Below, piece by piece: positions 1-64,000 of a DNA stretch of 64,000 nt. This DNA is from Escherichia phage Ec_Makalu_002. Under the pieces are notes generated by a model. That model did not search any database. It worked only from the letters and a program-made list of their open reading frames with translations, and was not told the DNA's origin. Location of the stretch: the sequence record MN709127.1, one strand, 5' to 3'. The position numbers were made by a program, and so were the translations under genes. Numbering within the stretch: position 1 is the stretch's first letter; each line of letters starts with the position of its first letter.

Positions 1-1
1 T

Positions 2-1405
2 ATCGCAGAAGCCGAAGTTGCTGGCGACCACGGTTATGACGCATCTCAGATCGCGGCTGGTCAGACTACTGGTGCAATCACTAACGTAGGTCCGGCTGTT
101 ATCGGTATGGTTCGCCGTGCTATTCCTAACCTGATCGCATTTGATATTTGTGGCGTTCAGCCGATGAGCACCCCGACTAGCCAGATCTTTGCAATCCGTT
201 CTGTATACGGTCCTAACCCGCTGGCGGCTCAGGCTAAAGAAGCATTCCATCCGATGTATGCGCCTGATGCGTTCCATAGCTCTCTTGCTGCTAAAGGTGC
301 AATTGTCGGTTCTCCGACCGGGACTCCGTTTGCTAAACTGGCAATCGGTACTCAGATTGAAGCAGGTGATATTGTACACCACACCTTCGCAGAAACTGGC
401 ATTGCATATCTGCAAAACGTTACCGCAGAACAAGTAACCCCGACCAAAGCTGGCAGCGAGTCCGAAGATGAAGTTGTCATGAAGCTGATGGAAGAAGGTA
501 AACTGGCTGAAATCGCTTTCGGTATGGCGACTTCCATTGCCGAAATTCAGGAAGGCTTTAACGGTTCCAGCAATAACCCGTGGGCTGAAATGTCAATGCG
601 TATTGACAAACAGGTTGTTGAAGCGAAATCTCGCCAACTGAAAGCCCGTTACTCTATCGAAGTTGCGCAGGATCTGCGTGCTGTACACGGTATGGATGCT
701 GACGCTGAACTGAATGCTATCCTGGCTAACGAAGTTCTGCTGGAAATCAACCGTGAAATCGTTGACGTCATCAACTTTACCGCTCAGGTTGGTAAGACTG
801 GTATGACTCAGACCGTTGGTTCTAAAGCTGGTGTATTTGACCTGCAAGACCCGATCGATACTCGCGGTGCTCGTTGGGCTGGTGAATCCTTCAAATCTCT
901 GATCTACCAGATCGACAAAGAAGCTGCTGAAATCGCTCGTCAGACTGGTCGCGGTGCGGGTAACTTTGTTATCGCTTCCCGTAACGTTGTAAACATTCTG
1001 GCTTCTGCTGATCAGGGTATCAGTCTTGCTATGCAGGGTGCTGCAAAAGGTCTGAATACCGACACCACTAAAGCTGTTTTCGCTGGTGTTCTGGCTGGTA
1101 AGTACAAAGTGTTCATCGACCAGTATGCTCGTCAAGACTACTTCACCGTAGGTTACAAAGGCGACAACGAAATGGATGCTGGTATCTACTATGCTCCGTA
1201 TGTTGCTCTGACTCCGCTGCGTGCAACTGACCCGCAGTCTTTCCACCCGGTTCTGGGCTTCAAGACTCGCTATGGCATCGGTATTAACCCGTTTGCAGAC
1301 AGCAAATCCCAGGCACCGTCCGCTCGCATCACCTCCGGTATGTTGAGCAAAGACAGCGTAGGTAAAAACGCATACTTCCGCCGTGTATGGGTTAAAGGTT
1401 GCTAA
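2..1405 (+). CDS. 23: major capsid protein gp23, 3' part (5' end upstream of window)
   Basis: Frame is open from base 2 into track ORF 107..1405; translation resembles T4 gp23; strong terminator follows. Confidence 0.93.
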   Translation: MAEAEVAGDHGYDASQIAAGQTTGAITNVGPAVIGMVRRAIPNLIAFDICGVQPMSTPTSQIFAIRSVYGPNPLAAQAKEAFHPMYAPDAFHSSLAAKGAIVGSPTGTPFAKLAIGTQIEAGDIVHHTFAETGIAYLQNVTAEQVTPTKAGSESEDEVVMKLMEEGKLAEIAFGMATSIAEIQEGFNGSSNNPWAEMSMRIDKQVVEAKSRQLKARYSIEVAQDLRAVHGMDADAELNAILANEVLLEINREIVDVINFTAQVGKTGMTQTVGSKAGVFDLQDPIDTRGARWAGESFKSLIYQIDKEAAEIARQTGRGAGNFVIASRNVVNILASADQGISLAMQGAAKGLNTDTTKAVFAGVLAGKYKVFIDQYARQDYFTVGYKGDNEMDAGIYYAPYVALTPLRATDPQSFHPVLGFKTRYGIGINPFADSKSQAPSARITSGMLSKDSVGKNAYFRRVWVKGC

Positions 1406-1488
1406 TATAAGCCATTCCTGAAAAACTCCGGTCGGGTGCAATACCCGACTTATCATAAACCTTATGACAGTGTAAAGTGTTAATTCCA

Positions 1489-1520
1489 AAGGGAAGACTC
1501 GAAAGGGTCTTCCCTTTTTG
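1489..1520 (+). terminator. rho-independent terminator after gene 23
   Basis: Hairpin gggaagac-N8-gtcttccc followed by TTTTT. Confidence 0.7.
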
Positions 1521-1535
1521 CGTATTATATCCCAT

Positions 1536-1543
1536 TATAAATA
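1536..1543 (+). promoter_or_regulatory. T4-type late promoter motif TATAAATA
   Basis: Exact TATAAATA in the 23-24 intergenic region. Confidence 0.45.
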
Positions 1544-1891
1544 AGGTTGCAAGCCTATATTCTATTTGGAGCGAAAATAGATACACACAACAAAGACAGG
1601 AAGATGCAGAACATCGGCGGGTTGCGATCCTAAATCCGGTGGCTATGATATGTGATTTCTTTTGATGCTGGATTTATTAAATTCCACCAATTTTCGTAGT
1701 AACTGCATGGCAAAGGGACCAATGAATGAAATGAGCGTTCATGTTGATATTGTGTTGGATAGATTTGGTAGATATACAGTTCTGGTGTATGCCGACCTTG
1801 TTATGACATTCCAGCGTGACGCTAGCGGTAATTTTTGGTTTTGGTACGCTGTTCCCTGAATTAACCCAAAATTCTCCATAAGGAGGAATGC

Positions 1892-2044
1892 ATGAGTAAG
1901 AAAGAAAACAGCTATGTTATGACTCGTAAGGAATACAACGAATTGATGTTAGCATTAGCTTATGCAATTATTCGTTCTGATCATGCAATTAATCTGGTAA
2001 ACAAAGTTAACCGTAGCGTTGATAATGTTTCTAGGAAGAAGTAA
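1892..2044 (+). CDS. hypothetical 50-aa protein
   Basis: ATG preceded by AAGGAGG at 1878-1884; MSKKENSYVMTRKEYNELMLALAYAIIRSDHAINLVNKVNRSVDNVSRKK; below the track size cut-off. Confidence 0.45.
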   Translation: MSKKENSYVMTRKEYNELMLALAYAIIRSDHAINLVNKVNRSVDNVSRKK

Positions 2045-2082
2045 GTTTATTTTGGAATCCTTCGGATTCCTTTTTCTTTTTG

Positions 2083-2090
2083 TATAAATA
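2083..2090 (+). promoter_or_regulatory. late promoter TATAAATA for gene 24
   Basis: TATAAATA about 40 nt upstream of the ATG at 2128. Confidence 0.6.
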
Positions 2091-2127
2091 TGATATATCC
2101 ATTAAGGCAAATACAGGATTCATAAAC

Positions 2128-3369
2128 ATGACTCATATTTTTACTGAACTGTTGCGGGAATCTACTTCCTCAGTAGCTAACCAGACAGCGCGACCGCAAC
2201 TATTATCATTAACTCGCGCGGTAAACAACCTGATTTTCTCTGATCTGGTAGCAATCCAGCCAACGGATCAACCAGTATCTGCATTGTACGGCCTACGTTA
2301 TCTTAATCGTGATGGTCAGATGACTTTCCGAACTGCTGCAACCTACGGTGGTGCGGTTGGTGATCGCACAGAGATTGAAGAGTTTTCAAAAGAAAAATCT
2401 TATGACGAAGGCGCACTATTCAAATCAGGCGATGTTGTATACGAAGTTGTGACCGCTGGTACAGTCGGTGAAGATGCCGCAACTCCAGAAGCTGCGATCT
2501 TTAAAGGCGTAATGACAAACAAAATTCGTTTCTATAGCGATTGTGCATCGGTAGAATACTTTGAAGATAAAAACACCGAAATTGCGTCTACCTCTATGCA
2601 GTTTGACAAGTGGCAAGTTAATGTAGGTTCTCGTAAACTGAAAACCTCGTTCACCACTGAATTAATGCAGGATCTTGAGGCAAGCCAAATCAACTCTGAA
2701 AACTCTGTAATTGATCTTCTGGCTACTGTTGCTTCCGAAGAGATCAACAAAGATATTATTCAGAAGTTGATCACTGTATCATCTCGCTATAAAATTAAAG
2801 GGATCACCCCTGATGGCGTACTTTCTCTCGTTAGCGTTCAGGATGCACCAACACAAGCGCGTGAACTTTACCGCTATGCTTGCGAGATGAGCAATCAAAT
2901 GTTGCGGACTTCCTCCTTTGCTGGTACATACGTTTTGGCGTCTTCTCGCGTGGTTGGCCTCCTGCAATCTTCCGGTTGGATGGAAGAAACCGACAATGCT
3001 CTAAGCGAAGGTCGTCTACGTTGCGGTCTGGAAGTTTACGCAGACACGACAACACCTTTCGATTATATGCTCGTTGGTTGCAAGCACATGATCGGTGATA
3101 TGGAGAGTGTCGGTTCTCTGTTCTACTCCCCATATACAGAAGCTGACGGCGCTGGCGCGTATAAGAGCGTAATTGACCCTAATAGCTTCCAGCATCATGT
3201 AGCTATTATGAATCGTTATTCACTCTCTGTCAACCCATACACATCAAAAGTTGATCAGGAAGAACACCAGGTCATCAAGGGTGACGATTGGGGTAAAATG
3301 GCTGGACGTTCAGAAATGTCCTACATTTTAGGAATCGAACTGCCACCACTTGAGATTGACAACGCTTAA
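2128..3369 (+). CDS. 24: capsid vertex protein gp24
   Basis: Track ORF 2080..3369 starts at a TTG inside the late promoter; ATG at 2128 gives MTHIFTELLRES..., which aligns with the T4 gp24 N-terminus and capsid fold motifs. Confidence 0.9.
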   Translation: MTHIFTELLRESTSSVANQTARPQLLSLTRAVNNLIFSDLVAIQPTDQPVSALYGLRYLNRDGQMTFRTAATYGGAVGDRTEIEEFSKEKSYDEGALFKSGDVVYEVVTAGTVGEDAATPEAAIFKGVMTNKIRFYSDCASVEYFEDKNTEIASTSMQFDKWQVNVGSRKLKTSFTTELMQDLEASQINSENSVIDLLATVASEEINKDIIQKLITVSSRYKIKGITPDGVLSLVSVQDAPTQARELYRYACEMSNQMLRTSSFAGTYVLASSRVVGLLQSSGWMEETDNALSEGRLRCGLEVYADTTTPFDYMLVGCKHMIGDMESVGSLFYSPYTEADGAGAYKSVIDPNSFQHHVAIMNRYSLSVNPYTSKVDQEEHQVIKGDDWGKMAGRSEMSYILGIELPPLEIDNA

Positions 3370-3957
3370 CTAAATATCTAACCAAGACAAGTCAGATCCG
3401 CCCAAGATTTTTTCGACGGCGGATCTATTTTCTTGATGATATAAGTTAAAACATGGTATCCCATGTCTACGGGCAACATAAACAGCAATTCGAGTTCCTC
3501 CCGAAACGATTCCATTAACTTCTTTCGCCCAGAATATCACACAATCTACAGGATCATCAAGTGTCTCACCTAAGACTTGAGCAACATTTCTAGAAAACAG
3601 ATTTTGCATGTATAACGGTATAGAACGAGGATTATCATAAACGTGTTCTAATTCATCCATCGCCAGATTTTTTTGTTCTAAGGTTTGCCATGCAATCACA
3701 TCATGACCGTTATGCTTGTGATCATAAAACTTCCAATTTGGAATGAAAATTTTTCTATAATCTGGATCGTAATACTTCATGAAAGCATTGTCCATACCGT
3801 AAGCCCCTCCAGAATGCGCTACAACGCGATTTTCTGACAATACCCTCCCAATGGTACTAGCCATTATCAAAATGTCGCTAGGCGCTTTTCTAGAGCCTAT
3901 TAAAGCACATCTACGAAGTGGTTTTACTCCAAATAGATCTTGTAACTGGTCAAACAT
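3370..3957 (-). CDS. DprA/Smf-like (SLOG-type Rossmann) protein
   Basis: GGAGGA RBS; motifs ALIGSRKAP...VAHSGGAYGMDNAF...GGTRIAVYVARRHGIPCF resemble the DprA Rossmann domain (GSR / SG-A-G-D / GT...A...G-P). Confidence 0.5.
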   Translation of the reverse strand: MFDQLQDLFGVKPLRRCALIGSRKAPSDILIMASTIGRVLSENRVVAHSGGAYGMDNAFMKYYDPDYRKIFIPNWKFYDHKHNGHDVIAWQTLEQKNLAMDELEHVYDNPRSIPLYMQNLFSRNVAQVLGETLDDPVDCVIFWAKEVNGIVSGGTRIAVYVARRHGIPCFNLYHQENRSAVEKILGGSDLSWLDI

Positions 3958-4108
3958 AATATTTCCTCCATAGAAAGCAATATCATACTACAAGTTAATA
4001 ACAAATACAAGTATCCGCGTAGCGGAAGCGAGCACAGCGAGCAATAAAACACTTCCAGTAATTGATTAATAAATGTTCGAAACAAATTTTTATTATTCTA
4101 TAAGATAA

Positions 4109-4282
4109 GTCTTCGTTTTGATCATAATTTAATCATACATGTAAAAACGACACAAAAGGATATCGCTTCGCGAACTCCTACGGAGTATAACATTTGTGTT
4201 ACATTATGTGGTGATTAATAATTAATCAAAGATACATTTTCTATGTTCTAAAGATCTTTCTTCGTTTTGATCATAATTTAAT
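4109..4282. repeat. direct repeat of about 25 bp, two copies about 150 bp apart, in a 400-bp non-coding region
   Basis: cttcgttttgatcataatttaatca at 4109-4133 and again at 4258-4282. Confidence 0.6.
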
Positions 4283-4335
4283 CAAACAGTATTAATATTG
4301 TCCATATGTAAACTAAAATTATGTCAGTAATAGAT

Positions 4336-4362
4336 ACAAAAAAGCCGCCCCGAAGGACGGCT
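4336..4362 (-). terminator. rho-independent terminator after ORF 4371..4808
   Basis: Minus-strand hairpin AGCCGUCC-UUCG-GGGCGGCU followed by U-run. Confidence 0.65.
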
Positions 4363-4370
4363 AATGTTAA

Positions 4371-4808
4371 TTATTTGTTGATAACGATCTGATTTCGGCG
4401 AATGGTAACATTACTCTTAGAGATGATCAGATCATCCGGCACTACGTTAGTTTTGTATGGTTGGAAGCGAACAAGCATCTGATTGCGTTTAGACCCTTCC
4501 TTAATCTTGATTTCCATCTGGATATTGTTGCCTACGTGAGCAACCGCAATTTCACCTTTATTCTCATAGACCCACTTGCTGGTAACGTCTCCCGCAAAAG
4601 CCTTAATAACTTGCAATGCTTCGTCGTATGCGGTAGAGCTGTGAACTTTCAGAAGGCCAGCCGTAGCAAGACGGGAGCAGGTGATCGCCGGAGATTGCCA
4701 AACATCAACATTAATTTGCTCAATCAGAGTAACACCGCCCTGATCAACTGCTTTGAATGCTTCGAACATTGCCTTTTTCATTGCTACGTGGTTTTTACGG
4801 AATTTCAT
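4371..4808 (-). CDS. hypothetical protein (145 aa)
   Basis: Track ORF with GAGGTG RBS. Confidence 0.7.
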   Translation of the reverse strand: MKFRKNHVAMKKAMFEAFKAVDQGGVTLIEQINVDVWQSPAITCSRLATAGLLKVHSSTAYDEALQVIKAFAGDVTSKWVYENKGEIAVAHVGNNIQMEIKIKEGSKRNQMLVRFQPYKTNVVPDDLIISKSNVTIRRNQIVINK

Positions 4809-4854
4809 AATTAGTCACCTCTATTGATTAGTTATTCAGAATATTAATTACAAA

Positions 4855-5130
4855 TCAGGACATTGCCCGTTTGAATGCGTCCATTATAACAGTGTTATTT
4901 GGCTTGTCAACACGTTTTTGAACTTTATTTTTAAATTTTTTGTTTATGTGGTGTTTACGATAAACAACCTTTTCACGGCTGGCGTAAGCCTCGCGTGCAT
5001 CTTTTACCATCAACCATGCCTTAGCCGCATCTTGTCCGCTGATCCCGCCAATCTTCTTAGCAATATCAACAAAATTAAGACCGTGATCTTCGCGTAGCAT
5101 GTAAACCATTAACGCTGTTTTCTTGTCCAT
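4855..5130 (-). CDS. hypothetical protein (91 aa), possibly DNA-binding
   Basis: Track ORF with RBS; basic C-terminus. Confidence 0.6.
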   Translation of the reverse strand: MDKKTALMVYMLREDHGLNFVDIAKKIGGISGQDAAKAWLMVKDAREAYASREKVVYRKHHINKKFKNKVQKRVDKPNNTVIMDAFKRAMS

Positions 5131-5327
5131 TACTTCGCCTCATTGACGATTAACAGGATAGTGATCAGTACCGGAAACTGGATCATGACAGTACCAATAA
5201 ACCGGATAAACGCATTTTCTGACTTCCACACATGACATGCGACTAGCTGATAGACCATTGTTGCAACCAAAGCCAGAAAATACATCTCGATTGGCGTTTC
5301 TTTGATCAATCGTACAATCTCATTCAT
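5130..5327 (-). CDS. small membrane protein (65 aa)
   Basis: Track ORF with RBS; one long hydrophobic segment. Confidence 0.6.
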   Translation of the reverse strand: MNEIVRLIKETPIEMYFLALVATMVYQLVACHVWKSENAFIRFIGTVMIQFPVLITILLIVNEAK

Positions 5328-5453
5328 ACTTCACCTCATACATTCATAAACACAACAACGAATAGGACAGTAACAGTTATTAAAGCCATTTTCAACCCCA
5401 TATTCATAATATTTTCTTCGCCTCACGATGACAGTAGCATGTCGATGCGTGCC

Positions 5454-5481
5454 ATTATAGGCATCTAAATCGCTCTGTCAA
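5454..5481 (-). promoter_or_regulatory. sigma70-like early promoter
   Basis: Minus strand TTGACA-16 bp-TATAAT upstream of the 5327 start. Confidence 0.6.
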
Positions 5482-5489
5482 GCACAAAA

Positions 5490-5518
5490 ACAAAAAAGCC
5501 ACCCCGAAGGATGGCTGA
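5490..5518 (-). terminator. rho-independent terminator after hoc
   Basis: Minus-strand hairpin GCCAUCC-UUCG-GGGUGGC followed by U-run. Confidence 0.65.
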
Positions 5519-5527
5519 TAGATTTCA

Positions 5528-6730
5528 TTAATCACGAATGCGTAGAACTCGCTCTAACGTCTCTCGGTCCAGTTTATGTAACTCTTTGGAATGATACATG
5601 AAACCATTGCGAGATTCCATGCAAGTGCAATCACTATATTTTTCTTCCGCTGCCGCGATTGTCTCCAGATCTTTGGCGTACTTGCTGGTTGAATAAACTT
5701 CTCGGTTACGCCACTCTAACCCAGCCTCATTGAATTTAACAATCTCGTCAAATACCCACCATCCAATGTAGATAAATGAAGTTTTGCGCCACGGGATCGG
5801 GTGTACGTAACGAAACATTTTAACAACTTCCATTGAACATTTTCTACTTGTACTTGTTGCAACTTCTACTGTTTCATCTTCGATCTGTTGATATAGTTTA
5901 GCAACACACCAGAATTTGGCTGTGTCATCGTAAGTAGCACTCTCTTTGAACAGATGACCGTCTGGCATGATAGAAAATCCTTCCAGTGCTTCGCCGACCT
6001 CACTACCGATTAGAGTCGGTGACAGTTGTCCTTCGCGCTGCAAATACCAGTTATGTTTGATCGTCAATGTAGGCATACCGCTAGAATCGCCTACAATGTC
6101 CTCTGACACAACATAATTAAGTGAGATCTCATTACCTAGTGCCACGGTCTTTGATTCCACCACATCCTGTTCTACGTTCATTGTTGCCAGCATGATTTTA
6201 GTCGATGCGCTATCGGCTGAATCTTCCGACTCACCCCACACTTTTACAGTATACACGCCGTTTTTATCTGCTGTAAATTTTTGGATCGTAATATCCTGTG
6301 TTGTGTCTATAACTTCTTCGCCCTTACTCCAACTATAATGTAGTTCATAGTTGTCTGCTGGAGTCTTCCCACCCGAAAATTTTACTGTTGCATGTAATTC
6401 TACGTTTGTTTGTGATGATACGTAGAATTGCTGCGGTTCGGTGATATTTACGATTAATTCAGCTTCTTCCATGAGGAAAACTTCAGATTCTACTGATTCC
6501 ATCGTATCGGTATCTTGTACCGTTACTTTATAGCTACCCGCATTTTCACTTGTTGCGTCTGCTACAGTTAGCGTAGCTGTGCTATTTTCATGCGGTTGGT
6601 CGTCTTTTGTCCATGTATATGTCAAATTGCTGGGTAATGGTTCGTCACCCGCTACAGTCGCCGTTAAGGTGAAACCATCTCCAGCAAGAAAACATCTTTT
6701 GTTGGATTGTATTGATACTGTGAAAGCCAT
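5528..6730 (-). CDS. hoc: Hoc, outer capsid protein with Ig-like domains
   Basis: 400 aa; repeated Ig-like segments and a conserved C-terminal capsid-binding region; T4-like position. Confidence 0.85.
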   Translation of the reverse strand: MAFTVSIQSNKRCFLAGDGFTLTATVAGDEPLPSNLTYTWTKDDQPHENSTATLTVADATSENAGSYKVTVQDTDTMESVESEVFLMEEAELIVNITEPQQFYVSSQTNVELHATVKFSGGKTPADNYELHYSWSKGEEVIDTTQDITIQKFTADKNGVYTVKVWGESEDSADSASTKIMLATMNVEQDVVESKTVALGNEISLNYVVSEDIVGDSSGMPTLTIKHNWYLQREGQLSPTLIGSEVGEALEGFSIMPDGHLFKESATYDDTAKFWCVAKLYQQIEDETVEVATSTSRKCSMEVVKMFRYVHPIPWRKTSFIYIGWWVFDEIVKFNEAGLEWRNREVYSTSKYAKDLETIAAAEEKYSDCTCMESRNGFMYHSKELHKLDRETLERVLRIRD

Positions 6731-6825
6731 ATAAAGCCACTCCCATAGAAAATCCGAATTTAATTAATTGAAATAGTTGATTGCCATCAACCAGATAACC
6801 ATTGCGAGATTCCAATACATGAGTA

Positions 6826-6990
6826 TTAGAATAGTGATGTAACGAGGCCGAAATAGTATCGATCTCGTCTTGGTATTTGTTCTGTTATAAAGTCTGCTGT
6901 ACTAACAACAATCTTTAACAGAAGTGGATGACCAACGGAGCCATAAACCGGACCTTCTGTTTGATGTAATACATTGATTTTGTTAGACAT
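6826..6990 (-). CDS. hypothetical 54-aa protein
   Basis: ATG with GAGGA-like RBS; MSNKINVLHQTEGPVYGSVGHPLLLKIVVSTADFITEQIPRRDRYYFGLVTSLF. Confidence 0.35.
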   Translation of the reverse strand: MSNKINVLHQTEGPVYGSVGHPLLLKIVVSTADFITEQIPRRDRYYFGLVTSLF

Positions 6991-7068
6991 GTAGTATCCT
7001 CTTTTAATTGCATAACGGAACTACAATTAAAATTATAACAAATATTTCACAACTTTTATCACCCAAAA

Positions 7069-7794
7069 TTACTTGAGTGTGTGGAATTGGCTATGTTTAG
7101 TCTCTCGCACCTTGACAGACCCATCGCGTTTGATATAATAGATCAGTGACTTGAGGGTGTCGTGTACATACGCGTGCGGGAAACGCTCTGGATACTTCTT
7201 CCAATCTGGAGTATTAACGATCCAGTCGAAAATCCACCACGGGCAGGAGTAGTAACCACGACCGCCACCGATCAAGCAAATGGTCGGACGGAAACCAGTA
7301 AGATCACAAAATGAATCAGTGTCATGTGCAGGAGAACGATGCTCTGCTTCGTCAGAGAAAATGTTTGCTACCGGAGATTCCACTTTAACTTCCGGTGCTT
7401 CTTCAACATCTGACTTAACTTCTTCGACCACTGGTTCAACTGCTGGAGATTCTTCTTTTGTTTCTTCAATGACGATCTCAGGTTCTTTCATTGCTTCAAC
7501 CAGAGACGGATCAACTTCGTCGAATACCACTTTATCATCTGCGGTATCTGCTGCCAGAATAAGGTCGTTAATACTGGTTCCTTCTGCCGGAGTTTCTTCT
7601 TCCATTTCGGAAGCCAGTTTAGTTAATTCGGTTTCTACGAACTCGATCATGTTCTCTAGTGATAAAGTCTTTTTGACCTTGATATCAAATTGTTTTGCAT
7701 AGTCTGCTAATTCTGTTTTAGCTGTTTTCTGTGCTTCTTTGTCGTCGGACGCCGCAATAGCGCGGAGTTCTTCGAAATATTCTTTATCAAACAT
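7069..7794 (-). CDS. inh: acidic protein in the position of T4 inh (prohead protease inhibitor); assignment by synteny only
   Basis: 241 aa, Glu-rich central region and Cys/Trp-rich C-terminal domain; lies between hoc and uvsW. Confidence 0.4.
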   Translation of the reverse strand: MFDKEYFEELRAIAASDDKEAQKTAKTELADYAKQFDIKVKKTLSLENMIEFVETELTKLASEMEEETPAEGTSINDLILAADTADDKVVFDEVDPSLVEAMKEPEIVIEETKEESPAVEPVVEEVKSDVEEAPEVKVESPVANIFSDEAEHRSPAHDTDSFCDLTGFRPTICLIGGGRGYYSCPWWIFDWIVNTPDWKKYPERFPHAYVHDTLKSLIYYIKRDGSVKVRETKHSQFHTLK

Positions 7795-7820
7795 GCTATT
7801 CTCCTGATTGGGGGTGTTTG

Positions 7821-7828
7821 TATAAATA
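7821..7828 (+). promoter_or_regulatory. late promoter TATAAATA for uvsW
   Basis: Exact TATAAATA about 37 nt upstream of the ATG at 7865. Confidence 0.55.
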
Positions 7829-7864
7829 TTTGTATACTGTATTTATTGAGTGAGGCTATTCGCT

Positions 7865-9367
7865 ATGCAAGATATTAAAATTCACTTTCTGAACTACTCC
7901 CACGTTCAAATTGAATGTAGCGATTCAATTTTATTAGAAATGCGAGATTATTTTAGTTTTGAAGTCGAGGGAGCGCGGTTTCAAAAAAGATTTAAGTATG
8001 GCGGATGGGATGGGCGTATTCGTCTTTTAGATTACAATGGAAAGTTGCCAATCGGACTAACTAAAACCGTTGGTATCTTCGCTAAAAATATGGGTTATTC
8101 TGTTTGGGTAGACCCTCGCTTATTCGAGAAAGAACAGGTTACAGAAGAAGAGATCACAAAATGGTGTAACGACTTAGAATTATATTCCGGTGCTAACAGG
8201 ATCACCCCGCATTGGTATCAATCAAAGGCTGTCTTTGAAGGTATTCATCATAAACGCCGTATGTTAGTTTTGCCTACGTCCGCTGGTAAATCTGCGATTG
8301 CTTGTATGTTGTCTCGCTGGTACTTAGAGAACTACGAAGGGAAAGTGCTGATCATCGTTCCTACCACGTCTCTAGTGCTGCAAATGCGAGATGACTTTGT
8401 TGATTATCGCCAGTTTCCTTATGAAGCAATTCATACTATCATGAGCGGTACTAGTAAACACGTAGGTGATCGCCTGATCGTTGTTAGTACGTGGCAATCT
8501 GCATGTAAACAACCTCGTGAGTGGTTCCAACAATTCGGGATGGTTATTGTTGACGAATGTCACAAGGCCACGGCTAAAAACCTGCTAAACATCGTTACTG
8601 ATATGGATCATTGCCAATTTAAGATCGGTATGACTGGTTCCCCTCGTGACGGGAAAGCTAACATGATGCAGTATGTCGGGCTTTTCGGTGATATTTCTAA
8701 GATCGTGAGTATTGACCGCCTGATGGAAGAAGGTCAAGTGACAAAACTGAAAATTAACTGTCTTTTTCTTCGTTATACCGATGAGGAATGTAGCGCGGTT
8801 AAGGGGAGAGAATATGCGGAAGAGATCAAGTATATTACATCTAACCCACGACGTAATAAGTTTGCTTGCAATTTGGCGCTAAAACTCGCTAAGAAGGGCG
8901 AAAACGTATTCCTGATGTTCCGCAACACTAAGCACGGAAAACTTATGTATGATGCGTTACAGAAGGTACATGACAAGGTTTATTATATTGACGGTGGAGT
9001 TAAGACAGAAGAACGTGATGAATTTAAGAAAATGGCGGAAGGTGACACCGGGATCATTTGTGTTGCGTCTTATGGTGTGTTCTCTACTGGTGTTTCCATC
9101 AAGAACTTGCATCATGTTATTTTCGGTCATCCAGTGAAGGAATCAACCATCGTTCGTCAGAGTATCGGTCGTGCATTGCGTAAACATGGTTCTAAGGATA
9201 TTGCTACCGTTTGGGATCTTATCGATCATTTGGCGGTGAAGACAAAGAGCAAGAATGCTAAGAAACAGTTTAGTCACCTTAATTATGCTCTTAAACACGC
9301 GCTTTTGAGGATACAGCTTTACAATACCGATAAATTTGAGTATGCCACGAAAACCATCGAGATTTAA
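7865..9367 (+). CDS. uvsW: UvsW RNA-DNA/DNA helicase (SF2)
   Basis: Track ORF starts at GTG 7850; ATG 7865 with GAGG RBS gives MQDIKIHF..., like T4 UvsW; helicase motifs PTSAGKS, DECH, SAT-like. Confidence 0.92.
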   Translation: MQDIKIHFLNYSHVQIECSDSILLEMRDYFSFEVEGARFQKRFKYGGWDGRIRLLDYNGKLPIGLTKTVGIFAKNMGYSVWVDPRLFEKEQVTEEEITKWCNDLELYSGANRITPHWYQSKAVFEGIHHKRRMLVLPTSAGKSAIACMLSRWYLENYEGKVLIIVPTTSLVLQMRDDFVDYRQFPYEAIHTIMSGTSKHVGDRLIVVSTWQSACKQPREWFQQFGMVIVDECHKATAKNLLNIVTDMDHCQFKIGMTGSPRDGKANMMQYVGLFGDISKIVSIDRLMEEGQVTKLKINCLFLRYTDEECSAVKGREYAEEIKYITSNPRRNKFACNLALKLAKKGENVFLMFRNTKHGKLMYDALQKVHDKVYYIDGGVKTEERDEFKKMAEGDTGIICVASYGVFSTGVSIKNLHHVIFGHPVKESTIVRQSIGRALRKHGSKDIATVWDLIDHLAVKTKSKNAKKQFSHLNYALKHALLRIQLYNTDKFEYATKTIEI

Positions 9368-9410
9368 TAAATAGGGGCTTTAATGCCCCTTTATTCTACG
9401 GAGATTAAAA

Positions 9411-9647
9411 ATGATTAGCTTTAAACGTTTTTTGGTTGAGGCCGCTATTGACGGTTTCATGAGTAAGATTTATTCTTGTAATACTATCGAGGGATTGAAT
9501 GAACTTGAGGCATATTATGAGAAGCGCAAGAAAGAAACAGAATTGAAACCTGCTGATGATATTTCGATCCGTGATGCCATCGCCGGACGCCGTAAGCAAC
9601 TGGAGGCCGACAACGAGCCAGAAGAGGAGCCGGAAGAGGATTTTTAA
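9411..9647 (+). CDS. uvsW.1: UvsW.1-like small protein
   Basis: 78 aa directly downstream of uvsW, as in T4. Confidence 0.7.
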   Translation: MISFKRFLVEAAIDGFMSKIYSCNTIEGLNELEAYYEKRKKETELKPADDISIRDAIAGRRKQLEADNEPEEEPEEDF

Positions 9648-9651
9648 GATA

Positions 9652-9677
9652 TAAAAAAGCCCCATCAATGATGGGGC
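9652..9677 (-). terminator. rho-independent terminator (minus strand)
   Basis: Hairpin gccccatcaatgatggggc followed by U-run on the minus strand. Confidence 0.6.
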
Positions 9678-9710
9678 AAAATAAACCAATTAAAATCGGT
9701 TATCAACAAA

Positions 9711-9887
9711 TTACATTAACAGCATTGTTTGCTCTACGAGTTGTTCTTGTTCTTCGCCGTTCGCATCTTCACTAATCGAACGTTCTGTTACTAGCTGTAA
9801 GCAGTAGCCAGTGTGAACAACGCCGTTTTCTGTCTGGACGGCTAACGCATCCTCGACAGGTTGTTTACAACAAATACAGATTTTCAT
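9711..9887 (-). CDS. UvsY.-2-like small Cys-containing protein (58 aa)
   Basis: ATG with AGGAGG RBS; MKICICCKQP...; position upstream of uvsY; below track cut-off. Confidence 0.5.
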   Translation of the reverse strand: MKICICCKQPVEDALAVQTENGVVHTGYCLQLVTERSISEDANGEEQEQLVEQTMLLM

Positions 9888-9907
9888 AAAATTCCTCCTG
9901 CATGTAT

Positions 9908-10315
9908 TTAGCGACCAGATTCCAGCATACGCAATTCTATTGCATTCTTGATCGCAAAGCCACGAGATTTAACGATATCAAGTGCGCGACCAGCGAAATC
10001 CATTACCATCTGGTAATATGCAATTTTCGTATCAAGTGGTAAGATCTCGTCATCTGCTGCCATGACAACTTTCAATTCTGATTTCTCATACTCAGCGCGA
10101 CACCAGTCATCACTACGGTTAGTGTAAAAGTCAAGACGATTTTTCATAGCCTTTTTCTTTTTAGCCTCAAGAGCAATCGTCTCTCGCTTCGCCTCGCTGT
10201 AAATCCTTAACCACTTTGAGTATACTACCGGATTATTCAGCGCCTCCCATTGCAACTTAGTCGCATCGATCTTCATGTCAGCTTCTAATTGTTCTTTCAA
10301 ATCGTTTAGGTCCAT
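9908..10315 (-). CDS. uvsY: UvsY recombination mediator
   Basis: 135 aa; aligns with T4 UvsY (LQWEA.NN...YSKWL, KSRGFAIK). Confidence 0.9.
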   Translation of the reverse strand: MDLNDLKEQLEADMKIDATKLQWEALNNPVVYSKWLRIYSEAKRETIALEAKKKKAMKNRLDFYTNRSDDWCRAEYEKSELKVVMAADDEILPLDTKIAYYQMVMDFAGRALDIVKSRGFAIKNAIELRMLESGR

Positions 10316-10362
10316 AATATCCCCTTATTCACACTAAGACCTATATCATATCACACGCAAAA

Positions 10363-10761
10363 TCATTTTGCAAGTCTTATGCGTAGTTGTTCAAGATCAT
10401 CTGGGTTATCTATTACTGAAAAGTAGATTGATACTATGATTGAATTATCGTCGTACTGCGGAGTTACTTCTACTGTCAGGTTTCGGACCCGTGGTTCATA
10501 GTTTCGGATTGCCTCATTAATGTTTTTTGATAAGGTATCCACTGTCAGTGGGTTCATGTTCTCAAACAGTGATTTATTGAGGTCACATCCAAACAGTGGA
10601 TCAAATGGACGAGATCCCTTGCGAGTAGTCACGATCAGTAGAATAGAATCCTTAACCGCTTTAATTCCTATGTTCTTTTTAACGTCGTTATTCCACGATC
10701 TGGATATATTGAGATCCAAATCAGTATACATCTGATTAATTGTTGCCATGTTATACCTCAA
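10363..10761 (-). CDS. 25: baseplate wedge protein gp25
   Basis: 132 aa; TTRKGSRPFDP.FGCDL and IYFSVIDNPDD closely match T4 gp25. Confidence 0.93.
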   Translation of the reverse strand: MRYNMATINQMYTDLDLNISRSWNNDVKKNIGIKAVKDSILLIVTTRKGSRPFDPLFGCDLNKSLFENMNPLTVDTLSKNINEAIRNYEPRVRNLTVEVTPQYDDNSIIVSIYFSVIDNPDDLEQLRIRLAK

Positions 10762-11387
10762 AGAATTTTAAGGAAACTGGATAGACCTGATAATGAATAT
10801 ACACCAGATTCCCCGCATTCGCATTTGATCGGTACTGCCAGCGTGATTTGATTTCTTGTTAGCTCGTCGATCACTTCTTCCACTTTATCCGTGGTAAGCA
10901 TATCCAACACGCGGTCAAAGTCCTGCGCGTTCAGGTCGTCTATATTGAATTGCTGATCGCCGATCACGATATATTCGATACATGCAATTACCATCTGCAT
11001 AATATCAACATCTTCTGTAAACTTAGGTTGACGAAACTTGATTTTTACTTGTCCTAAGTCTAGAATATACGGTTCGACTTCTGGTATCTGTGTGCGTGAA
11101 ACATCAAGAGAATATACTTTCTCTTTATTGCATACACCACACACCCAAGTAGCATCAATTTTCATCTTATTGAGGCTGTGACACCATAAGAGAAGAAAAA
11201 TATATTCTGCTTCGCATTTCTCTAGCTCTAATGCATTGATCCCCGTACATTCGTATATAATCTCTATAACAACATCTGACAGCTTGCCAGTCTCTTTTGC
11301 TGCTACCAGTTTTTGAAATTCGCCGAAGGTGAAAGCACGGGCGTGTATCAACTTTTCGCCTATTTGGATCTTGAAAAAGTATTGCAT
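10758..11387 (-). CDS. 26: baseplate hub protein gp26
   Basis: 209 aa; synteny between 25 and 51. Confidence 0.75.
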   Translation of the reverse strand: MQYFFKIQIGEKLIHARAFTFGEFQKLVAAKETGKLSDVVIEIIYECTGINALELEKCEAEYIFLLLWCHSLNKMKIDATWVCGVCNKEKVYSLDVSRTQIPEVEPYILDLGQVKIKFRQPKFTEDVDIMQMVIACIEYIVIGDQQFNIDDLNAQDFDRVLDMLTTDKVEEVIDELTRNQITLAVPIKCECGESGVYSLSGLSSFLKIL

Positions 11388-11429
11388 AATAAAACACCCT
11401 TTATAAACACATAGAATTATTTAGTATTT

Positions 11430-11437
11430 TATAAATA
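11430..11437 (+). promoter_or_regulatory. late promoter TATAAATA for gene 51
   Basis: TATAAATA about 20 nt upstream of the ATG at 11458, in a divergent intergenic region. Confidence 0.6.
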
Positions 11438-11457
11438 CCCGAAAGGGGGATTATACC

Positions 11458-12228
11458 ATGAATATTATCCGAATAAAACTACCGGAAGGTGTACAGCGAT
11501 TTAAACCATTCACGGTAAAAGATTATAGAGATTTCCTTCTGGTGTCAACTGAAATTAAGATGAATCCAGAAGAAGAACAAACTATACTGGATGAGCTACT
11601 AGAAGAAATATATCCAGACGTAGACCCTGCATTTCGTGAATATATTTTCCTGAACGTTTTTACTAGCTCAATAGGTAAAACAAAGATACCGCTTTGCTTT
11701 ACTTGCCCGACTTGCAACAAAGAAAGAAAAATGTTGCTCAACTTACAGGTCGAAGCACTAAAACCAATCGTTCTGGAGGCCGCAGGGCTTAAAATAACTT
11801 TCCGGTATGTGAAACCATCAACCGACTATGCAAAAACGTTTCTAGATGCGATAGAGCGTGTCTCTGATGGTGTTAATGATTATCTATGGACTGAATTACC
11901 GGAAGAAGTTAGAGATCAGGTTATCGATTCAATCTCATTTGCTGAATTTGAAGAAGTTGTTAAGCAGATGCACACGATCAAGATCGAACAAAAGATATCT
12001 TGCTGTGAAAGTCATGACCTGAAATACATAGGTCTTCTTCCATTATTCAAATTGTTGTTGAATCCAGATGAGTTATTCATCTTTTATCGAATAAACCATC
12101 TATTGGCAAAATCAAATTATTCTATCAGTGATCTTATGGACATGTTACCCGTCGAGAGAAACATTGCACTGACACTGGTCGAGAAAGACGTAAAAGAGGC
12201 AAACAATGCAAAGAACGGGGTTTCCTAA
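11458..12228 (+). CDS. 51: baseplate hub assembly protein gp51
   Basis: 256 aa; synteny. Confidence 0.75.
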   Translation: MNIIRIKLPEGVQRFKPFTVKDYRDFLLVSTEIKMNPEEEQTILDELLEEIYPDVDPAFREYIFLNVFTSSIGKTKIPLCFTCPTCNKERKMLLNLQVEALKPIVLEAAGLKITFRYVKPSTDYAKTFLDAIERVSDGVNDYLWTELPEEVRDQVIDSISFAEFEEVVKQMHTIKIEQKISCCESHDLKYIGLLPLFKLLLNPDELFIFYRINHLLAKSNYSISDLMDMLPVERNIALTLVEKDVKEANNAKNGVS

Positions 12229-13315
12229 TGTCTCAATAAAACTTTATCAGGATTATGAGGCATTTCTAAATCATCGCTTTATAGAATTGGGTGCTACCTT
12301 TGTTACAATGACTCTGCGTGATTCGATTCGTGGGGTGAACGAAGGATTGTTGCAATTCTATGATAATAAAGCGATGCATACAAAATTAAACGGGCGGGAG
12401 ATCATTCAGATTTCGTTATCTACTGCCAACACAGATGAAGTGTTCAACCGAATCTATGGGATCTCTCATAGTAATGTAACGATTGACCAAAAATCCGACA
12501 ACATTTTAACATTCCAGTTAAAGAGCTATCACGAAACACTAAACCTTAAATTTTCTCGCGCATTGACAAATAACGCTGTTAATAACGTAACCAGTATGAT
12601 TGATGCCATCTATAAGGAAGTCCCTTTATGGAAACCAGCTATAAAAGGTGATAACGTTGTTATTCCTCGTTGTCCGTGGGTTAGTACCATAAATGACTAT
12701 ATGGATTTTGTGAGGGCATACGGGCAAAGCGTAGAAACCGAGTCTTTCGTGTATTGTTGGGAAGATTTTGATGGTATAACTATAGCCGGACACGATACAA
12801 TATTAAAAAATGAGCCAATACCAGCTATAATCTGTGAGCCTAGACTCATGGGGCAATTTATTGATATGTCACCTAATCTGATGGTTTTTAATTTCGAGTG
12901 GCAGACTAAGAGCAATGCTAAAGTTAAAAATTCATTTAACAATGTGACATACACGACTATTGATTTTGTTACTAAGCAGTATAATAAAATTGTTGTTGGT
13001 AACGGGGATAACATTGCTCATTTTGCACATGGTGGCGCTTATGGGGAGTTGACTTATAAGAATGCATTTTTGGAAGGTTCTAAACTTGCCACAATAGAAC
13101 AGTATGATTCATATGCTACCGCCGTGTGTCATGGTAATTTTTCATTGCGTCCTGGTATGGTAATTCGATTCTTTGACGAGAAGCAACAAGCACGCAATGA
13201 TTTTATTGTTGACGAAGTGGTGCATGAAATTAGCCGAGAACAATCATTAACTCACCTGTATATGATCGGTAACAGCGAAGAATTACAGGAAGTCAAATTT
13301 GAAGGTAAGATATAA
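12206..13315 (+). CDS. 27: baseplate hub protein gp27
   Basis: 369 aa; aligns with T4 gp27 (MTLRDS..G.NEGLLQFYD). Confidence 0.9.
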   Translation: MQRTGFPNVSIKLYQDYEAFLNHRFIELGATFVTMTLRDSIRGVNEGLLQFYDNKAMHTKLNGREIIQISLSTANTDEVFNRIYGISHSNVTIDQKSDNILTFQLKSYHETLNLKFSRALTNNAVNNVTSMIDAIYKEVPLWKPAIKGDNVVIPRCPWVSTINDYMDFVRAYGQSVETESFVYCWEDFDGITIAGHDTILKNEPIPAIICEPRLMGQFIDMSPNLMVFNFEWQTKSNAKVKNSFNNVTYTTIDFVTKQYNKIVVGNGDNIAHFAHGGAYGELTYKNAFLEGSKLATIEQYDSYATAVCHGNFSLRPGMVIRFFDEKQQARNDFIVDEVVHEISREQSLTHLYMIGNSEELQEVKFEGKI

Positions 13316-13833
13316 TGACAGAAACTAAACCTATGTTAAAATTTGTTGTTCCTGTAAAAACTTTAGAGATAAACGGGAAACATATCAAGATCCCAAAAAT
13401 GGGTATTAAGCAACATCGATTATTAAAAGATGTTCGTAGCTGCGATGAAACATTAAAGATTCTTCTTGATTCAATCTGCCCTGGGTTAAACGCTGCTGAG
13501 TCTGAATTGGTTATGCTTAATCTTTGTGCGTTTAATGGTAAATGTCTGGAAGAAAAAGACGGTCTTAAACTATCTGATGTGTATATTTGTACAGAAACTG
13601 AATTTGATTTAAATGGCAAAACATTTAAATTTAAAAATCCGATGTATACTTCTGACCCCATTATCGATGACGCTGATTTCTTGAGTCATCATTATCACGA
13701 TCCTAGTGTAGACTTCCATGACTTCCCAGCTTTTATTATGGATTGGGCTACAGGATTAAGAAAAACTATTGCACTGGATACGCCGGAAGGTACTATCTAT
13801 GGTGGAATTAACATATTGGATCGCCTATCATGA
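13315..13833 (+). CDS. 28: baseplate hub distal subunit gp28
   Basis: 172 aa; synteny and overlapping start/stop. Confidence 0.75.
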   Translation: MTETKPMLKFVVPVKTLEINGKHIKIPKMGIKQHRLLKDVRSCDETLKILLDSICPGLNAAESELVMLNLCAFNGKCLEEKDGLKLSDVYICTETEFDLNGKTFKFKNPMYTSDPIIDDADFLSHHYHDPSVDFHDFPAFIMDWATGLRKTIALDTPEGTIYGGINILDRLS

Positions 13834-15563
13834 ATGACGCATTAACATCATTTCGCGGGATGCGCAAGGAAGCGGAAGAAAATCCGATTGATAAACTTAA
13901 CAAATTAGATAAACTTGATTCTATTGATAATTTGCAAGCCGCTACCGAATTGGTGGCGGAGACAGTAGAACAAAAATCTAATGAAGTTGTTGGTGCGGTA
14001 GAGGATAACACCGCAGCCAATGAATTAACGGCAGAGAATACACAATCTACCGCTGGCAATACCCAAAAAACTTATGAAGAATTGCAAAAACTCAATAATT
14101 TCTCTTCTCAGATGAATGAGAAATTACGTGGTTTTGGCGTTATGATGGAACGTAGATTTGGTGTTGTCAGTAAAATGGCGAGCGGTATTGGTGCGATTGA
14201 AGAAGCACTGAAAAAACCGGAACAACCGCAAACAATGCCATCACCTCAGCCAGTTTTGCCTACTGTACCGGAACAGCCTAATAATGACAACTATCAAGGT
14301 CTTCCAAAGAAAAAACCAGATGTTGATGACCGAAAGAAAAAGAACGCCACAGATAAGCGTAATGCGGATTCTATGGAGAATCTTATTAAAGTTGTTCGTG
14401 GTGGATTTAAAGAAACCATAGGAATCTCTAATAAGGTCTTAGGGATGTTATTTAAGATCACCTTAACCGCAATGGCAGAAGCCGCAAAATGGGGTGCTAT
14501 TTTGATGGGTATTGTTTTCGTCATTGATACCCTGATGGTTCATTTCAGATATTGGAGCGATTTATTCGAAACAAAATTCGATGATTTTATGGATAAGGCC
14601 GGAGAATGGGCTGGACCAATTAGTGATATTCTAACAACTATTCGTCAAGTTCGAGATTATTGGTCTAAAGGCGAATATGGAGAATTAATTAAATCTCTTG
14701 TTATGGGTATTGGTGATGCATTCTATAAAACCTTTATCCAACTTGATCGAATTATCACTACTGGTATTGCTAAAATTCTTCGCATGATTCCTGGTATGGG
14801 TGATTATGCCGATAAGTTAGAATATGGTGCTTTAAAATCTGCTGTCGCTCAAGGATATACGCCAAATGAAAGAGAACTCGAATTAATGGATAAGGTCGAG
14901 TCTGAACACGAAAAAGACAAGTATGGAGAGCGCACAGGGTGGACCGGAAAAGCCCGTGATATTGGCGAAGCTATCGGGGATTCTATTAAGGATAAAGTTA
15001 ACGAAGGTCTTGTTAGTCTGGGTTGGCGAGATCAAAAGGATGTTGACGCAGAGAAGCGACAAGAAGAATTAAAGCGCGGAGAATATGAGTCTGTTTCTGC
15101 TGAACAACGATCTGCTAGTCGTAAACTTAGAATTAAAAGTGAGGGCGCGATCAACAATATTAATGAAGTTATGGAGAATTTGAGCGGTGACTATGACAAA
15201 GAAAGAATGGGAGAGTTGAAAAAGGATATTGATGTTTACCGTGAGAAAGTTCAAGATCCTACATTAGTTGAAAGTGATCGTTCTCAGTTAGAGCGTCTTA
15301 TTGAAAAATTTGATGAGATGTATGCTGATAAAACTAAGGGTGTTGTGCAAACACAGCCAGTTCCTGCAACTGAAACGGAAACAGCAAAACAAGCGGAACG
15401 TACTGAACAAATGCAGAAACAAGCTGCAATCCAGCAACAAACGACAAATCAGACCTCAAACGTAAATAATACACAAATTGTAACAAACAATAGAACTATT
15501 AAACAGGGTGCACCAACAACTAGAATTGATGCCCCAGGTACAATTAATATGGGGAACTTTTAA
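13830..15563 (+). CDS. 29: baseplate hub / tail-length determinant gp29
   Basis: 577 aa; coiled-coil rich; synteny. Confidence 0.8.
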   Translation: MNDALTSFRGMRKEAEENPIDKLNKLDKLDSIDNLQAATELVAETVEQKSNEVVGAVEDNTAANELTAENTQSTAGNTQKTYEELQKLNNFSSQMNEKLRGFGVMMERRFGVVSKMASGIGAIEEALKKPEQPQTMPSPQPVLPTVPEQPNNDNYQGLPKKKPDVDDRKKKNATDKRNADSMENLIKVVRGGFKETIGISNKVLGMLFKITLTAMAEAAKWGAILMGIVFVIDTLMVHFRYWSDLFETKFDDFMDKAGEWAGPISDILTTIRQVRDYWSKGEYGELIKSLVMGIGDAFYKTFIQLDRIITTGIAKILRMIPGMGDYADKLEYGALKSAVAQGYTPNERELELMDKVESEHEKDKYGERTGWTGKARDIGEAIGDSIKDKVNEGLVSLGWRDQKDVDAEKRQEELKRGEYESVSAEQRSASRKLRIKSEGAINNINEVMENLSGDYDKERMGELKKDIDVYREKVQDPTLVESDRSQLERLIEKFDEMYADKTKGVVQTQPVPATETETAKQAERTEQMQKQAAIQQQTTNQTSNVNNTQIVTNNRTIKQGAPTTRIDAPGTINMGNF

Positions 15564-16621
15564 TGAAAATTAGTGTTATCAATGATGCCGTTGATAGCTT
15601 TAAAGCGGGGGTTAAAACCTCCGCTGGTTTTACCTCAAAAAATAAAGGGAAAACATTAACCGCTCAATTCCCCGCTGAACGTGCTAGCGGTAATGATGCT
15701 AGCGGTTATTATATCAACGACTTATATAATAATGGTCTGTTATTCACTGCATACGATTATACATCTCGTACTACCGGATCGTTGCGTGATTTCAGGAAAA
15801 AGAAAAATGTTGCTAGTGGTTTTGGTGGTAGCGTTAATATCGCTGGTTTTGATTTAAATTTGGGTGGGAGAAATGCTGCATTTGACCGAGAGGCAATTGC
15901 TAATATTCTTCTTCCTCGTAGTCAATCTGACGTTGACGCTGCTAGCCATAAGTTTAATGATGTTGGTGAATCTGTTATTTCTCGCGGTGGTGGTACTTTA
16001 GGAGGTGCTCTTTCTAATATGGCATCTACTGCCGTTTTTGGTGGTATCGAAAGTATTACTGGTGGATATCTTGCCGATCACGGTGAACAGATTTATAATA
16101 CTGCTCGAAGCATGTATGCTGGTGCTGACGCACGAACTAAAAACTACGTATGGCATCTAACCCCACGTAGTATTGAAGACCTTCGCAATATTCTAATCAT
16201 ATACGAAACGTTTTTAGAATTGTCTTATGGTTCTAGTGGTATTTCCAGCACCGCAAAAGAATTAAAAGCGGAAGTTGATGCGTGGTATAAAAATACACTA
16301 TTGAGAAAATCCACCCCAGAGGAAGCGAAGAGAAACGATACTCTGTTTGAAGGGATCACCGATTTTCTATCAAACGTAATTACTGTATCTAACCCGACAA
16401 TATGGATGATCTCTAACTTCGGCAAGCGTACATCGTTTGAAGGGCGTAGCGATGCATTTGGTCCCGCTCAGATCTCAAGTGTACGTCTGGACAAGTCGCC
16501 TGATGGTAAGTTTAATGGCCTTGCTATTTCTCCTAACTTGCCGAGTACCTTTGTTCTGGAAGTATCATTTAGAGAGATCTTGACACTTTCCCGTGGTACT
16601 ATATTTGGGAGTGCGGCATAA
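15563..16621 (+). CDS. 48: baseplate tail-tube junction protein gp48
   Basis: 352 aa; synteny. Confidence 0.8.
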   Translation: MKISVINDAVDSFKAGVKTSAGFTSKNKGKTLTAQFPAERASGNDASGYYINDLYNNGLLFTAYDYTSRTTGSLRDFRKKKNVASGFGGSVNIAGFDLNLGGRNAAFDREAIANILLPRSQSDVDAASHKFNDVGESVISRGGGTLGGALSNMASTAVFGGIESITGGYLADHGEQIYNTARSMYAGADARTKNYVWHLTPRSIEDLRNILIIYETFLELSYGSSGISSTAKELKAEVDAWYKNTLLRKSTPEEAKRNDTLFEGITDFLSNVITVSNPTIWMISNFGKRTSFEGRSDAFGPAQISSVRLDKSPDGKFNGLAISPNLPSTFVLEVSFREILTLSRGTIFGSAA

Positions 16622-17553
16622 TGTTTGATTTAAATGACTTTAACGAACAAGCCGCTAACCTTGACTTTCAGCGATCTAACTTATTCAGCGTGGCATTTGC
16701 CACCACTCCAAGTAATAAGACACAAGCGATCCTAGAAAGTATGGGCGGTGCGGTATATGATATTATACCAAATGCATTAAATGACTATTTCGGGATTACT
16801 CGTGGTGATTATACTGACGCATTAACAAATCTTGCTGTACAGGGTGTTAGGCGTGCTGTTGATTCATCCGGTGTCAAAAAGTATCTTTTAGGTGCAATGT
16901 CATCCCGCGTAGTTCAATCTCTTCTGGGGCAATTTGATGTTGGTACATATGCGCTTGACTGGTTCAATATGGCATATAAGACAAGCGGTCTTCTGGTGTA
17001 TGCTGTTAAGGTTCCAGAAAACAGATTGAATTATGAAATAGACCGCAACCACAATGCGCCAAACATTCGAATTACGGGACGTGATTTTGATCCGCTTGTA
17101 TTGAGCTTTAGAATGGACTCTAGCGCATCAAACTATAGAGCAATGCAGGATTGGGTTAACTCAGTAGAAGACCCCGTTACAGGGCTTCGTGCGCTTCCTG
17201 TTGACGTTGAAGCAGATATTCAGGTTAACTTACATAACCGAATGGGAGTTCCTCACACGATCATGATGTTTAATGGTTGTGTTCCTGTTGGTGTGAGTGC
17301 ACCGGAATTAACCTATGAAAATAACAACGAAATTACAACATTCGATGTTACTTTTGCGTATAGGACTATGCAAACTGGTGCTGTAGGAGAGCAAGCCGCG
17401 CGAGAATGGATTGAGGATAAGGCAATAAACGCAATAACAAACACTTTCGGCAACAATTTACTTGATAGTGGGTTATCTGCTGCTGGTAATGCTTTATCGC
17501 GTCTAAATGGCGTCGGTGGGCGTGTGGTGAATACTGTCACTAACTGGTTCTGA
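16621..17553 (+). CDS. 54: baseplate tail-tube initiator gp54
   Basis: 310 aa; synteny. Confidence 0.8.
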   Translation: MFDLNDFNEQAANLDFQRSNLFSVAFATTPSNKTQAILESMGGAVYDIIPNALNDYFGITRGDYTDALTNLAVQGVRRAVDSSGVKKYLLGAMSSRVVQSLLGQFDVGTYALDWFNMAYKTSGLLVYAVKVPENRLNYEIDRNHNAPNIRITGRDFDPLVLSFRMDSSASNYRAMQDWVNSVEDPVTGLRALPVDVEADIQVNLHNRMGVPHTIMMFNGCVPVGVSAPELTYENNNEITTFDVTFAYRTMQTGAVGEQAAREWIEDKAINAITNTFGNNLLDSGLSAAGNALSRLNGVGGRVVNTVTNWF

Positions 17554-17559
17554 TAAGCG

Positions 17560-17592
17560 AAAGGCGGGGGACAATCCCCCGCCTTTTTATTT
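17560..17592. terminator. rho-independent terminator between convergent units
   Basis: Hairpin ggcgggggacaatcccccgcc followed by TTTTTATTTT. Confidence 0.7.
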
Positions 17593-18072
17593 TGCTAAAT
17601 CATTGCAATATTTTAGTGCCTTAGTTTGAAACTCTGCGCTGTTAAGTTCTTCATAACGGTCATAATCACCGTTTAATGCTGCCTTTCTTGCTTCTTGTTC
17701 TATCTGCATGTCAGACATGATAATACAACGATCCCGCGCTTTCATCTTCTCAAGTTGTATAGACTCTTCTTGTTGCTTGCGCAATTCTTCTTGATGCTTC
17801 TTTTCTTCTCGTGCTTTCTCTTCCCGCGCTTCTTTGATTGCATCTTTGAACATCTGCGTTTGTGGTGCTAAACCAACTTTAACGCGATCCACGTCTCGAC
17901 GTTCCATTTTAGAAATAAAACATGATTCGATCTGGTCATCGCTTGCATATGCTGCTTTACATTCACGAAGCAAGAAAACCGGATCTGATTTAGCATTCAT
18001 CATAGCTTCCATGTTAGTACAACCAGTAAGCATGAATGCAGCCGCAAGACCAATCAGTTTAATCATTTTCAT
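17587..18072 (-). CDS. predicted lipoprotein (161 aa)
   Basis: N-terminal signal peptide with lipobox LTGC; charged coiled-coil-like remainder. Confidence 0.6.
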   Translation of the reverse strand: MKMIKLIGLAAAFMLTGCTNMEAMMNAKSDPVFLLRECKAAYASDDQIESCFISKMERRDVDRVKVGLAPQTQMFKDAIKEAREEKAREEKKHQEELRKQQEESIQLEKMKARDRCIIMSDMQIEQEARKAALNGDYDRYEELNSAEFQTKALKYCNDLAK

Positions 18073-18893
18073 TTAGTCACCTCACCGAAAATTGTAAATT
18101 GTCTACGATTCTCATCGCCGAAAGATTCTACTACGTCGTTTACCTTGATGCAAGTCCCGCGCGGTAAAATTACTTCACATTCGCAAGGATTCCATGCAAT
18201 AGACCCAACAACAAAACCTTTATGATCTTTTACGTCAATTACCCATGATACATTACAAGAATGTTGCATCTTTCCGGTCATTGATTCATATCGATTCTCA
18301 CAATAAAGGCTAGTGCTGTTTGAAAGCCATCCTCCAAAGATGATCGGTGTCATGCTGGTCGATACAAAGTTTTTAAAGGTAAATTCCTTATCTTCAATAA
18401 TACGCTCTATTGTCTGAATGTCAAGATGTTGACCGCGATAAAGAGTACCGTTTAACTTTTCGGTTTTATCCATGACACAATCCATCAAATCGACAATCTC
18501 TGATATCTCATCGGTCATGTCTTCTTCCCCTAAGAGAGCACCATTTACCCATTCGTATTGTTCAGACACATAATCGCAGATTGCATTATATTCTGCTGGG
18601 GTTATGTTGTTATGTTTGTAATGTTTGAATACATTATCTCCAAAATCTTCGGAATGTACTTCATACATCACATTAATGATTTTCTTGACAAATCCATAAT
18701 CTTGCGTTTCTTGCTCAAGGAAACGGATAACTTTCACGTAATCATCAAAGTTAATATGATCGCTGATCATTTCAGTGATCATGTAACCATTAATCCCCTC
18801 AATGCCATATGTTTCGATGTAATTATCCATACGTTCCATCATTGATTCGCGTGATTCTTCGGAAAGGCGAAAATCCTGTAATTTCTTGAACAT
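18069..18893 (-). CDS. Alt-like ADP-ribosyltransferase (second, shorter paralog)
   Basis: R-S-E signature: LYRGQ, FVSTS, CECEVILPRG; 274 aa. Confidence 0.65.
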   Translation of the reverse strand: MFKKLQDFRLSEESRESMMERMDNYIETYGIEGINGYMITEMISDHINFDDYVKVIRFLEQETQDYGFVKKIINVMYEVHSEDFGDNVFKHYKHNNITPAEYNAICDYVSEQYEWVNGALLGEEDMTDEISEIVDLMDCVMDKTEKLNGTLYRGQHLDIQTIERIIEDKEFTFKNFVSTSMTPIIFGGWLSNSTSLYCENRYESMTGKMQHSCNVSWVIDVKDHKGFVVGSIAWNPCECEVILPRGTCIKVNDVVESFGDENRRQFTIFGEVTK

Positions 18894-18972
18894 TTTAAAC
18901 CTCCCATATAACAGAAAACGGGGCTAGTATAAAACTAGTCCCCGTTTGAGTCAACCATTATTTCTTAAAAAA

Positions 18973-21024
18973 TTACATTTTAAATTTATCCGGCATAGCG
19001 TCTACAGACACAAGATCAGCGATAAGCTGACGTAGAGTTGCCTTATCTGCTTTCTTACGTTCGGTTTTAGCTTCGGTAATGAAGCTGGAGAAAGACAGGT
19101 CAGAAGCAGGTTTAACAACACCTTCACGGATGAATGCATCACCGTCCGCGATCATCTCACCAGATTCTTGTAATGCTGCCAGTTCATTTTTGTTCATAAT
19201 ATGTGCCTCGATGTAATAAGTTTCTTGTGAATCCGTCGATGCCGTAGCACGAGTTACCGTATCAAAGGATAACACAACACCGCGAGGAAGTAAAATCTCG
19301 CATTCTTTGTAAGCAAATGCTTTGTTACCTACTGGCAATACAGGGATGTTTTCCGCGCCAGCAATGGAGAAAGCAACATTAGCGCCACCTTCACCGCGAG
19401 ATCCCGCCATAGAATCAACACCAGCAACGGCACTAGCCACGTTTGCATTCCAGCCACCAAAAATATTAGGTGCAAGGGAAGTGCTCACATAGTTTTTAAA
19501 GTAAAACGCTTTTTGCTTACGTGCAGTTTCCCACATTTGCGACCGGAAGTCCATACCACGATACAAGATAGTACCTGGATCAAGTTTAACACCATAGTTA
19601 GCAAATGCGTTATCCAGTGCATCACACATCTTGACCAATTCTTCTGGGTCTGCGATGCCTTCAAACTCTTCCAGCTTACGGTCGGTTAGGAAGTTGTTCA
19701 TATTGATGTATGCTGCATCCGCATATTCGCTCAACACAAAACCTTCCGCGCCAGGCAGATCAAGATCAATATCTGCCATCATTTCACCCATGTTGCTAGC
19801 AATTGCTTCAAACATACCGGAAGCAACATTACGCAGGGCATCGGTTTTAATCTGCGTGATGTGACTACGCAGCATTTCAGCTTTTACATCTGCTGGCATA
19901 GACTGGTCGACGCGATCCATTGCCAGGGCGGTGATCTTGTTTTCGAATACTTCCTCGCTCATGATTTCTTTTAAGCGTTTGATTGATGCTGCGATGACTT
20001 CCGCAGACAACGGATCATATTGATCCTGAACTTTTACCAGTTCGCTTACTGCATATTTTGCATCGGCTTCGCTTTCAAAAATAGTACGCATGAAACCATA
20101 GCGAGTGATAATATCACTTGTCCAGTCATTCAGAGAACGGGCGGTTGAACGTTCTAAGGCTTGACGGTCAATCAGAGTATTAAACTGTTTCTTAGGTTCT
20201 GCTTCGGTGATATCTTCTTCCGGTTTAAGATTAATTTTTTCTGGATGATTCACATAGTCGCTGTTATAGGTCGCTTGAGTTTTCAGCATTTCTTCTTTAG
20301 TCAAACGAGATTTAGCCGCTACGCGTTGTTCTGCTTCCGCGTTTCGTTCTTCTTCCGACACAAGACTAGCCGCATACGCCTCATCTTTAGTCAGAGATTC
20401 ACCAGTAGCCTTAGATACCCAGCGATCACCTAAATCACTTTCTACTTTAGTGAACAGGGATTCATCGAGTTTAATCCCTTTAATCTTATCAATCGCCATC
20501 CCGCGACGTTTGACAACAACTAAAGCGATCTTTTTGCTGGTCATTACTTCCTGCTGGAATACTTCAAACTTCGGTGTACGACGCACCAAACGCTCTATAA
20601 CGCGCTTAACCAGTTCGGTCTTACCTTTCATGCGGGATACGTTAAAACGGAACATAACAGCGTCTAATTGCGCTTTACGGGCTGTTTCCATGACCACATC
20701 AAAAGCACTTGACATAACTGCAATCGGGTTATCTCCTAGACCATTTTTAAGCTGTACAATACGACCGCTTTTGTTCATTTCGCACAGTACAACATGTGCG
20801 GTCTTGTCACCCATACGAATGATTTTAGGTGTTTTGTTGGTGAAGTTACAAAGACGGACAATCACATCTTTATCGCGTGTCTGTACTGCAAAAAGCTGTT
20901 TAGGATTCTGCTTAGGCTTTAAGCACTGTACCGGAGCAATACTGCCAAAGTTTTCTTCCTCTTCCGTCAACAGCCATTTCTCGAAAGATTCAATCATTAG
21001 ATCGTCGATTTCTAAGTTAAACAT
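18973..21024 (-). CDS. alt: Alt ADP-ribosyltransferase
   Basis: 683 aa; LYRGMD, YVSTSLAPNIFGGW, YKECEILLPRG; T4-like position next to gene 54. Confidence 0.85.
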   Translation of the reverse strand: MFNLEIDDLMIESFEKWLLTEEEENFGSIAPVQCLKPKQNPKQLFAVQTRDKDVIVRLCNFTNKTPKIIRMGDKTAHVVLCEMNKSGRIVQLKNGLGDNPIAVMSSAFDVVMETARKAQLDAVMFRFNVSRMKGKTELVKRVIERLVRRTPKFEVFQQEVMTSKKIALVVVKRRGMAIDKIKGIKLDESLFTKVESDLGDRWVSKATGESLTKDEAYAASLVSEEERNAEAEQRVAAKSRLTKEEMLKTQATYNSDYVNHPEKINLKPEEDITEAEPKKQFNTLIDRQALERSTARSLNDWTSDIITRYGFMRTIFESEADAKYAVSELVKVQDQYDPLSAEVIAASIKRLKEIMSEEVFENKITALAMDRVDQSMPADVKAEMLRSHITQIKTDALRNVASGMFEAIASNMGEMMADIDLDLPGAEGFVLSEYADAAYINMNNFLTDRKLEEFEGIADPEELVKMCDALDNAFANYGVKLDPGTILYRGMDFRSQMWETARKQKAFYFKNYVSTSLAPNIFGGWNANVASAVAGVDSMAGSRGEGGANVAFSIAGAENIPVLPVGNKAFAYKECEILLPRGVVLSFDTVTRATASTDSQETYYIEAHIMNKNELAALQESGEMIADGDAFIREGVVKPASDLSFSSFITEAKTERKKADKATLRQLIADLVSVDAMPDKFKM

Positions 21025-21063
21025 TTTATATCCTCTAGTTGATAACCTATAAACCTATATTTA

Positions 21064-21086
21064 TGAAAAAGGGGCTTAACACCCCC
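21064..21086 (-). terminator. rho-independent terminator ending the early small-gene unit
   Basis: Minus-strand hairpin GGGGUGUUAAGCCCC followed by U-run. Confidence 0.55.
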
Positions 21087-21091
21087 ATTTA

Positions 21092-21304
21092 TTATAATGC
21101 ACCATCGAGCAATTGCTCTAAGGTGTATCCTGAATAGTCTTTTTCAATCAGGATATATTTTCCTACTCGTTTAATACAACCGCGCATTTCAACGTATTCT
21201 GCGTAGTTGATGGTGCGAGTTGTTCCATCTTCTAGTAAAGCAGTACCGATTTCGTTAATGCGGTCATAAGTTACGTCGGTAATGATGATTTCGATGTTAG
21301 CCAT
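21092..21304 (-). CDS. hypothetical protein (70 aa)
   Basis: Track ORF with RBS, preceded by promoter cassette. Confidence 0.55.
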   Translation of the reverse strand: MANIEIIITDVTYDRINEIGTALLEDGTTRTINYAEYVEMRGCIKRVGKYILIEKDYSGYTLEQLLDGAL

Positions 21305-21340
21305 TTGATACTCCTTAGTAGTTCGTTTCGGTATGGGTGT

Positions 21341-21369
21341 ATTATGATATACACCCTCTGTTATGTCAA
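21341..21369 (-). promoter_or_regulatory. PeSL-like early promoter cassette
   Basis: Minus TTGACA-17-CATAAT; stem-loop gggtgtat-N6-atacaccc (21334-21355) covers the -10. Confidence 0.55.
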
Positions 21370-21375
21370 CAACTT

Positions 21376-21556
21376 TTAGAACATTTTTGAAATTAATTCT
21401 GCTTTGATTTCGCAGAGAACATCTAAAGATTTCTCGTCACCCGCTTTTGCTGCTTCTGCTTGCATTTTTGAAATGGCTTCAATGTCAGTGCAATTATAAG
21501 CCGCTTGAACTTTAGCGATTGCGATGATTGCCGATTCGATGGTTAAGTGTTTCATG
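21376..21556 (-). CDS. hypothetical 59-aa protein
   Basis: ATG with GGAGAA RBS; MKHLTIESAIIAIAK... Confidence 0.45.
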
Positions 21557-21587
21557 TTTGATTCTCCTTTCGTTTCGGTATGTGTGC

Positions 21588-21616
21588 AGTATAGGGGATC
21601 GCCGATCCCCTGTCAA
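21588..21616 (-). promoter_or_regulatory. PeSL-like early promoter cassette
   Basis: Minus TTGACA-17-TATACT; spacer is the palindrome aggggatcgccgatcccct (two GATC). Confidence 0.55.
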
Positions 21617-21623
21617 CAACTTT

Positions 21624-22142
21624 TTAGTTATTTTTTAATTGCTCATCTTGCAATAATGCAATCACATGCTGGCGATGTTCTTCCGATTGAGGAACACCGA
21701 AAAAGTTTGTTTTGTAGAAATACTCTAATCGGTCTTCTCGTGTGCTCTCTTCCATCATGATCGCGGGTAGTCCAAGATTTCGGAAACGTCGCTTTTCTGC
21801 TGGCGTAAAATCACTGTAATACAACATAGAATCATCATTACCAGCAATGCTAAACTCATCCTTCATAAAGGAGAATATTGCGTTTAAACGCTGTTTACCG
21901 TCCACGATTTCGATCTCATAGCGAGAGCCATCATCAATCTTAGCCATTGCGATAGCACCAACCGGAAAATCATTAATCAGGTTTTCGATAAACATACGTT
22001 TGTTTTCGGTGTCCCATACCAAAGGACGCTGATAATCTGGGTTCATGTTGATATAGCCATCTTCTAACCACGCCTCATAAACAGAGATGACAAAGTTTTT
22101 AGTATTGGTATAGTAACGGCGTTTAGGCGTTAAACGGTTCAT
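21624..22142 (-). CDS. DUF262 / ParB-like (GmrS N-terminal type) domain protein
   Basis: ATG 22142 with AGGAG RBS; DYQRPLVWD...FPVGAI...IVDGKQRLNAI matches the DUF262 signature; no C-terminal nuclease domain. Confidence 0.6.
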   Translation of the reverse strand: MNRLTPKRRYYTNTKNFVISVYEAWLEDGYINMNPDYQRPLVWDTENKRMFIENLINDFPVGAIAMAKIDDGSRYEIEIVDGKQRLNAIFSFMKDEFSIAGNDDSMLYYSDFTPAEKRRFRNLGLPAIMMEESTREDRLEYFYKTNFFGVPQSEEHRQHVIALLQDEQLKNN

Positions 22143-22143
22143 G

Positions 22144-22476
22144 TTATAGTCTCCTGAATGGATCATCACGTAAATCAATATCTTTTAAGAACTCATCCCA
22201 TGAATGGCGGATAATGTTCTTAATTCTCCAGATAAGCGCAGGGATTGAACGCTCTCCCATCTGGAAGTAAGGATCATATGATCCATATGCCCAATATGCT
22301 ACTACAATTCCACAATCGGCGCAATAATATTCTATTTCACTTGCTGGCGACCAAAGTCCATCAATATGATCACGGATCTTGCTTTCGATGTTATGGCTAT
22401 GGCAATCAGGGCAACGGATGCAATGACCTTGTTTATCGTAATTTGACGTTAGCGAATACTTAAACAATCTCATCAT
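22144..22476 (-). CDS. Zn-ribbon protein (110 aa)
   Basis: CIRCPDC ... CADCG (two CxxC pairs); stop is 1 nt before the next start. Confidence 0.55.
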   Translation of the reverse strand: MMRLFKYSLTSNYDKQGHCIRCPDCHSHNIESKIRDHIDGLWSPASEIEYYCADCGIVVAYWAYGSYDPYFQMGERSIPALIWRIKNIIRHSWDEFLKDIDLRDDPFRRL

Positions 22477-23189
22477 AGATCCTTATTGGCTTCAAATACT
22501 GCCTTTGCGAATCCTCGCGGGGTAAGTGACCTGATAGTCTTTGTTCTGGTTCCTTTCCCGCCTAGCTTAGAATGCTGTTTACTGTACCCTTTATTAATCT
22601 GCAACGGTTTCTTTTCTGGCATTATAAAGCCTTGTCCGGTCCATAAGCAAGTCTTTTTCGGGTACATATCACGGGCGGCAATATACTCAGGAAACGTAGG
22701 ATGCTTATCATCTTCCGGCAAATAACCGCCATATTCCCACGGATGGAACATGTAATCAGGCTTACGCCACATGCTAGAGATAACGCTTACAGGATTCTCT
22801 ATCATGTAGGGAACTCCTAGCCATTCACCCAAATAAGCGGTTATTTTAGCTGCCCTTACATCATGAACTTGAATTAATGGTCCTTGTTCTCGTTTCTTTC
22901 GTTCAAAGTGCGCAGCGCCACTAACAGCTAAATTGGTGCATGGTGGGAATGCAAAGATAATATCCGGTTTCCCCCATTCAAGGTCCATTGCTCTTTCCAG
23001 CCAATTTAAATCAATCCATGTGTTTACATATGTAATGTTTGGATGTTCAAATCGGGTATTATATTTTTTGTATGTACCGTGGTCGCCATCGTCAGCATTA
23101 AAGCAGATCACCTTATGACCTGCTTTAGCCCATTCTAACCCCATTATCCCCGATCCGTCAAAGTTGCAGAATATTAATTTTTGTTTCAT
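22473..23189 (-). CDS. compact C5-cytosine methyltransferase-like protein
   Basis: Motif I-like NFDGSGIMG, motif IV-like FAFPPCTNLAVSGA (PC with catalytic Cys), motif VI-like MIENPV, C-terminal RSLTPRGFAKA; only 238 aa. Confidence 0.5.
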   Translation of the reverse strand: MKQKLIFCNFDGSGIMGLEWAKAGHKVICFNADDGDHGTYKKYNTRFEHPNITYVNTWIDLNWLERAMDLEWGKPDIIFAFPPCTNLAVSGAAHFERKKREQGPLIQVHDVRAAKITAYLGEWLGVPYMIENPVSVISSMWRKPDYMFHPWEYGGYLPEDDKHPTFPEYIAARDMYPKKTCLWTGQGFIMPEKKPLQINKGYSKQHSKLGGKGTRTKTIRSLTPRGFAKAVFEANKDL

Positions 23190-23431
23190 ATACGCCCCTT
23201 TAACCCAACACAGATTTTAGAAGGTTCTTTGCCGTGCCACATTAAGTAAATTCCGTTAATGCGTCCTTGTTTTGTATATGATTCTTTTCTGATCTTCTTA
23301 TAGTGTCGTGCTTCCTCAGCCGATTGTTTAGAATGTCGATCATAAAGGAAGAGGAACAAAGGCCAACCATTAGCGGCCTTAATGCAGTTATTCAAAAATT
23401 CCTTATTTCGTTTAATTAATTTTCTTTTCAC
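23186..23431 (-). CDS. hypothetical basic protein (81 aa)
   Basis: Track ORF with overlapping stop/start in the operon. Confidence 0.5.
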   Translation of the reverse strand: MKRKLIKRNKEFLNNCIKAANGWPLFLFLYDRHSKQSAEEARHYKKIRKESYTKQGRINGIYLMWHGKEPSKICVGLKGRI

Positions 23432-23679
23432 GCTGCCCCCATTGGTTTGATAGTAACAGAATCTAAAAGACCTTTGTTAGCCAGTTCGCGGCAAGTTTTC
23501 AGATCCGCAACTTCCCAGCCAGCCGCAATAAGGTTATCAATGAGGCTGTTAGCAACTTCTTCGCTCATGAAAGAGCACTGTTTGCCGATGGTGTAGCGTA
23601 CACGCTGTAATTTCAGTTTACGGAAGCCTTTAACGTTCAGGTCTTTAGCGATTTTCTTTGCGGTTTCGATGTTAGCCAT
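23428..23679 (-). CDS. hypothetical protein (83 aa), first gene of the operon
   Basis: Track ORF; promoter cassette immediately upstream. Confidence 0.55.
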   Translation of the reverse strand: MANIETAKKIAKDLNVKGFRKLKLQRVRYTIGKQCSFMSEEVANSLIDNLIAAGWEVADLKTCRELANKGLLDSVTIKPMGAA

Positions 23680-23719
23680 TGTTTGATTCTCCTAAGTGGT
23701 ATCTCGTCTTGATGGTTGT

Positions 23720-23748
23720 ATTGTAGGGGAGTTATCCTCCCCTGTCAA
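23720..23748 (-). promoter_or_regulatory. PeSL-like early promoter for operon 23679..21624
   Basis: Minus TTGACA-17-TACAAT; palindrome aggggagttatcctcccct in the spacer. Confidence 0.5.
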
Positions 23749-23762
23749 CACTTTTTATAAAA

Positions 23763-23930
23763 TTATTTGTTAATTTCTGGTGCGTTGCTAGGATAGTAAC
23801 CTTCTTTAACTCCGAGGTATTTCGCAACCATCCCTACAATCTTCTGTGCTACTACAATGTCAAATTTCAGATAATCTTCGCCGTGGGTTTCAATGATATA
23901 TGCTTCACATGCTGCTTTAGTCTCGAACAT
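23763..23930 (-). CDS. small protein (55 aa), copy 1 of a duplicated gene
   Basis: MFETKAACEAYIIETHGEDYLKFDIVVAQKIVGMVAKYLGVKEGYYPSNAPEINK; near-identical to 27046..27213. Confidence 0.55.
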   Translation of the reverse strand: MFETKAACEAYIIETHGEDYLKFDIVVAQKIVGMVAKYLGVKEGYYPSNAPEINK

Positions 23931-23963
23931 TTTGATTCTCCTATTTCGTTTCGGTATGTGTGT

Positions 23964-23992
23964 ATTATAGGGGATCTCCCGATCCCCGTCAA
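23964..23992 (-). promoter_or_regulatory. PeSL-like early promoter cassette
   Basis: Minus TTGACG-17-TATAAT; palindrome ggggatctcccgatcccc. Confidence 0.55.
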
Positions 23993-24006
23993 CAACTTTT
24001 TTAAAA

Positions 24007-24288
24007 TTATTCGTGATTAGTTTCGATATTGTGCATTTTGCACCAGTTCAGCCAATCGCCAAGATCTTGATAGTTGATGCTTTTATCTGCTGCCATCGTT
24101 TTTGTCTTGATACCCATATGTGCGTTATGAGTAAGCATTTTTACAGTGAACTCAATTTTATCGCCTTTAGCTTTAACATCAACCAGTTTGGTCCACTGGC
24201 TACCAGCACCGCGAATGTTCATACCAACGATGTTTCCGATGTATGCTTCTTTGTTGTTCAGGATTTCGGTTGCTTTGATGAATTTCAT
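24007..24288 (-). CDS. hypothetical protein (93 aa)
   Basis: Track ORF with RBS and promoter cassette. Confidence 0.55.
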   Translation of the reverse strand: MKFIKATEILNNKEAYIGNIVGMNIRGAGSQWTKLVDVKAKGDKIEFTVKMLTHNAHMGIKTKTMAADKSINYQDLGDWLNWCKMHNIETNHE

Positions 24289-24321
24289 TTTTGATTCTCC
24301 AGTTCGTTTCGGTATGGGTGT

Positions 24322-24350
24322 ATTATGCTATGTTCTTACTTTGGTGTCAA
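24322..24350 (-). promoter_or_regulatory. PeSL-like early promoter cassette
   Basis: Minus TTGACA-17-CATAAT. Confidence 0.5.
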
Positions 24351-24358
24351 CAACTTTT

Positions 24359-24628
24359 TTAGATATTTTCAGAAATAAATTTTAAAACTTGACGTAAATG
24401 TTTCTCATCTTTGATAGTCGCCGGAAGTTCTTCTTTTACTTCCTGTGCAAGATAGATATTTCCGTTCCAAGTGAAAGACCCGTCTTCGTTTACGCGATAG
24501 CTGAACATCCATTCGCAATCATTTTCGATTTCATATACACACAGAAGGGTGTAATCTTCAAAGCTATTGATTTCAAGGTCGAAGCCGTGGCGTTTTGCAA
24601 AGTTGGTAGTGGTTTTAGTCAGTGCCAT
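24359..24628 (-). CDS. hypothetical protein (89 aa)
   Basis: Track ORF with RBS. Confidence 0.55.
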   Translation of the reverse strand: MALTKTTTNFAKRHGFDLEINSFEDYTLLCVYEIENDCEWMFSYRVNEDGSFTWNGNIYLAQEVKEELPATIKDEKHLRQVLKFISENI

Positions 24629-24668
24629 TGTTTGATTCTCCTAAGTGGTATCTCGTTTCGATGGGTGT

Positions 24669-24697
24669 ATTATGCTATAGGCGTGATCAGGTGTCAA
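24669..24697 (-). promoter_or_regulatory. PeSL-like early promoter cassette
   Basis: Minus TTGACA-17-CATAAT. Confidence 0.5.
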
Positions 24698-24721
24698 TGC
24701 CTTTTTTAAAATTTTATGCAA

Positions 24722-24747
24722 TAAAAAAGCCGACACTAAGGTCGGCT
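24722..24747 (-). terminator. rho-independent terminator
   Basis: Minus-strand hairpin gccgac-N6-gtcggc followed by U-run. Confidence 0.55.
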
Positions 24748-24754
24748 AATAAAA

Positions 24755-25063
24755 TCATTTAGACAAATAATCATTCAGTGCAATCCGGTCGGCATGTTCC
24801 GGCGTTACATCAATCGCAATCACTTTAACGCGTGCTTTCTTGCGACCTGGGTTTTCTCGTAACCAGTGCTCATGACCGTGAACATTTTTATACTGCGATG
24901 CTTCTTCGAAGGTACGGATCGGACCAGGGTAATCAGCGTAAAGGATCTCTAGGTCATCGGTGATGTAAAAATATACGTTGTAATTACTGTTCTCTAGCTT
25001 AAGCAGAGACTTTCGGAACATTGGGAGATTTTCGCGGGTAAATTCAAAAGTAATATCTTTCAT
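24755..25063 (-). CDS. HxHW family paralog A (about 102 aa)
   Basis: Internal ATG 25063 with GAGGA RBS; motifs YFYITDDL ... HGHEHWL ... VIAIDV. Confidence 0.6.
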   Translation of the reverse strand: MKDITFEFTRENLPMFRKSLLKLENSNYNVYFYITDDLEILYADYPGPIRTFEEASQYKNVHGHEHWLRENPGRKKARVKVIAIDVTPEHADRIALNDYLSK

Positions 25064-25085
25064 AGTATTATCCTCAATAGTTGGA

Positions 25086-25108
25086 TGAAAAGGGGGCTTA
25101 ACGCCCCA
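25086..25108 (-). terminator. short hairpin terminator
   Basis: Hairpin GGGGC-UUAAC-GCCCC followed by U-run on the minus strand; same type as 21064..21086. Confidence 0.45.
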
Positions 25109-25112
25109 TATA

Positions 25113-25400
25113 TTAAAACAGTCCTTCCTGTACACCGTAGTAGAGTTCGTCGCTGATAATTTCATTAATGCGACGGTGTGCATATTCCTGATTTGCGAAG
25201 TTGTCAGCAAGTTCTACTTTAGTTTCACCGTCATGAGTCCATTTAGTGATAACTTTACCATCTGCAAATTTGAAGTTGAACTCTTTAGCTACTGCATCGC
25301 GTACCAGACGTGCGAACTTGTTGTTACGGATTGCATTATCGGTTTCGTGTGCAGCGTGAGCAAATTTGTTAACTTTCAGAGTGATAGTGATGTATGCCAT
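25113..25400 (-). CDS. hypothetical protein (95 aa)
   Basis: Track ORF with RBS. Confidence 0.55.
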   Translation of the reverse strand: MAYITITLKVNKFAHAAHETDNAIRNNKFARLVRDAVAKEFNFKFADGKVITKWTHDGETKVELADNFANQEYAHRRINEIISDELYYGVQEGLF

Positions 25401-25446
25401 AATTTGATTCTCCTAGTTAGAAAGTGTATCTCGTTTCGATGGGTGT

Positions 25447-25475
25447 ATTATGCTATACACCCGATCTTATGTCAA
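25447..25475 (-). promoter_or_regulatory. PeSL-like early promoter cassette
   Basis: Minus TTGACA-17-CATAAT; stem-loop gggtgtat-N6-atacaccc (25441-25462). Confidence 0.55.
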
Positions 25476-25483
25476 CACTTTTT

Positions 25484-25762
25484 TTATAAAATAATTTTTT
25501 GATATTTTTCTATGATGTTTGTGTAATCCACATCAACCGCTATCACCGTTGCTTCGAATCCACCGTTTAGCCAATGGCTATGGTCATGATCGTGAAAGAA
25601 ACCAAGACCAGTACGAAGACCTTCTTTATATTCGGCGCGTACATTTAGATCATCATCGATAAACAGATAAAACCATGAATTTTTACTAGGATTGATGATA
25701 CAACCTTTCAGATTAGGGAGAATATCACGACTAAGAATAAACTTATCACCTACTTTGAACAT
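25484..25762 (-). CDS. HxHW family paralog B (about 92 aa)
   Basis: ATG 25762 with GAGGA RBS; FYLFIDDDL ... HDHDHSHWL ... VIAVDV. Confidence 0.6.
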   Translation of the reverse strand: MFKVGDKFILSRDILPNLKGCIINPSKNSWFYLFIDDDLNVRAEYKEGLRTGLGFFHDHDHSHWLNGGFEATVIAVDVDYTNIIEKYQKIIL

Positions 25763-25766
25763 AATA

Positions 25767-26087
25767 TTAGTCCTCACTTATAAGGTCAAACCAATTGTTT
25801 TTCGCATAATGCTTAATGCGTGCTTGATCTGCTTCCGCTGGTGATAGATTCCATGCAACCACTACAACTTCTGACGCGTCGTCATCCGTTTCTGATACCC
25901 AATGATTGTGATTCATACAGTTATTTGCGATCGAGTGAGCAAATGATTTCATCACTGGAGACGTATAATCATAGTAACGGATTTTCAGATTTTCATCAAC
26001 ATACAAGTAGATCGTATAAGGTTTATATTCAGTAACCAGTAACAGACAGTTACGCAATTCTGGGAAAATCTTTTTAGTTAATTTCAT
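25767..26087 (-). CDS. HxHW family paralog C (about 106 aa)
   Basis: ATG 26087 with GAGGA RBS; YLYVDENL ... HNHW ... VVVVAW. Confidence 0.55.
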   Translation of the reverse strand: MKLTKKIFPELRNCLLLVTEYKPYTIYLYVDENLKIRYYDYTSPVMKSFAHSIANNCMNHNHWVSETDDDASEVVVVAWNLSPAEADQARIKHYAKNNWFDLISED

Positions 26088-26088
26088 T

Positions 26089-26307
26089 TTATAATCCTCG
26101 GTCGCGGCTATAGTACACGGTACGCCATACAATTTCATGTTTCGTGTCGCTCCAGCACACGATCTCATTTACTCTTAAATCTTTGTTATCAACAAAAGAT
26201 GAACATTGTGACGCTTCTTTCATCATTTTATCTGCTGTTTTCTCATCAAATACAGCACAGATTTCTTTATACACTCGATAATCTTTGAATTGACTCTGGA
26301 TACCCAT
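26089..26307 (-). CDS. small protein, member 1 of a tandem paralog pair
   Basis: QFKDYRVYKEICAVFDEKTADKMMKEASQCSSF, homologous to the next ORF; start codon uncertain. Confidence 0.45.
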   Translation of the reverse strand: MGIQSQFKDYRVYKEICAVFDEKTADKMMKEASQCSSFVDNKDLRVNEIVCWSDTKHEIVWRTVYYSRDRGL

Positions 26308-26524
26308 AATTAACACCATTCCAACCAATTGTTTTTGAGAAAACGTTTATCCACTGTTGAGTGTAGCATGTTTCTTTCCATGATACAATACGAGTAGAAT
26401 AATGGTTTTTGTTTCCAGAAAAGGACGGGCATTTTGATGCATCTTCCATCATCTTTTCGGCGAACTCCGCGTCATATACCCGCAGGATCTGTTGATATGC
26501 TTTATAATCTTTAAATTTGCTCAT
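26267..26524 (-). CDS. small protein, member 2 of a tandem paralog pair
   Basis: MSKFKDYKAYQQILRVYDAEFAEKMMEDASKCPSF; 3' end overlaps the previous ORF. Confidence 0.5.
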   Translation of the reverse strand: MSKFKDYKAYQQILRVYDAEFAEKMMEDASKCPSFSGNKNHYSTRIVSWKETCYTQQWINVFSKTIGWNGVNYGYPESIQRLSSV

Positions 26525-26789
26525 AATTGTTAACTACCTTATCAGCTTCTTTTATTGTTTTTACATCAACTGCGATAATCCGTAAAGGTTCGTCGAAGGT
26601 CCACCAGTGGTCATGAATATCAGCTTGTGATTTATCACCAAAGGAATCACGAATATCATTTTTACATTTATAGCTAATATGGCCTTCATAGTCAACATAA
26701 AGGTAATTATCGAAAATCGGCGTTTTTAAGATCATACCGAAAAATCTTTCTTTGTGTGTCTTATCAAGTGTTGCAGTAATTCGCATCAT
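26511..26789 (-). CDS. HxHW family paralog D (92 aa)
   Basis: AGAGGAA RBS; YLYVDYEG ... HDHWW ... IIAVDV. Confidence 0.6.
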   Translation of the reverse strand: MMRITATLDKTHKERFFGMILKTPIFDNYLYVDYEGHISYKCKNDIRDSFGDKSQADIHDHWWTFDEPLRIIAVDVKTIKEADKVVNNYEQI

Positions 26790-26801
26790 AATATATTCCT
26801 C

Positions 26802-26981
26802 TTAGAAAGGGATGGTCATTTCTTGAGCTTGTACATTCTCGTTAGGATTAAACTTCATCCAACCGATATTGTCTACCAGCATATGTACATTTTTATCATA
26901 TCCTACGTGAGTAGTCAACACTAAATGTGCTTTACCTTCAACGATGATTTCCATGTACTTCTGAACTTCGATAGCTTTCAT
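26802..26981 (-). CDS. hypothetical 59-aa protein
   Basis: ATG behind a promoter cassette; below track cut-off. Confidence 0.4.
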   Translation of the reverse strand: MKAIEVQKYMEIIVEGKAHLVLTTHVGYDKNVHMLVDNIGWMKFNPNENVQAQEMTIPF

Positions 26982-27013
26982 TTTGATTCTCCGTTTGTTG
27001 TCTTGATGGGAGT

Positions 27014-27042
27014 ATCTTACTACTCCCTTTAATCATTGTCAA
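27014..27042 (-). promoter_or_regulatory. PeSL-like early promoter cassette
   Basis: Minus TTGACA-17-TAAGAT; stem-loop gggagtatcttactactccc. Confidence 0.5.
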
Positions 27043-27045
27043 CTA

Positions 27046-27213
27046 TTATTTGTTAATTTCCGGTGCGTTGCTCGGATAGTAACCTTCTTTAACACCCAGA
27101 TATTTTGCAACCATTCCGGTGATCTTCTGTGCTACTACGATATCGAATTTCAGGTAGTCTTCACCGTGGTTTGCTACAATGTATGCTTCGCATTCTGCTT
27201 TAGTCTGGAACAT
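27046..27213 (-). CDS. small protein (55 aa), copy 2 of the duplicated gene
   Basis: MFQTKAECEAYIVANHGEDYLKFDIVVAQKITGMVAKYLGVKEGYYPSNAPEINK; ATG 27213. Confidence 0.55.
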   Translation of the reverse strand: MFQTKAECEAYIVANHGEDYLKFDIVVAQKITGMVAKYLGVKEGYYPSNAPEINK

Positions 27214-27247
27214 TTTTGATTCTCCTATATCTCGTTGGTATGTGTGC

Positions 27248-27276
27248 ATTATAGGGGATCGGTGATCCCCTGTCAA
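27248..27276 (-). promoter_or_regulatory. PeSL-like early promoter cassette
   Basis: Minus TTGACA-17-TATAAT; palindrome ggggatcggtgatcccc. Confidence 0.55.
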
Positions 27277-27283
27277 CAACTTT

Positions 27284-27580
27284 TTATGATTTTTCTTTAT
27301 ATGCGTATTGAATAAATTGGTCCGCCACTTCGTCGGCTTTTTCGGGTTTGACTTCTGACGCCAGGACAATAGCTAGATCGGTTTCGTCGTTCCCGTCATA
27401 CCAATGATTATGAGTGTCTTTTTCTTTGATATAGAATGAGTCATTTGGAGTTGGACGACAATATACGTCTAAATTCTCGTCGATGTAAAAGATCCAATCT
27501 TCATAAAGAATAACCGTATTAGCAAGGTTCTTATTACCTTCAACGAAAGGTTCGGTTACAAACAAATCAGTACGTTCCAT
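27284..27580 (-). CDS. HxHW family paralog E (98 aa)
   Basis: GAGGA RBS; IFYIDENL ... HNHWY ... AIVLA. Confidence 0.55.
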   Translation of the reverse strand: MERTDLFVTEPFVEGNKNLANTVILYEDWIFYIDENLDVYCRPTPNDSFYIKEKDTHNHWYDGNDETDLAIVLASEVKPEKADEVADQFIQYAYKEKS

Positions 27581-27595
27581 AGTATTTTCCTCAAA

Positions 27596-27757
27596 TTAAG
27601 AAAAAGCGTTGAAAACAACCGCCAACACAACTACGTTAGCGATAAGGCTTAAAAAGCATTTCTTGAAACTTTCAGTGCAGATACCAATACTGGCAGGAAT
27701 TACACCGATCACGATAGCATAAAGAATAACTGCGATTTCTTGAAATACACCGTTCAT
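27596..27757 (-). CDS. small two-helix membrane protein (53 aa)
   Basis: ATG with GAGGA RBS; MNGVFQEIAVILYAIVIGVIPASIGICTESFKKCFLSLIANVVVLAVVFNAFS. Confidence 0.45.
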   Translation of the reverse strand: MNGVFQEIAVILYAIVIGVIPASIGICTESFKKCFLSLIANVVVLAVVFNAFS

Positions 27758-27814
27758 AATATTATCCTCAAAGTATGGGAGAGTGTTACCCCTCCCGATG
27801 ATTGTTATATTGCA

Positions 27815-28147
27815 TCACACAAAATGGCGTGTCAATGCTTCTTTTGCGGTTCCGCTAAGATTCTCGATCTCTCCTGGCATAACATCAACCGCCAGAACTT
27901 CTACAACATCCTCTGTTCCTAACCAGTGAGTATGACCTTTGTAGAACTTGATGCCCATATTGCCTTCTTCGTCCCATTTAACGCCCCATTTAACGTTATC
28001 ACTAGCCCACCACACATCACCGTCGATAAAGTTGATGTAAAGCACACTACGCCACATTGAATTAGTTACTTTCAATACCGCGCCTTTCATCTCTTCCACG
28101 GTGTGGTCTTCCATTTTGAAGACCTCGCCTACCTGAACTTTTGCCAT
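27815..28147 (-). CDS. HxHW family paralog F (110 aa)
   Basis: RBS GAGAGGTG; VLYINFIDGDV ... KGHTHWL ... VLAVDV. Confidence 0.6.
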   Translation of the reverse strand: MAKVQVGEVFKMEDHTVEEMKGAVLKVTNSMWRSVLYINFIDGDVWWASDNVKWGVKWDEEGNMGIKFYKGHTHWLGTEDVVEVLAVDVMPGEIENLSGTAKEALTRHFV

Positions 28148-28164
28148 TTAGTCACCTCTCTTTA

Positions 28165-28380
28165 TTACATAACAATCACGCCAGCCGTTGAAAGTTGATG
28201 TTTCAACTGAGCATTTTCTGCTACTGTCAAATCAATGATTTCTTGTGACGCTGCAATCATATAGCCATTGGTGATATTGTTTTGCATCAGTTCAATGGTT
28301 TCTTCGTTGTAGCGGATTTTAGCGATGATTTCGTTGAAGTTCATGTTTGATTCTCCTAGTTCGTTTCGGTATGTGTGCAT
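28165..28380 (-). CDS. hypothetical protein (71 aa)
   Basis: Track ORF with AGGAGAA RBS. Confidence 0.55.
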   Translation of the reverse strand: MHTYRNELGESNMNFNEIIAKIRYNEETIELMQNNITNGYMIAASQEIIDLTVAENAQLKHQLSTAGVIVM

Positions 28381-28408
28381 TATAGGGGATCTCCCGACCC
28401 CCTGTCAA
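28379..28408 (-). promoter_or_regulatory. PeSL-like early promoter cassette
   Basis: Minus TTGACA-18-TATAAT; near-palindrome ggggatctcccgaccccc. Confidence 0.55.
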
Positions 28409-28421
28409 CAACTTTTTTGAA

Positions 28422-28898
28422 TTATTTTTCTTGATGCTCGCGCTCGTACTTTTCGAAATAAAATTCTACTGGCTGATCGTGGATTGAAAGCAAGCCAAAG
28501 CGTTTAGCCGCACGTAATCCCATGTTACGTTGAATGTACTTCTGGAAGTTCTCGCGTATACACTTACGCCAGTATTCTAAGCCCATACAGCTTTTGTAAA
28601 GATTGCATTGCACACAAGCCGGATTCATGTTGTCAAGTATATCGTGCTCCGGTTTATGCATTCCTACAACCTTATACTTCCACGACCCATCATCATTACG
28701 GGCAATTCGTCCATTTTCATCATAGACTACTTTTGAGCGTCGCAATACTGGTTTGATGTGGTCTGCGTGCCAGCGATCCCCTAGTTCCTCGCCACAATAG
28801 GCACAACGTCCACCGTATTTCATTTTCAGGATCTGGCGTTGCTCTTTCTTTGACAATTTTTTAGGTTTAGGGGCTTTCGCCCCTTCATTATCACACAT
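28422..28898 (-). CDS. HNH endonuclease
   Basis: CAYCGEEL...WHADHIKP...CVQCN (His-Me finger with flanking Cys pairs). Confidence 0.7.
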   Translation of the reverse strand: MCDNEGAKAPKPKKLSKKEQRQILKMKYGGRCAYCGEELGDRWHADHIKPVLRRSKVVYDENGRIARNDDGSWKYKVVGMHKPEHDILDNMNPACVQCNLYKSCMGLEYWRKCIRENFQKYIQRNMGLRAAKRFGLLSIHDQPVEFYFEKYEREHQEK

Positions 28899-30393
28899 CG
28901 AATACCTCTTTTACTGTATTTGCAGTGGTCTTGTCGTAGCGAATACGTTTGATGATTGGGAGAAATAAAGAGAACTCCGGTTCATCTTCTTTACGTGATT
29001 TGCTGCGGATATATCCGTTGCATGTCATCTCAATGACTTTTCCAATCAGGTTATGACGGTCAGCCCATAACATTTCTCGGTCAAGTTCATTTCGACGATC
29101 GAACGGAATTACACGTTCAATACCATCATCACCTTTTTCGGTTGTGGTGTCTGTCAATCCCGATCCGGTGTTAGTCATCATTCGTCCGCACGCACTACGG
29201 ACAGTAAAACCGCCTACCTTGTTAGGTTCTTTACTGTGCGGATATACATCAACAATTTCCGCGTCGAAGTCAATCACTTCTTTAAATTTAACCTGGTCTT
29301 TACTGCGACGATCTTCAAATACACCATGTAAATTTTTAAGGATAATACCTTCTAATCCCATGTTGACATAACGATGATATACTTCGCGAGCTTCATCGAT
29401 ATTGTTAACTACAGTATTTTCGATTATCTGAACACGAGGATCGTTAAGTTCTTCAACAATCTGTTTTAGTTCTTCGAATCGATCTTTATATTGCTTCGTT
29501 GCTTTCTCGTTTCCGTAATACACATCACGGTCGATAACATCCCAGACAGTGTAAACAATACATTGGGCTTCTTCTTTTGGAATAGTTCCTTTCAGTGATT
29601 TGTTGAGGATACCATTTCCGGTCTGACGGTCTGCAACAACGGATTCTTTCACTGCTTCCGCTACTGGCGTTAATGGCATTTCCTCTTCTTCAAATATCCA
29701 TGATAGAGTACCATCATAAACGCTCTCAACGAAGTTCTGCGCTGGTGTTTGAGAAAGGGTAGGCATATATACCAACTCACCATCTAAAACAATTCCACGG
29801 CCTCGTAGACGCTCTAAAACAGCAAACAAATCATCCAGCCCCTGATAGGTATTACCTGAACGGGTATAGATTGCTAATGTTTCTCCGTCAATATCAGCCA
29901 TACCACGAGCGCCATCGCTTTTAAGTTGTGCATACGCCGGATATTTGATATTGGCAATAGTCTTATCAGAACATGACGATGCAAGGTGGCACGGCTGCTG
30001 AGGAATCAGCTTCTTCCATACCTTGTTTGCGGTGGTAGCGGAACAACCGCATTCCAGATCACGATTCAGGACCATCATTGCAACTTTAGCATCATCTTCT
30101 GACAAGCAAGTCAGAGTATCGGTAACTAGCTGTAATGCAGCATTACCAGTTACTTGACGCGTGGCAAGTTTATTTTTAAAGACCTGTAATGCACCGGATA
30201 AAGACAATACAGACGAATAGCGAGACGGTTTATCGTATTTCTTTACGCCAAACGTAACCTGCTTGCAATATGCCAGATAAAAGCATTCTTTCAGCGTTTC
30301 ATTGCTTGCAGATTCTTTCAGGATCTTTTCTTTCAGCGATGTTTTGTCAGTAGCTGCAAGCTGATTAATGATATTAAGAATTGACATTTTCAC
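28891..30393 (-). CDS. 30: ATP-dependent DNA ligase gp30
   Basis: 500 aa; adenylation motif AQLKSDGARG; overall resemblance to T4 DNA ligase. Confidence 0.9.
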   Translation of the reverse strand: MKMSILNIINQLAATDKTSLKEKILKESASNETLKECFYLAYCKQVTFGVKKYDKPSRYSSVLSLSGALQVFKNKLATRQVTGNAALQLVTDTLTCLSEDDAKVAMMVLNRDLECGCSATTANKVWKKLIPQQPCHLASSCSDKTIANIKYPAYAQLKSDGARGMADIDGETLAIYTRSGNTYQGLDDLFAVLERLRGRGIVLDGELVYMPTLSQTPAQNFVESVYDGTLSWIFEEEEMPLTPVAEAVKESVVADRQTGNGILNKSLKGTIPKEEAQCIVYTVWDVIDRDVYYGNEKATKQYKDRFEELKQIVEELNDPRVQIIENTVVNNIDEAREVYHRYVNMGLEGIILKNLHGVFEDRRSKDQVKFKEVIDFDAEIVDVYPHSKEPNKVGGFTVRSACGRMMTNTGSGLTDTTTEKGDDGIERVIPFDRRNELDREMLWADRHNLIGKVIEMTCNGYIRSKSRKEDEPEFSLFLPIIKRIRYDKTTANTVKEVFDV

Positions 30394-30853
30394 CTCGTTT
30401 TGTTAAACGTTCACGAATATCGTTTAGGATACTACAAAATTCCGATTCGGTCAATATGGTCTTTAACGGATCAGTTCCACCTATGCTATGACGCAATTTC
30501 TTATTTCCGGTAGCGAGCAATGCTTTACAAAAATCTGGGTTATTTCGTGCCATCGTAACAAATGCCAGATGTACCAGTCTGTAATAATGCTCACTCATTC
30601 GATGAATCGGGCGACCCTGAAAATATAGCATGTGATTCTCTATCTTTTCAGTCCTTCCGGTTCTTTTTGCTTTGCAGCCGTGCATCAAAAAGATTTCTCT
30701 TTGTCTCTGAGGGTTCTTAAATCTTAGCCCCTGTAAAAATCCTTCTGTGCTGTTAATATCGCAACCAAATAGACGGAATGGCCTTTTATTGAAATTACTC
30801 AACTCGCCAGATGGATAAGGTCCACCCGCATAGATATCAATTTCAGAAGTCAT
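30374..30853 (-). CDS. NADAR (YbiA-like) domain protein
   Basis: GELSNFN, STEGFLQGLRF and LLATGNKKL correspond to the YbiA motifs G.FSNF, T.EH.FQA.KF and LLAT...KL. Confidence 0.55.
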   Translation of the reverse strand: MTSEIDIYAGGPYPSGELSNFNKRPFRLFGCDINSTEGFLQGLRFKNPQRQREIFLMHGCKAKRTGRTEKIENHMLYFQGRPIHRMSEHYYRLVHLAFVTMARNNPDFCKALLATGNKKLRHSIGGTDPLKTILTESEFCSILNDIRERLTKRGENVNS

Positions 30854-31008
30854 TGAAACTAATCTCGCTAATCAGAGAGAACGGATCATAATCGTCATGA
30901 GGAATATCGATAGTAATCGAGTGAGGATTTACCCATACACCAAACTGGTCTTCTTCGGTGAATACTTCGGTATGGATTTCGTGGATGTTTACATTCATAG
31001 TTTTCATA
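30853..31008 (-). CDS. hypothetical 51-aa protein
   Basis: ATG 31008, ATGA overlap with the next gene; below track cut-off. Confidence 0.3.
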
Positions 31009-31047
31009 ATAAAAATTCCTTAATAATCAATAACTTACAAAATCATA

Positions 31048-31078
31048 TAGCCAAAATATAGGCGGGATTATTTCCCGC
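31048..31078 (-). terminator. hairpin terminator after gene 31
   Basis: Hairpin ggcgggattatttcccgcc. Confidence 0.45.
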
Positions 31079-31090
31079 CGTTTAAACTCA

Positions 31091-31414
31091 TTAACCGTAA
31101 ACTACCACAATATTCTGTTTGTGTGTTACAGTCCATTTCAGGTCGATCTCTTCTTCCTTCTTAACGCCGTTAATAACGTCTGGATGAGGAACTTTATTCA
31201 TCTTGCCGTGTGGCAGTAGAACAGTTTTACCCAGCAATTCTTTATCTACAGTTTCACCAATATCAATAATCTTACCTACCAGCGGAATCTCGCCCATAGT
31301 GCGCTTTTGCTCAATAATGATCCCCATAGAGCTTTTTACTTCGGTTCCTGCGCTTTCTGCTTTAGCTTCGATAATTACATAATCACCAAGTGCTTTAGGA
31401 GTTTTAACGGTCAT
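31091..31414 (-). CDS. 31: GroES-like co-chaperonin gp31
   Basis: 107 aa; GroES-like fold pattern (GDYVII ... mobile-loop segment ... VLLP); T4 position. Confidence 0.8.
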   Translation of the reverse strand: MTVKTPKALGDYVIIEAKAESAGTEVKSSMGIIIEQKRTMGEIPLVGKIIDIGETVDKELLGKTVLLPHGKMNKVPHPDVINGVKKEEEIDLKWTVTHKQNIVVVYG

Positions 31415-31454
31415 AATTTCTTACCTCTTCAAATCAATACAGTTTAATGATGAA

Positions 31455-31775
31455 TTATTTATAAATTTCGACGATCTGCGCTGGAGTCAGCCCGTCTACA
31501 TTAATCAGACTATCAAGCCCAAAACTACGGAAACCTTCAACTGCAATTTCATATACTGGCAAAGATGTTTCTGATTCTTTACGCGGTTTTTCTACATTAG
31601 GAACTAACCACTTTTCGTATGTTTCAAAAGGCATCAGTGCCGGATCTCGCGTGGCGATCATCTCGCGGACAGTACCATCTTTCTTAGTAAACTGCAAAGA
31701 GTGAGTACCGACCGAAAACATTTTCTTTAGTGCTTCACGAAGTGCGATAATATCAATTTGTTCAGTCATTATCAA
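31455..31775 (-). CDS. hypothetical protein (106 aa)
   Basis: Track ORF; position between cd and 31. Confidence 0.55.
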   Translation of the reverse strand: MIMTEQIDIIALREALKKMFSVGTHSLQFTKKDGTVREMIATRDPALMPFETYEKWLVPNVEKPRKESETSLPVYEIAVEGFRSFGLDSLINVDGLTPAQIVEIYK

Positions 31776-32289
31776 TACCCTTCAAATCAGTCAGTAATGC
31801 TTTTGGAATACGCGTAACCGTAATGTCGGCTTTATCCAAAATATCAGCCCAATCACGCCCACCATTTCGATCATATGTGTCGCAATAGTATAGATGTTTA
31901 ATTCCACTGTTTGCAATTGCTTTAGCGCAATCTGGACACGGTGAAGCCGTACACCACATACTAGCTCCTTCAATCGATACACCGCTACGGGCAGCAAACA
32001 AAATAGCATTTAATTCAGCATGGATCTCGTTTTTCTGTGACCATGCACTATGCTCTGGTCGTTTTTCTGGGATCATTTTACCTTCATCATCCAGCCAACC
32101 GCTTTTATGTGCATGACAGCTACAGTTTTCTTGTCCTGCTGGAGTACCATTAAATCCAGTAGAAATGATTCGCCCGTCTTTTTCAATTAGTGCGCCTACC
32201 TTCCACGAAACACATTTAGAGTTCTTTGCGATCAGGTAGGCGATCTGCATGTAAGTTTGTGATAACATAATATAATCCTCACATATCAA
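31762..32289 (-). CDS. cd: dCMP deaminase
   Basis: Zn-binding CDA motifs HAELNAI and PCPDC. Confidence 0.9.
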   Translation of the reverse strand: MICEDYIMLSQTYMQIAYLIAKNSKCVSWKVGALIEKDGRIISTGFNGTPAGQENCSCHAHKSGWLDDEGKMIPEKRPEHSAWSQKNEIHAELNAILFAARSGVSIEGASMWCTASPCPDCAKAIANSGIKHLYYCDTYDRNGGRDWADILDKADITVTRIPKALLTDLKGIDND

Positions 32290-32493
32290 TTAACCGTATA
32301 CGCGAAAGTATTCTACTGACCCGTCGCTATACTGTTTTACATTGAATGTATTCACACCATGATTATTTCTCATGATGACATATAAACTACGACGTTCATC
32401 GCTAAACGGCATAACTGGTGCTGGTTCAATGTCAACATTAAAACCACGTTTAGCAAGTGCGTCGCCTAATTTCTTGATTTTATCGGTAAACAT
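32290..32493 (-). CDS. hypothetical protein (67 aa)
   Basis: Track ORF tightly packed between cd and pseT. Confidence 0.5.
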   Translation of the reverse strand: MFTDKIKKLGDALAKRGFNVDIEPAPVMPFSDERRSLYVIMRNNHGVNTFNVKQYSDGSVEYFRVYG

Positions 32494-33371
32494 TAAAAGT
32501 CTCCGTAGTTAACCTGAAAACATTCTACACCGATTGTGCGGTACATGTCAACCACTTGGTCACGGTCATCCACTGCCAAAACAACATGATAACGTGGTGC
32601 AATTTCCGAGAAAAAGATCTCTTTCTTCACTTCATGATCTGGACGTCGATCATTAGTTTCACGTTGAAAGTGATCGCTAGGTTCAATACCCTGTTCACGC
32701 AACCATTGCAGAGTATCTTCTTCGCAAACATCCTCACGCCCTGAGCATGTAATGATACGATAACCATTATCACGATACAGTTTAAGCATTTCGATCACTT
32801 GCGGACGCGGTTTATCTTCTTTGACCTTTGTCCAGTCAAACGGATGACGACCGCCCTTATCCGCTAATGTTCCATCAATATCAAAGATCACTGCCTTTGG
32901 CAGCATGGTATTCGGTTTGTATACTTCTTGACCCATATATTCCTGCATCAGATAAAATTGGTTACGTAAATGAGATAGCGGAATTGCTTTCTCGCCGCGA
33001 TAGAAATTACGTTTCTTTAGTGTCTCAAACGGTTCATTGAACACTTGTTCAGTATACACCGCGTTAAATTCTTTTGCAAGTTCTTTGTAGAATACACGAT
33101 GTTTTTCTTTCAGGTTGGTATCAGAGATAATTATACTCAATCCGCGCGATAGAGTCTCGCGAGCAATCATTCTCTGAACAGACTCTACCAGCTTTTCCTT
33201 TTCCTTAGTATATTTGTATTTCAAAGGTGAGTCAACACCAAACAACATAAGACGAAGATCATCACGATTCACATTACGATAATTACTAAACCGTTTACAC
33301 GTTTCCATAGCCCATGTAGTTTTACCGGACCCAGAACAACCAACGGTTAAAATCACTTCACATTTCGGCAT
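32493..33371 (-). CDS. pseT: polynucleotide 5'-kinase / 3'-phosphatase
   Basis: P-loop GCSGSGKTT, HAD motif VIFDIDGTL, C-terminal GVECFQV; close match to T4 Pnk. Confidence 0.93.
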   Translation of the reverse strand: MPKCEVILTVGCSGSGKTTWAMETCKRFSNYRNVNRDDLRLMLFGVDSPLKYKYTKEKEKLVESVQRMIARETLSRGLSIIISDTNLKEKHRVFYKELAKEFNAVYTEQVFNEPFETLKKRNFYRGEKAIPLSHLRNQFYLMQEYMGQEVYKPNTMLPKAVIFDIDGTLADKGGRHPFDWTKVKEDKPRPQVIEMLKLYRDNGYRIITCSGREDVCEEDTLQWLREQGIEPSDHFQRETNDRRPDHEVKKEIFFSEIAPRYHVVLAVDDRDQVVDMYRTIGVECFQVNYGDF

Positions 33372-33823
33372 TATTTCTCCTTCGGTTTACACCGTTCCTC
33401 ATTGAGTTCTTTGCGATAATAACACATGATCAACTTACTTTCAAGTGTATATCTCTTAATATCAGCCAACCAGACTCTAAATTTTTGGGAGTCCTCCCAT
33501 GACATAGAAACTCTAGGCTTACCGTCTATTGTATCCACATTCAGGTCAATGTCAACTTTTTCTATTGGTGCTGGTAGTGGTGGATGTAATTTCGGTTCCT
33601 GTGAATAATGGTCCAGTGTACACGAAGAAAGCGCAAATACAATAGGCACAGCGAAGACATGGATTATGGCGGTCTGAAAATTCTTATGTGCTTTCTTAAA
33701 TATCCAGTGTATCACGAAAATTGAAAACACCATCAGGATAATAATGCTTGCACCTATCCACAGATAATCAACCAGATTAAAATTGCTTATCTGCTCTTGC
33801 GTAGGCAATATTTCTATGCTCAT
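33371..33823 (-). CDS. probable o-spanin (lipoprotein); true start likely internal
   Basis: Lipobox ALSSC followed by a Pro-rich region; position equals T4 pseT.2. Confidence 0.45.
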   Translation of the reverse strand: MSIEILPTQEQISNFNLVDYLWIGASIIILMVFSIFVIHWIFKKAHKNFQTAIIHVFAVPIVFALSSCTLDHYSQEPKLHPPLPAPIEKVDIDLNVDTIDGKPRVSMSWEDSQKFRVWLADIKRYTLESKLIMCYYRKELNEERCKPKEK

Positions 33824-34194
33824 TTAGTAGCCTCCTTTAATTCTTCGGTAAACTCCTTAAATGAGTCATTAAGCTGTTTCTCTACCAACTTGGGTTTTTG
33901 TGCTACTACATAGCCTCGTGTAGCGTCTTTCATTGCTTTGTTTTGTTCTTCTGCAAACTTAGTTCTTATTCCGTACATATCCTTTTGTAGTGAGTCTACG
34001 ACCTTCATCTTTTCATCTGTCTTTTTCTTATACTCTGTAAATTCCTGATTCAGTCGATCTACCTCCTTTTTATTTTCCCACCACATATTGCCACCTACCC
34101 CCAGCAACACAGATATGATAACAATGTATATCAGCTTTGACATATTACCCCCAACGACAAAAGGCGGGGAACTAGCCCCGCTTATTATTACCAA
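33820..34194 (-). CDS. probable i-spanin (N-terminal TM plus coiled coil)
   Basis: TM segment LIYIVIISVLLGV then charged helical region; position equals T4 pseT.3. Confidence 0.45.
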   Translation of the reverse strand: MVIISGASSPPFVVGGNMSKLIYIVIISVLLGVGGNMWWENKKEVDRLNQEFTEYKKKTDEKMKVVDSLQKDMYGIRTKFAEEQNKAMKDATRGYVVAQKPKLVEKQLNDSFKEFTEELKEATK

Positions 34195-35357
34195 TCAATC
34201 TTATCAGCCGGAATAAGTTTCTTATAATTCCGTAGATAGTAAGTTTTCATTGAATCCAGAATACGGTCATAATCAAGACCATCAAATGCAATCATCAGAC
34301 ACATGAAAATATATGCTTGTGCATCACCATGTTTACGTGATTCGATAGTCGCATTGGATGCATATGTCTTTCTGTCTTCTCCCGCGTGTGCGTTATAAAA
34401 TTCTGTTGCTGTCGTGAATGCATTGCGAAGAATAGACCTGAATGCTTCCTCGAATAGCTCGATTCGTTCCAGTGCTTCCGGTTCACCTTCATATGCAGCA
34501 CGCAAATCATCGGTTTCGCTTTCTACGACATAGTAGATCAGGTTATTAGGAAACATCGATGTGTTTTTAATGTTATGCACACCAATATACCATTCACTTT
34601 TCACCTTGAACATCTGACCGTCTTTGGTTCGTGCAACAATTCCCTCGATACCTTCCGCTACCCGAACTTCATCAAGAATATTGCTAAAACGCGCTGAATC
34701 AACCTGTAACGCATTTACCAGATGAGGACGCAGGATTGCATCAGCGAATAGTATTTGATGCGGTACATACTCTCCTGTGACGTTATGGCGTACATTCAGA
34801 AGTGTTAGCGACGGTTCAGAATATTCTACAACAATTCGGTTGCTGGGTGCTGTATATTCAAAGTTGAAAGTATAATCAGATCCAATATCGGCGATCTTAG
34901 CACGTAGTTCCGCATACTTCTCTGAATACAGAAGACCGTTTGCTCTCTCTGCCTGGCTTGAGTACAAGGCCGCTTTAGACTTCAACTGAACATAGCCGTT
35001 ATCAATGTATGTGCTTACTAGACTACCGTCCATTTTGTCCATGACCATTTCCACATCTTCCGGCTTAAAGCGAGCGCGATCATTCTCGCCTAAATTAAAA
35101 AACTTCTCCATAGGACGAGATGCAATGCGGACCGGACGACCTTTATCGTCAATTTCAAACATGATCCCGCGACACTCTAACGCATCTGGTTTATTCCACA
35201 TTTCCGGTTTGCTCAAGTACAGATAGCTAAAAATGCGCATATGGGTTTGCATCGCCGTAATTTCATCTTTGTAATAGAACGTATCAGATCCGTCACATAG
35301 TGCCATCAGATTTTTGAACAATGCTAAAACTTTTTTGTTGTTTTCTTTTGTTGACAT
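34188..35357 (-). CDS. rnlA: RNA ligase 1
   Basis: 389 aa; aligns with T4 Rnl1 (DALECRGIMFE, DGSLVSTY, NFEFTAP). Confidence 0.9.
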   Translation of the reverse strand: MSTKENNKKVLALFKNLMALCDGSDTFYYKDEITAMQTHMRIFSYLYLSKPEMWNKPDALECRGIMFEIDDKGRPVRIASRPMEKFFNLGENDRARFKPEDVEMVMDKMDGSLVSTYIDNGYVQLKSKAALYSSQAERANGLLYSEKYAELRAKIADIGSDYTFNFEYTAPSNRIVVEYSEPSLTLLNVRHNVTGEYVPHQILFADAILRPHLVNALQVDSARFSNILDEVRVAEGIEGIVARTKDGQMFKVKSEWYIGVHNIKNTSMFPNNLIYYVVESETDDLRAAYEGEPEALERIELFEEAFRSILRNAFTTATEFYNAHAGEDRKTYASNATIESRKHGDAQAYIFMCLMIAFDGLDYDRILDSMKTYYLRNYKKLIPADKIDW

Positions 35358-35754
35358 AATTTGTGTTCCATTCTGGTTTAAATTTGGTGATCAAAACAGG
35401 TTCTTCGATATCGGCAGTGCTTATAATATCCTTACCCGTTGGATTCTCAATATATAACTCAAAGCACTGGCGGTAATAGAATGTTACTGTCTTACCTTCC
35501 TCTAGCGCCTTATGAATATTCTTACTCTTGCGAGTATCCGCTGTTGGTGTTTGTCTGTTAATGCTAGTCCGATAATAATTGATCCTCTTTCTGAGATTGA
35601 CAGTCTGACCAATGTATACCAGTTCATCATCAACCGCAATAGCGTAAAGAACGTTTAAACGGTTCTTCTGAGGAGGCAGAATCACATCACCATCTTTACA
35701 CTCTAAACATGAATATTTAACGAATCCATAGTTTTCTATTAGCTCATTAACCAT
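35293..35754 (-). CDS. denA: endonuclease II (GIY-YIG)
   Basis: NVLYAIAVDDELVYIGQTVNLRKRINYYRT is nearly identical to the T4 DenA core. Confidence 0.9.
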   Translation of the reverse strand: MVNELIENYGFVKYSCLECKDGDVILPPQKNRLNVLYAIAVDDELVYIGQTVNLRKRINYYRTSINRQTPTADTRKSKNIHKALEEGKTVTFYYRQCFELYIENPTGKDIISTADIEEPVLITKFKPEWNTNYVNKRKQQKSFSIVQKSDGTM

Positions 35755-35804
35755 TATCCTTTCCTCACGTCACAACAAAGGCGGGATTTCTCCCGCCCAC
35801 CTTA

Positions 35805-36203
35805 TTAACTTTCCAGAATATCGCGAGCTTCGTTACGCTCCTTGATGATTTTCAGGACAAATTCCAGTTTTTCTTTGTTTAGTGTTCCGTTTTCCATTGC
35901 TTCTTTGACGGTAAACACTCCGCCACCTTGCCCGTATACAGTGACAGTGATTTCACCTAACATCGTGGTATGAAAACCTCCAATTTTCGGTGATTCGAAA
36001 GAAACAATTACCTCGCGGACAGTATTACCGTCGTTGATTTCTGAGAGGGTAATGTCGTTTTTGTAGGCGGTTGCTTTAACCATACGGATCAACATAGTCT
36101 GATCTGGGGAGATGGTCATTTTGTCCATTGCATGTTGCAATGCAGCGTAACCGAAAACTTTAACGAAGTCCAGAACGTCTTTGCGAGTTTGAAATTTAAT
36201 CAT
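35805..36203 (-). CDS. hypothetical protein (132 aa)
   Basis: Track ORF with RBS. Confidence 0.55.
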   Translation of the reverse strand: MIKFQTRKDVLDFVKVFGYAALQHAMDKMTISPDQTMLIRMVKATAYKNDITLSEINDGNTVREVIVSFESPKIGGFHTTMLGEITVTVYGQGGGVFTVKEAMENGTLNKEKLEFVLKIIKERNEARDILES

Positions 36204-36236
36204 CTTGATACTCCTTAGTTGTTTTGGGATGGGAGT

Positions 36237-36265
36237 ATCTTACTACTCCCGTGATATGCTGTCAA
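36237..36265 (-). promoter_or_regulatory. PeSL-like early promoter cassette
   Basis: Minus TTGACA-17-TAAGAT; stem-loop gggagtatcttactactccc. Confidence 0.5.
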
Positions 36266-36273
36266 CTGCTTTT

Positions 36274-36423
36274 TTATGCAACCGCAAACATCAACATTTG
36301 AACATTCTTGGCTGTCTGGCTTTCAAAGTTCTGACATTCTTTGATAATGTCCTCTACTTTCTCGCCGGAGATCTCCGCGTAAGTTTCGATTGCCATTTTC
36401 AGTACCGCGTCAAAGTTGTTCAT
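36274..36423 (-). CDS. hypothetical 49-aa protein
   Basis: ATG with RBS; MNNFDAVLKMAIETYAEISGEKVEDIIKECQNFESQTAKNVQMLMFAVA. Confidence 0.4.
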   Translation of the reverse strand: MNNFDAVLKMAIETYAEISGEKVEDIIKECQNFESQTAKNVQMLMFAVA

Positions 36424-36461
36424 TTGATTCTCCTTAAAGTGTATTTCGTTTCGATGGGGGT

Positions 36462-36490
36462 ATATTAATACCCCCGTTTCATGCTGTCAA
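36462..36490 (-). promoter_or_regulatory. PeSL-like early promoter cassette
   Basis: Minus TTGACA-17-TAATAT; stem-loop gggggtatattaataccccc. Confidence 0.5.
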
Positions 36491-36709
36491 CTACTTTTTA
36501 ATGACAAGTTCGAATTTTGCTACCTTGCGTCCTCGTTTATTGAAAGCAACCCACGGACGGTTTTCAATGTAGAACAATTCTTCGCCAATAATGAATACTG
36601 GCTGATTGTAAAGGCGACCCATCAGGTCACGCTGGCGAATGGTATTAGATTCGTATACTTCGCCTACTACAAAGTGCTTGCTGATAGAGTCGGTGCAAGT
36701 AAATTTCAT
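36491..36709 (-). CDS. hypothetical protein (72 aa)
   Basis: Track ORF with RBS. Confidence 0.5.
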   Translation of the reverse strand: MKFTCTDSISKHFVVGEVYESNTIRQRDLMGRLYNQPVFIIGEELFYIENRPWVAFNKRGRKVAKFELVIKK

Positions 36710-36742
36710 TTTGATTCTCCTTTGTTTCGTTTCGATGGGAGT

Positions 36743-36771
36743 ATCTTACAACTCCCAATATTCAGTGTCAA
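36743..36771 (-). promoter_or_regulatory. PeSL-like early promoter cassette
   Basis: Minus TTGACA-17-TAAGAT; stem-loop gggagtatcttacaactccc. Confidence 0.5.
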
Positions 36772-36778
36772 CTGCTTT

Positions 36779-36997
36779 TTACTTGTTGTATTCATTCCAC
36801 CAACGAGTAAGTTTATCGATTATTTTTGTGTTTCTATCCAATTTCTCCCACCGTTTACGCGGGTTTATAAGCCGGAATAGGTAGGGTGTACTTGTTAAGT
36901 GAACTCGGTCAAAATAATGGTTGATAAGCTGGCATTCAATTCTCAATTTCATCTTTTTACGATGAAAATATGCAATTACTTGTTCTTCTGTTTCCAT
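36779..36997 (-). CDS. hypothetical protein (72 aa)
   Basis: Track ORF with RBS. Confidence 0.5.
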   Translation of the reverse strand: METEEQVIAYFHRKKMKLRIECQLINHYFDRVHLTSTPYLFRLINPRKRWEKLDRNTKIIDKLTRWWNEYNK

Positions 36998-37021
36998 ATG
37001 TTCCTCCGTTTCGATGCGTGC

Positions 37022-37050
37022 ATTATGCTATGGCAAGATCCGATTGTCAA
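37022..37050 (-). promoter_or_regulatory. early promoter
   Basis: Minus TTGACA-17-CATAAT. Confidence 0.45.
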
Positions 37051-37097
37051 CACCCAATAACAAAAAAGTCGCCACTATGGGCGACTTAGGTTAAACA

Positions 37098-37574
37098 TTA
37101 ATCATGACCGTGGTTGGCAAGATCCGCTCGTGTCTTATCTTTGTGATTTCCTACGTCAAAGACACGATAGCCGTTTTCTCGGAGAACTTTAATCACTTCT
37201 GGGTTATCCTCAAAGACTCCCACCACTTCATCTTTATCAAATGATTTAATTACCTCTAATTTGATGTGATAGTCTTTACGGGAATCGGTACGGCCTCTCA
37301 TAAAGATTTTATCAAAACACACCCCGTTAGAAATTAACCAATCAATTGTTTCCATGTAAGCATGTGAACTTCGTCCGGTGAGGATGTAAATCAAATGACC
37401 GTTGTCCGAAAGAGCATTGATAACACGAATTACATCGTAAATGGGGGAATCTCCCCCACATGCCTTGTTATATTCGATCCATGACTCGACTTTATCAAGA
37501 TTTTCGGTTGGCATCTTTGCTAGTCGATGCGTTGGATCTGTGATCGTAAAATCTAAATCGACAAAATATATCAT
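37098..37574 (-). CDS. HAD-superfamily phosphatase-like protein
   Basis: N-terminal motif FVDLDFTIT (DxDxT), TGR and a downstream acidic motif. Confidence 0.5.
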   Translation of the reverse strand: MIYFVDLDFTITDPTHRLAKMPTENLDKVESWIEYNKACGGDSPIYDVIRVINALSDNGHLIYILTGRSSHAYMETIDWLISNGVCFDKIFMRGRTDSRKDYHIKLEVIKSFDKDEVVGVFEDNPEVIKVLRENGYRVFDVGNHKDKTRADLANHGHD

Positions 37575-38731
37575 AGATATTTCCCGAATCGGTTGTAGTC
37601 GTCGTCTGTTAAATCGGTATTAACCTGAGATACCAGATACATAATCTCTACTTCTTGCGCCGCGTTTTGAACTTCGTCAGAGTTTAACCACTTACGCATC
37701 CACGGTAAAGGATGACGACGAACACTAAACGGGCTTTTCAGTCCGGCAGCACGCATACGGGAATCTGCCAGGTATTCTACATAGGTTTTCAGAATTTCCG
37801 GTGACAGGTTAGGAATTGCCCCCATTGCGAATAAGTGATCTACCCATTCTTTTTCTTGCTCGACAACATCCAGAAAGATTTTCGTTGCTTCGTCTTCAAG
37901 TTCTTCCGCAATCTGTTTCCACTCATCACCATCAGCCCCCGTTTGCCATTGACGAATAATGTATTGTGTTCCTTTTAAGTGAAGTTGTTCATCACGCGCA
38001 ATAAATTTCATGATCTTCGCGTTACCTTCCAGTAAACCACGTTCGGCAAAGCTGAAAGTACATGCAAAGGACACATAAAAACGGATTGCTTCCAAAGCAT
38101 TAACGCAGTGTGCACACAGATAAATCGACGCCATCAGATCTCGTTTTGTATCTTCAAAAACTCTTCTTGCATCATCTAATGCTGTCTGGTCGTCTCGTTC
38201 TTCCCAATAGCGGAGATCTTCTTTTGCGTTCTCATACTTACGAATCCAATAAAGAACATCATCATAATATTGCCCGATAGATTCCGCTCGCTTCATGATC
38301 GCAGGGTTATCGATGATCTGGTCAAACTCACTAGCCGGATCAATGAAACAGTTACGCATGATGTGAGTATAACTGCGGCTATGAATTGTCTCGCTGAATG
38401 TCCAGGTTTGTAACCATGTATCGAGAGTTGGATCAGATACAATTGGACCAAAGGCTGCGGACGGTGCGCGACCTTGAATAGAATCAAGTAATGTCTGATA
38501 CTTCAAGTTTTCTGTAAAGAAACGTTTTTCAACATCGCCCATATTCAGATATTGAATGCGGTCGGTTGCAAGTGAAATCTCTTCTGGACGCCAGAAAAAT
38601 GACAGAGATTTTTCAATTAATTCTTCAAATACTTGATGACGCTGAATGTCATAGCGAGCAATCCCTAAATCACTACCCAGAAACATTGGTTCGTTCATAA
38701 TATCAACATGTTCGCGGTTAAATACGCTCAT
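37571..38731 (-). CDS. nrdB: ribonucleotide reductase small subunit
   Basis: 386 aa; diiron/tyrosyl motifs typical of class Ia R2; T4 synteny. Confidence 0.92.
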   Translation of the reverse strand: MSVFNREHVDIMNEPMFLGSDLGIARYDIQRHQVFEELIEKSLSFFWRPEEISLATDRIQYLNMGDVEKRFFTENLKYQTLLDSIQGRAPSAAFGPIVSDPTLDTWLQTWTFSETIHSRSYTHIMRNCFIDPASEFDQIIDNPAIMKRAESIGQYYDDVLYWIRKYENAKEDLRYWEERDDQTALDDARRVFEDTKRDLMASIYLCAHCVNALEAIRFYVSFACTFSFAERGLLEGNAKIMKFIARDEQLHLKGTQYIIRQWQTGADGDEWKQIAEELEDEATKIFLDVVEQEKEWVDHLFAMGAIPNLSPEILKTYVEYLADSRMRAAGLKSPFSVRRHPLPWMRKWLNSDEVQNAAQEVEIMYLVSQVNTDLTDDDYNRFGKYL

Positions 38732-38746
38732 TAATTCACCTCACTA

Positions 38747-38914
38747 TCACTTTTTAATACAAAAGAACTTAGTATTTCTGTTTATGTCTCTATCCTGTTG
38801 CAATTCCTGCATGGCTTCAAAACAACTTTGATGTGATGAAAACTCTACGCTGGTAACAGTTCCTTTATTATATACCCCGACACTAACGGACAGCAATAAC
38901 CATAATGTAGCCAT
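38747..38914 (-). CDS. small hydrophobic-N-terminus protein (55 aa), tandem paralog 2
   Basis: MATLWLLLSVSVGVYNKGTVTSVEFSSHQSCFEAMQELQQDRDINRNTKFFCIKK. Confidence 0.45.
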   Translation of the reverse strand: MATLWLLLSVSVGVYNKGTVTSVEFSSHQSCFEAMQELQQDRDINRNTKFFCIKK

Positions 38915-39087
38915 TAGTTCACCTTCTGCTTTTCAATGCAATACAGATTCATAAAGCGTTTATTGTCTTCGCGGATAATCTCGCGAGCTTTAACGCAATC
39001 CTGCTTTGTTGCAAACTCAATGCTTGACATATTTCCGTAATTATACATTGAATTGCTTATTGCAATCAATAACCATACAGTAGCCAT
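38914..39087 (-). CDS. small hydrophobic-N-terminus protein (57 aa), tandem paralog 1
   Basis: MATVWLLIAISNSMYNYGNMSSIEFATKQDCVKAREIIREDNKRFMNLYCIEKQKVN; TAATG overlap with the next ORF. Confidence 0.45.
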   Translation of the reverse strand: MATVWLLIAISNSMYNYGNMSSIEFATKQDCVKAREIIREDNKRFMNLYCIEKQKVN

Positions 39088-39254
39088 TATCCGACAACCT
39101 CAAAACATTTATCATCAGGAAGAATAGCCCATTCTACGCCGTATTCATCCTTAACGTAGTAGCAAGTCCCATCATGTCGAGCATCATATTCATCACCGAC
39201 AACAAAGCTATCAGCTAGCTCAAAATCTACAGCAACACATTTTAATTTTGCCAT
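39087..39254 (-). CDS. hypothetical 55-aa protein
   Basis: ATG 39254 with GAGGA RBS; longer track ORF would run into the promoter. Confidence 0.45.
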   Translation of the reverse strand: MAKLKCVAVDFELADSFVVGDEYDARHDGTCYYVKDEYGVEWAILPDDKCFEVVG

Positions 39255-39285
39255 AATAAAATCCTCATTTGTTTTTGATGGTTGC

Positions 39286-39314
39286 ATTATAGCGGGGATT
39301 TCTCCCCGCGTCAA
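39286..39314 (-). promoter_or_regulatory. PeSL-like early promoter cassette
   Basis: Minus TTGACG-17-TATAAT; palindrome gcggggatttctccccgc. Confidence 0.5.
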
Positions 39315-39322
39315 CACTTATT

Positions 39323-41566
39323 TTACAGTTTGCAAGATGAACATTCGCTAGCGTCTTCCGTACCATCAGCACCATCACGCACGTTAGCGTAATACAGTGT
39401 CTTGAGGCCGTAATATTGAGCAAACAGCATATCATCTAACACATCAGCAATATCGACTTTACCAGTCTTATAAGTGCTTGGATCGTAGGATGTATTGGAA
39501 CTAATCGCCTGATCTACAAACTTCTGCATGATCGCTGCCAGTGTCAGATAAGGTTTGTTACCTTTCTTGATCAGTGTCCAAAGCAGGTCAATAACATCAG
39601 CATTATTCTCTACGTTCGGAATAACCTGATTAAATTGTCCTTCCTTTGATCCTTTAACCGATACAATCCCGCGAGGCGGTTCTATTCCATTGGTGCTATT
39701 AGATACCTGAGAAGACGACTCACAAGGCATCAGCGCCGATAGTGTACTGTTACGAATGCCATATTTTTTCAGGTCTTCGCGCAGTTCTTCCCAATCCATC
39801 TCATACACCGGGTCAACCAGTTCATCTACTGTCTTTTTGTACCAGTCAATAGGAAGTTCACCGCGACCATAACGTGTTTCGTGCATCAGTTCGCAAGCGC
39901 CCTTCTCTTTTGCTAGCTGCACACTAGCTTTAATCAGAGCATATTGCAAGCGTTCAAACGTTTTATGCGTAAACTCGTTAGCGTCTTCATATGTGAAGAA
40001 ATTATCCGCCAGATATGATGCAAAGTTAGTCACACCAACACCCAGAGAGCGACGTTTCTTAGCTGTCAGTGCTTGTTTTACAGGATAATCCTGATAATCT
40101 AACAGGTTATCAAGTGCACGCACCATAACCATAGCGATCCGCTCTACTTCTTCCATGTTTTCGATATCGAAATTACCTAAAACATATGCTGCCAAAGTGC
40201 ATAGGCTGATCTCTGAATCATCACGACCCATCGGTTTTGTCGGCAGAGCGATTTCACAACACAGGTTAGATTGTTTAATCGGTGCTACATTACGAATAAA
40301 CGCCCCGTGATTGTTCATGTTGTCTGTGAACGCTGGATAGATTCGACCAGTGTTAAAACGTTCAATTGCCACCGCTAAAAACAGGTCTTCGGCTTTAACA
40401 CGAGTTTTACGCACACTCGGATCTTTTTCCAGTTTTTCGTAAAGCTGGCGGAAACCTTCCTCATCTCGGAAGTACAGATCCCACAACAAGCCACCCGCAA
40501 CATCTGGACTAAACAGAGTAATGTAATCGCGTTTAAGGAATCGCTCTACCATCAGGTTATTAATCTGTACGCCGTAGTCAAGATGACGAATGCGGTTATC
40601 TTCTACCCCTTTGTTGTTCTTCAACACAATAAGACTTTCAAACTCTAAATGCCACATTGGGTAATAGAGAGTCGCCGCCCCGCCACGAATACCGCCTTGT
40701 GAGCATGACTTAACAGCAGTCTGAAAATGTTTCCAGAATGGGATAACGCCAGTATGACGAACTTCACCATACCCGATCTTAGATCCTTCCGCTCGAATCA
40801 TACCAGCATTGATACCGATACCAGCACGCTTACTAATATACTTGATGATTGCATTTGCTGTTTCGTTGATGCCCTGCAATGAGTCATCACTTTCAATCAC
40901 CACACACGAACTAAATTGTCGTGTTGGAGTACGCACACCAGCCATGATCGGAGTAGGCAGAGAAATTTGCTTATTCGCAACAGCATTATAAAAATCAATC
41001 ACATGTTCAAGTCGATTTTCTGTCTCTTCTTGATGTAAGCACATACCGATCAGCATATAAGCAAATTGCGGTGTTTCAATGATTTTCTTAGTGCTGCGAT
41101 CCTGAACAAGATATTTCTCTTTTAACTGCATTGCACCAGCATAGGTCATTTTAAAATCAAGTTTATGATCGATGAATTTCTCCAGATATTCCACTTCTTC
41201 ACGGGAATACTTTTGCAGAATTTCGCGATCATATTTTCCGGTTGCAATATTACGCTCAATATGGCTATAAAAATCAATCGGTTGGAATTGACCGTATACT
41301 GATTTACGAAGCGCGAACATTGCAAGGTTACTTGCTACATATTGATAATCAGGTGTTTCTACAGTAATGTTATCTGCGGCGACCTTAATCAATACTTTCT
41401 GGATATCGTTAGTAGACATACCTTCTGTCAGAAGTGGTTCAACCATATCAAACAATTCATATGGATCAACGTTATGACCTTCGGCTGCCGCTTCCAGAAT
41501 TTTCATTACTTTTTCTTTTTCAAACGGAACAGTCAGACCGGAAGACTTAACAACATTTTTAATCAT
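39323..41566 (-). CDS. nrdA: ribonucleotide reductase large subunit
   Basis: 747 aa; ATP-cone N-terminus, catalytic NLCCEI-type segment, C-terminal Cys pair. Confidence 0.93.
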   Translation of the reverse strand: MIKNVVKSSGLTVPFEKEKVMKILEAAAEGHNVDPYELFDMVEPLLTEGMSTNDIQKVLIKVAADNITVETPDYQYVASNLAMFALRKSVYGQFQPIDFYSHIERNIATGKYDREILQKYSREEVEYLEKFIDHKLDFKMTYAGAMQLKEKYLVQDRSTKKIIETPQFAYMLIGMCLHQEETENRLEHVIDFYNAVANKQISLPTPIMAGVRTPTRQFSSCVVIESDDSLQGINETANAIIKYISKRAGIGINAGMIRAEGSKIGYGEVRHTGVIPFWKHFQTAVKSCSQGGIRGGAATLYYPMWHLEFESLIVLKNNKGVEDNRIRHLDYGVQINNLMVERFLKRDYITLFSPDVAGGLLWDLYFRDEEGFRQLYEKLEKDPSVRKTRVKAEDLFLAVAIERFNTGRIYPAFTDNMNNHGAFIRNVAPIKQSNLCCEIALPTKPMGRDDSEISLCTLAAYVLGNFDIENMEEVERIAMVMVRALDNLLDYQDYPVKQALTAKKRRSLGVGVTNFASYLADNFFTYEDANEFTHKTFERLQYALIKASVQLAKEKGACELMHETRYGRGELPIDWYKKTVDELVDPVYEMDWEELREDLKKYGIRNSTLSALMPCESSSQVSNSTNGIEPPRGIVSVKGSKEGQFNQVIPNVENNADVIDLLWTLIKKGNKPYLTLAAIMQKFVDQAISSNTSYDPSTYKTGKVDIADVLDDMLFAQYYGLKTLYYANVRDGADGTEDASECSSCKL

Positions 41567-41577
41567 ATTACCTCACT

Positions 41578-41880
41578 TCATATATCAAGCGTATTTTCTG
41601 GAGTATCGCCGAAAACTCTATTAACGAGATCCGCCAATACTTCACCGTGGCATTTCTTAGGGTAGCAAGTACAACCTAAGCGCATATGTCTTAATACTTC
41701 TAAATGCGCCCGTGTTATCTCACCATTTCGAATCTTATTATACAACCACTCTTTGTATAATGCAATAGCTTTCTCTCGTCCGTATTCTTTGGCGGTGTAT
41801 GGATTTCCCCACATAGTACCACGCTGAATATTAACATCAAAATCGCTATTGTATTTGTTTACAACGCGGCATATTTTCAT
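41578..41880 (-). CDS. DUF4326-like protein
   Basis: WGNPY ... LGCTCYPKKCHGEVL pattern; C-terminus ...ENTLDI. Confidence 0.45.
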   Translation of the reverse strand: MKICRVVNKYNSDFDVNIQRGTMWGNPYTAKEYGREKAIALYKEWLYNKIRNGEITRAHLEVLRHMRLGCTCYPKKCHGEVLADLVNRVFGDTPENTLDI

Positions 41881-41916
41881 TTGATACTCCTTGCGGGGAT
41901 TCCTCCCCGCATTTGT

Positions 41917-43149
41917 TTATACTGCCATTTGAGCGGTGATTGCCGGATGGCTTTGATAGTTGTGAATTTTAAAGTCTTTCGGAGTTTTTGTCAATACCTC
42001 ATCTAAAGATTTAAATTCCGGCAACTCAATTGTTGGTTTATCAAACGGAACACGGCTTAACTGTTCCATCACTTGGTCAAAGTGATTTTTGTAAATGTGA
42101 GTATCTCCGCCGGAGAAAATCAGTTCTCCTACTTCGAGATCACACATTTTCGCTATGATGTGAGTTAACAGCGCATAGCTGGCGACGTTAAAGGGCAAGC
42201 CCAAAAAGCTGTCTACGCTTCGCTGAAACCACATACAAGACAGTTTACCCTCATTGACATAGAATTGCACGAACGGATGACATACACCTAATACAGCATT
42301 ATGTGTTCCTTGTACGTTCCATGAGTCAATAATGATCCGGCGATCCGTTGGATTGTTTTTAATTTGTTCAATCACGTTTTGTAACTGGTCTTCCCAAATC
42401 TTCGGGCGATAGACATATTCTTCATCGTCTTTAGTGCTCGATGTGTCTATGTCCATACTAGCAAAGATCGTGGTATCTGGCGCTAAAATATCCCCGCCTA
42501 GATAATCACTATCAAGCAGATAACCGAAATAACCATCATCTACCCATTCCTGGAATCCCCACAAGCAATATGCATCATTAACAAAATTAGATTGAGTCTT
42601 CCAGTGGTCTGCTACTAAGAATTGATTATATTCAGAATCAAACTCTTCATAACGCATACCACGCCAGATAGCACATAAACGGTCTTCTGTGTCGTTGGTT
42701 GGCGTAAAGTCTTCTACCCACGGGTGTTTAAATGTATGTGTATATTTGCTCTTAACGCGCTTAATTTTGATTTCACCGTGTGGATGAATCGGTTTGCGTC
42801 GCCACGCCATACCATACATATTGCCGACATTATAACCATTGAATCGCAAGGGATTCTTTTCTTTCATATCAAGACAGTTGCCGCGCCAAATATCAAATGC
42901 TTCCTCGTCAAACTTTCCGCGTGTAATTTCCTGTAAGCGACGGCGGTCAAGTGATCCCTCCATAAACCATAGCAATTCGCCAATTACAGAGGCTGTAGCC
43001 ATCTTTTTAGTGGTCAGTAATGGGAAACCCTTGCTTAAATCAATTCGCATCTCTGTGCCGAATTTAGAGAGCGTACCTACCCCCGTTCGGTCTTCACGAG
43101 GCCAGCCATTATCAAGAACATCACGCAATAGTTTCAAATATTCTTTCAT
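41917..43149 (-). CDS. td: thymidylate synthase with a large internal insertion
   Basis: ThyA motifs (ELLWF, DRRIIIDSWN, GVCHPFVQFY, SVDSFLGLPFNVASYALL) plus about 110 extra residues after the WRR segment. Confidence 0.8.
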   Translation of the reverse strand: MKEYLKLLRDVLDNGWPREDRTGVGTLSKFGTEMRIDLSKGFPLLTTKKMATASVIGELLWFMEGSLDRRRLQEITRGKFDEEAFDIWRGNCLDMKEKNPLRFNGYNVGNMYGMAWRRKPIHPHGEIKIKRVKSKYTHTFKHPWVEDFTPTNDTEDRLCAIWRGMRYEEFDSEYNQFLVADHWKTQSNFVNDAYCLWGFQEWVDDGYFGYLLDSDYLGGDILAPDTTIFASMDIDTSSTKDDEEYVYRPKIWEDQLQNVIEQIKNNPTDRRIIIDSWNVQGTHNAVLGVCHPFVQFYVNEGKLSCMWFQRSVDSFLGLPFNVASYALLTHIIAKMCDLEVGELIFSGGDTHIYKNHFDQVMEQLSRVPFDKPTIELPEFKSLDEVLTKTPKDFKIHNYQSHPAITAQMAV

Positions 43150-43417
43150 CCCACATCACCTTTTTCTTATTGATTGCTTTCTTACGCAGTTTTGCTACTG
43201 TCTCGTCAATATCGATAAAGACAACGCCACGGTTGAATATAGTAGCAGGTCTTGAGATATCGCTATTTTCTTGCACAGGAAGCCATGATGCGCTCGCTTC
43301 ATCATAGAGATATTGTAAACCGTAATAATCTACGGCTACTGCGTAGTTTTCACTGGTAGCCGTCCATAATTGAATAATACCGACTTTCATTATTGTTCCC
43401 GTCCGCAATGTAAGCAC
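43121..43417 (-). CDS. hypothetical protein (98 aa or shorter)
   Basis: Track ORF between frd and td. Confidence 0.5.
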   Translation of the reverse strand: MLTLRTGTIMKVGIIQLWTATSENYAVAVDYYGLQYLYDEASASWLPVQENSDISRPATIFNRGVVFIDIDETVAKLRKKAINKKKVMWDERIFETIA

Positions 43418-43483
43418 CGACTACCAGCAAACATCAAAGATTCACCACAATGTTTGCACTCATAATCTGTAAGAATTTTCATG

Positions 43484-44053
43484 TTACGCCTTCTTACGTT
43501 CTAAAATTTGTTCGCTGATCAGGTAATTATCAAGGAAGTAATTATGTTCTTCTTTGGTTACAAAGTCAAAATACAATTCCTGAATCATTTCCTTAGAGAT
43601 ACCAACATCATATTCAAATGGATCGTTGATCCCTGAACGCTGAACATACGTTAACACAATACGGTCCGCAAAGTCAACCGCTTTTTCAATCAGGGAAGGT
43701 CCGCCGATAACACTTACCAAACCTTGCGTTTTCTCCAGGACTTTTAACAGATCCTTTAATTCAATTCCAGTATACACATTAGGCTGGTCGCCGTTTTTGG
43801 CTTTCGGTGTCGGCTTGCTGGCATCGGTACTAATAACCACATTAAGACGACCTTCCAGTGCTTTAGGGAGACTTTCAAAGGTATTACGTCCCATTACAAC
43901 CGCCGCAAGATCAACATCTCCCATAGTGCGCATTTTAAAGTTTTCCATGTCCTTTTTGATTGGACGACCCCACGGTAAACCACCTTTAAAACCAAAAGCC
44001 CAATTTTCATCTGACATTTTAGTGTCACCAATCGCAAATACACATTGAATCAT
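43484..44053 (-). CDS. frd: dihydrofolate reductase
   Basis: 189 aa; GGLPW and other DHFR motifs; GGGAGA RBS. Confidence 0.88.
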   Translation of the reverse strand: MIQCVFAIGDTKMSDENWAFGFKGGLPWGRPIKKDMENFKMRTMGDVDLAAVVMGRNTFESLPKALEGRLNVVISTDASKPTPKAKNGDQPNVYTGIELKDLLKVLEKTQGLVSVIGGPSLIEKAVDFADRIVLTYVQRSGINDPFEYDVGISKEMIQELYFDFVTKEEHNYFLDNYLISEQILERKKA

Positions 44054-44068
44054 AATATAAATCTCCCA

Positions 44069-44398
44069 TCAAATCAGTTTGAAATAGTTTTCGTTTACAT
44101 TTTCTTCTGTGATTGCTGTCTTAAATTCAGCTTCATCATCAGGCGAAACATAATAGCGTTCGGAATAATCACGCCACATTTTCAGTAAGCTAACACCAAC
44201 ATTAACACCGTTTTCCCAGAAACGGAATACAATTTTATGTGCGGTGTAACGGTAATCACTTTGAATCAAGCTACCATCCCCGCGACGGGCTTCATAAACC
44301 GTAATACATTCACGATTAGCGGCTTTAAGGCATTCTTCAATAGTTCCGCATGAGACAATTTCGGTTGATTCGTCTACGATTTTTTCTACTGTCCACAT
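44069..44398 (-). CDS. hypothetical protein (109 aa)
   Basis: Track ORF with RBS and promoter. Confidence 0.55.
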   Translation of the reverse strand: MWTVEKIVDESTEIVSCGTIEECLKAANRECITVYEARRGDGSLIQSDYRYTAHKIVFRFWENGVNVGVSLLKMWRDYSERYYVSPDDEAEFKTAITEENVNENYFKLI

Positions 44399-44429
44399 AA
44401 TATAATCCTCTCTTTGTTTCGATGTTTGT

Positions 44430-44457
44430 ATTATACATCATCTGTATTCGGTGTCAA
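44430..44457 (-). promoter_or_regulatory. early promoter
   Basis: Minus TTGACA-16-TATAAT. Confidence 0.5.
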
Positions 44458-44783
44458 CCTTTTTGTTCCATGAAAAGCGGTGCTGTTTCTTCTTTCAGTT
44501 TAATAACTAGCGCGGAAACTTCATCAAGAAAATCTTTTTCCATATGAGCAAGCATTGATTTAGAATCTTTGATGACTTTCAAAGAATATTCACTTAGATT
44601 TCCTTTTCCTAACAATAATGCAGGATACACACTATGTGGGATCTCGATTTCATGATATTCGCTCATAGTATAATATTTGTGAATTTTTAAATCTATATTT
44701 CTTCGTTGTACGTCCACATCAGCAATGACATACAGAAGTTCGATTTTATCACTTTTCTGGGAAAGGGTAGCATTCAAAAACAT
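44454..44783 (-). CDS. hypothetical protein (about 109 aa)
   Basis: ATG 44783 with GGAGGA RBS preferred over the track start, which lies in the promoter. Confidence 0.5.
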   Translation of the reverse strand: MFLNATLSQKSDKIELLYVIADVDVQRRNIDLKIHKYYTMSEYHEIEIPHSVYPALLLGKGNLSEYSLKVIKDSKSMLAHMEKDFLDEVSALVIKLKEETAPLFMEQKG

Positions 44784-44813
44784 TGTTAATCCTCCGTTGT
44801 TTCGATGTGTGGT

Positions 44814-44841
44814 ATTATACATTACCGCGCCAGAATGTCAA
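44814..44841 (-). promoter_or_regulatory. early promoter
   Basis: Minus TTGACA-16-TATAAT. Confidence 0.5.
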
Positions 44842-44865
44842 TACATTTTCATAAAATTTTAGGCA

Positions 44866-44892
44866 ATAAAAAAGCCTCCCCGAAGGGAGGCC
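44866..44892 (-). terminator. rho-independent terminator after gene 32
   Basis: Hairpin gcctccc-cgaa-gggaggc followed by U-run on the minus strand. Confidence 0.65.
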
Positions 44893-44902
44893 ATAAAATT
44901 CA

Positions 44903-45877
44903 TTACATCGCTAACAGAGAATCCAGGTCATCCAGATCAGAAGCGGAGGAAGTACCGCCACCCAGGTCCAGAGATGCCATCAGGTCATCAGCGGAAGAAT
45001 CTAACGCCGTGCTAGCTGCGTTAATACCAACTACAGTGCTAGCTGCGGTAGTACCAGCGTCGAATGCATTCATCTGTGCGTCAAAATCATCAAGCTGGCT
45101 GTTAATCGCTGCCGCAGCACTGGAAGCCGCAGCACCAGCTACCATAGAAACGCCCATAGTTTTCTTAAATTTGGTTTCCAGTTCATCGAACGGTTTAAAC
45201 TGGCTAGGCGCTACAATCTCACTCAGATCAACCATGTTTTCCATCAGATATTTCTGATATGCTTCGTCTTCAATTTTCGGAAGCTGTGATTGCTGCATGA
45301 AACGAGAATCATCATAGTTCTGGTGTTTATCAACCTTCTTAGCTTTCAGGAGGAAGTTAGCACCGGAGAACACACAAGTTACATCTACCGGAACTTCGCC
45401 CATGTCGGTATTCACGTTAACCATCGCAACGATCTTATCATAAATTTTCTGACCGAAGCGGAATTTAAATACCTTACCTTCGTTTTCTGGTGCTTGAGGA
45501 TCTTTCAGTACCAGAATGTTTGCGTAGTAAGACGCTTTACGCTTAATCAGTTGCCATTCGGTTTTATCGGTATTGTACAAATCTTTTTCGTTAATATATT
45601 TGCACACAGGGCAAGAATCAAAATCACCGTGGGTGCTGGAGCAGTTTTCCCAATACCATTTTCCATTAACTTTGAAGGAATGGTTTACCAGTTTCACAAT
45701 CGGCAGACCGTCTTCTGTCTTAGACGGCAGGAAGCGAATCAGGGCTTCACCGTTACCTGCTGCATCAGTCTTAATCTTCCACTCTTTCGGGTCTTCTTTG
45801 GAGAAACCGTTGCCACCTTTCAGTGCGGCCAGTTGAGCTTGCAGTTTGGAAGAATCTTGACGACGGAACATGTTCAT
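44903..45877 (-). CDS. 32: single-stranded DNA-binding protein gp32
   Basis: Strong match to T4 gp32 ([34 protein letters not shown]) with an acidic Ser/Ala-rich tail. Confidence 0.95.
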
Positions 45878-45937
45878 AATTATACCTCTTTATATATTAA
45901 CTATTGATTAATTTACGTTTTATACTATATCAGATAC

Positions 45938-46534
45938 TTAATTGCTTGTCAATATTTTATCAATTATATCTAACAGTTTTGGTTTTCTATTTTCAAATTC
46001 TAACATCTCTTCGGGAGAAATGTCAACTACTTCTGTTTTGTTGAAAAAGTTTGGGTCTATAGCATCAGCAACAAAGTTTCTCGCAAGTGCTGCCGCTTTC
46101 TCATGAACATATATTCCCAAATATATCAACTTCTTTCTTTCGACCTGAATATTGGCAACATATTTACCATCTCGTTTATAAAGACTAACGCCGATATATT
46201 CAGATGATCGACCTTTCTGTTTACCCATATTTCTTGAGTTTTGTTGCTCGTTCGCATCTCTCAAGTTTTCAATCCGATTATCTGTTATAATTCGGTTAAT
46301 ATGGTCAACGTATTTTGGCATGTATCCATGATGCATAAAGAAAATTATTCTATGCTCCTTATGATGTTTACCATCGATACACACCAATCTGTATCCATGA
46401 CTAGGATTAACTCCACCCGCTCTAGATCCGACTTTATGCTTTCTGTTTGTCGATATCTTGCGAATCAGCTTACCGTTATCATATTTAAAGAGTTCATGAC
46501 AACGGGCATACAATTCAGGATCATATGTTTTCAC
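45938..46534 (-). CDS. HNH homing-endonuclease-like protein with AP2-type DNA-binding domain
   Basis: His-Me finger motif YVDHINRIITDNRIENL, then EYIGVS...KLIYLGIY...AAALARNF. Confidence 0.65.
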   Translation of the reverse strand: MKTYDPELYARCHELFKYDNGKLIRKISTNRKHKVGSRAGGVNPSHGYRLVCIDGKHHKEHRIIFFMHHGYMPKYVDHINRIITDNRIENLRDANEQQNSRNMGKQKGRSSEYIGVSLYKRDGKYVANIQVERKKLIYLGIYVHEKAAALARNFVADAIDPNFFNKTEVVDISPEEMLEFENRKPKLLDIIDKILTSN

Positions 46535-47198
46535 CTTTTAACCTCGATATTTCTTTACACTCTTTAACTACTTTAACAAATAATGCTCTTGCTTTTGTGG
46601 CGTCAATAACAAGTAGTTTCTTGTACGCCTTCATTTTAACACTATAAGTTTGCCAAATCAAGTCTTTGGCTACCTTGTCGTGTTCGTCGATTATATTTAG
46701 AAAGCTATCTAACAACATAAACGACTCAAACGATATAATCCGATTTTGCAGTAGTTTAAAGATACCGCTAGTTTCGGTTGCGGGATTGTATGTAATTAGC
46801 TCTTTAAGAGTAACCCCGCGTTTCTCTGAGAAATATACAAGACTTTTAATGTCATCGTCAAATCGTGTTGCCGCATCGGTTATCTTTCCTATGTATTCCA
46901 TATAAAAGCCGTATGCGTCAACATCAGTGATTTCACCTACCCATGCATCGGTATTAGCTACCAGATTGCTTAGGAATAGGAAGTATAATTCTCTTAGATT
47001 GTACTTTTCCGCTAATTTCGCGAAATAATACTTATCTCTGCGTTTATTGAATGCGGCATCAGATAACCGCATCCTCCAATTGTATTTTACGCAATCATAA
47101 CGCCCGTTCATATGAGCTTTCATCATGCAATATAACATATACACAGATTTAGCATTAATTCGCATATCTGGATCTGGAGGAAGACGGTTTCTGATCAT
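46521..47198 (-). CDS. 59: helicase loader gp59
   Basis: 225 aa; aligns with T4 gp59 (GKSVY.LY.M...HMNG.YD..KYNW.MR.SDAA). Confidence 0.92.
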   Translation of the reverse strand: MIRNRLPPDPDMRINAKSVYMLYCMMKAHMNGRYDCVKYNWRMRLSDAAFNKRRDKYYFAKLAEKYNLRELYFLFLSNLVANTDAWVGEITDVDAYGFYMEYIGKITDAATRFDDDIKSLVYFSEKRGVTLKELITYNPATETSGIFKLLQNRIISFESFMLLDSFLNIIDEHDKVAKDLIWQTYSVKMKAYKKLLVIDATKARALFVKVVKECKEISRLKGENI

Positions 47199-47207
47199 AC
47201 ATACCCC

Positions 47208-47477
47208 TTAAATATCGAGAGTGTTGGTCGGTTCGTCGATCACTCCCTTCCTGAGCGTTCTATTTACTATACATTCTTGTGTGATCTTGTCAATAATGGA
47301 CACCGGAATATACTTCTGATAGTGACCATATTCGATAGAGTTTTCCTCTACAAACTGAGTGGTCGCTTCAAGATAAGTCAATCCCTCTTCAACAACCAGT
47401 TTTTCGATTGCAAGACCGTTTGCTGTTTTGTTCGCGGCTTTTACCGCATGTTCATTAAGCATTGAACACCCGATCAT
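47208..47477 (-). CDS. 33: late-transcription accessory protein gp33 (by synteny)
   Basis: 89 aa between 59 and dsbA; C-terminal ...TNTLDI fits a clamp-binding tail. Confidence 0.55.
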   Translation of the reverse strand: MIGCSMLNEHAVKAANKTANGLAIEKLVVEEGLTYLEATTQFVEENSIEYGHYQKYIPVSIIDKITQECIVNRTLRKGVIDEPTNTLDI

Positions 47478-47730
47478 AGAGTTCTACCGCTTCGTCGCGT
47501 TCTGCTTCGAAGGTTTCGCGCTGTTGCTGGTGATATAGTTTAAACAGAATACCCCACATTTTACCATCTACGCCTAATTCTTCTTTAGCACGCTGTTTGA
47601 TCTCTTTGATCTTATCGCCATATGCTTCTTGAATGGTTTTCTGATCGCTGGCTTCTTTAATCAGTTGTGCCAGTGTATTTCCGTGTACTGCTTCATCAAA
47701 TACTACTTTTTCTTTTTTCTGTTCAGTCAT
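47455..47730 (-). CDS. dsbA: DsbA dsDNA-binding protein (by synteny)
   Basis: 91 aa, charged helical; T4 position between 33 and rnh. Confidence 0.55.
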   Translation of the reverse strand: MTEQKKEKVVFDEAVHGNTLAQLIKEASDQKTIQEAYGDKIKEIKQRAKEELGVDGKMWGILFKLYHQQQRETFEAERDEAVELYDRVFNA

Positions 47731-47734
47731 AATA

Positions 47735-48331
47735 TTAACCCTCTTTAGTCATTAATTGAAAACCACGTTCAGCTTTTGAGATTTCGCTAGGACTTAAATC
47801 GTCACCCACATATTCTAGCATCATTTCTCGGATAATGTCAAGTGCTTTTTCATCACCTGATTTTAACTCGAACTCAAGTTCATAGTGAGCCTCTCCCATT
47901 CTTTCGCCGACTTTGCAATAATAGAAAGTGTCTTTGCACATTTCCACTATAGCACCCTCAAGGTCAAGTGTCAATGACTTGCGGTATGTCATTACTTGCA
48001 ATAAAGGAACGATAAGGTCGGAGTTTACGCCTAGACTATCAACATAATGATAGAAATCATCCATTGTTGAAAAAGTGATTTCTTCTCGGTTGAATAGTCC
48101 AGATTCACTATCACCTATTTTGACCATGATCAATGATCTATTAACGTCAAGTCGAGCATAAATTCCTTTTCGACGCAGTGCATGATCTTCGGTATCATAA
48201 TAAAATTCGTGTTTTAGTGTGTTAGCATGATCTACGATATTGTACCCGTCATACATTGCTACCAACAAATCACAGATTGTTTCGACGCCAATTTGTGAGT
48301 GTGCATAGTATTTTAATTCAAGTTCTTTCAT
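47735..48331 (-). CDS. CYTH-like (triphosphate tunnel metalloenzyme) protein
   Basis: N-terminal ELELKY, central R-x-R (ALRRKGIYARLDVNR), C-terminal YELEFELK; 198 aa. Confidence 0.5.
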   Translation of the reverse strand: MKELELKYYAHSQIGVETICDLLVAMYDGYNIVDHANTLKHEFYYDTEDHALRRKGIYARLDVNRSLIMVKIGDSESGLFNREEITFSTMDDFYHYVDSLGVNSDLIVPLLQVMTYRKSLTLDLEGAIVEMCKDTFYYCKVGERMGEAHYELEFELKSGDEKALDIIREMMLEYVGDDLSPSEISKAERGFQLMTKEG

Positions 48332-48341
48332 ATGTCAACCC

Positions 48342-49289
48342 TTAGAACTCACCAATTTTCTGCAACATTTTAACTAACGCATTTGTTACAAAATAGTTAT
48401 AAATTTTACCGCGTGGTGCTGGTTTAGATTTCTCCCATGCTAACAAAATTTCATATTCGATGTTATCAGGAATAAATTCAAAATCAATAAGTTCGCGGTT
48501 TTCGTCAAAGCGTCGTGCTTCTTCCTCTGTCATCAAAGACTTTGGATCTTCGGCATCGAAAATTTGCTCTAACCATTTGGTTGCAATTGGTTTAGCTCGT
48601 TCCCCTTCCAGTCGTGAGATAATGAAATCACTACGGCACTTGATAGAAGCTACACCGTCTTTTGCGTCACCCTTAACACATTTTACCATAAGGTCTTTGT
48701 AAGGACTACCATATTTGCATTTCTTCCATGCTTTCTGTACTGGTGCCCACTGTTTCACATTTTTGTATTTGTGCAACTGTGTGTAGTCACCATCGCCGGA
48801 GTTGATTAGCACTTGGCGACCTTCTACAGAAAACTTTTTAGTTAACACAGCGATTATATCATCCGCTTCAACTTTGTCAACCTTAATAACGTGATAAGGC
48901 ATGTTCTCTTTAAACTCTTCGGTGATCTTATTGATCGCAGCAAAGATCATATCCCAATCACGCGGATCTGCGTCTCGTTTTTCCTTACGGTTGCGTTTAT
49001 AGTAAGGTGCGATATCACGTCGCCAGTAACCTTTGCTTGAATCAAAGGCAAGTACCGTAATTGGGTATTGCTCTTTGAATTTTGTCATATTATAACGCAT
49101 GGTGTCAAGAATAAGATGACGGATCATACCTTCACTAATAGGATCTTCCGGTTTAAAGGTATGCGAGATAGTAGCAATCATAAGCTGCGACATATCAATC
49201 AAATGCACACCTTCCGGTAGTTTATCTTCTGGATCATCGAAGAAATCATTAAGTGTAGCGGTCGTTTTTGTAAACGGGTTATACGTCAT
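48342..49289 (-). CDS. rnh: RNase H / 5'-3' flap exonuclease
   Basis: 315 aa; aligns with T4 RNase H (GYWRRD, KVDKVEADDIIAVL, FTQLHKY.NVKQW). Confidence 0.92.
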   Translation of the reverse strand: MTYNPFTKTTATLNDFFDDPEDKLPEGVHLIDMSQLMIATISHTFKPEDPISEGMIRHLILDTMRYNMTKFKEQYPITVLAFDSSKGYWRRDIAPYYKRNRKEKRDADPRDWDMIFAAINKITEEFKENMPYHVIKVDKVEADDIIAVLTKKFSVEGRQVLINSGDGDYTQLHKYKNVKQWAPVQKAWKKCKYGSPYKDLMVKCVKGDAKDGVASIKCRSDFIISRLEGERAKPIATKWLEQIFDAEDPKSLMTEEEARRFDENRELIDFEFIPDNIEYEILLAWEKSKPAPRGKIYNYFVTNALVKMLQKIGEF

Positions 49290-49291
49290 AA

Positions 49292-49477
49292 TTAAGTTCT
49301 CTCCACTCTCACAACAACAGACTCATCAAACGAGTTAGATACTTCACGGTCATACCCGTATTTCTCCATAACTCGCAGAATTGCATTGTTTAATTCGGCA
49401 CGGAAATAATTATAATCCTTATCAGGGATTCTGTCAACTACCCATTTTGCACCTTCTGACAAATCAACTTTAACCAT
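49292..49477 (-). CDS. hypothetical protein (61 aa)
   Basis: Track ORF directly upstream of rnh. Confidence 0.45.
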   Translation of the reverse strand: MVKVDLSEGAKWVVDRIPDKDYNYFRAELNNAILRVMEKYGYDREVSNSFDESVVVRVERT

Positions 49478-49515
49478 AATATATCATCCTCTTTTGTTTC
49501 TATCAAGCCTCATTT

Positions 49516-49523
49516 TATAAATA
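49516..49523 (+). promoter_or_regulatory. late promoter TATAAATA for gene 34
   Basis: TATAAATA about 28 nt upstream of the ATG at 49552. Confidence 0.6.
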
Positions 49524-49551
49524 TGAACATACTATAAAAGGAGACCCAATA

Positions 49552-52500
49552 ATGGCAGATTTTTCTCAACATTTCAAGGCCACATTTGGCTTTGACGCTG
49601 GTAATGAAAAGGTCGTCAATGTAGCATTGGCTGATAAAAACACATCAACGGATGCGGTCAACGTTGAGTTTTTCAATTACCATAATGGTATTACTCAGTA
49701 TGACACAACTCGCGGTTATGATCAATACGGAACTACAATCTATCAAAACCGTCCGTATTATGCAAAAGAAGATATCACAAAGCCAGCAGGTGATTTTGAC
49801 CCGACTAAATGGCAAGCACTGCGCACGGACCCACGTTGGGATTATATTGCAGCAACTTCCGGTGATACTCCTTTAAAGTCTGGTGATTATATCGCAGCAG
49901 ATGGTCAATTTGCAAACTTGACTTTCTCTATGCCAACTAAACCAGCAGAGGGAGACACTATAACAGTAAAAGATATCGGTGGCAAGTGTGGTGTTAACGA
50001 ATTATCGTTCTTGAGTTCAGGACATGAGTTTTACCATAACGGTAATGTGTATAACCGAAAATGGTATTGCACTACCCCGTATGCAATGAACTATTTCATC
50101 TTTGTTCGTAATCGTTGGCATGTTTATCAGACAGGAACAGAGCCACGCGGTGTGTACGCACAGCCAGCGATTGATGCTATTCAAATGCAGAATGGTGATC
50201 AGGTATTTCGTCGTAGTTCTTTGGGTAATATTACCTTAGTGCTTCCTAAGTTTGCCAACAATGGCGACATGATCCAGACTACAGACCTTGACGGATTAAC
50301 CGTAACCAACCACGTTACGGTTAAAGTTCATGAGCACGCAGAAGAACAATCAATTGGCACGTCCGGTCTAAAAGAGATTATCGGTAAGCGTAGCGGTCAT
50401 GGTGTATTCATCTTTGACAAGACGGAAAACTTATGGCGTTTGTGGGATGGTGATCAGTCTGTTCGTCTTAAACCGATCATCGATGACACTCGCTTGCAAC
50501 CTAATAGCTATGTTGCCGTATTTGGTGATCGTGATGTTACTCTGACGCTGCCGACCAATGTCGAGCCGGGTGATCGTATTCAAGTTTCTATGCAGTATAT
50601 GCACGGAAACCAGAATTGCCGTATTATCACCGCCACAGAGGATACAAAAATCCTCATGTCGAAAAACATGGTTCAGTTTCCGAAGCGTAGCGAGTACCCA
50701 TTCAACGGGACCGACACATGGAAGGAAGTGTCTGAATTGTCGTTCAATGCGGCTAGTGATTATGTACCTTATCTGGAGTTCTCTTATTCAGAAGGTGATG
50801 ATGGTAAGAAACATTGGCTGGTAGCACACTCTCATCCGATCGTCGAACGAGTAGACCCTACTCGTAAAGATCGTGTTGGTGTCATTGCACTGGCTACCCA
50901 GACTGAAACGAATAAAAACCATGAAGAGAATCCTAGCGACGAAGTTGCCGTAACACCAAAAATGCTGGCTAATAAAACAGCCAACGAAACTCGACGCGGT
51001 ATTGCTCGTATTGCTACTCAGGCGGAAACGCATCAAGATACTGGTTCCAGCTTCCTGGATGATGTTATCGTTACACCTAAAAAGTTAAATGACTGTGTTG
51101 CTACCGAAGCCCGTCGTGGTGTGATGGAAATTGCAACCCAGCACGAAACCAATGAAGGTTTAGACGATACACGCGCTATTACTCCTAAGAAATTAGAAGA
51201 ACGTCGCGCTTCCGAAGACCTCGCTGGTATTGCTGAAATTGTTCAGGTAGGCGGTCGTGCTGCCGCTCGACGTGGTGAAGCTGGTACAGGGATCTATAAC
51301 ATCAATGACCATGCTAAAATTGTTACACCACAAAACATCAACGAGGTCAAGGCGACCGAAACTTCCCGTGGTGTTGGCTATCTGGCAACTGACGCGGAAG
51401 TGCAAGGGGCTACAGAATCAACACCGCAAGATGCTTTACTAATCACGACTCGCACGCTAACGAAACGTACTGCTACCGAATCGCGCACTGGTATCGCTGA
51501 AATTGCAACTCAGGAAGAAACAAACTTAGGTCAAAGTGATAACCATATCATCACGCCTAAAAAGCTGCATACTCGCCGTGCGACGGAAACTCTACACGGT
51601 TTAGCAGAAATTGCAACTCAGCCGGAATTTGACGCAGGTCTTGACGATGCTCGCATTTCTACCCCATTGAAGATTAAAACCTTCTTTGAGAATGCACAGC
51701 GTTTGAAAGTAGATCCGACTCAGGGGCTTAACCTTACTGGTGATTTGTGGCAAGGTATCATGATCAGCGGTCTGGACGCAACCGAAGACACAAAAGGTGT
51801 CGCTAAAGTTGCTACTACTCAGCTTACTGACGCTGGTCAAGATGATACTACAATCATCACGCCTAAAAAGCTGCAAGGCAAAAAGGCCACCGAAGGTAAA
51901 GAAGGTATTATCCGAGTTGGTACTCAAGCCGAAACCGTGGCTGGTACACTGGCTAATGTAGCAATTTCTCCGAAGAACTTCAAATATGTTGTTCAGACAG
52001 AGGATACATGGAAAGCAACCGAAGCTCGTCGTGGTTTCTTGAAAGTTGCTACTCAGGAAAACTGTTTTGTTGGTGACAATCTGCAAGGTTCTACTCAAGA
52101 ACTAGGAAACTACCAGCATGACGGAATTGCTGTTACTCCGAAAGGATTAAACTACGCACTTGCTAATTTCTTGCCTAAGATGGCAACCGCTCAGAATAGT
52201 TTGAAATTGGGTAACGTAGAGGCCGCTAAATGGGCGCGTAGAGACATTGACCAGACCATAGAGAGCAATTACACGTTTAATAAAAACGTTAACGTGAAGG
52301 GCGATTTAGAGTGCTTAAAATCAGGTTCCTTTGAAACTCTGTATGTGACTAAGAACTCTACTGATGATCCGAGTAATGGTCATCTGGTGTTGGGTGAGCG
52401 TGGAGTTGACGGTCACACCGGAATTACTCTGCATGGCACAACCGCATCGGAAGGCATGAAAAACTCCTGGTCTATTATCGTTGGTGGTACTGGAACGGCG

Positions 52501-53292
52501 CAAGCAGTTAATAGTGGCGCTATCGCTTTCGGTCAAATCAATGATGGTGGAGTCGTCGAGCATTACGCCTTTGCTATGGAACACAATGGCGACGCGACAG
52601 CATATAGAGACTTTATTGCAGGTCGTAACCTGTATGCGAAACAAGGCGGTTTATACATTGTTGACCAGTCTAATCCGGCAATGACTCGTTCCCCAGATGG
52701 TATGCTGAATATCGGTCACGGTGGAAGTGTTAACATCAAGGCAGGTTCTCAAACGTTAACTACAGAGATCGCCGGACAGAAATATCAGATCGTACACGCA
52801 GGAAACGCCGACGAAGTTCTTAACCGTCGGTTTGTTAAGAATGCTGGCGATACAATGGTCGGTAAGCTGACTATGGATAATGCGCCTATTGTTTCTGTTA
52901 AACATGAAGCTAGCGCGGCAACCGCTCCGGCAATTGGTAACATCGGTTTCTGGAATATGCGAGTTACTACCCAGAACATCAAAGAAACTTATCCAGAGAA
53001 GAAAAACGGTACTCTGATGCAATGGGGTACTGACGCGGACGGGCTTACCCAGCTTTGGTCCCCTGATGGTACTCATAAACATTATATCCGTTCCGGTACT
53101 GGTGGTCAATGGACCGCATGGGGTGAAATTTACACCAAACAGAATAAGCCTACCGCTCAGGAAATCGGGGCGGTAGTTGCAGAAGGTGGTTTAATGAACT
53201 CTATGACGGTTCGTGATTGGATTAAAGTTGGTAATGTTAAAATCATCGCCAATAATCTGACTCGTACCGTAGACTTTATCTGGGAAGACTAA
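49552..53292 (+). CDS. 34: long tail fiber proximal subunit gp34
   Basis: 1246 aa; T4 gp34-like N-terminus and repeated TPKKL..ATE..G.AEIATQ segments. Confidence 0.92.
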   Translation: MADFSQHFKATFGFDAGNEKVVNVALADKNTSTDAVNVEFFNYHNGITQYDTTRGYDQYGTTIYQNRPYYAKEDITKPAGDFDPTKWQALRTDPRWDYIAATSGDTPLKSGDYIAADGQFANLTFSMPTKPAEGDTITVKDIGGKCGVNELSFLSSGHEFYHNGNVYNRKWYCTTPYAMNYFIFVRNRWHVYQTGTEPRGVYAQPAIDAIQMQNGDQVFRRSSLGNITLVLPKFANNGDMIQTTDLDGLTVTNHVTVKVHEHAEEQSIGTSGLKEIIGKRSGHGVFIFDKTENLWRLWDGDQSVRLKPIIDDTRLQPNSYVAVFGDRDVTLTLPTNVEPGDRIQVSMQYMHGNQNCRIITATEDTKILMSKNMVQFPKRSEYPFNGTDTWKEVSELSFNAASDYVPYLEFSYSEGDDGKKHWLVAHSHPIVERVDPTRKDRVGVIALATQTETNKNHEENPSDEVAVTPKMLANKTANETRRGIARIATQAETHQDTGSSFLDDVIVTPKKLNDCVATEARRGVMEIATQHETNEGLDDTRAITPKKLEERRASEDLAGIAEIVQVGGRAAARRGEAGTGIYNINDHAKIVTPQNINEVKATETSRGVGYLATDAEVQGATESTPQDALLITTRTLTKRTATESRTGIAEIATQEETNLGQSDNHIITPKKLHTRRATETLHGLAEIATQPEFDAGLDDARISTPLKIKTFFENAQRLKVDPTQGLNLTGDLWQGIMISGLDATEDTKGVAKVATTQLTDAGQDDTTIITPKKLQGKKATEGKEGIIRVGTQAETVAGTLANVAISPKNFKYVVQTEDTWKATEARRGFLKVATQENCFVGDNLQGSTQELGNYQHDGIAVTPKGLNYALANFLPKMATAQNSLKLGNVEAAKWARRDIDQTIESNYTFNKNVNVKGDLECLKSGSFETLYVTKNSTDDPSNGHLVLGERGVDGHTGITLHGTTASEGMKNSWSIIVGGTGTAQAVNSGAIAFGQINDGGVVEHYAFAMEHNGDATAYRDFIAGRNLYAKQGGLYIVDQSNPAMTRSPDGMLNIGHGGSVNIKAGSQTLTTEIAGQKYQIVHAGNADEVLNRRFVKNAGDTMVGKLTMDNAPIVSVKHEASAATAPAIGNIGFWNMRVTTQNIKETYPEKKNGTLMQWGTDADGLTQLWSPDGTHKHYIRSGTGGQWTAWGEIYTKQNKPTAQEIGAVVAEGGLMNSMTVRDWIKVGNVKIIANNLTRTVDFIWED

Positions 53293-53325
53293 TTAAAGGG
53301 GGCGAAAGCCCCCTATGGGGTTATT

Positions 53326-54465
53326 ATGACACAAGATATAGAATTACGCAACACTGGAATTAGGTTTGCGCATTTCGATGAGGACTCCGCGACATTTACC
53401 AGCATTTCAGAAAACAACTCTGTGATGTATAAGCTGGAAGTGCGCGGATCTAATGCGGATTCTACCAAACCAGCAAGGATTAGATTTAATGGAGTGGAGA
53501 TCGTTGGCACTGGCTATGAAAATGGCCTAAATTTTAAAGTTCTTACTCCAACTGGACAACTACACGAAGAAAAGGTATTCTATGGTCGCGGTGCTGTTTT
53601 GGCAATGCGTGATTATCTTTCTTTGCTGAAAGGCGACTATATCATTGCGATGGCAACGCATGGAGAATTGTTCGCAGATCCGATAAGTGATGTTGTATTT
53701 TCTAAGATGGGATCTGTATCATTCCCGAATCACATTTTGTTACAGCAAATGCCTCGTGTATCATATGCAGCAATTTATTCTACTAAAATGGGTAAAATTG
53801 TTTGTGAGGGTATGCAAGCGACCCACGGGGAAGGACAAGATTCGTCTATACAAATTGAGAAGGTTTATGATACTATAGATGATCTTGCGATCACAGGAAC
53901 ACCGCAGAGATTTTTAGATTATCCGGTTGAGTATGTTAGCGAAGATGCCGAACATTTCGAGCTAATACAATGGCCTCACGATGAGATCAGCGCCCCACTT
54001 GAGGATTTTAACATAAAGGCAGGTGACAAACTATCAATATCCTTTGAATTGTTCCGTGATAGTGCCGCAGCCGCAGCCAACGTAACAGCGCGTTTCTATC
54101 ACAACTACTTCACCGATGGACAATATAAAACTGGTGTTCGATACAATGCCAGCAAAAAAGATCAATGGGAAAAGTTTGAAGCCGTCTATACCGTACCGGA
54201 AGGAGTTGATAGTGTAGTAACTGGTTGTATCAGATATCCAACCAACTCAAATGAAGGTATTGTTAAAATTAGAAACATACTAATAACGCCGATCAGTGGA
54301 GTCGTCAAAACTACTGGTCCTACTTCATTTGGTGTTAATGGTGTTAGAACAACTCATATTCAGGATAACGGTGATTTTACTAACCCTGTAATGAGTCTTC
54401 TTAAGCTGCCTAGAGACAATAAACATATCACATCCAACAACTTTAAAGAGTTCGATGTTGATTAA
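53326..54465 (+). CDS. 35: long tail fiber hinge protein gp35
   Basis: 379 aa; synteny. Confidence 0.8.
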   Translation: MTQDIELRNTGIRFAHFDEDSATFTSISENNSVMYKLEVRGSNADSTKPARIRFNGVEIVGTGYENGLNFKVLTPTGQLHEEKVFYGRGAVLAMRDYLSLLKGDYIIAMATHGELFADPISDVVFSKMGSVSFPNHILLQQMPRVSYAAIYSTKMGKIVCEGMQATHGEGQDSSIQIEKVYDTIDDLAITGTPQRFLDYPVEYVSEDAEHFELIQWPHDEISAPLEDFNIKAGDKLSISFELFRDSAAAAANVTARFYHNYFTDGQYKTGVRYNASKKDQWEKFEAVYTVPEGVDSVVTGCIRYPTNSNEGIVKIRNILITPISGVVKTTGPTSFGVNGVRTTHIQDNGDFTNPVMSLLKLPRDNKHITSNNFKEFDVD

Positions 54466-54476
54466 CATTTTTTACA

Positions 54477-54506
54477 AGCCGATCCATGTGGTCGGCTTTA
54501 TTTTTA
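54477..54506 (+). terminator. rho-independent terminator after gene 35
   Basis: Hairpin agccgatccatgtggtcggct followed by TTATTTTTAT. Confidence 0.6.
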
Positions 54507-54626
54507 TACAGTTGGTTAAAATGTAACCAAAACGAAGAAAGATCTTTAGAATAATAGAAAATTTGTTTCGGTTAAAAATTAGTCAGTGCCTACGGCACGT
54601 CGCGAAGCGATATTTTGTTAACATTC

Positions 54627-54634
54627 TATAAATA
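54627..54634 (+). promoter_or_regulatory. late promoter TATAAATA for gene 36
   Basis: TATAAATA about 33 nt upstream of the ATG at 54668. Confidence 0.6.
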
Positions 54635-54667
54635 CTCGGAACTATAACTAATTTTTGAGGTTACTTT

Positions 54668-56158
54668 ATGGCAGATTTGAAATATGGATCTACTGTAGGT
54701 GGATCTCCCATTTGGACGCAAGGAAACTTGACGATCCAGCCAGCGGGGGACCAGCTTTTCTACAAAGGTCATAAAATATATACCGCTTTTGATAGACCTT
54801 CGGCTACCGATTTTGATGCTGTTAGTGCATCCGAAGGTGGCACATTTCAAAAGCAAGTTCATTTCGAGGAAGGTTTAAGCGTAGGTAGCGCATCGGCTGG
54901 AGAAACCAAAAAGAATGGTATCTTTAAAGGTCAGAGTGACGCTGCTAATTTTGACGGTGTAAGCTGGGGTTTTCATTCATGGAAGTCAATCGGCTTTGTT
55001 AATGCCCGTGATGGCGTTATCATGGCTTATATTGACACCACAACGGGCGAATTTAAGTCTAAAGGGACTATCGAAGGGACAACCATTAAAGACACAGGTC
55101 AACGCGTCTATAGCCCTGTTAATAAACCAACGAATAATGATTTAGATTTGGTGTCTCGTCGCGGTGATACCCTCACAGGAACATATAATTTAAACACTGT
55201 CACTGTTAAACTATCGGTTGATTCGAAATTAATTGCAAGGGAACGTGATTTAATTAATTTTGATGCGACTAAGATCTATTATGGTAACGTTCTTGATACG
55301 TTGGTATTCCGAAGTAAAGATGAGCCTACCATTTTTGTTAATGGCAAAGAAGGTCGTTTTTATCACACCAACAATAAACCAACTAAAGCCGATGTGGGAC
55401 TAGGCAATGTCACCAATGATGCACAGGTTAAACGTGCTGGTGATATTATGGAAGGTAACTTGCAAGCGCCTAGAATGTTGGCGACAAACGATCCTGGTGG
55501 TCCGAATGAATTGGTTCGTTTGAGCTACTTTGAGAGAAAATCAATGGTAGCAAATCCAACCATCATAGGAAACGTTGATTGGAACACTCTTATTAATCGC
55601 GGTATCTATCGTGTGGAAAATGCGGGATCAGGTACTAATAAACCGTCTGATAGCTATTATAACGGCGTTTTGATGGTATACCGCCCAGAAGATGCGGTCG
55701 GTACTCGTCGAATTGTTCAGGTGTATTATCCTGAATCTATTGACCATCCGATGTGCTGGCGTTCTTGTTCTAATGAATCATGGACTGCATGGAACTATGT
55801 AGATCACCGTAAATTAGCCGATATTCGCTATGTTAACGTAACTGGCGATACCATGACAGGACCGTTAACTGTTCCGGCTGCAAACGGTGTTAGAACGGCT
55901 AGAGGTGCATATAATGGTGATAACTATTATGCCGGGTTAAATAGTGCTGATGGTACTGCTATGATTCACCGCATTAGTGATATTAAAGGGACCGAAAAGC
56001 TGGGGATCACCCACGACTCAAAGGTCGTGTTTTTCCGTTCTAGAAACAATACTCAAACCGTGGATCGCTATCAGCTTTATCATGAAGGTAATAAACCTAC
56101 TCCGGCTGATGTTGGTGCGGTTCCACTTAATGCGGTGATTGATTTTGGTACTTTCTAA
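54668..56158 (+). CDS. 36: long tail fiber distal connector gp36
   Basis: N-terminus MADLKYGSTVGGSPIWTQGN matches T4 gp36; longer than I recall for T4. Confidence 0.8.
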   Translation: MADLKYGSTVGGSPIWTQGNLTIQPAGDQLFYKGHKIYTAFDRPSATDFDAVSASEGGTFQKQVHFEEGLSVGSASAGETKKNGIFKGQSDAANFDGVSWGFHSWKSIGFVNARDGVIMAYIDTTTGEFKSKGTIEGTTIKDTGQRVYSPVNKPTNNDLDLVSRRGDTLTGTYNLNTVTVKLSVDSKLIARERDLINFDATKIYYGNVLDTLVFRSKDEPTIFVNGKEGRFYHTNNKPTKADVGLGNVTNDAQVKRAGDIMEGNLQAPRMLATNDPGGPNELVRLSYFERKSMVANPTIIGNVDWNTLINRGIYRVENAGSGTNKPSDSYYNGVLMVYRPEDAVGTRRIVQVYYPESIDHPMCWRSCSNESWTAWNYVDHRKLADIRYVNVTGDTMTGPLTVPAANGVRTARGAYNGDNYYAGLNSADGTAMIHRISDIKGTEKLGITHDSKVVFFRSRNNTQTVDRYQLYHEGNKPTPADVGAVPLNAVIDFGTF

Positions 56159-56162
56159 TTTT

Positions 56163-56188
56163 AGCGGGGATTATCTCCCCGCTTTTCT
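56163..56188 (+). terminator. hairpin / attenuator between 36 and 37
   Basis: Hairpin agcggggattatctccccgct followed by TTTCT. Confidence 0.45.
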
Positions 56189-56228
56189 AAATAATGTTAT
56201 TCTAATAACCGTTTAAGGATTTTATAAA

Positions 56229-58997
56229 ATGGCAGATTTAAGCAGAATCCAATTTAAACGTACTAGCACTAAAGGCCGTCGACCTGATGCTGGTACGATG
56301 AATCCGGGGGAATTGGCAATCAACCTTGCGGATCAATATCTTCTTACTAAAAATGATTCCGGCGCTATTATCAATTTAAGTTGTCCTCCGGTTTATGACC
56401 GTGATGTTACAATGGCGGGTAAGGTTAAAGGAAATAATTATATTTTAAGTAAAACCGCCAATTATCTGGAAGACCAGACAGCGAGAGATCTTAACTACTT
56501 TGGTGCTTTCCGTACCAATAGTCTAGATGGACTCATGGATCTAACCCTTAACGTTCCTCACTCTTCCGGTAAAGCGCATGGTCGAGGATTTACTTTCCGT
56601 TATGGGACTGGCGGATCTCGTGTTGAAACCTATGGTTTTGATGTTCAGGGACAAAAAGCATTTAGTTATAAAATGTATCATGAAGGGGATAAACCGACTC
56701 CCTCAGAATTGAACGTTTATAGCAAACAAGAAGTTGACCGTATGTTTGTTAAAACCGTTAAACTTGCTACAGTTCCTGTTGATATCGTTGACGGTTATTT
56801 TAAATTAGCAACTGCATTGATTCCGCAAAACGGTCGTAGTGTATTTTTCCGTATTCATGGTGGTAACGGATATAACGTTACTGCATACGATCAAGTTGAT
56901 ATTGTAGAAATTGTTATTCGCAGTGGAAATAATCGTCCTAAAGGTGTTAACGTTATTGCATACCGCCGAAATACAAACAAAGCATTTGATGTTTTGGCTG
57001 TTAATACTTCTGGTGATAACTATGATATCTACGTGAAATATCAGCGTTACACTGATAACGTTATTGTTGAATTTGGTAAAAGTGTTGATGTTGATCTGGT
57101 AGTCCATGACGTTCCAGACTTTGTTGTTGATCGTCCTGTTGGCGATAATGTTATTGGCGGTCGCGCGGTAACTCTTTTTAACACCGAAAACAAACGAGGT
57201 GTGTTGAGTTTTGACGATAACACACAAAATAGTTATGATATTGTTCACTTGAGTAATGATAAAGGTACTGGACGGAAATATATTCGTAAATTCCGTAGTA
57301 ACTATAATGAAATGATCTGGCATGAGACTGTTCAAGGTTCTACTTATCGACTCGCCACGGGTAGTACAGATGCTCAGGAAATTATAACTATTGAATCTAG
57401 TAGCTCAATTGCTGGAACTCATAAAGGTAATATTATTTCTGGTCGTATGCTGTTAAATGGCGGATCTAATGCCATTACACTACGCCGACCTGCTGGTCAA
57501 TCTAATCATATTGCGTTTCAAGATAATCGTACTGGAGATATTACCCGTCAAGGTTGGCTGGGCTACGCAAACGCCGATACTGACGTTTTTGAATGGTATA
57601 GTGATGTAGGTGGCAGTTCTATTCGTCAACATATCGACGGACAGATCGAATTTCAGACAGGTAACATGAAGCGAGTCTATACCAACGGTCAATTCATTTC
57701 TTTATATGCTGATGGCTTCCGTACTGTATATGGTAACTATGGTTCATGGTGGCGAAATGACGGCAGCAACGTTTATCTGATGAGCACAAAATCAGGCGAC
57801 ACTATGGGTCCGTGGAATACCTTTAGGCCGTTCATCTATAGCCTAGCCAATGGAAACGTTACACTAGGTGGTAGCGACGCTGGCAACCATTTAATGCGTC
57901 TCAACAATGAAAATCGTCAAGTAGAAATAAATGCAACAACACATTTAGGGTCTCGATTATATTGGGAAGGTAGCGAAGGTTCTGCATCTAGATTTTTTAT
58001 TAAGAATTGGGGTGATGGAACTTCTCGCGCTCAGGTGTGGGAACTTGCAGACGAAACAAGCTATCATCTATATTCTCAGCGTGATTCTAACGGTTCGATT
58101 CAATTCCGAGTTGCTGGTAGTTTAGAAACGGGTGGTCGTGCTCAGATAAATGGTGATTTGGTGGTTACTAATGTTTTGCGTACCAATAACCAAATTCAGA
58201 TTTATCGCGATAACAACAAAGAAATCTGGTTTAAGGATGCTGATGGTACTAACCGTGGTGTTATCTGGGGTGGCGCTGACGGTAAAATGAGACTGCGCAA
58301 TTATTCTAGCGGAGAGTATGACCATGTGTTTGAAGCTGGTATGATTCGCCTTGAGCGTGGTTATGCTAATGGACAAGGTGCTGGCTTGATTCGTGGTGAG
58401 GTTCAAGGTGGAGCGTGGTCCGACTGGAGAACTCGTGCTGCTGGTTTATTAGTTGACTGCCCTAATGCTCAAACTTCCGCATATAACGTATGGAAAGCGA
58501 CCAAATGGGGATTAGACCACATCGCGGCAATGGGCGTTCATATTCCTAGCGGTGTTGTTGGTAACTCTATTGCGCGTTTGCATGTTGGTGGCACTAACTT
58601 TGATTTTAGCGCTACTGGTGACTTTACCGCAGGTCGTAACGGTTCGTTTAACGATGTGTACATTCGTTCTGATGCTCGCCTGAAAATCAATAAGGAAGAG
58701 TATAAAGAGAATGCCACCGATAAAGTTAATCGCTTGACTGTGTACACCTACGATAAGGTTAAGTCTTTGACGGACCGCACTGTTATCGCTCATGAAGTTG
58801 GTATTATTGCTCAGGATCTTGAGAAAGAATTGCCGGAAGCAGTAACAACTTCTAAGGTCGGCGATCCTGATAAGCCAGAAGAGATCTTAACAATTTCTAA
58901 CTCTGCTGTCAACGCTCTTTTAATTAAGGCGTTTCAGGAAATGAGCGAAGAATTGAAAGCCGTTAAAGCTGAACTAGCGGAACTTAAAAAGAATTAA
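56229..58997 (+). CDS. 37: long tail fiber distal subunit gp37 with C-terminal intramolecular chaperone domain
   Basis: N-terminus IQFKRTSTKGRRPDAG..GELAINL matches T4 gp37; C-terminus SDARLKINKEEYKENATDKV... resembles the self-cleaving chaperone of endosialidase-type fibers. Confidence 0.85.
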   Translation: MADLSRIQFKRTSTKGRRPDAGTMNPGELAINLADQYLLTKNDSGAIINLSCPPVYDRDVTMAGKVKGNNYILSKTANYLEDQTARDLNYFGAFRTNSLDGLMDLTLNVPHSSGKAHGRGFTFRYGTGGSRVETYGFDVQGQKAFSYKMYHEGDKPTPSELNVYSKQEVDRMFVKTVKLATVPVDIVDGYFKLATALIPQNGRSVFFRIHGGNGYNVTAYDQVDIVEIVIRSGNNRPKGVNVIAYRRNTNKAFDVLAVNTSGDNYDIYVKYQRYTDNVIVEFGKSVDVDLVVHDVPDFVVDRPVGDNVIGGRAVTLFNTENKRGVLSFDDNTQNSYDIVHLSNDKGTGRKYIRKFRSNYNEMIWHETVQGSTYRLATGSTDAQEIITIESSSSIAGTHKGNIISGRMLLNGGSNAITLRRPAGQSNHIAFQDNRTGDITRQGWLGYANADTDVFEWYSDVGGSSIRQHIDGQIEFQTGNMKRVYTNGQFISLYADGFRTVYGNYGSWWRNDGSNVYLMSTKSGDTMGPWNTFRPFIYSLANGNVTLGGSDAGNHLMRLNNENRQVEINATTHLGSRLYWEGSEGSASRFFIKNWGDGTSRAQVWELADETSYHLYSQRDSNGSIQFRVAGSLETGGRAQINGDLVVTNVLRTNNQIQIYRDNNKEIWFKDADGTNRGVIWGGADGKMRLRNYSSGEYDHVFEAGMIRLERGYANGQGAGLIRGEVQGGAWSDWRTRAAGLLVDCPNAQTSAYNVWKATKWGLDHIAAMGVHIPSGVVGNSIARLHVGGTNFDFSATGDFTAGRNGSFNDVYIRSDARLKINKEEYKENATDKVNRLTVYTYDKVKSLTDRTVIAHEVGIIAQDLEKELPEAVTTSKVGDPDKPEEILTISNSAVNALLIKAFQEMSEELKAVKAELAELKKN

Positions 58998-59037
58998 GGA
59001 AACTCCCAGGGAAGGGAACTACTAAGGAGAAACGGCT

Positions 59038-59277
59038 ATGGTCTATAATATCGTCATTGGTGCTTTGTCTAATTTCGGAATGAAATTATTGTCAAAGTTA
59101 ATTAGTGAAAAGATGCTCACTAAAATTTTCTTCTATTGCGCTCGTCGTCTTGCGGCTTATACCAATACGCCAATTGATGATCGTTTTGTGGAAGAACTTT
59201 ATAAGGAGTTTAATAAAGATCAGTCAGAAGATAGTAACGAGCAAGATAAACCTAGTGATAGTCAACTACCTAAATAA
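59038..59277 (+). CDS. hypothetical protein (79 aa) in the gp38 position
   Basis: Hydrophobic N-terminus, acidic C-terminus; no resemblance to T4 gp38 noticed. Confidence 0.45.
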   Translation: MVYNIVIGALSNFGMKLLSKLISEKMLTKIFFYCARRLAAYTNTPIDDRFVEELYKEFNKDQSEDSNEQDKPSDSQLPK

Positions 59278-59310
59278 GAGTACACTGTCATAGTTATCTT
59301 AGGGCATTAT

Positions 59311-59967
59311 ATGCAAGTTTCTGAAAAAGGGAAAGACTTTGCTATCTCAAATGTCCTGCGCGCTATTTTCACAACTAAAAGCACGGAGTTGCTCGTACTT
59401 CGTGTTTTTGCTGCCGTCGTGTTGTCCATATTAGCATTTGTCGTTTATAGTAAAAACGAGTTATTCGCGCTTTATAAAGAGACTCGTTATGAGACTTATG
59501 CTCACATTCTCCAGGTAGAGAAAGACCGCAATTTTGATAATGCAGCACAGGAGCAGTTACAGATAGTTCATGTATCGGCTGATGCCGATTTTTCTGCTGT
59601 TTTTAGTTTTCGTCCGAAAAACCTAAACTATTTTGTTGATTTGGTGGCATATGAAGGAAAGCTACCGCATACAATCGATGAAAAAAATTTAGGCGGATTC
59701 CCTATCAATAAAACGAGTGAAGAATATCGTAGGCATCTTTTAGGTAAATCATATTTTACCGATAAAGATTTCCAGTATATTCCATCAAGAGAAAAGAAAT
59801 TAGAGAATATCGATATAGGTTTCATGTATTCTTGTCCTATATTCAATCTCGATAATGTCTATTCTGGTAGTATCGCCATTTCATGGAAGAATAAACCGGA
59901 TATTGACATTGAGAATTTAGATACTCTTTGCAATCAATCTGCCAGAATCCTCGGAAGGATTAGATAA
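59311..59967 (+). CDS. t: holin
   Basis: 218 aa; strong match to T4 holin T (QLQIVHVSADADFSAVFSFRPKNLNYFVDLVAYEGKLP, NQSARILGR). Confidence 0.93.
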   Translation: MQVSEKGKDFAISNVLRAIFTTKSTELLVLRVFAAVVLSILAFVVYSKNELFALYKETRYETYAHILQVEKDRNFDNAAQEQLQIVHVSADADFSAVFSFRPKNLNYFVDLVAYEGKLPHTIDEKNLGGFPINKTSEEYRRHLLGKSYFTDKDFQYIPSREKKLENIDIGFMYSCPIFNLDNVYSGSIAISWKNKPDIDIENLDTLCNQSARILGRIR

Positions 59968-59971
59968 ATTA

Positions 59972-60006
59972 AAGGGGAAGCCTTTCGGCCTCCCCTTCTT
60001 TTTTAT
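59972..60006. terminator. rho-independent terminator between convergent units
   Basis: Hairpin ggggaagcc-tttc-ggcctcccc followed by T-run. Confidence 0.65.
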
Positions 60007-60251
60007 TGGCGCATAGAAGCCCCTGAATCGCATTTTGACGCTGTATGATGAAAACAGGTAGCGTACCAGTCATCGGCTTGTTTGTCTTCGTCAGAAAACG
60101 CGTAATTTCGTTGTATGTCGTTTTCTACTTTGACCAGTGCAATAGCTGTTTCTGGAAGATCAATTAATCTGACAAAATCACCATCTTCCCACTCTACACG
60201 AGCAATATCATAGCCCATCTCAAAGTATACAATCGCTTGTTCTAGTTTCAT
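60003..60251 (-). CDS. hypothetical protein (82 aa)
   Basis: Track ORF. Confidence 0.5.
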   Translation of the reverse strand: MKLEQAIVYFEMGYDIARVEWEDGDFVRLIDLPETAIALVKVENDIQRNYAFSDEDKQADDWYATCFHHTASKCDSGASMRQ

Positions 60252-60580
60252 TTTGGAAACTTCCCGTAAATGTTTTCTGCCAGCTTACGTGCATCGATGA
60301 TAATGTCATTCATGCTATGCCCGTAGTGTTCAGCCATTGACATAATACAATCAACAAAGAAATTATATCGGCAACGATTCAAGATTTGCTCTTTGCTGTA
60401 AACTTCATACTTGACGGTCGCGTGTACTTTCTCGATTGCCTTAATCGCTGTATTGACTTCACTGATAATGGTTTTCGCATTGTATGCACCACGACGGATC
60501 AGGATTTGAGTCAATTCTCTTGCAATATCTTGCATTTCTTCATATTCATGTTCAAGCATAATTAACCTCTCAAAATACAA
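60248..60580 (-). CDS. hypothetical protein (110 aa)
   Basis: Track ORF, overlapping start/stop. Confidence 0.55.
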   Translation of the reverse strand: MYFERLIMLEHEYEEMQDIARELTQILIRRGAYNAKTIISEVNTAIKAIEKVHATVKYEVYSKEQILNRCRYNFFVDCIMSMAEHYGHSMNDIIIDARKLAENIYGKFPK

Positions 60581-60583
60581 TAA

Positions 60584-60916
60584 TTACAGATGAAACCCTG
60601 TTACGATCACCGCGTCGATCATACCGCTAGGGATAAACGGTTCACCCTCTTTTATCTCAACTTTGAATTGATGCCATTTCGCTAATACTTCTTCCGGTAC
60701 ACCCAGCGATTCGGCATCTGCTTTAGTTTCATCCATAATCCAGCTAGGATGCATGAGAGCATAGTTTACATAGTCCATTTCTGGGGTCATGTCATCAATG
60801 TTAATATATTTGCAGTTGACGCGTTTCAGAATTTCAAATTCTTTTTCATCAACCTGTACCATGTATAATTCAGTAGTTTCTGGAATCAGTTCCCACACAA
60901 TCAGTACATTTTTCAT
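60584..60916 (-). CDS. hypothetical protein (110 aa)
   Basis: Track ORF. Confidence 0.55.
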   Translation of the reverse strand: MKNVLIVWELIPETTELYMVQVDEKEFEILKRVNCKYINIDDMTPEMDYVNYALMHPSWIMDETKADAESLGVPEEVLAKWHQFKVEIKEGEPFIPSGMIDAVIVTGFHL

Positions 60917-60924
60917 AGTTCACC

Positions 60925-61293
60925 TCACTTAACAAAGATTTTCTTTAATGCTTTCAGGATCGTTGCTTCCGGCGCTTCTTCCGGTGGAGGAAGCAATTCT
61001 ACCACTTCCTCTTCCAACTCGATATAGTCTACCAGATATTCTACATAGAATGCAAGTGCTTCCATGAAATTAGATGCTACATCCGATTCACCACAAGCGC
61101 CTACATGCATTGTATAAACATCACTGCGATCAAGTTTGTGGATGCTTCCCAGATAGTTCCGGTTATACCAGACTTCCCACACTTTCAGTTTTCCGGTTTT
61201 GGTTGCTGTCTTATAATCTGTTTCGTAGTGGTGCAGTTGACGTTGCAGATCATTGATAATAACACATTTTTCGTAATTGTTTTGAATTTCCAT
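60925..61293 (-). CDS. hypothetical protein (122 aa)
   Basis: Track ORF. Confidence 0.55.
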   Translation of the reverse strand: MEIQNNYEKCVIINDLQRQLHHYETDYKTATKTGKLKVWEVWYNRNYLGSIHKLDRSDVYTMHVGACGESDVASNFMEALAFYVEYLVDYIELEEEVVELLPPPEEAPEATILKALKKIFVK

Positions 61294-61303
61294 GATGTAA
61301 TCC

Positions 61304-61495
61304 TCACTTATCGTTAAGAAGTTCTAAAACTTTCTGTCGTACTTTGTCAATATTAGTTGACTCAAATACTGTACGGTATCCCCAACTTTGACCGTATGAT
61401 CGAGAGCAATCCCCGTATCCCCATTGTTCAACCTGATAGTATTCAAGGAATGGGTGTTGCCGAACTATGATACCATCGCGATTAAAAATTACCAT
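61304..61495 (-). CDS. hypothetical protein (63 aa)
   Basis: Track ORF. Confidence 0.45.
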   Translation of the reverse strand: MVIFNRDGIIVRQHPFLEYYQVEQWGYGDCSRSYGQSWGYRTVFESTNIDKVRQKVLELLNDK

Positions 61496-61518
61496 AATAT
61501 AATCCTCACGTCAACAAA

Positions 61519-61797
61519 CTATTTTCGGTTATACTTCTGCCACTTTCGGTAATACTGCTTGTAATGTTGTTTAATGTTTGGCGGTTCGTCACTATACATG
61601 TTATCAACCATCATGTCAATAAGACCCTCCGGTGTTTGATAGCTCCCCGCTCGAATAAGTTCCTTAATTAAAAGATCTTGTGTCGCTTTATACTCTACAA
61701 TAACAACTGTCTTTTCTGCCTTTCCAATTCCGATCCGGTCGTTAGCTCTCATAGCATCCCACCAGTCTTTTTTAAACTTCATGTTATTGAATTGCAT
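61519..61797 (-). CDS. hypothetical protein (92 aa)
   Basis: Track ORF. Confidence 0.5.
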   Translation of the reverse strand: MQFNNMKFKKDWWDAMRANDRIGIGKAEKTVVIVEYKATQDLLIKELIRAGSYQTPEGLIDMMVDNMYSDEPPNIKQHYKQYYRKWQKYNRK

Positions 61798-61808
61798 AAT
61801 TTAACCTC

Positions 61809-62567
61809 TTACTTGCAAACGTATTGATCTACATCAATTGCGCCACCGAATGTAGGATGACGTTTTTCAAATCGAATAGTTCCGTCGTTTGGTTCGAAAA
61901 CGGAGTATTCATATAGATCTTTCTTGCCAACATTCTTATAAAACCCGCCTTTAGTCATAACGGTTTCTTGTACGTTTGCTTTGTGTACATTGTATTCATC
62001 AATGTACACAAAATCAACCATCTTCCCATTTTTAATAGTTACTTTAAGATCCCCTGGCTGGTTTCCATATTTTGCATACAGTGGAGATTCTTTAATTTTG
62101 GTGGAAATTCCATCTTTCATACTCCACTCATAACGAACGGTGCATTGATAGGTAAAAGTTTCGACCTTCGGTTCTTCCACCACTTTTGCTTCCTGTTTCG
62201 GTTGTTCTTCTTCAACCTTCGCAGAAGTCTCTGAATCGCTTTCTGACGCGGTTTCTTCTTTAGGTAATACATTCATCAAGTTTTGGATTTGAGCGTTATA
62301 TACAGCCTCCAGTGGCTGAATCTGCCCGATATTGATCATTGTATCACGAACAGTTTTATTCCAGTTGCGTTGCTCTTGTTTCAGAGACGGATCAATCTTA
62401 ACAGCCTTAACATATACTTCATGAAGTTTAGAATCAAGTGCGGAGATTGACTCGTTAGCACAAATAAACTTCTCTGATTTGGTAGTAGCCTTAGTGCAAT
62501 CAAAGGACGCAGCATTAGCACCGATGGCAGTAGCAGAAAGAAAGATAGCAGCGATAATGTTTTTCAT
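61809..62567 (-). CDS. secreted protein with DUF1311 / LprI-like N-terminal domain
   Basis: Signal peptide MKNIIAAIFLSATAIGANA; FDCTKATTKSEKFICANESISALDSKLHEVY...EQRNWNKTVRD fits the LprI-like pattern. Confidence 0.5.
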   Translation of the reverse strand: MKNIIAAIFLSATAIGANAASFDCTKATTKSEKFICANESISALDSKLHEVYVKAVKIDPSLKQEQRNWNKTVRDTMINIGQIQPLEAVYNAQIQNLMNVLPKEETASESDSETSAKVEEEQPKQEAKVVEEPKVETFTYQCTVRYEWSMKDGISTKIKESPLYAKYGNQPGDLKVTIKNGKMVDFVYIDEYNVHKANVQETVMTKGGFYKNVGKKDLYEYSVFEPNDGTIRFEKRHPTFGGAIDVDQYVCK

Positions 62568-62601
62568 AATATATTCCTCAATGTCTTGTCTTGATGGGAG
62601 T

Positions 62602-62630
62602 ATCTTACTACTCCCTTAATCCGGTGTCAA
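62602..62630 (-). promoter_or_regulatory. PeSL-like early promoter cassette
   Basis: Minus TTGACA-17-TAAGAT; stem-loop gggagtatcttactactccc. Confidence 0.5.
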
Positions 62631-62824
62631 CTACTTTTTAAATTTCTTCTACAGTAAAGTCTTCAATGTTGTTGTGCTCGGAGAACGTTGCCAGACCAGC
62701 ATTCCATGCATCATCCTCAGAGAAGAATACACCGTAACGTTCATATCCTTTAGCGCCTTCAAATTTAATCATTAATTTGTGAGTATGTTTCATTTTGATT
62801 CTCCATCGTTGTCTTGATGAGTTT

Positions 62825-62853
62825 AGTATAGGGGATCACCGATCCCCTGTCAA
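62825..62853 (-). promoter_or_regulatory. PeSL-like early promoter cassette
   Basis: Minus TTGACA-17-TATACT; palindrome ggggatcaccgatcccc. Confidence 0.55.
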
Positions 62854-62862
62854 CAACTATTT

Positions 62863-63075
62863 TTAATTTTTACCCACGCGTAAATTAATGCGCATTTTCT
62901 GCATAGCCATGATCTGGTTTACTGCTTCTTCTTTACGCTCTTTCGTGATAATGTGACCAGATTCCGCAAACGCTCCCGCAACTTCTTCTACGATCTCGCG
63001 AACTTGAGAACGTCCAAAGATGCGATTTCCTTCGTAGCTCATAAACTCGGTTACTACTTGCTCAATAGATTTCAT
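62863..63075 (-). CDS. hypothetical protein (70 aa)
   Basis: Track ORF with RBS. Confidence 0.5.
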   Translation of the reverse strand: MKSIEQVVTEFMSYEGNRIFGRSQVREIVEEVAGAFAESGHIITKERKEEAVNQIMAMQKMRINLRVGKN

Positions 63076-63107
63076 GTGATTCTCCTTCTTTCGTTTCGGT
63101 GTGGGAG

Positions 63108-63138
63108 TATGTTAATACTCCCGTTTCTTTACATCAAC
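63108..63138 (-). promoter_or_regulatory. PeSL-like cassette, weaker hexamers
   Basis: Minus TTGATG; stem-loop gggagtatgttaatactccc. Confidence 0.35.
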
Positions 63139-63144
63139 CAGTTT

Positions 63145-63387
63145 TTAGAAATTTTTCGCTTCTTCTTCGGTCATCATAACCGCGCATTCGTGCATAACTT
63201 TGAAAACCGGATCAATCATGTCGAATGCTTCGCGAGACAGTTTACGAGAAGCGATTTTGATTGCTTCAACGTCTTCTACTACAGGAACAAAAACAGTTTT
63301 CAGTTCATCGAGCACAGCAGCTTCTTTTTCATTCAGGAAGATTCCAGCGTCGTACAGTGCAACTTCGATAACATTAACTTTAACCAT
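63145..63387 (-). CDS. hypothetical protein (about 80 aa)
   Basis: Internal start MVKVNVIE... preferred by position behind the cassette. Confidence 0.45.
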   Translation of the reverse strand: MVKVNVIEVALYDAGIFLNEKEAAVLDELKTVFVPVVEDVEAIKIASRKLSREAFDMIDPVFKVMHECAVMMTEEEAKNF

Positions 63388-63450
63388 TTTTATTTCCTCC
63401 AGTTCGTTTCGGTATGTGAGTATAATACTACCGATGACCTTTGGCGTCAA

Positions 63451-63651
63451 CTAGTTTTTGTTATTTTCGTGAAAATTTTTCGTCGCCTCATGTGCTTTTC
63501 GCTGGGCTTCTTGTTGTGCTTGCTGGCGTGCTGCCTCTTGTGAAGCCATAACGGAAGCATTTGCAGCAGTTACAGCCGCTACCATCGCTGCGGTATTAGC
63601 ATTTACAGTACATGCACTAGCCAGCAAAGCAATTGCAATCATTTTCTTCAT
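63451..63651 (-). CDS. small secreted protein (66 aa)
   Basis: Signal peptide MKKMIAIALLASACTVNA; Ala/Gln-rich remainder. Confidence 0.5.
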   Translation of the reverse strand: MKKMIAIALLASACTVNANTAAMVAAVTAANASVMASQEAARQQAQQEAQRKAHEATKNFHENNKN

Positions 63652-63833
63652 AGTTTCCCCTTTAGGTTATCTTCGACCTTCATCCATTCCGCGTATTCTT
63701 GCGCAGCTACTTTCGGATTTAGTCCGTCTTCGTACATTGCATCGAGTAATTCTTCGTCGGTGGGCTTATACCCTAGATAAGCCTCCACCTGATTTTTCCA
63801 AATTTTATACCAGTTCATATTATCACCAATCAA
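63648..63833 (-). CDS. hypothetical protein (61 aa)
   Basis: Track ORF. Confidence 0.45.
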   Translation of the reverse strand: MIGDNMNWYKIWKNQVEAYLGYKPTDEELLDAMYEDGLNPKVAAQEYAEWMKVEDNLKGKL

Positions 63834-64000
63834 GAGCGCGTGTCTCTGCGTCTTCCCATGCTTGATCCATTACAGCCTTAAAAACATACTCTAAGGTATC
63901 ATCTTTAGAGAATCCGAAGACTTTAGACGGAATATCTTCGATTGCCACTCCCGAAACTTCTGCATTACGCGCTTGGCAATAATGCAACTCTAAGTTATCG

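What the first reader, a model, noticed from the sequence alone, without database searches (positions are those of the whole stretch)
21588..23748. Five-gene early operon: DUF262/ParB-like, Zn-ribbon, compact C5-methyltransferase-like and two unknown proteins
Genes 23679..21624 on the minus strand are packed with overlapping or near-adjacent stops and starts behind a single promoter cassette, unlike their neighbours, which each carry their own. The DUF262 signature (DYQRPLVW ... IVDGKQRL) is the N-terminal domain type of GmrSD-class Type IV restriction enzymes, here without a nuclease domain. The 238-aa protein has PC and ENP motifs of C5-cytosine methyltransferases but is too short for a normal target-recognition domain. 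I know of no T4 counterpart. Possible roles are DNA modification with a ParB-like partner, or a decoy against host Type IV restriction. The window shows no alc gene between rnlA and pseT, which weakly fits unmodified-cytosine DNA on which a C5-methyltransferase would make sense.
Basis: partly seen in the sequence, partly recalled or inferred. Interest (0 to 1): 0.8.

Follow-up and report, generated by a model that had tools for sequence, protein, structure and literature searches.

The report
RB49-type early accessory-gene cassette
This is a real five-gene early transcription unit of an RB49-like (Krischvirus) coliphage that strings together independently mobile accessory genes, including a compact cytosine-C5 DNA methyltransferase of a family already shown to be active and a nuclease-less mini DUF262/ParB-like protein of unknown role; it is not a co-evolved five-part system.

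Summary
Five intact minus-strand genes (83, 81, 238, 110 and 172 aa) have overlapping or abutting stops and starts. They lie between two strong promoter/stem-loop cassettes (PeSLs), while each neighbouring gene has its own. The window is a Krischvirus (99.9% identical to Ec_Makalu_003), and the genes are RB49 ORFs 190, 189.1, 189, 188 and 187.

The domain calls are right. The 238-aa protein belongs to phrog_757. It is 56% identical over its full length to the 711-bp Dcm-like gene of phage KarlJaspers. The near-identical K42 enzyme makes 5mC and triggers retron Ec86, and all four residues mutated in that study are conserved here. Its model looks most like DNMT3A/B, the C5 methyltransferases with the smallest target-recognition domain.

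The 172-aa protein is a complete, minimal DUF262/ParB-Srx NTP-binding domain. It has no nuclease and belongs to a large, mostly viral clade.

The "system" reading fails. Each gene has its own phyletic distribution. None of 53 non-Krischvirus DUF262 loci and none of 79 non-Krischvirus methyltransferase loci carries any of the other four genes nearby. The cassette's content also varies within Krischvirus.

Overall this is an ordinary hyperplastic-region cassette. The only open question is what the mini-DUF262 does.

The parts
23720..23748 (-). PeSL promoter of the unit: TTGACA, 17 nt containing the GGGGAGGATAACTCCCC stem-loop, TACAAT. The SD AGGAG and the ATG of gene 1 follow about 40 nt downstream.
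   Evidence: PeSL function as promoter plus terminator shown for RB49 in PMC2839356
23428..23679 (-). Gene 1, 83 aa (RB49p190; phrog_14908), found only in Krischvirus. Function unknown. Residues 43-75 form a PPR-like helical hairpin.
   Evidence: pN/pS 0.06
23186..23431 (-). Gene 2, 81 aa, GTG start overlapping the stop of gene 1 (RB49p189.1; phrog_7065). Basic protein of unknown function. Precisely absent in one Krischvirus-like UViG.
   Evidence: pN/pS 0.25
22473..23189 (-). Gene 3, 238 aa (RB49p189; phrog_757): compact Dcm-like C5-cytosine DNA methyltransferase. Motif I FDGSG 10-14, catalytic PPC 82-84, ENP 131-133, KK 178-179, C-terminal IRSLTPRGFA.
   Evidence: homologue biochemistry in bioRxiv 10.1101/2023.08.16.553469
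22144..22476 (-). Gene 4, 110 aa (RB49p188; phrog_2993): CxxC...CxxC zinc-ribbon protein of unknown function. Homologues in 9g-like, JenP1-like and Felixounavirus phages.
   Evidence: pN/pS 0.11
21624..22142 (-). Gene 5, 172 aa (RB49p187; phrog_1583): minimal single-domain DUF262/ParB-Srx NTP-binding protein (YQR..VW 37-43, DGKQR 81-85, NFFGVPQSEEH 146-156). No nuclease domain.
21588..21616 (-). Next PeSL: TTGACA, GGGGATCGGCGATCCCC stem-loop, TATACT. It is the likely terminator of the five-gene unit and the promoter of the following 59-aa gene.
   Evidence: PMC2839356. Tandemly duplicated in phage SAP.

Best explanation
The locus is one PeSL-bounded early transcription unit in the hyperplastic, non-essential region of an RB49-type phage. 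Host sigma-70 RNA polymerase starts at the PeSL at 23748-23720. It reads five translationally coupled genes and is attenuated at the stem-loop of the next PeSL (21616-21588). This is inferred from the sequence and from published PeSL reporter assays.

The five genes are independent accessory modules collected by recombination. They are not subunits of one machine.

Gene 3 is an orphan, SAM-dependent C5-cytosine DNA methyltransferase with a DNMT3-like minimal target-recognition region. Early in infection it most likely methylates a sparse site class on replicating phage DNA, and incidentally on host DNA. The site may be CCWGG-like, as proposed for its Drexlerviridae homologue. Methylation would block cytosine-sensitive restriction enzymes, at the cost of exposing the phage to 5mC sensors such as retron Ec86. 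Fold, catalytic residues and homology are shown here. Activity, target site and benefit in this phage are inferred.

Gene 5 is a self-contained DUF262/ParB-Srx NTP-binding and probably NTP-hydrolysing switch domain. It acts on its own, without a nuclease or a DNA-binding domain. The residues equivalent to BrxU Q101/R102, which are needed for hydrolysis, are invariant. Its target is unknown.

Genes 1, 2 and 4 are small accessory proteins of unknown function.
For: Identity of the locus: 99.9% to Ec_Makalu_003 and about 97.7% to RB49 ORFs 187-190.

Transcription-unit anatomy. PeSLs are known promoter/terminator cassettes of RB49 hyperplastic regions (PMC2839356).

Methyltransferase:
- phrog_757 E=2e-90.
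- 7317 homologous clusters, all about 230 aa.
- 56% identity over the full length to KarlJaspers bas06_0055 (711 bp), with C82/E128/K175/K176 matching C84/E131/K178/K179 here.
- K42 Dcm produces 5mC on msDNA, and the quadruple mutant does not.
- The AF2 model has pLDDT 91.9.

DUF262:
- PF03235 at 73 bits.
- AF2 pLDDT 94.6.
- Foldseek hits to PadC, Noc, ParB-CDP and BrxU.
- The family profile hits BrxU 7p9k, aligning QR..VW, DGQQR and FxxxN..G.
- All of the 150 best representatives are under 345 aa, so none is the size of a full-length GmrSD-type enzyme (BrxU is 587 aa).
- Q38, R39, W43, D81, G82, K83, Q84, N146, G149, Q152 and H156 are invariant.

Independence of the genes:
- Different phyletic ranges.
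- 0 of 53 DUF262 loci and 0 of 79 methyltransferase loci outside Krischvirus carry any other member.
- No conserved neighbour of DUF262, and no recurrent Zn-ribbon partner of the methyltransferase.
- An extra 59-aa gene is inserted in kaaroe and FL04, and gene 2 is deleted in L019.

All five genes are under purifying selection.
Against: No transcript data were available, so the single-operon reading rests on consensus scans and on published behaviour of other PeSLs.

A 10/12 promoter-like match lies inside the start of gene 3 (23161-23132).

The recognition site of this family has not been determined rigorously. CCWGG was assumed by analogy with host Dcm and supported only by msDNA mutants.

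HPLC-MS of TB34 virion DNA detected no modified nucleoside. Methylation of phage DNA is therefore sparse or absent.

CCWGG is itself strongly avoided in the window (28 against 72 expected), which would be unnecessary if those sites were reliably protected.

Tight translational coupling of genes 3-4-5, kept across Krischvirus, would also fit some functional cooperation.
Confidence: 0.65

Rival explanations
1. The mini-DUF262 is a counter-defence protein. It would act as a nuclease-less mimic of the N-terminal NTP-switch domain of DUF262-containing host defences (GmrSD/BrxU, SspE, Menshen NsnA, PD-T4-2, HEC-05/06), poisoning their dimer/monomer cycle or competing for their ligand. In Krischvirus it would offset the 5mC liability created by the neighbouring methyltransferase.
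For: It keeps the full nucleotide-switch motif set of BrxU but no nuclease. Its best PADLOC matches are defence proteins: NsnA at 1e-20 and PD-T4-2_A at 5e-12. BrxU needs cycles of dimerisation and ATP-driven monomerisation, and it cleaves 5mC DNA (PMC8565348; PMC13390438). In temperate phages the gene sits in early accessory regions next to anti-RecBCD and recombination genes.
Against: There is no experimental support. It does not co-occur with the methyltransferase outside Krischvirus. It is common in P22-like and lambdoid prophages whose DNA is not expected to attract Type IV enzymes. Sequence identity to any host DUF262 domain is very low: the profile E-value against BrxU is only 7.5e-4.
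Confidence: 0.12
2. The mini-DUF262 is itself an enzyme acting on nucleic acid or nucleotides. It could be an Osa-like ParB/Srx NTPase/DNase, or a phage-borne exclusion factor against competing phages or plasmids. It would work alone or with a partner encoded elsewhere.
For: The ParB/Srx fold includes single-domain proteins of similar size. Osa (4ovb) and sulfiredoxin appear in the fold hits. The invariant polar cluster N146...Q152-S-E-E-H156 looks catalytic rather than structural. Prophage-borne copies sit where exclusion morons are often found.
Against: The Osa and sulfiredoxin matches are weak (E 0.3-0.7, TM about 0.3). No conserved partner gene was found in 53 loci. No nuclease motif was recognised by Pfam, NCBIfam or PADLOC.
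Confidence: 0.15
3. One reading: the five genes form one DNA-modification system, in which the ParB-like protein and/or the zinc ribbon supplies the DNA targeting that the TRD-poor methyltransferase lacks.
For: Genes 3-4-5 are translationally coupled and kept together in nearly all Krischvirus genomes. The methyltransferase has only about 30-40 residues where a TRD would be. ParB-like domains fused to DNA methyltransferases exist in other phages (my own knowledge, not tested here).
Against: The same compact methyltransferase occurs alone in about 1500 phage genomes. Its solitary Drexlerviridae homologue is active when expressed by itself. 0 of 79 methyltransferase loci have a DUF262 or a homologous Zn ribbon, and only 1 of 79 (Krischvirus itself) has any downstream CxxC ORF. 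A 59-aa gene is inserted between genes 4 and 5 in kaaroe and FL04.
Confidence: 0.06
4. The methyltransferase-like protein is the missing entry point of the unexplained 5-hmC / glucosyl-methyl-C modification reported for Krischvirus SAP. It would act as a C5-cytosine enzyme using a non-methyl one-carbon donor.
Against: The five coding sequences are identical in SAP and in the unmodified TB34. The homologous K42 enzyme yields plain 5mC. A post-replicative, site-specific enzyme cannot easily give complete replacement of cytosine. The PeSL duplication drives the next gene, not this cassette. Carry-over of T-even DNA in the SAP preparation has not been excluded (my inference).
Confidence: 0.03

Closest known systems
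Phage K42 / KarlJaspers (Bas06) Dcm-like C5-cytosine methyltransferase (bas06_0055), the trigger of retron Ec86 (Retron-Eco1)
   Same: Same length class (236 against 238 aa), 56% identity end to end, and the same FDGSG, PPC, ENP and KK residues. Both belong to the family annotated 'DNA methyltransferase' (phrog_757). Both are orphan early genes.
   Different: The genomic setting differs: a T1-like siphovirus against a T4-like myovirus. In Krischvirus the gene is embedded in a polycistronic PeSL cassette. Activity, target site and retron triggering have not been shown for the Krischvirus protein.
DNMT3A/DNMT3B catalytic domains and bacterial C5 methyltransferases (M.HhaI, M.HaeIII, prophage methyltransferase 3g7u)
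   Different: Sequence identity is only 12-19%. Pfam PF00145 is not reached. The protein is about 90-100 residues shorter than M.HhaI. Nothing is known about its oligomeric state or how it reads DNA.
GmrSD / BrxU family Type IV restriction enzymes (DUF262 + DUF1524)
   Same: The N-terminal NTP-binding DUF262 domain shares the QR..VW, R-hFxx(S/E), DG(Q/K)QR and FxxxN..G motifs.
   Different: There is no DUF1524/HNH nuclease in the protein or next to it. The stretch between DGKQR and the last motif is about 60 residues, against about 140 in BrxU. The gene is encoded by phages rather than by defence islands.
ParB/Srx-fold nucleotide switches (ParB, Noc, KorB, PadC) and Osa
   Same: Same core fold: Foldseek hits PadC at 4e-4 and ParB-CDP at 1.3e-3, TM 0.42-0.47. 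Like PadC and Osa, it is a small protein dominated by this one domain.
   Different: It lacks the HTH DNA-binding and C-terminal dimerisation domains of ParB, Noc and KorB. It carries DUF262-type rather than GERR-type motifs. Nucleotide preference is unknown.
PeSL (promoter-early stem-loop) cassettes of RB49/phi1 hyperplastic regions (Arbiol et al. 2010, PMC2839356)
   Same: Same genome, same region and same motif. ORF189.1 (gene 2) was added to the RB49 annotation in that paper.
   Different: Most PeSL cassettes carry one gene. This one carries five (six in kaaroe and FL04).

Membership tests
C5-cytosine DNA methyltransferase (functional class) | Motif I FxGxG (SAM binding) | tested here: met
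   FDGSG at 10-14. F10, G12, S13 and G14 are nearly invariant in 78 family members.
C5-cytosine DNA methyltransferase (functional class) | Motif IV Pro-Cys with the catalytic cysteine | tested here: met
   P82, P83 and C84 are invariant. C84 aligns with C82 of K42/KarlJaspers Dcm.
C5-cytosine DNA methyltransferase (functional class) | Motif VI ENV-type glutamate | tested here: met
   E131, N132 and P133 are invariant. E131 aligns with E128 of K42 Dcm.
C5-cytosine DNA methyltransferase (functional class) | C5-methyltransferase fold | tested here: met
C5-cytosine DNA methyltransferase (functional class) | Sizeable target-recognition domain between motifs VIII and IX | tested here: not met
   Only about 30-40 mostly coil residues (about 186-215) lie between the KKTCLWTG strand and the IRSLTPRGFA helix. 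The protein is 238 aa against 327 for M.HhaI. DNMT3 enzymes show that this feature is not obligatory.
C5-cytosine DNA methyltransferase (functional class) | Formation of 5-methylcytosine in DNA by this protein | not testable with these tools
   Shown only for the 56%-identical family member of phage K42. TB34 virion DNA showed no detectable modified nucleoside by HPLC-MS.
Pfam PF00145 DNA_methylase | Score at or above the gathering threshold (22 bits) | tested here: not met
   13.9 bits, E=0.037, covering only residues 10-100 against profile positions 7-87. Three of the 120 listed homologues (P0004, P0018, P0030) carry a precomputed PF00145 hit.
PHROG 757 'DNA methyltransferase' (compact phage Dcm-like family) | Full-length profile match | tested here: met
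   E=2.1e-90, residues 1-237 against profile 12-220 of 247. 1587 phage records hold a homologue.
Pfam PF03235 GmrSD_N (DUF262) | Score at or above the gathering threshold, with the QR..W and DGQQR motifs | tested here: met
   73.2 bits against 33.2. Y37, Q38, R39...W43 and D81, G82, K83, Q84, R85 are present. Q38, R39, W43 and D81-Q84 are invariant, and Y37 and R85 are at least 90% conserved. The third motif residue is K instead of Q.
GmrSD-type Type IV restriction enzyme | DUF1524/HNH nuclease domain fused to, or encoded next to, the DUF262 domain | tested here: not met
   The protein ends 16 residues after the last DUF262 motif. No nuclease hit in Pfam, NCBIfam or PADLOC. The next gene is a 59-aa ORF behind its own promoter. 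All of the 150 closest representatives are under 345 aa, too short for a fused GmrSD-type enzyme (BrxU is 587 aa).
ParB-type CTPase DNA clamp | HTH DNA-binding domain and C-terminal dimerisation domain after the NTP-binding domain | tested here: not met
   The 172-aa model consists of the ParB/Srx core plus two helices. Fold matches cover only the N-terminal domain of ParB and Noc.
Multi-gene functional system (co-evolving operon) | Conserved co-occurrence of the components across lineages | tested here: not met
   0 of 53 non-Krischvirus DUF262 loci (10 kb each side) and 0 of 79 non-Krischvirus methyltransferase loci (6 kb each side) contain any other member. Phyletic ranges differ: 56, 172, 1587, 334 and 324 records.
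PeSL cassette (RB49/phi1) | Strong sigma-70 promoter with a G/C stem-loop between or over the hexamers, followed by an SD and a start codon, flanking non-essential genes | tested here: met
   23748-23720 and 21616-21588 match the motif, and five further copies occur in the window. 11/12 hexamer matches. Defined in PMC2839356.

The most novel reading that the evidence does not exclude
The nuclease-less mini-DUF262 (172 aa) is the founding member of a widespread phage counter-defence family. It would be an NTP-switch mimic that disables DUF262-containing host immune proteins (GmrSD/BrxU, SspE, Menshen NsnA, PD-T4-2). In Krischvirus it would be kept beside the Dcm-like methyltransferase because 5mC makes the phage a Type IV target.
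Probability: 0.12. Interest if true: 0.65.

Novelty: new member of a known kind. Interest (0 to 1): 0.3.

Why it matters
Practically, this corrects an over-reading. The cassette should be annotated as independent accessory genes: an orphan Dcm-like C5 methyltransferase, a DUF262 domain protein, a zinc-ribbon protein and two unknowns. It should not be annotated as a novel modification system.

Two points have some value.

First, RB49-like phages carry a member of the methyltransferase family that triggers retron Ec86. This predicts that Krischvirus infection of retron-bearing hosts such as E. coli B/BL21 may be methyltransferase-dependent. It also predicts sparse 5mC on otherwise unmodified DNA.

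Second, the compact, nuclease-free DUF262 clade is uncharacterised. It comprises 2869 clusters at E<=0.001 in the word-indexed search, and all 150 best representatives are under 345 aa. It occurs in T4-like, P22-like and lambdoid phages. It is a tractable single-gene target for anti-defence or exclusion screens.

Tried and rejected
- **PDB sequence searches.** Single-sequence and profile searches for the methyltransferase found nothing. The single-sequence search for DUF262 gave only spurious sliding-clamp hits.
- **NCBIfam.** Nothing useful for any of the five proteins.
- **Linkage in other phages.** I tested whether the small genes next to the methyltransferase in SSE121 are homologues of genes 1, 2 or 4. 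They are not. I tested whether the roughly 110-aa gene upstream of DUF262 in RB43 and Matisse is the Zn ribbon. It is not.
- **Conserved partners.** I looked for a conserved neighbour of mini-DUF262 in 53 viral loci. All neighbours are lineage-specific. I looked for any CxxC ORF beside the methyltransferase in 79 loci and found none recurring.
- **SAP versus TB34.** I asked whether the difference between the modified and unmodified phage maps to the cassette. The five coding sequences are identical. The only differences are a PeSL duplication downstream and two T-run indels upstream.
- **Methylation-decay signature.** I looked for CCWGG loss with CTWGG gain. CCWGG is depleted, but CTTGG/CCAAG is depleted even more, so the pattern reads as general CCNGG/CCWWGG restriction avoidance. 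It says nothing about the methyltransferase's specificity.
- **Second DUF262 copy in FL04.** I checked whether the 172-aa FL04 ORF upstream is one. It is not.
- **N-terminal extension.** The extension of the 260-300-aa DUF262 relatives gave only weak SH3/OB hints.
- **Literature.** No paper characterising a stand-alone phage DUF262 was found.
Full report
**What is there**

The window is a Krischvirus genome segment. Positions 21400-24000 are 99.9% identical to Escherichia phage Ec_Makalu_003 and about 97.7% identical to RB49. Fifty-five of 63 matching phage records cover the region almost completely.

The five minus-strand ORFs are:
- 23679-23428 (83 aa)
- 23431-23186 (81 aa, GTG start)
- 23189-22473 (238 aa)
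- 22476-22144 (110 aa)
- 22142-21624 (172 aa)

They correspond to RB49p190, p189.1, p189, p188 and p187. Their junctions are GTGA, ATGA and ATGA overlaps, then TAA-C-ATG. Each start has a purine-rich Shine-Dalgarno-like run.

A consensus scan finds 11/12 sigma-70 promoters at 23748-23720 and 21616-21588, each with a GGGG...CCCC stem-loop between the hexamers. Only 9-10/12 matches lie inside the unit. Every neighbouring small gene has its own 11/12 promoter.

These elements are the PeSLs (promoter-early stem-loops) described for the hyperplastic regions of RB49 and phi1. There they act as strong promoters and as terminators, and they mediate modular shuffling (PMC2839356).

All five ORFs are intact in the 5-7 Krischvirus genomes compared per gene, with pN/pS of 0.05-0.25. 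This is a genuine, maintained, five-gene early cassette.

**The 238-aa protein**

Pfam's C5 methylase model is only touched (E=0.037, 13.9 bits against a cutoff of 22, N-terminal half only). No PDB chain is found by sequence, even with a 78-member family profile.

The protein nevertheless belongs firmly to PHROG 757 "DNA methyltransferase" (E=2e-90). That is a very large family of roughly 230-aa proteins: 7317 clusters and 1587 phage records, spanning T1-like, Dhillonvirus, rV5-like, Webervirus and other phages.

It is 56% identical over its whole length to bas06_0055 of phage KarlJaspers, a 711-bp "Dcm-like C5 cytosine methyltransferase". A preprint on retron Ec86 (bioRxiv 10.1101/2023.08.16.553469) studied the 711-bp dcm gene of phage K42, whose genome is 95.4% identical to KarlJaspers. 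It reports that:
- escaper phages lose this gene;
- expressing it alone triggers the retron;
- it raises 5mC on msDNA by LC-MS;
- a C82A/E128A/K175A/K176A mutant is inactive.

Those four residues align with C84, E131, K178 and K179 here. C84, E131 and K178 are invariant in the family, as is the rest of the PPC and ENP motifs, and the motif I residues F10, G12, S13 and G14 are nearly invariant.

The AlphaFold model is confident (pLDDT 91.9). Its best structural matches are:
- M.HhaI (10.8), DNMT1, M.MpeI and M.HaeIII.

Only about 30-40 largely non-regular residues separate the KKTCLWTG strand from the C-terminal IRSLTPRGFA helix. DNMT3 and the K42 enzyme show that such compact forms work.

The correct start is the ATG at 23189. 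The shorter start used in some annotations (and the GeneMark alternative) would remove motif I.

**The 172-aa protein**

It matches PF03235 (GmrSD_N/DUF262) at 73 bits. In PADLOC it matches the DUF262-bearing defence proteins NsnA and PD-T4-2_A.

It is not a truncated GmrSD. Close full-length relatives of 160-190 aa occur in RB43, Slopekvirus, Karamvirus, Pectobacterium and Yersinia T4-like phages, in P22-like phages, and in Salmonella lambdoid prophages just after recET.

An exhaustive HMMER scan of 1.8 billion representatives returned 150 best hits, all shorter than 345 aa. The DUF262 core lies at the C-terminal end in nearly all of them, either alone or behind an N-terminal extension of roughly 50-200 aa (mostly about 100-130). 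None is long enough to be a fused GmrSD-type enzyme.

Invariant residues are Q38, R39, W43, D81, G82, K83, Q84, F142, N146, G149, Q152 and H156. A family profile aligns QR..VW, DGKQR and FxxxNFxG with BrxU's QREFVW, DGQQR and FIRMNSGG. In BrxU, Q101 and R102 of DGQQR are needed for NTP hydrolysis, and nucleotide binding switches the enzyme from dimer to monomer (PMC8565348). Their equivalents here are Q84, which is invariant, and R85, which is at least 90% conserved.

The model (pLDDT 94.6) matches PadC, Noc, ParB-CDP and BrxU (Foldseek E 4e-4 to 5e-3, TM 0.42-0.50). Osa and sulfiredoxin appear only weakly.

So this is a complete, minimal ParB/Srx-type NTP-binding domain that is probably hydrolytically competent. 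It has no nuclease, no HTH and no conserved partner gene. I found no paper that characterises a stand-alone phage DUF262.

**The three small proteins**

- The 83-aa protein occurs only in Krischvirus (56 records). It has one PPR-like helical hairpin and a marginal PADLOC hit to a DRT reverse-transcriptase C-terminal region.
- The 81-aa basic protein (phrog_7065) also occurs in Dhakavirus, Karamvirus and T5-like phages.
- The 110-aa CxxC...CxxC zinc ribbon (phrog_2993) also occurs in 9g-like, JenP1-like and Felixounavirus phages.

None can be assigned a function.

**Is it a system?**

No evidence supports that, and several tests go against it.
- The five genes have five different phyletic distributions: 56, 172, 1587, 334 and 324 phage records.
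- Among 55 IMG/VR loci with a mini-DUF262 (10 kb each side), only the two Krischvirus loci contain the methyltransferase, the Zn ribbon or genes 1 and 2.
- Among 80 loci with the methyltransferase (6 kb each side), only the Krischvirus locus contains any of the other four.
- Only that locus has a downstream CxxC ORF.
- Within Krischvirus the cassette is itself modular. Kaaroe and FL04 carry an extra 59-aa gene between the Zn ribbon and DUF262. A metagenomic relative lacks gene 2 and has a recombined gene 1, with the methyltransferase starting at the GTG that overlaps gene 1's stop.

This is what PeSL-mediated shuffling of independent modules predicts.

**DNA modification background**

RB49's annotation has pseT, pseT.2, pseT.3 and rnlA with no alc.

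The window shows extreme restriction-site avoidance:

| Site | Observed | Expected |
|---|---|---|
| GAATTC | 0 | 18 |
| GGATCC | 0 | 13 |
| AAGCTT | 0 | 14 |
| TCCGGA | 0 | 25 |
| CCWGG | 28 | 72 |

This is typical of unmodified DNA.

A 2026 study found no modified nucleoside in Krischvirus TB34 DNA. Puzzlingly, it found fully modified cytosines in SAP, which is 99.96% identical, with no known pathway (PMC13390438).

I compared the two phages at this locus. The five coding sequences are identical. The differences are a tandem duplication of the PeSL just downstream of the DUF262 gene and two T-run length changes in upstream promoters. The cassette therefore offers no explanation for that puzzle.

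The TB34 result also implies that any methylation by gene 3 is sparse. That fits a site of about 5 bp, not a CpG-like site.

**Verdict**

The best explanation is a PeSL-bounded early cassette of independent accessory genes. One member is an orphan Dcm-like C5 methyltransferase. Its likely role is anti-restriction, and its family is a known trigger of retron Ec86. Another member is an uncharacterised minimal DUF262 NTP-switch protein.

Novelty is low for the locus as a whole, which is a known genome and a known, annotated enzyme family. Novelty is moderate only for the mini-DUF262 clade. Its most interesting unexcluded reading is a mimic that disables DUF262-containing host defences. I put that at roughly 0.12.

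Noticed in passing
L008:600-860 (phage SAP OZ034687.1, equivalent to window ~21560-21640): The roughly 80-bp PeSL between the DUF262 gene and the next 59-aa gene is tandemly duplicated in SAP (reported to have hmC/glucosyl-methyl-C DNA) but single in TB34 (unmodified) and in the window. Two T-run indels in upstream PeSL promoters are the only other differences in 3.7 kb.
   Followed up: partly
window 1-64000: Very strong avoidance of Type II restriction sites. Observed against expected: GAATTC 0/18, GGATCC 0/13, AAGCTT 0/14, TCCGGA 0/25, GGCC 29/72. Among 5-mers, CCAAG/CTTGG, CCWGG and CCSGG are among the most depleted. This is consistent with unmodified-cytosine DNA under restriction pressure.
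   Followed up: partly
window 23428-23679 (-), residues 43-75 of the 83-aa protein: This segment resembles a single pentatricopeptide-like helical hairpin. The hits are to designer PPR proteins, and their E-values are inflated by repeats. PADLOC also gives E=2.6e-5 to residues 722-785 of the defence reverse transcriptase model RT_UG35.
   Followed up: no
L017:1043-1222 and L018:1042-1221 (phages kaaroe, FL04): An extra 59-aa ORF (MITPQLHGKEICDLTWEEL...) is inserted with overlapping stops and starts between the Zn-ribbon and DUF262 genes, making a six-gene cassette in some Krischviruses.
   Followed up: partly
L019:8519-8960 (IMG/VR UViG_3300045988_033703): In this Krischvirus-like contig the PeSL and the 5' third of gene 1 are replaced by other sequence, and gene 2 is precisely absent. 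The methyltransferase then starts at the GTG overlapping the stop of the gene-1 remnant. This suggests recombination at the short GTGAAA/ATGAAA junction repeats.
   Followed up: partly
P0127, P0157, P0197 and about 100 others; loci L015, L016: The closest relatives of the mini-DUF262 include a second architecture of 260-300 aa, with an N-terminal extension of about 100-130 aa. It gives only weak SH3/OB-like hints. It is found on large phage-like contigs with no annotated neighbours.
   Followed up: partly
L012:2427-6516 (Salmonella prophage) and L007 (P22-like UPF_BP1): In temperate phages the mini-DUF262 sits in the early-left accessory region, directly after recE/recT or erf/abc2 and before xis/int. 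Counter-defence and exclusion genes typically lie there.
   Followed up: no
window 23132-23161 (-): A 10/12 sigma-70-like match (TTGACG, 18 nt, TAGAAT) lies inside the first 60 nt of the methyltransferase gene. It could be chance or a weak internal promoter for genes 3-5.
   Followed up: no
window 18973-21024 (-): The 683-aa ORF immediately downstream of the small-gene array corresponds to the RB49 Alt-like ADP-ribosyltransferase. This places the cassette in the alt-proximal hyperplastic region.
   Followed up: no

What the first reader, a model, noticed from the sequence alone, without database searches (positions are those of the whole stretch)
21593..28402. Palindromes with two GATC sites filling the promoter spacer of several cassettes
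Several cassettes have a spacer that is a perfect or near-perfect palindrome of the form GGGGATC-N3/4-GATCCCC (21593-21611, 23970-23987, 27254-27270, 28385-28402, also 62831-62847). That places two Dam sites symmetrically between the -35 and -10 hexamers. A second cassette class uses GGGAGTA-N6-TACTCCC and a third GGGTGTAT-N6-ATACACCC. The palindromes could be operator sites for a dimeric regulator, Dam-methylation-sensitive switches, or RNA hairpins if transcription starts upstream.
Basis: seen in the sequence. Interest (0 to 1): 0.4.

Follow-up and report, generated by a model that had tools for sequence, protein, structure and literature searches.

The report
Known phage promoter-terminator cassettes (PeSLs)
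The GATC-containing palindromes are the stem-loops of "PeSL" promoter/terminator cassettes already described and partly tested in RB49-like T4-type coliphages, and the two Dam sites look like a feature of one cassette subfamily, not a conserved switch.

Summary
On the coding (minus) strand, five cassettes read TTGACA-[GGGGATC-N3/4-GATCCCC]-TATAAT/TATACT, followed by a 31-34 nt leader, GGAG and ATG. Four of them have two GATC sites. The fifth (28379-28408) has one GATC plus a G·U wobble.

The window is a Krischvirus (RB49/phi1-like phage). These are the "promoter-early stem-loop" (PeSL) cassettes of Arbiol et al. [quoted passage not shown] RB49 PeSL206/205, shown there to be a very strong promoter, carries exactly GGGGATCGGTGATCCCC and is the ortholog of the window cassette at 27248-27276. 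The stem-loop they showed to terminate transcription (PeSL211/210) is a one-GATC variant.

Across 12 Krischvirus genomes:
- GATC stems are replaced at the same sites by non-GATC stems.
- Loop length varies (3 or 4 nt).
- Compensatory and G·U changes keep the pairing.

So the hairpin is conserved, not the Dam sites.

Best reading: an RNA terminator/3'-end hairpin for the upstream gene, nested inside the next gene's sigma-70 promoter. A Dam switch or a dimer operator is not supported. Already known, low interest.

The parts
21588..21616 (-). PeSL, spacer class with two GATC: TTGACA GGGGATCggcGATCCCC TATACT. Hairpin at 21593-21611. Drives the 59-aa ORF 21376-21555.
   Evidence: The -35 box starts 7 nt after the upstream stop codon. 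The 61-nt RNA context folds at -16.8 kcal/mol, z -3.6.
23964..23992 (-). PeSL, spacer class with two GATC and a 4-nt loop: TTGAC[G GGGATCgggaGATCCCC] TATAAT. Hairpin at 23970-23987. Drives the 55-aa ORF 23763-23930 (phrog_8009).
   Evidence: The same spacer sequence occurs as RB49 PeSL192/191.
27248..27276 (-). PeSL, spacer class with two GATC: TTGACA GGGGATCaccGATCCCC TATAAT. Hairpin at 27253-27271. Drives the 55-aa ORF 27046-27213 (phrog_8009, a paralog of the ORF at 23763-23930).
   Evidence: Ortholog of RB49 PeSL206/205, the experimentally tested promoter; the 47-nt segment is identical except that the loop is reverse-complemented, ACC versus GGT.
28379..28408 (-). PeSL, spacer class, imperfect: TTGACA GGGGGTCgggaGATCCCC TATAAT, with an 18-nt spacer, one GATC and one G·U pair. 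Drives the 59-aa ORF 28165-28344.
   Evidence: At this site 4 of 11 sister genomes carry GGGGAGGttaaaCTCCCC, which has no GATC.
62825..62853 (-). PeSL, spacer class with two GATC: TTGACA GGGGATCggtGATCCCC TATACT. Hairpin at 62830-62848. Drives the 51-aa ORF 62638-62793.
23720..23748 (-). PeSL, spacer class without GATC: TTGACA GGGGAGgataaCTCCCC TACAAT. Drives the 83-aa ORF 23428-23679.
   Evidence: (-19.4 kcal/mol, z -4.9). In phage JK32 the same site carries the GATC stem.
39286..39314 (-). PeSL, spacer class without GATC: TTGACG CGGGGAgaaaTCCCCG(C) TATAAT. Lies just after the stop codon of a 749-codon upstream ORF, the nrdA ortholog by position in sister genomes.
   Evidence: Invariant in the 7 genomes that cover this site.
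27008..27042 (-). PeSL, -10-overlap class: TTGACA N9 GGGAGTAgtaagaTACTCCC, with the -10 box TAAGAT inside the loop and 3' arm. Further copies of this class have promoters at 36237-36265, 36462-36490, 36743-36771 and 62602-62630, and a copy with a weaker -35 box has its hairpin at 63103-63122.
   Evidence: Covariation A-T / G·T / G-C at one stem pair.
21335..21369 (-). PeSL, -10-overlap class: GGGTGTATatcataATACACCC, with -10 box CATAAT. A second copy lies at 25441-25475.
   Evidence: Upstream of the same gene, sister genomes carry GGGGATAT...ATATCCCC (a double compensatory change). At the 21369 site, 4 of 12 genomes carry a GATC spacer hairpin instead.

Best explanation
These are PeSL cassettes (promoter-early stem-loop) of a Krischvirus. 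Each small early gene in the hyperplastic region is its own transcription unit. A consensus sigma-70 promoter (AT-rich tract, TTGACA, 17 nt, TATAAT) is followed by a leader of about 32 nt, GGAG and ATG.

A G/C-rich hairpin of 7-8 bp is nested in or next to that promoter, 0-14 nt plus the -35 box downstream of the previous gene's stop codon. In the subclass flagged here the hairpin occupies the whole -35/-10 spacer.

The hairpin is not part of the transcript started by its own promoter (inferred: the start site lies about 7 nt past the -10 box). It is transcribed only by polymerases arriving from upstream. There it forms an RNA stem-loop followed by the A/U-rich -10 sequence (UAUAAU) and terminates or attenuates read-through and caps the 3' end. 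This insulates each cassette.

The conserved 50-70 bp cassette also serves as a patch of homology for recombination that shuffles ORFans.

The GGGGATC...GATCCCC stem is one subfamily of cassette related by descent and gene conversion. Its two Dam sites are most likely incidental.

What is shown and what is inferred:
- Shown elsewhere: promoter and terminator activity.
- Shown here: identity with those elements, conservation of pairing, non-conservation of GATC.
- Inferred: the RNA-level mechanism in infection.
For: (1) Identity. The window is 95-96% identical to Krischvirus genomes.

(2) Published description. Arbiol 2010 (PMC2839356) defines PeSLs with these parts and states that the stem-loop lies most commonly between -35 and -10 or over the -10 box, with about 51-52 cassettes per genome.

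(3) Link to the experiments.
- RB49 PeSL206/205 is TTGACA GGGGATCGGTGATCCCC TATAAT and is orthologous to window 27248-27276. Its wild-type clone gave about 13,000 Miller units.
- The PeSL211/210 stem-loop, GGGGATCACGTATCCCC, reduced lacZ expression comparably to the rrnB T1 terminator.
- The RB49 early-promoter consensus agrees with 5'-end mapping of early transcripts.
- The GEC-3S GenBank record annotates promoters at these intergenic positions.

(4) Anatomy. The -35 box starts 0-14 nt after the upstream stop codon in all 14 cassettes checked. The hairpins are stable, with MFE -14 to -19 kcal/mol for 61-nt contexts and z -2.0 to -4.9.

(5) Pairing is conserved, sequence is not.
- Stems are swapped at orthologous sites, e.g. 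GGGGAG..CTCCCC versus GGGGATC..GATCCCC.
- Compensatory changes occur: GGGTGTAT/ATACACCC versus GGGGATAT/ATATCCCC, and GGGAGTA/TACTCCC versus GGGGGTA/TACCCCC with a G·T intermediate.
- Loops vary in sequence and in length.

(6) Strand sense of imperfect pairs. They are mostly G·T on the coding strand: GGGGGTC variants in 4 contexts, PeSL193/192, and GGGGGTA..TACTCCC. Only one A·C was found.

(7) The same layout occurs with other stems in unrelated viral contigs. Inner stem positions are complementary far above chance: at least 3 extra pairs in 9 of 48 distinct sequences, against 0.75 expected.
Against: - The hairpins lack a canonical U-tract and are not called by a simple intrinsic-terminator scan, whereas true hairpin+T-run terminators also exist in the region, e.g. 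24747-24728.
- For the -10-overlap class the tail (AUCAAGAC) is even less U-rich.
- Termination was tested by others on a single stem-loop in a plasmid reporter, not during infection.
- The G·U versus A·C asymmetry (about 6:1) is underpowered, and the variants may not be independent events.
- Loop reverse-complement flips at orthologous sites (GGT/ACC, GGC/GCC) hint at DNA-level hairpin or inverted-repeat events, so a DNA-level role cannot be ruled out.
- The GATC stem is the commonest spacer-class stem in every genome examined. Descent explains that but does not prove it.
Confidence: 0.85

Rival explanations
1. Dam/SeqA-sensitive promoters. The two GATC sites in the spacer make this subset of early promoters respond to the methylation state of the phage DNA, for example fully methylated on entry and hemimethylated after replication, with SeqA binding or altered RNA polymerase contacts shutting them off.
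For: - Four window cassettes, and 3-5 per sister genome in this stretch, carry two GATC sites 7-8 bp apart exactly between the hexamers.
- At two sites all cassettes captured in the 12-genome census had two GATC sites: 10 of 10 at MFQTKA and 10 of 10 at MFETKA. The earlier 7-genome census did find one-GATC variants at both sites: JK32 for MFQTKA and Phi1 for MFETKA.
- Neither PeSL paper considered GATC or Dam, so the idea is untested.
Against: - The GATC sites are not in the -35 or -10 hexamers. In known Dam-controlled promoters they sit in a hexamer or in a regulator's binding site (established knowledge).
- At 3 of 7 orthologous sites, other genomes use non-GATC stems or a different hairpin class.
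- One-GATC variants are common: GGGGGTC, and GGGGATCACGTATCCCC.
- The other PeSL classes, and PeSLs of other T4-like phages, have no GATC.
- A two-GATC cassette is very strong in DH5alpha, a dam+ strain (my knowledge).
- GATC is not enriched or avoided genome-wide.
Confidence: 0.05
2. Protein-binding palindrome in duplex DNA. The inverted repeat would be an operator for a dimeric phage early regulator, or the recognition site of a recombination or nuclease protein that promotes cassette shuffling.
For: - It is a perfect inverted repeat with conserved arms and a variable centre.
- Arbiol 2010 speculated that GGGG...CCCC could be the target of a DNA-binding recombination protein.
- Loop flips (GGT/ACC, GGC/GCC) between orthologs suggest DNA-level events at the palindrome.
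Against: - Arm spacing varies by 1 bp (3- or 4-nt loops) at the same site, and the arm sequences are exchanged (ATC/GAT versus AGG/CCT). A sequence-specific dimer would not tolerate this.
- Substitutions are compensatory or G·U, which points to selection on pairing.
- In the other classes the hairpin sits at a different position relative to the promoter.
- No candidate regulator was identified. The small downstream ORFs have no Pfam domain.
Confidence: 0.07
3. Pure hitch-hiking repeat. The palindrome has no function of its own and is just part of a repeated linker sequence spread by recombination.
For: The cassettes form subfamilies with shared flanks, such as ..TATAAT(G/A)CACACATACCGAAACGA... 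Two of them drive paralogous genes. Mosaic cassettes show recombination inside the element.
Against: - Pairing is preserved through compensatory changes, and independent stem sequences occur at the same position.
- The same hairpin-in-spacer layout, with unrelated stems, occurs in unrelated phage contigs.
- Terminator activity has been published.
Confidence: 0.03

Closest known systems
PeSL (promoter-early stem-loop) cassettes of coliphages RB49 and phi1 (Arbiol, Comeau, Kutateladze, Adamia & Krisch 2010, Genome Biol Evol 2:140; PMC2839356)
   Same: - Same genus, and the same loci (orthologs of RB49 ORFs 185-212).
- Same parts: AT-rich tract, sigma-70 -35 and -10 boxes, GN-loop-CN stem-loop, SD, ATG.
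[quoted passage not shown]
   Different: Nothing essential. The window differs only in which stem variant sits at which site, e.g. loop ACC versus GGT at the 206/205 ortholog. The published main texts searched do not mention that the commonest spacer stem contains two GATC sites.
PeSLs of other T4-like phages (PST/T4 and nt-1/KVP40 pairs; Comeau, Arbiol & Krisch 2014; PMC4122927)
   Same: Composite promoter plus stem-loop cassettes that flank variable ORFs and mark indel and replacement junctions.
   Different: The stems differ (A3-4G3-loop-C3T3-4 in nt-1; AGNA-loop-TCNT in PST), and in PST they lie just upstream of the promoter, not in the spacer. None of those consensus stems contains GATC.
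Rho-independent (intrinsic) terminators
   Same: A G/C-rich 7-8 bp hairpin with a short loop, directly downstream of a stop codon. One member reduced downstream lacZ expression comparably to the rrnB T1 terminator.
   Different: There is no run of U. The tail is the -10 box (UAUAAU/UAUACU) or AUCAAGA, so these fail the usual sequence definition.
Dam-regulated promoters (IS10 transposase pIN, pap, agn43, Mu mom; from established knowledge)
   Same: GATC sites within a promoter region.
   Different: In those systems the GATC lies in a hexamer or in a regulator's binding site and is conserved. Here the sites lie in the spacer, inside a hairpin, and are replaceable.
Coliphage N4 early promoters (a DNA hairpin recognised by the virion RNA polymerase; from established knowledge)
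   Same: A short-stem, 3-nt-loop hairpin embedded in a phage early promoter.
   Different: The N4 hairpin is the promoter for a phage RNA polymerase, extruded from supercoiled DNA. Here the promoter is an ordinary sigma-70 consensus, and the hairpin varies in position relative to it.

Membership tests
PeSL cassette (Arbiol et al. 2010) | Lies in an intergenic gap of a hyperplastic region of a T4-type phage, immediately upstream of a small ORF(an). | tested here: met
   The window is a Krischvirus. The cassettes sit between small minus-strand ORFs in the alt-to-ligase region, which is syntenic with RB49 ORFs 185-212.
PeSL cassette (Arbiol et al. 2010) | Sigma-70 consensus -35 and -10 boxes, preceded by an AT-rich tract. 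| tested here: met
   TTGACA/TTGACG + 17-18 nt + TATAAT/TATACT, scoring 11-12 of 12, preceded by AAAAAGTTG.
PeSL cassette (Arbiol et al. 2010) | Stable stem-loop with polyG...polyC arms, in one of five positions that include between -35 and -10. | tested here: met
   7-8 bp stems of the form GGGG(ATC)...(GAT)CCCC fill the spacer. Predicted folds are -14 to -19 kcal/mol with z -2 to -4.9.
PeSL cassette (Arbiol et al. 2010) | Shine-Dalgarno sequence and start codon of the downstream gene at the 3' end. | tested here: met
   GGAG, then 6-8 nt, then ATG, lying 31-46 nt after the -10 box in all 14 cassettes checked.
PeSL cassette (Arbiol et al. 2010) | Repeated many times per genome. | tested here: met
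   At least 15 hairpin-bearing cassettes occur in this 64-kb window. The paper reports 51-52 per genome.
PeSL cassette (Arbiol et al. 2010) | Promoter activity and terminator activity. | not testable with these tools
   These activities are reported for RB49 PeSL206/205 (promoter) and for the PeSL211/210 stem-loop (terminator). Both belong to this GATC subfamily, and 206/205 is the ortholog of window 27248-27276.
PeSL cassette (Arbiol et al. 2010) | Marks junctions of insertion, deletion or replacement between related phages. | tested here: met
   Whole stem classes and leaders are exchanged at the same sites among 12 genomes. Mosaic cassettes occur, and gene content differs between genomes at cassette boundaries.
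Intrinsic terminator | G/C-rich hairpin directly followed by a U-rich tract (at least 5 T in 8). | tested here: not met
   The scan finds canonical terminators elsewhere in the region but none of the spacer-class hairpins. Their tail is TATAAT/TATACT.
Dam-regulated promoter | GATC within a hexamer or a regulator's binding site, and conserved at orthologous promoters. | tested here: not met
   The GATC sites lie at about -26/-23 and -19/-16, inside the spacer (sequence). They are replaced by non-GATC stems at 3 of 7 orthologous sites, and one-GATC variants occur.
Operator for a dimeric DNA-binding protein | Fixed half-site sequence and fixed spacing. | tested here: not met
   3-nt and 4-nt loops occur at the same site, the arm sequence is swapped, and changes are compensatory.

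The most novel reading that the evidence does not exclude
The paired GATC sites are not incidental. In the commonest spacer-class cassettes they would couple early-promoter strength, or hairpin/cruciform formation and recombination at the cassette, to the Dam methylation state of the phage DNA. One route would be SeqA binding to hemimethylated sites after replication begins, giving a host-methylation-dependent shut-off of a subset of early ORFan genes. No paper found here has looked at this.
Probability: 0.05. Interest if true: 0.5.

Novelty: already known. Interest (0 to 1): 0.12.

Why it matters
It matters little as a discovery. The element, its layout (stem-loop inside the promoter spacer), its promoter and terminator activities and its role in modular shuffling were published in 2010 for the same phage genus.

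This check adds three things:
- It ties the flagged sequences directly to the experimentally tested RB49 cassettes.
- It shows that pairing, not GATC, is conserved across 12 genomes.
- It notes that the GATC content has never been examined experimentally. A dam+/dam- reporter comparison would settle that cheaply.

Tried and rejected
- Rfam over 20500-29500 gave only a sub-threshold snoRNA chance hit.
- The simple terminator scan does not call the spacer hairpins.
- The G·U versus A·C strand-asymmetry test, meant to separate an RNA role from a DNA role, gave about 6 against 1. That is suggestive but underpowered, and the events may not be independent.
- A single formal covariation run over all classes was not possible, because the classes pair in different registers. 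Pairs were tabulated by script instead.
- Pfam found nothing for the small downstream ORFs, so no stem class could be matched to a gene function. PHROGs showed only that two of these ORFs are paralogs.
- The supplement of Arbiol 2010, with the PeSL list and Fig. S1, is not held.
- Whether Krischvirus encodes its own Dam was not determined. The review searched does not mention it. The methyltransferase-like ORF next to the cassettes has C5-cytosine-type motifs, not Dam-type.
- GATC enrichment or avoidance in the window was rejected: observed/expected is 1.05.

Full report
**1. Observation**

The genes between about 18 kb and 50 kb, and again from 60 kb to 64 kb, lie on the minus strand. The motif therefore has to be read as its reverse complement. 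Read that way, each flagged site is TTGACA (or TTGACG), then a 17-nt spacer GGGGATC-N3-GATCCCC, then TATAAT or TATACT. Next come a leader of 31-34 nt, GGAG, and an ATG.

The exact pattern GGGGATC-N3/4-GATCCCC occurs four times (21594, 23970, 27254, 62831), against none in 100 shuffles. It has an 18-nt spacer, a single GATC and a G·U-type pair.

GGGAGTA-N6-TACTCCC and GGGTGTAT-N6-ATACACCC do not fill the spacer; they overlap the -10 box. GATC itself is neither enriched nor avoided in the window: 351 observed against 334 expected.

**2. What the window is**

The region is 95-96% identical to many Krischvirus genomes, that is RB49/phi1/JSE-like T4-type coliphages. It is syntenic with RB49 ORFs 182-246, running from alt through the ligase, nrdA/B, td and frd to gene 32.

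**3. What the element is**

Arbiol et al. 2010 (PMC2839356) described repeated "promoter-early stem-loop" (PeSL) cassettes in exactly these phages. Their description includes:
- an AT-rich tract, sigma-70 -35 and -10 boxes, a stable stem-loop that often has polyG/polyC arms, an SD and a start codon;
- five subclasses defined by stem-loop position, the commonest being between -35 and -10 or overlapping the -10 box;
- 51-52 cassettes per genome, mostly in the hyperplastic regions upstream of ORFans.

I extracted the three cassettes they tested from RB49:
- **PeSL206/205** is TTGACA GGGGATCGGTGATCCCC TATAAT. It is the ortholog of window 27248-27276, with the same downstream 55-aa gene and identical flanks; only the loop differs, ACC against GGT. 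Its wild-type clone gave about 13,000 Miller units, and most clones of the tested PeSLs picked up -35 or -10 mutations because the promoter was too strong.
- **PeSL211/210**, whose stem-loop reduced lacZ expression comparably to the rrnB T1 terminator, is GGGGATCACGTATCCCC. This is the same subfamily with the second GATC lost.
- **PeSL193/192** belongs to the -10-overlap class.

Two further points support promoter function. Nolan et al. 2006 report that the RB49 early-promoter consensus agrees with 5'-end mapping of early transcripts. The GEC-3S GenBank record annotates promoters at these intergenic positions.

**4. Is GATC or the hairpin the conserved thing?**

I compared the alt-to-ligase stretch of 12 Krischvirus genomes and grouped cassettes by the downstream gene.

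Cassettes at the same site carry different stems in different genomes:
- **59-aa MNFNEI gene (window 28408):** six genomes have two-GATC stems with loops ACC, GCC, GGT or GGGA. Four have GGGGAGGttaaaCTCCCC, with no GATC. The window has the one-GATC G·U variant.
- **83-aa MANIET gene (window 23748):** eleven genomes have GGGGAG...CTCCCC stems and one has the GATC stem.
- **70-aa MANIEI gene (window 21369):** eight genomes have the -10-overlap hairpin and four have a GATC spacer hairpin.

Within the classes there are clean compensatory changes:
- GGGTGTAT/ATACACCC against GGGGATAT/ATATCCCC upstream of the same gene.
- GGGAGTA/TACTCCC against GGGGGTA/TACCCCC, with the G·T intermediate GGGGGTA/TACTCCC also present.

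Loop length (3 or 4 nt) varies at a single site, so the spacing of the two arms is not fixed.

Imperfect pairs are mostly G·T on the coding strand. The GGGGGTC variant occurs in four contexts, and PeSL193/192 and GGGGGTA/TACTCCC add two more, against one A·C pair. This fits an RNA hairpin in the sense transcript but is too few events to be decisive.

Two of the window's GATC cassettes drive paralogous 55-aa genes (phrog_8009). The GATC cassettes also share their leader sequence. The subfamily is therefore related by duplication and gene conversion.

**5. Anatomy and mechanism**

In all 14 cassettes checked, the -35 box begins 0-14 nt after the stop codon of the upstream ORF. The hairpin thus sits at the 3' end of the upstream gene and, by ordinary sigma-70 geometry, just upstream of its own promoter's start site (inference).

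The hairpins are stable. Minimum free energy is -14 to -19 kcal/mol for 61-nt contexts, with z -2.0 to -4.9. They lack a U-run, because their 3' tail is the -10 box itself (UAUAAU). A simple terminator scan therefore does not call them, although it does find canonical terminators nearby.

The best-supported reading is the published one. The hairpin is a terminator/attenuator and 3'-end structure for transcripts arriving from upstream, packed inside the next promoter so that each ORFan cassette is transcriptionally insulated. The conserved cassette also serves as a homology patch for modular shuffling.

**6.

*Dam switch.*
- The GATC sites are in the spacer, not in a hexamer.
- They are replaceable at orthologous sites.
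- They are absent from the other PeSL classes and from PeSLs of other T4-like phages.
- A two-GATC cassette is extremely active in DH5alpha, a dam+ strain (my knowledge).
- Neither PeSL paper mentions GATC, Dam or, in connection with the PeSLs, methylation. The idea is untested, not disproved. I give it about 5%.

*Dimer operator.* Variable arm spacing, swapped arm sequences and compensatory changes argue against it. The 2010 authors did speculate about a GGGG...CCCC-binding recombination protein. Loop reverse-complement flips between orthologs (GGT/ACC, GGC/GCC) show that something happens at the DNA level, either inversion at the palindrome or gene conversion between cassettes.

**7. Wider context**

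A scan of IMG/VR for TTGACA-GGGG-N9/10-CCCC-TA found the same layout in many unrelated viral contigs, with other inner stems such as AGATTATCT, GCATAATGC and GCTTCCAGC. Inner positions were complementary far above chance: at least 3 extra pairs in 9 of 48 distinct sequences, against 0.75 expected. One such contig, with two such promoters in 3.8 kb, is related to the ~350-kb Munch/7t3-like jumbo phages. Hairpin-in-spacer sigma-70 promoters are thus a more general phage design, again without GATC.

**8. Verdict**

The feature is already known as the RB49/phi1 PeSL cassette, including this exact sequence. The only unpublished nuance is that the commonest spacer stem contains two Dam sites. The comparative evidence says this is incidental. 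Interest is low.

Noticed in passing
window 22476-23189 (-), next to 21627-22178 (-): The 238-aa ORF matches phrog_757 'DNA methyltransferase', has no Pfam hit, and carries FDGSG, FPPC and ENP motifs typical of C5-cytosine methyltransferases. It sits beside a 184-aa ORF with a GmrSD_N (DUF262) domain. A 2026 paper (PMC13390438) reports that the Krischvirus SAP has glucosylated methyl-dC, that the nearly identical TB34 has canonical cytosine, and that the responsible genes are unknown. This methyltransferase-like ORF could be relevant. In one search the best SAP and TB34 matches start only at window position 23763, downstream of this ORF.
   Followed up: partly
window 27253-27271 versus RB49 L086 (PeSL206/205); window 21593-21611 versus SFHK24 L087:17410: Between orthologous or paralogous cassettes with identical arms, the 3-nt loop is exactly reverse-complemented (ACC/GGT, GGC/GCC). 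That amounts to three simultaneous substitutions equal to an inversion. It suggests hairpin or inverted-repeat-mediated loop flipping, or gene conversion between cassettes.
   Followed up: partly
IMG/VR loci L001-L085, e.g. L029:1468-2230, L008:3102-3126, L021:4003-4027: The layout TTGACA-GGGG(stem-loop)CCCC-TATAAT occurs in many unrelated viral contigs with different inner stems. These include a 366-kb contig related to the Salmonella jumbo phages 7t3/Munch (two copies in 3.8 kb) and a recurrent family of freshwater phages of about 35 kb. Hairpin-in-spacer sigma-70 promoters seem to be a broader phage design than the T4-like PeSL literature covers.
   Followed up: partly
window 23763-23930 (-) and 27046-27213 (-): Two 55-aa ORFs of unknown function are paralogs (both phrog_8009). 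Each lies behind a GATC-class cassette with a near-identical leader, so gene and cassette were duplicated together.
   Followed up: partly
window 18926-18954 (-), upstream of the ORF starting MFKKLQ, near alt: This promoter-associated hairpin, GGGACTAGttttataCTAGCCCC, has an A·C mismatch on the coding strand in all 11 genomes in which it was detected. It is the only antisense-type wobble found among the cassettes. It may not be a functional hairpin, or it may act on the other strand.
   Followed up: no
window 24728-24747 (-), 21070-21086 (-), 25093-25107 (-): Canonical hairpin+T-run terminators (e.g. AGCCGACcttagtGTCGGCT TTTTTATT) coexist with the PeSL hairpins in the same hyperplastic region. 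The phage therefore uses both ordinary terminators and promoter-embedded hairpins.
   Followed up: no

What the first reader, a model, noticed from the sequence alone, without database searches (positions are those of the whole stretch)
23763..27213. Recently duplicated 55-aa gene and a second tandem paralog pair in the small-gene array
ORFs 23763..23930 and 27046..27213 encode almost identical proteins (MFETKAACEAYIIETHGEDYLKFDIVVAQKIVGMVAKYLGVKEGYYPSNAPEINK versus MFQTKAECEAYIVANHGEDYLKFDIVVAQKITGMVAKYLGVKEGYYPSNAPEINK), each behind its own cassette about 3.3 kb apart. Nucleotide identity is high, suggesting recent cassette-mediated duplication. Separately, 26089..26307 and 26267..26524 form a diverged tandem pair sharing FKDY..Y..I..V(F/Y)D...A(D/E)KMM(K/E)(E/D)AS(Q/K)C(S/P)SF.
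Basis: seen in the sequence. Interest (0 to 1): 0.45.

Follow-up and report, generated by a model that had tools for sequence, protein, structure and literature searches.

The report
Old duplicated small phage early gene
Two copies of a 55-residue early gene, plus a neighbouring tandem pair, sit in a known shuffling hotspot of an RB49-like E. coli phage; the duplication is real but ancient and selectively kept rather than recent, so this is an ordinary, well-documented example of cassette-driven phage genome plasticity.

Summary
ORFs 23763..23930 and 27046..27213 (- strand) are paralogs: 142/168 nt and 49/55 aa identical. Each follows its own promoter cassette, 3,283 nt apart. ORFs 26089..26307 and 26267..26524 are a head-to-tail pair (43% identity, E 1e-17).

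The window is a Krischvirus (RB49-like T4-type coliphage). The genes are RB49 ORFs 191/205 and 201/202 in hyperplastic region HPR3. The "cassettes" are the published PeSL promoter/stem-loop elements.

"Recent" is wrong:
- 19 of 26 differences are third-position; dS is about 1.05 and dN/dS about 0.05.
- 51 of 58 Krischvirus records carry both copies, each 96-100% conserved, with 11 fixed differences, all in nt 7-99.

The copies still exchange sequence. Short conversion patches occur in Brandy, SAP, G37-3 and Cognac. Recombination between the copies deleted the intervening 3.3-kb array at least twice (Cognac, FL04). Copy A was excised alone in Brandy, leaving a chimeric PeSL.

Function is unknown: no Pfam, NCBIfam or PDB match, and only a low-confidence helical hairpin model. 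My best guess is a small early host-interaction protein kept as two N-terminal isoforms.

Ten of the 17 array genes belong to three paralog families, including a six-member "HxHW" family.

Novelty and interest are low to moderate.

The parts
23763..23930 (-). Copy A of the 55-aa gene (ortholog of RB49p191; phrog_8009)
   Evidence: ORF and translation. RB49 annotation. phrog_8009 at E 7e-38. The protein is 100% identical in 43 phage records.
23931..24011 (-). PeSL cassette driving copy A: AT-rich tract, -35 TTGACG 23992..23987, hairpin GGGGATC-GGGA-GATCCCC 23987..23970, -10 TATAAT 23969..23964, SD GGAG 23941..23938
   Evidence: Promoter scan scores 11/12. Pattern search. The RNA fold shows a 7-bp hairpin, -16.3 kcal/mol for the 81-nt cassette. 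Member of repeat family D1.
23680..23762 (-). PeSL downstream of copy A (drives the RB49p190 ortholog 23428..23679). It forms the 3' boundary of the A cassette and is the 3' partner in the Brandy excision.
   Evidence: TTGACA-17-TACAAT at 23748..23720. Fold -20.5 kcal/mol, z -3.7. The chimeric junction in phage Brandy uses its 3' half.
27046..27213 (-). Copy B of the 55-aa gene (ortholog of RB49p205; phrog_8009)
   Evidence: ORF and translation. RB49 annotation. phrog_8009 at E 1e-38. The protein is 100% identical in 44 records.
27214..27295 (-). PeSL cassette driving copy B: -35 TTGACA 27276..27271, hairpin GGGGATC-ACC-GATCCCC 27270..27254, -10 TATAAT 27253..27248, SD GGAG. It corresponds to RB49 'PeSL206/205'.
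   Evidence: Promoter scan scores 12/12. Fold. PeSL206/205 gave about 13,000 Miller units in a lacZ fusion (PMC2839356). The correspondence rests on RB49 gene numbering.
26982..27045 (-). PeSL-type cassette downstream of copy B (hairpin overlapping a TAAGAT -10). It drives the operon 26981..25484.
   Evidence: TTGACA-17-TAAGAT at 27042..27014. Fold -15.2 kcal/mol, z -4.5. A/B homology ends here, one base after the stop codon.
26267..26524 (-). Upstream member of the tandem pair (RB49p202 ortholog, phrog_8471). In this lineage it carries a frameshifted 16-codon 3' extension that overlaps the next gene by 41 nt.
   Evidence: BLASTP against its neighbour gives 43% identity, E 1e-17. phrog_8471 at E 4e-35. 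A 5-nt insertion relative to ECD7-type genomes removes the ancestral stop.
26089..26307 (-). Downstream member of the tandem pair (RB49p201 ortholog, phrog_8471). The window carries the divergent 'MGIQSQFKDY' allele.
   Evidence: phrog_8471 at E 2e-33. The 12-genome alignment shows two allelic classes and a recombinant, G37-3.
23931..27045 (-). Segment between the two copies: copy A's own PeSL, ten small ORFs (RB49p193-p204 orthologs) and their cassettes. A segment of this size (about 3.3 kb) is deleted as a unit in phages Cognac and FL04 by recombination between the two PeSL+ORF repeats.
   Evidence: Annotated regions of Cognac and FL04 show p206-[55-aa gene]-p190. The two junctions differ.

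Best explanation
The two 55-aa genes are old paralogs in hyperplastic region HPR3 of a Krischvirus (RB49-like T4-type coliphage).

Shown:
- Each copy is an autonomous early transcription unit made of a PeSL cassette (near-consensus sigma-70 promoter with a hairpin in the spacer, then SD and ATG) plus one ORF.

Inferred:
- The duplicate most likely arose when a single-ORF PeSL cassette was excised by PeSL-PeSL recombination and reinserted at another PeSL. This happened before the sampled krischviruses diverged.
- Both copies are kept by strong purifying selection as two protein isoforms. The six residue differences lie in the N-terminal helix (residues 3, 7, 13, 14, 15) and at residue 32.

Shown in relatives:
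- The copies are 3.3-kb-apart direct repeats and still recombine. Short gene-conversion patches homogenise the 3' third.
- Unequal or intramolecular crossovers have repeatedly deleted the intervening ten-gene array.
- Either copy can be lost singly.

Function (inferred, about 0.3 confidence): a small helical-hairpin early protein that binds a host factor, for host takeover or counter-defence. The two isoforms would cover two target variants.

The neighbouring FKDY pair (26089..26524) is an older head-to-tail tandem duplication inside a PeSL-driven operon.
For: Identity and context:
- The best match is Ec_Makalu_003 at 98%; all 58 matching records are krischviruses.
- Gene-for-gene correspondence to RB49p190-p209.

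Cassettes:
- Promoter and hairpin features.
- Published promoter and terminator assays and mini-circles carrying ORFs 191-194 (PMC2839356).

Age and selection:
- Differences fall 3/4/19 by codon position; dN 0.055, dS 1.05, ratio 0.05.
- 51 of 58 Krischvirus records hold both copies, 2 hold A only and 5 hold B only.
- There are 11 fixed A/B differences, all in nt 7-99.
- A-B dS averages 1.39 in codons 1-33, against 0.015 (A-A) and 0.09 (B-B).

Ongoing exchange:
- Brandy's B copy has the A state at 6 consecutive informative sites (P about 1e-4 for the clustering). SAP, G37-3 and Cognac A copies have the B state at 4 consecutive sites.
- A-B dS in codons 34-55 falls to a mean of 0.415, minimum 0.

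Deletions:
- Cognac and FL04 have p206-[A-type CDS]-p190 with different crossover points. In Cognac it lies between the SD region and codon 3; in FL04 between the -35/hairpin and the -10-proximal region.
- Brandy has a chimeric PeSL where copy A used to be.

Real protein:
- Homologs at 66-72% identity in siphovirus genera Swiduovirus and Skatevirus, and at 44% in Sashavirus.

Tandem pair.
Against: - No direct evidence bears on function. There is no Pfam, NCBIfam or PDB sequence match.
- The AF2 model is low confidence (pLDDT 61.5) and its Foldseek matches are meaningless.
- Intragenomic duplication cannot be separated cleanly from separate acquisition of two homologs. In residues 1-33, copy A is as close to the metagenomic homolog P0003 (27/33) as to copy B (27/33).
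- A's and B's upstream PeSLs are not each other's closest relatives, so the cassettes have been reshuffled since, or were never co-duplicated.
- dS is estimated from only 55 codons and is noisy.
- Only 12 of the 58 genomes were examined base by base.
Confidence: 0.8

Rival explanations
1. Recent cassette-mediated duplication: one copy was copied to the second site shortly before this genome was sampled.
For: Each copy has its own cassette. Protein identity is 89%. The 3' third of the gene is very similar, and some A/B pairs show dS = 0 in codons 34-55.
Against: dS is about 1.05 overall and 1.39 in codons 1-33. There are 11 fixed A/B differences across 12 genomes. Both copies are conserved as orthologs in 51 of 58 records. 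The 3' similarity is explained by patchy conversion tracts seen in individual genomes.
Confidence: 0.03
2. Two separate acquisitions (xenologs): copies A and B entered the Krischvirus lineage independently from other phages, for example on PeSL mini-circles during co-infection, rather than by duplication within the genome.
For: The family is mobile among unrelated virulent enterobacterial phages (Swiduovirus, Skatevirus, Sashavirus). In residues 1-33, A is as similar to the metagenomic homolog P0003 as to B (27/33 each). In that contig the homolog sits next to an RB49p194-like gene, as copy A nearly does. This suggests A is at the ancestral location and B is an arrival.
Against: At nucleotide level A and B are still each other's nearest relatives in nt 1-99: 79/99, against 73/99 (A) and 69/99 (B) to P0003. 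No donor lineage carrying a B-type gene was found in 1.84 billion representative proteins. Both copies share the same PeSL subtype, with the GGGGATC...GATCCCC hairpin.
Confidence: 0.15
3. Dosage: the two copies are functionally redundant and kept only to raise early expression of one protein.
For: Either copy can be lost in viable phages (A-only: Cognac, FL04; B-only: Brandy, JK32, UPWr_E1, MIZ4, MIZ5). Amplification of small early counter-defence genes for dosage is documented in T4 (tifA; PMC9391042).
Against: Each copy already has a very strong promoter; PeSL206/205 gave about 13,000 Miller units and was hard to clone unmutated. Six amino-acid differences stay fixed or nearly fixed in nt 7-99 even though conversion can act within it (the Brandy patch, nt 51-75) and homogenises the 3' third. 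Pure dosage selection would tolerate or favour homogenisation.
Confidence: 0.15
4. The repeat is a non-coding or regulatory element and the ORFs are incidental.
For: The ORFs are very short, and dense regulatory repeats lie nearby.
Against: 19 of 26 differences are at third codon positions and dN/dS is 0.05. The reading frame and protein are conserved in unrelated siphoviruses that lack any PeSL context. SD and ATG are correctly spaced.
Confidence: 0.01

Closest known systems
PeSL (promoter-early stem-loop) cassettes and PeSL-mediated modular shuffling in RB49/phi1 (Arbiol et al. 2010, PMC2839356; Comeau et al. 2014, PMC4122927)
   Same: It is the same phage genus and the same region (HPR3). 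The cassette anatomy is the same: AT-rich tract, consensus sigma-70 promoter, GN-loop-CN hairpin, SD and ATG. The indel junctions in relatives fall inside PeSLs between the -35 and the ATG, as in the published mini-circles. ORF191 (copy A) lay on the published 191-194 mini-circle, and PeSL206/205 (copy B's promoter) was the assayed promoter.
   Different: A text search of both papers for 'duplicat', 'paralog' and (in the 2014 paper) 'gene conversion' found only 'duplicate cultures'. They describe insertions, deletions and replacements, not duplication or paralogy. Here the CDS itself, and not only the PeSL, serves as recombination substrate. The outcomes seen are duplication, gene conversion and deletion between paralogs.
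Segmental amplification of small early counter-defence genes in T-even phages (dmd-tifA in T4, Srikant et al. 2022, PMC9391042; SegB-promoted amplification, PMC13096335)
   Same: Both involve small early accessory genes in non-essential regions of T4-type phages that are copied by recombination. Compensating deletions occur between short homologies, and there is a trade-off with genome size.
   Different: Those amplifications are recent, tandem, identical in sequence, bounded by 6-10-bp microhomologies and arise under laboratory selection. Here the copies are dispersed by 3.3 kb, ancient, diverged and fixed across a genus. No counter-defence activity is known for this protein.
Morons / accessory gene islets of tailed phages
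   Same: Both are autonomous promoter-plus-small-ORF units of non-essential function that move between unrelated phages. In three siphovirus genera the homolog sits in an opposite-strand islet beside terL.
   Different: Classical morons are prophage genes expressed from the repressed prophage (my own knowledge). These are early lytic genes of virulent phages.
PHROG families phrog_8009 (55-aa genes) and phrog_8471 (FKDY pair)
   Same: Both members of each pair match the same PHROG over its full length (E 1e-33 to 1e-38). The paralogy is therefore already implicit in that database.
   Different: PHROGs gives no function and no statement about duplication, age or exchange.

Membership tests
PeSL regulatory cassette (RB49/phi1 type) | Near-consensus sigma-70 promoter, TTGACA-N17-TATAAT | tested here: met
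   A: TTGACG-17-TATAAT (11/12). B: TTGACA-17-TATAAT (12/12). The window holds 28 such sites against 4.5 expected by chance.
PeSL regulatory cassette (RB49/phi1 type) | G/C-rich stem-loop (GN-loop-CN) within or next to the promoter | tested here: met
   Both cassettes have a 7-bp GGGGATC/GATCCCC hairpin between the -35 and -10. Whole-cassette folds are -16.3 and -15.8 kcal/mol, z -2.1 and -2.5.
PeSL regulatory cassette (RB49/phi1 type) | Intergenic position: upstream gene's stop in an AT-rich tract at the 5' end, SD plus ATG of an ORFan at the 3' end, located in a hyperplastic region | tested here: met
   Read directly from the sequence and from the RB49 annotation of HPR3.
PeSL regulatory cassette (RB49/phi1 type) | Demonstrated promoter and terminator activity | not testable with these tools
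   Activity was shown experimentally for RB49 PeSL206/205 (promoter) and PeSL211/210 (terminator) in PMC2839356. It has not been shown for this window's alleles.
PeSL-mediated modular shuffling | Presence/absence differences between relatives are bounded by PeSLs and leave one chimeric PeSL | tested here: met
   Brandy has a chimeric PeSL193/191-191/190 in place of copy A. Cognac and FL04 have chimeric B/A cassettes. phiS and MIZ4 junctions also fall in PeSLs.
PeSL-mediated modular shuffling | Circular excision intermediates (mini-circles) | not testable with these tools
   A published inverse-PCR product carrying ORFs 191-194 in RB49 includes copy A. No mini-circle has been reported for ORF205.
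Recent segmental duplication | Near-identity at synonymous sites and presence/absence polymorphism among close relatives | tested here: not met
   dS is 1.05. Both copies occur in 51 of 58 records. There are 11 fixed differences.
phrog_8009 / phrog_8471 protein families | Full-length profile match | tested here: met
   Copies A and B match phrog_8009 over 1-55/55 at E 7e-38 and 1e-38. The tandem pair matches phrog_8471 at E 2e-33 and 4e-35.
Known anti-defence or host-takeover protein families | Sequence or fold similarity to a characterised inhibitor | tested here: not met
   There are no Pfam, NCBIfam or PDB sequence hits. Foldseek on the low-confidence model gave nothing at E <= 0.001; the best hit was E 8.

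The most novel reading that the evidence does not exclude
The 4.6-kb array (23.7-28.3 kb) would be a paralog 'nursery' of early host-interaction or counter-defence proteins. Ten of its 17 genes belong to three lineage-specific families: the 55-aa pair, the FKDY pair and a six-member HxHW family with a confident but unmatched predicted fold. The two 55-aa isoforms would be held apart by selection on their N-terminal helix despite ongoing gene conversion, because each neutralises a different variant of a host target. On this reading PeSL cassettes create and maintain diversified multigene families as well as shuffling genes.
Probability: 0.2. Interest if true: 0.55.

Novelty: new member of a known kind. 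Interest (0 to 1): 0.3.

Why it matters
This gives a documented natural case in which the PeSL cassette system of RB49-type phages produced a duplication as well as insertions and deletions. It also shows what happens afterwards. The paralogs persist for a long time under purifying selection. Their 3' ends are homogenised by gene conversion. They act as direct repeats that repeatedly delete a ten-gene accessory block.

The natural single-copy and array-deleted phages (Cognac, FL04, Brandy, MIZ4) amount to ready-made knock-outs for asking what these ORFans do. No sampled krischvirus lacks both copies, which hints at a needed function. Beyond that, the genes are ordinary hypothetical early ORFans of a well-studied plastic region.

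Tried and rejected
- Function by sequence. Pfam and NCBIfam gave no hits for the 55-aa genes or the FKDY pair, and only sub-threshold chance-level hits for three HxHW members. PHROGs matched only families of unknown function. A PDB sequence profile search gave 0 hits at E <= 10.
- Function by structure. The AF2 model of the 55-aa protein from a 6-sequence alignment reached only pLDDT 61.5. Foldseek against PDB gave nothing better than E 8, so I discarded it.
- Wider homolog search. The word-indexed search found 4 proteins. The exhaustive HMM search of 1.84 billion representatives found 5 hits at E <= 0.001. One is a spurious repeat protein and one an apparent chimera. The family is tiny, so no deep alignment was possible.
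- Literature. Neither PeSL paper mentions paralogy or duplication of ORF191/205. A search for Krischvirus early-gene function returned nothing relevant.
- Shared cassettes as the duplication boundary. Rejected, because A's PeSL is closer to the PeSL at 28346-28426 than to B's.
- Single-copy Cognac and FL04 as the ancestral state. Rejected, because their junctions are different B/A chimeras and their CDSs nest within A-type diversity.

Full report
**1. What the window is**

The 4.3-kb stretch around the finding matches 58 phage records. All are krischviruses (RB49-like, T4-type coliphages), at 92-98% identity. The best match is Escherichia phage Ec_Makalu_003 at 98.2%.

Gene for gene, the region corresponds to RB49p190-p209. 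This is the ORFan array between a DNA methyltransferase (window 22473..23189) and the HNH endonuclease and gp30 DNA ligase (28422..30393). Arbiol et al. (PMC2839356) call this region HPR3. They describe it as packed with PeSLs, about eight in roughly 5 kb.

**2. Check of the observation**

- They share 142/168 nt (84.5%) and 49/55 aa.
- The direct repeat found mechanically is 172 nt at 85%, with a start-to-start spacing of 3,283 nt.
- Both proteins match phrog_8009 over their full length (E about 1e-38).

The second pair, 26089..26307 (RB49p201) and 26267..26524 (RB49p202), aligns at 26/61 identities (43%), E 1e-17. Both members match phrog_8471.

**3. The 'cassettes' are PeSLs**

Upstream of each copy lies the same arrangement: an AT-rich tract, a sigma-70 promoter, a 7-bp GGGGATC/GATCCCC hairpin filling the spacer, and GGAG 7-8 nt before the ATG.
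- Copy A's promoter is TTGACG-17-TATAAT.
- Copy B's promoter is TTGACA-17-TATAAT.

The window holds 28 near-matches to TTGAC-N18-TAYAAT against 4.5 expected. About ten sit in front of ORFs between 21 and 29 kb on the - strand. This is the published PeSL anatomy.

By RB49 numbering, copy B's cassette is PeSL206/205. Its promoter gave about 13,000 Miller units and was otherwise recovered only with -35 or -10 mutations. Copy A (ORF191) lay on the sequenced 191-194 mini-circle.

**4. Boundaries of the duplication**

A/B similarity runs from the -35 region through the stop codon and ends one base after it.

The cassette similarity is generic, however. A's PeSL is 75% identical to B's but 84% identical to the PeSL at 28346-28426. 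The specific homology is therefore the CDS itself.

**5. The duplication is not recent**

In the window pair, the 26 nucleotide differences fall 3/4/19 by codon position. Nei-Gojobori estimates are dN 0.055, dS 1.05 and ratio 0.05.

tblastn finds both copies in 51 of 58 Krischvirus records, A only in 2, and B only in 5 (65 records, 116 places). Copy A is 100% identical at protein level in 43 records and copy B in 44.

I extracted both copies from 12 other genomes. Together with the window these gave 12 A and 12 B sequences:
- There are 11 fixed A/B differences, all between nt 7 and 99.
- A-B dS in codons 1-33 averages 1.39, against 0.015 among A orthologs and 0.09 among B orthologs.

The split therefore predates the divergence of the sampled genus. 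Both copies are under strong purifying selection.

**6. The copies still talk to each other**

After nt 99 no difference is fixed. A-B dS in codons 34-55 averages 0.415 with a minimum of 0, comparable to variation within orthologs.

Individual genomes show discrete patches:
- Brandy's B copy carries the A state at six consecutive informative sites, nt 51-75. The chance that six changes fall in one run is about 1e-4.
- The A copies of SAP and G37-3 carry the B state at four consecutive sites (nt 108-120). Cognac's A copy does so at nt 114-141.

These are gene-conversion tracts or ectopic exchange during co-infection. The window's own copies are 'pure' A and B types.

**7. The repeats delete what lies between them**

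In Cognac and FL04 the gene order is p206-[55-aa gene]-p190. The ten-gene array p193-p204 and one copy of the 55-aa gene, about 3.3 kb, are missing.
- Cognac's junction is B-type through the hairpin and the 'AACGAGATATA' box, then A-type from codon 3 on.
- FL04's junction is B-type at the -35 and stem but A-type from 'CCGAAACGAAATA' on. It also carries a different p206 allele.

These are two different crossovers, and so at least two independent deletions between the PeSL+ORF repeats.

Other relatives show further PeSL-bounded losses:
- Brandy lacks copy A alone. It has a chimeric PeSL, with the 5' half from PeSL193/191 and the 3' half from PeSL191/190. The join lies between the -10 and the SD, the zone where Arbiol et al. 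mapped mini-circle crossovers.
- MIZ4 lost a larger block, window about 21346-23960, including the methyltransferase.
- phiS lost p206-p209.

All 58 records keep at least one copy. I matched the 58 by organism-name counts, not name by name.

**8. Duplication or separate acquisition?**

Homologs exist outside Straboviridae. They are 66-72% identical in Swiduovirus swi2, Skatevirus SeSz-2, phages D10 and Pu29, and Bas81. They are 44% identical in Sashavirus. In swi2, SeSz-2 and Sasha, the three contexts I examined, the gene lies in a small opposite-strand islet beside terL and is followed by a conserved gene of about 70 aa.

A metagenomic homolog, P0003, is 83% identical to A. It directly follows an RB49p194-like gene.

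Compared with these outgroups:
- Copy A keeps the common residues E3, E14 and T15.
- Copy B keeps E7 but has Q3, A14, N15 and T32.

B is thus the more derived copy, and A's neighbourhood looks ancestral.

In residues 1-33, A is as close to P0003 as to B (27/33 each). At nucleotide level A and B remain nearest, 79/99 against 73/99. In-lineage duplication is favoured, but a separate acquisition of B is not excluded (about 0.15).

**9. Function**

Nothing known matches:
- Pfam, NCBIfam and PDB sequence searches give no hit.
- The exhaustive profile search of 1.84 billion representatives returns only four real clusters.
- AF2 gives two helices (residues 5-16 and 19-39) and a floppy tail at pLDDT 61.5. 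Foldseek finds nothing.

What can be said: it is a real, translated-looking protein. It is expressed early from a very strong promoter, tightly conserved, mobile among virulent enterobacterial phages, individually dispensable, and never lost entirely in Krischvirus.

Five of the six A/B differences lie in helix 1. Positions 3, 7 and 14 would share one helical face; this follows from helical periodicity, not from the model.

My best guess, at about 0.3, is a small host-factor-binding early protein kept as two specificity variants. Pure dosage (about 0.15) is the main alternative.

**10. The tandem pair**

In ECD7-type genomes p202 ends ...WC-TAA. Two bases later p201 starts. Both genes begin with the same 25 nt, AATTATGAGCAAATTTAAAGATTAT. 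This marks a head-to-tail duplication inside the operon driven by the cassette at 26982-27045.

The window, Makalu_003, RB49, SAP and FL15 carry a 5-nt insertion that shifts p202 past its old stop. This adds 16 codons and creates the 41-nt overlap with p201. These genomes also carry a divergent p201 allele that begins MGIQSQFKDY.

G37-3 is a recombinant between the two types. FL15's p201 has a premature TAG.

**11. Wider picture**

An HMM built from six ORFs sharing 'HxHW ... V-x-A-x-D/E-V' recovers exactly those six in the window and nothing else. They are 24755..25063, 25484..25762, 25767..26087, 26511..26789, 27284..27580 and 27815..28147.

They are 23-31% identical in pairs and cross-hit each other's PHROGs. 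Ten of the 17 genes from p190 to p209 therefore belong to three paralog families.

**12. Verdict**

The cassette link is right, and it is the known PeSL system. 'Recent' is wrong.

This is a new, well-resolved example of a known kind of phage genome plasticity. It adds the details of long-term paralog retention, partial concerted evolution and recurrent paralog-mediated deletion. Interest is 0.3.

Noticed in passing
[not shown]
   Followed up: partly
window 26267..26307 (overlap of the tandem pair); loci L009, L010, L003, L008, L007: The 41-nt overlap of the two FKDY genes is lineage-specific. A 5-nt insertion frameshifts the upstream gene past its ancestral stop. ECD7-type genomes have a 2-nt spacer and an identical 25-nt start region in both genes. 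There are two very different alleles of the downstream gene, G37-3 is a recombinant, and FL15 has a premature stop.
   Followed up: yes
L004 (Cognac) 5640..6503; L005 (FL04) 4412..5503: Two sequenced krischviruses lack the ten-gene array between the copies, about 3.3 kb in all. Their B/A chimeric junctions differ, which indicates independent deletions by recombination between the paralogs. They are natural knock-outs of RB49p193-p204.
   Followed up: yes
L015 4723..5165 (metagenome contig SRR5584643_240): An 83%-identical homolog of copy A directly follows, with overlapping stop and start and no PeSL, a 41%-identical homolog of window ORF 24359..24628 (RB49p194). This hints that the p194/55-aa adjacency is ancestral.
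   Followed up: partly
L002 2501..2858 (swi2), L017 2501..2858 (SeSz-2), L016 2492..2886 (Sasha): In three siphovirus genera the 55-aa homolog is always followed by a conserved gene of about 70 aa (MPTNYMPRCLREIPK...). The two form an opposite-strand islet next to the large terminase gene. That partner has no clear homolog in the window.
   Followed up: partly
window 21588..21616, 23964..23992, 27248..27276, 28379..28408, 62825..62853 (- strand): Five PeSLs share the same GGGGATC-loop-GATCCCC hairpin subtype. The cassettes of copies A and B belong to this subfamily, but each is closer to other members than to the other.
   Followed up: partly
window about 23931..24006 and about 28381..28421, compared with L001 (RB49): Relative to RB49 this genome lacks ORFan192 (the phi1-type topology), ORFs 195-196.1 and ORFs 210-211. 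Each absence coincides with a PeSL. phiS lacks p206-p209, and MIZ4 lacks about 2.6 kb including the DNA methyltransferase.
   Followed up: partly
window 27596..27757 (- strand): A 53-aa ORF (RB49p207 ortholog) consists almost entirely of two hydrophobic stretches (MNGVFQEIAVILYAIVIGVIPASIGI...IANVVVLAVVFNAFS). It is probably a small membrane protein sitting among the soluble ORFans. This rests on the sequence alone.
   Followed up: no
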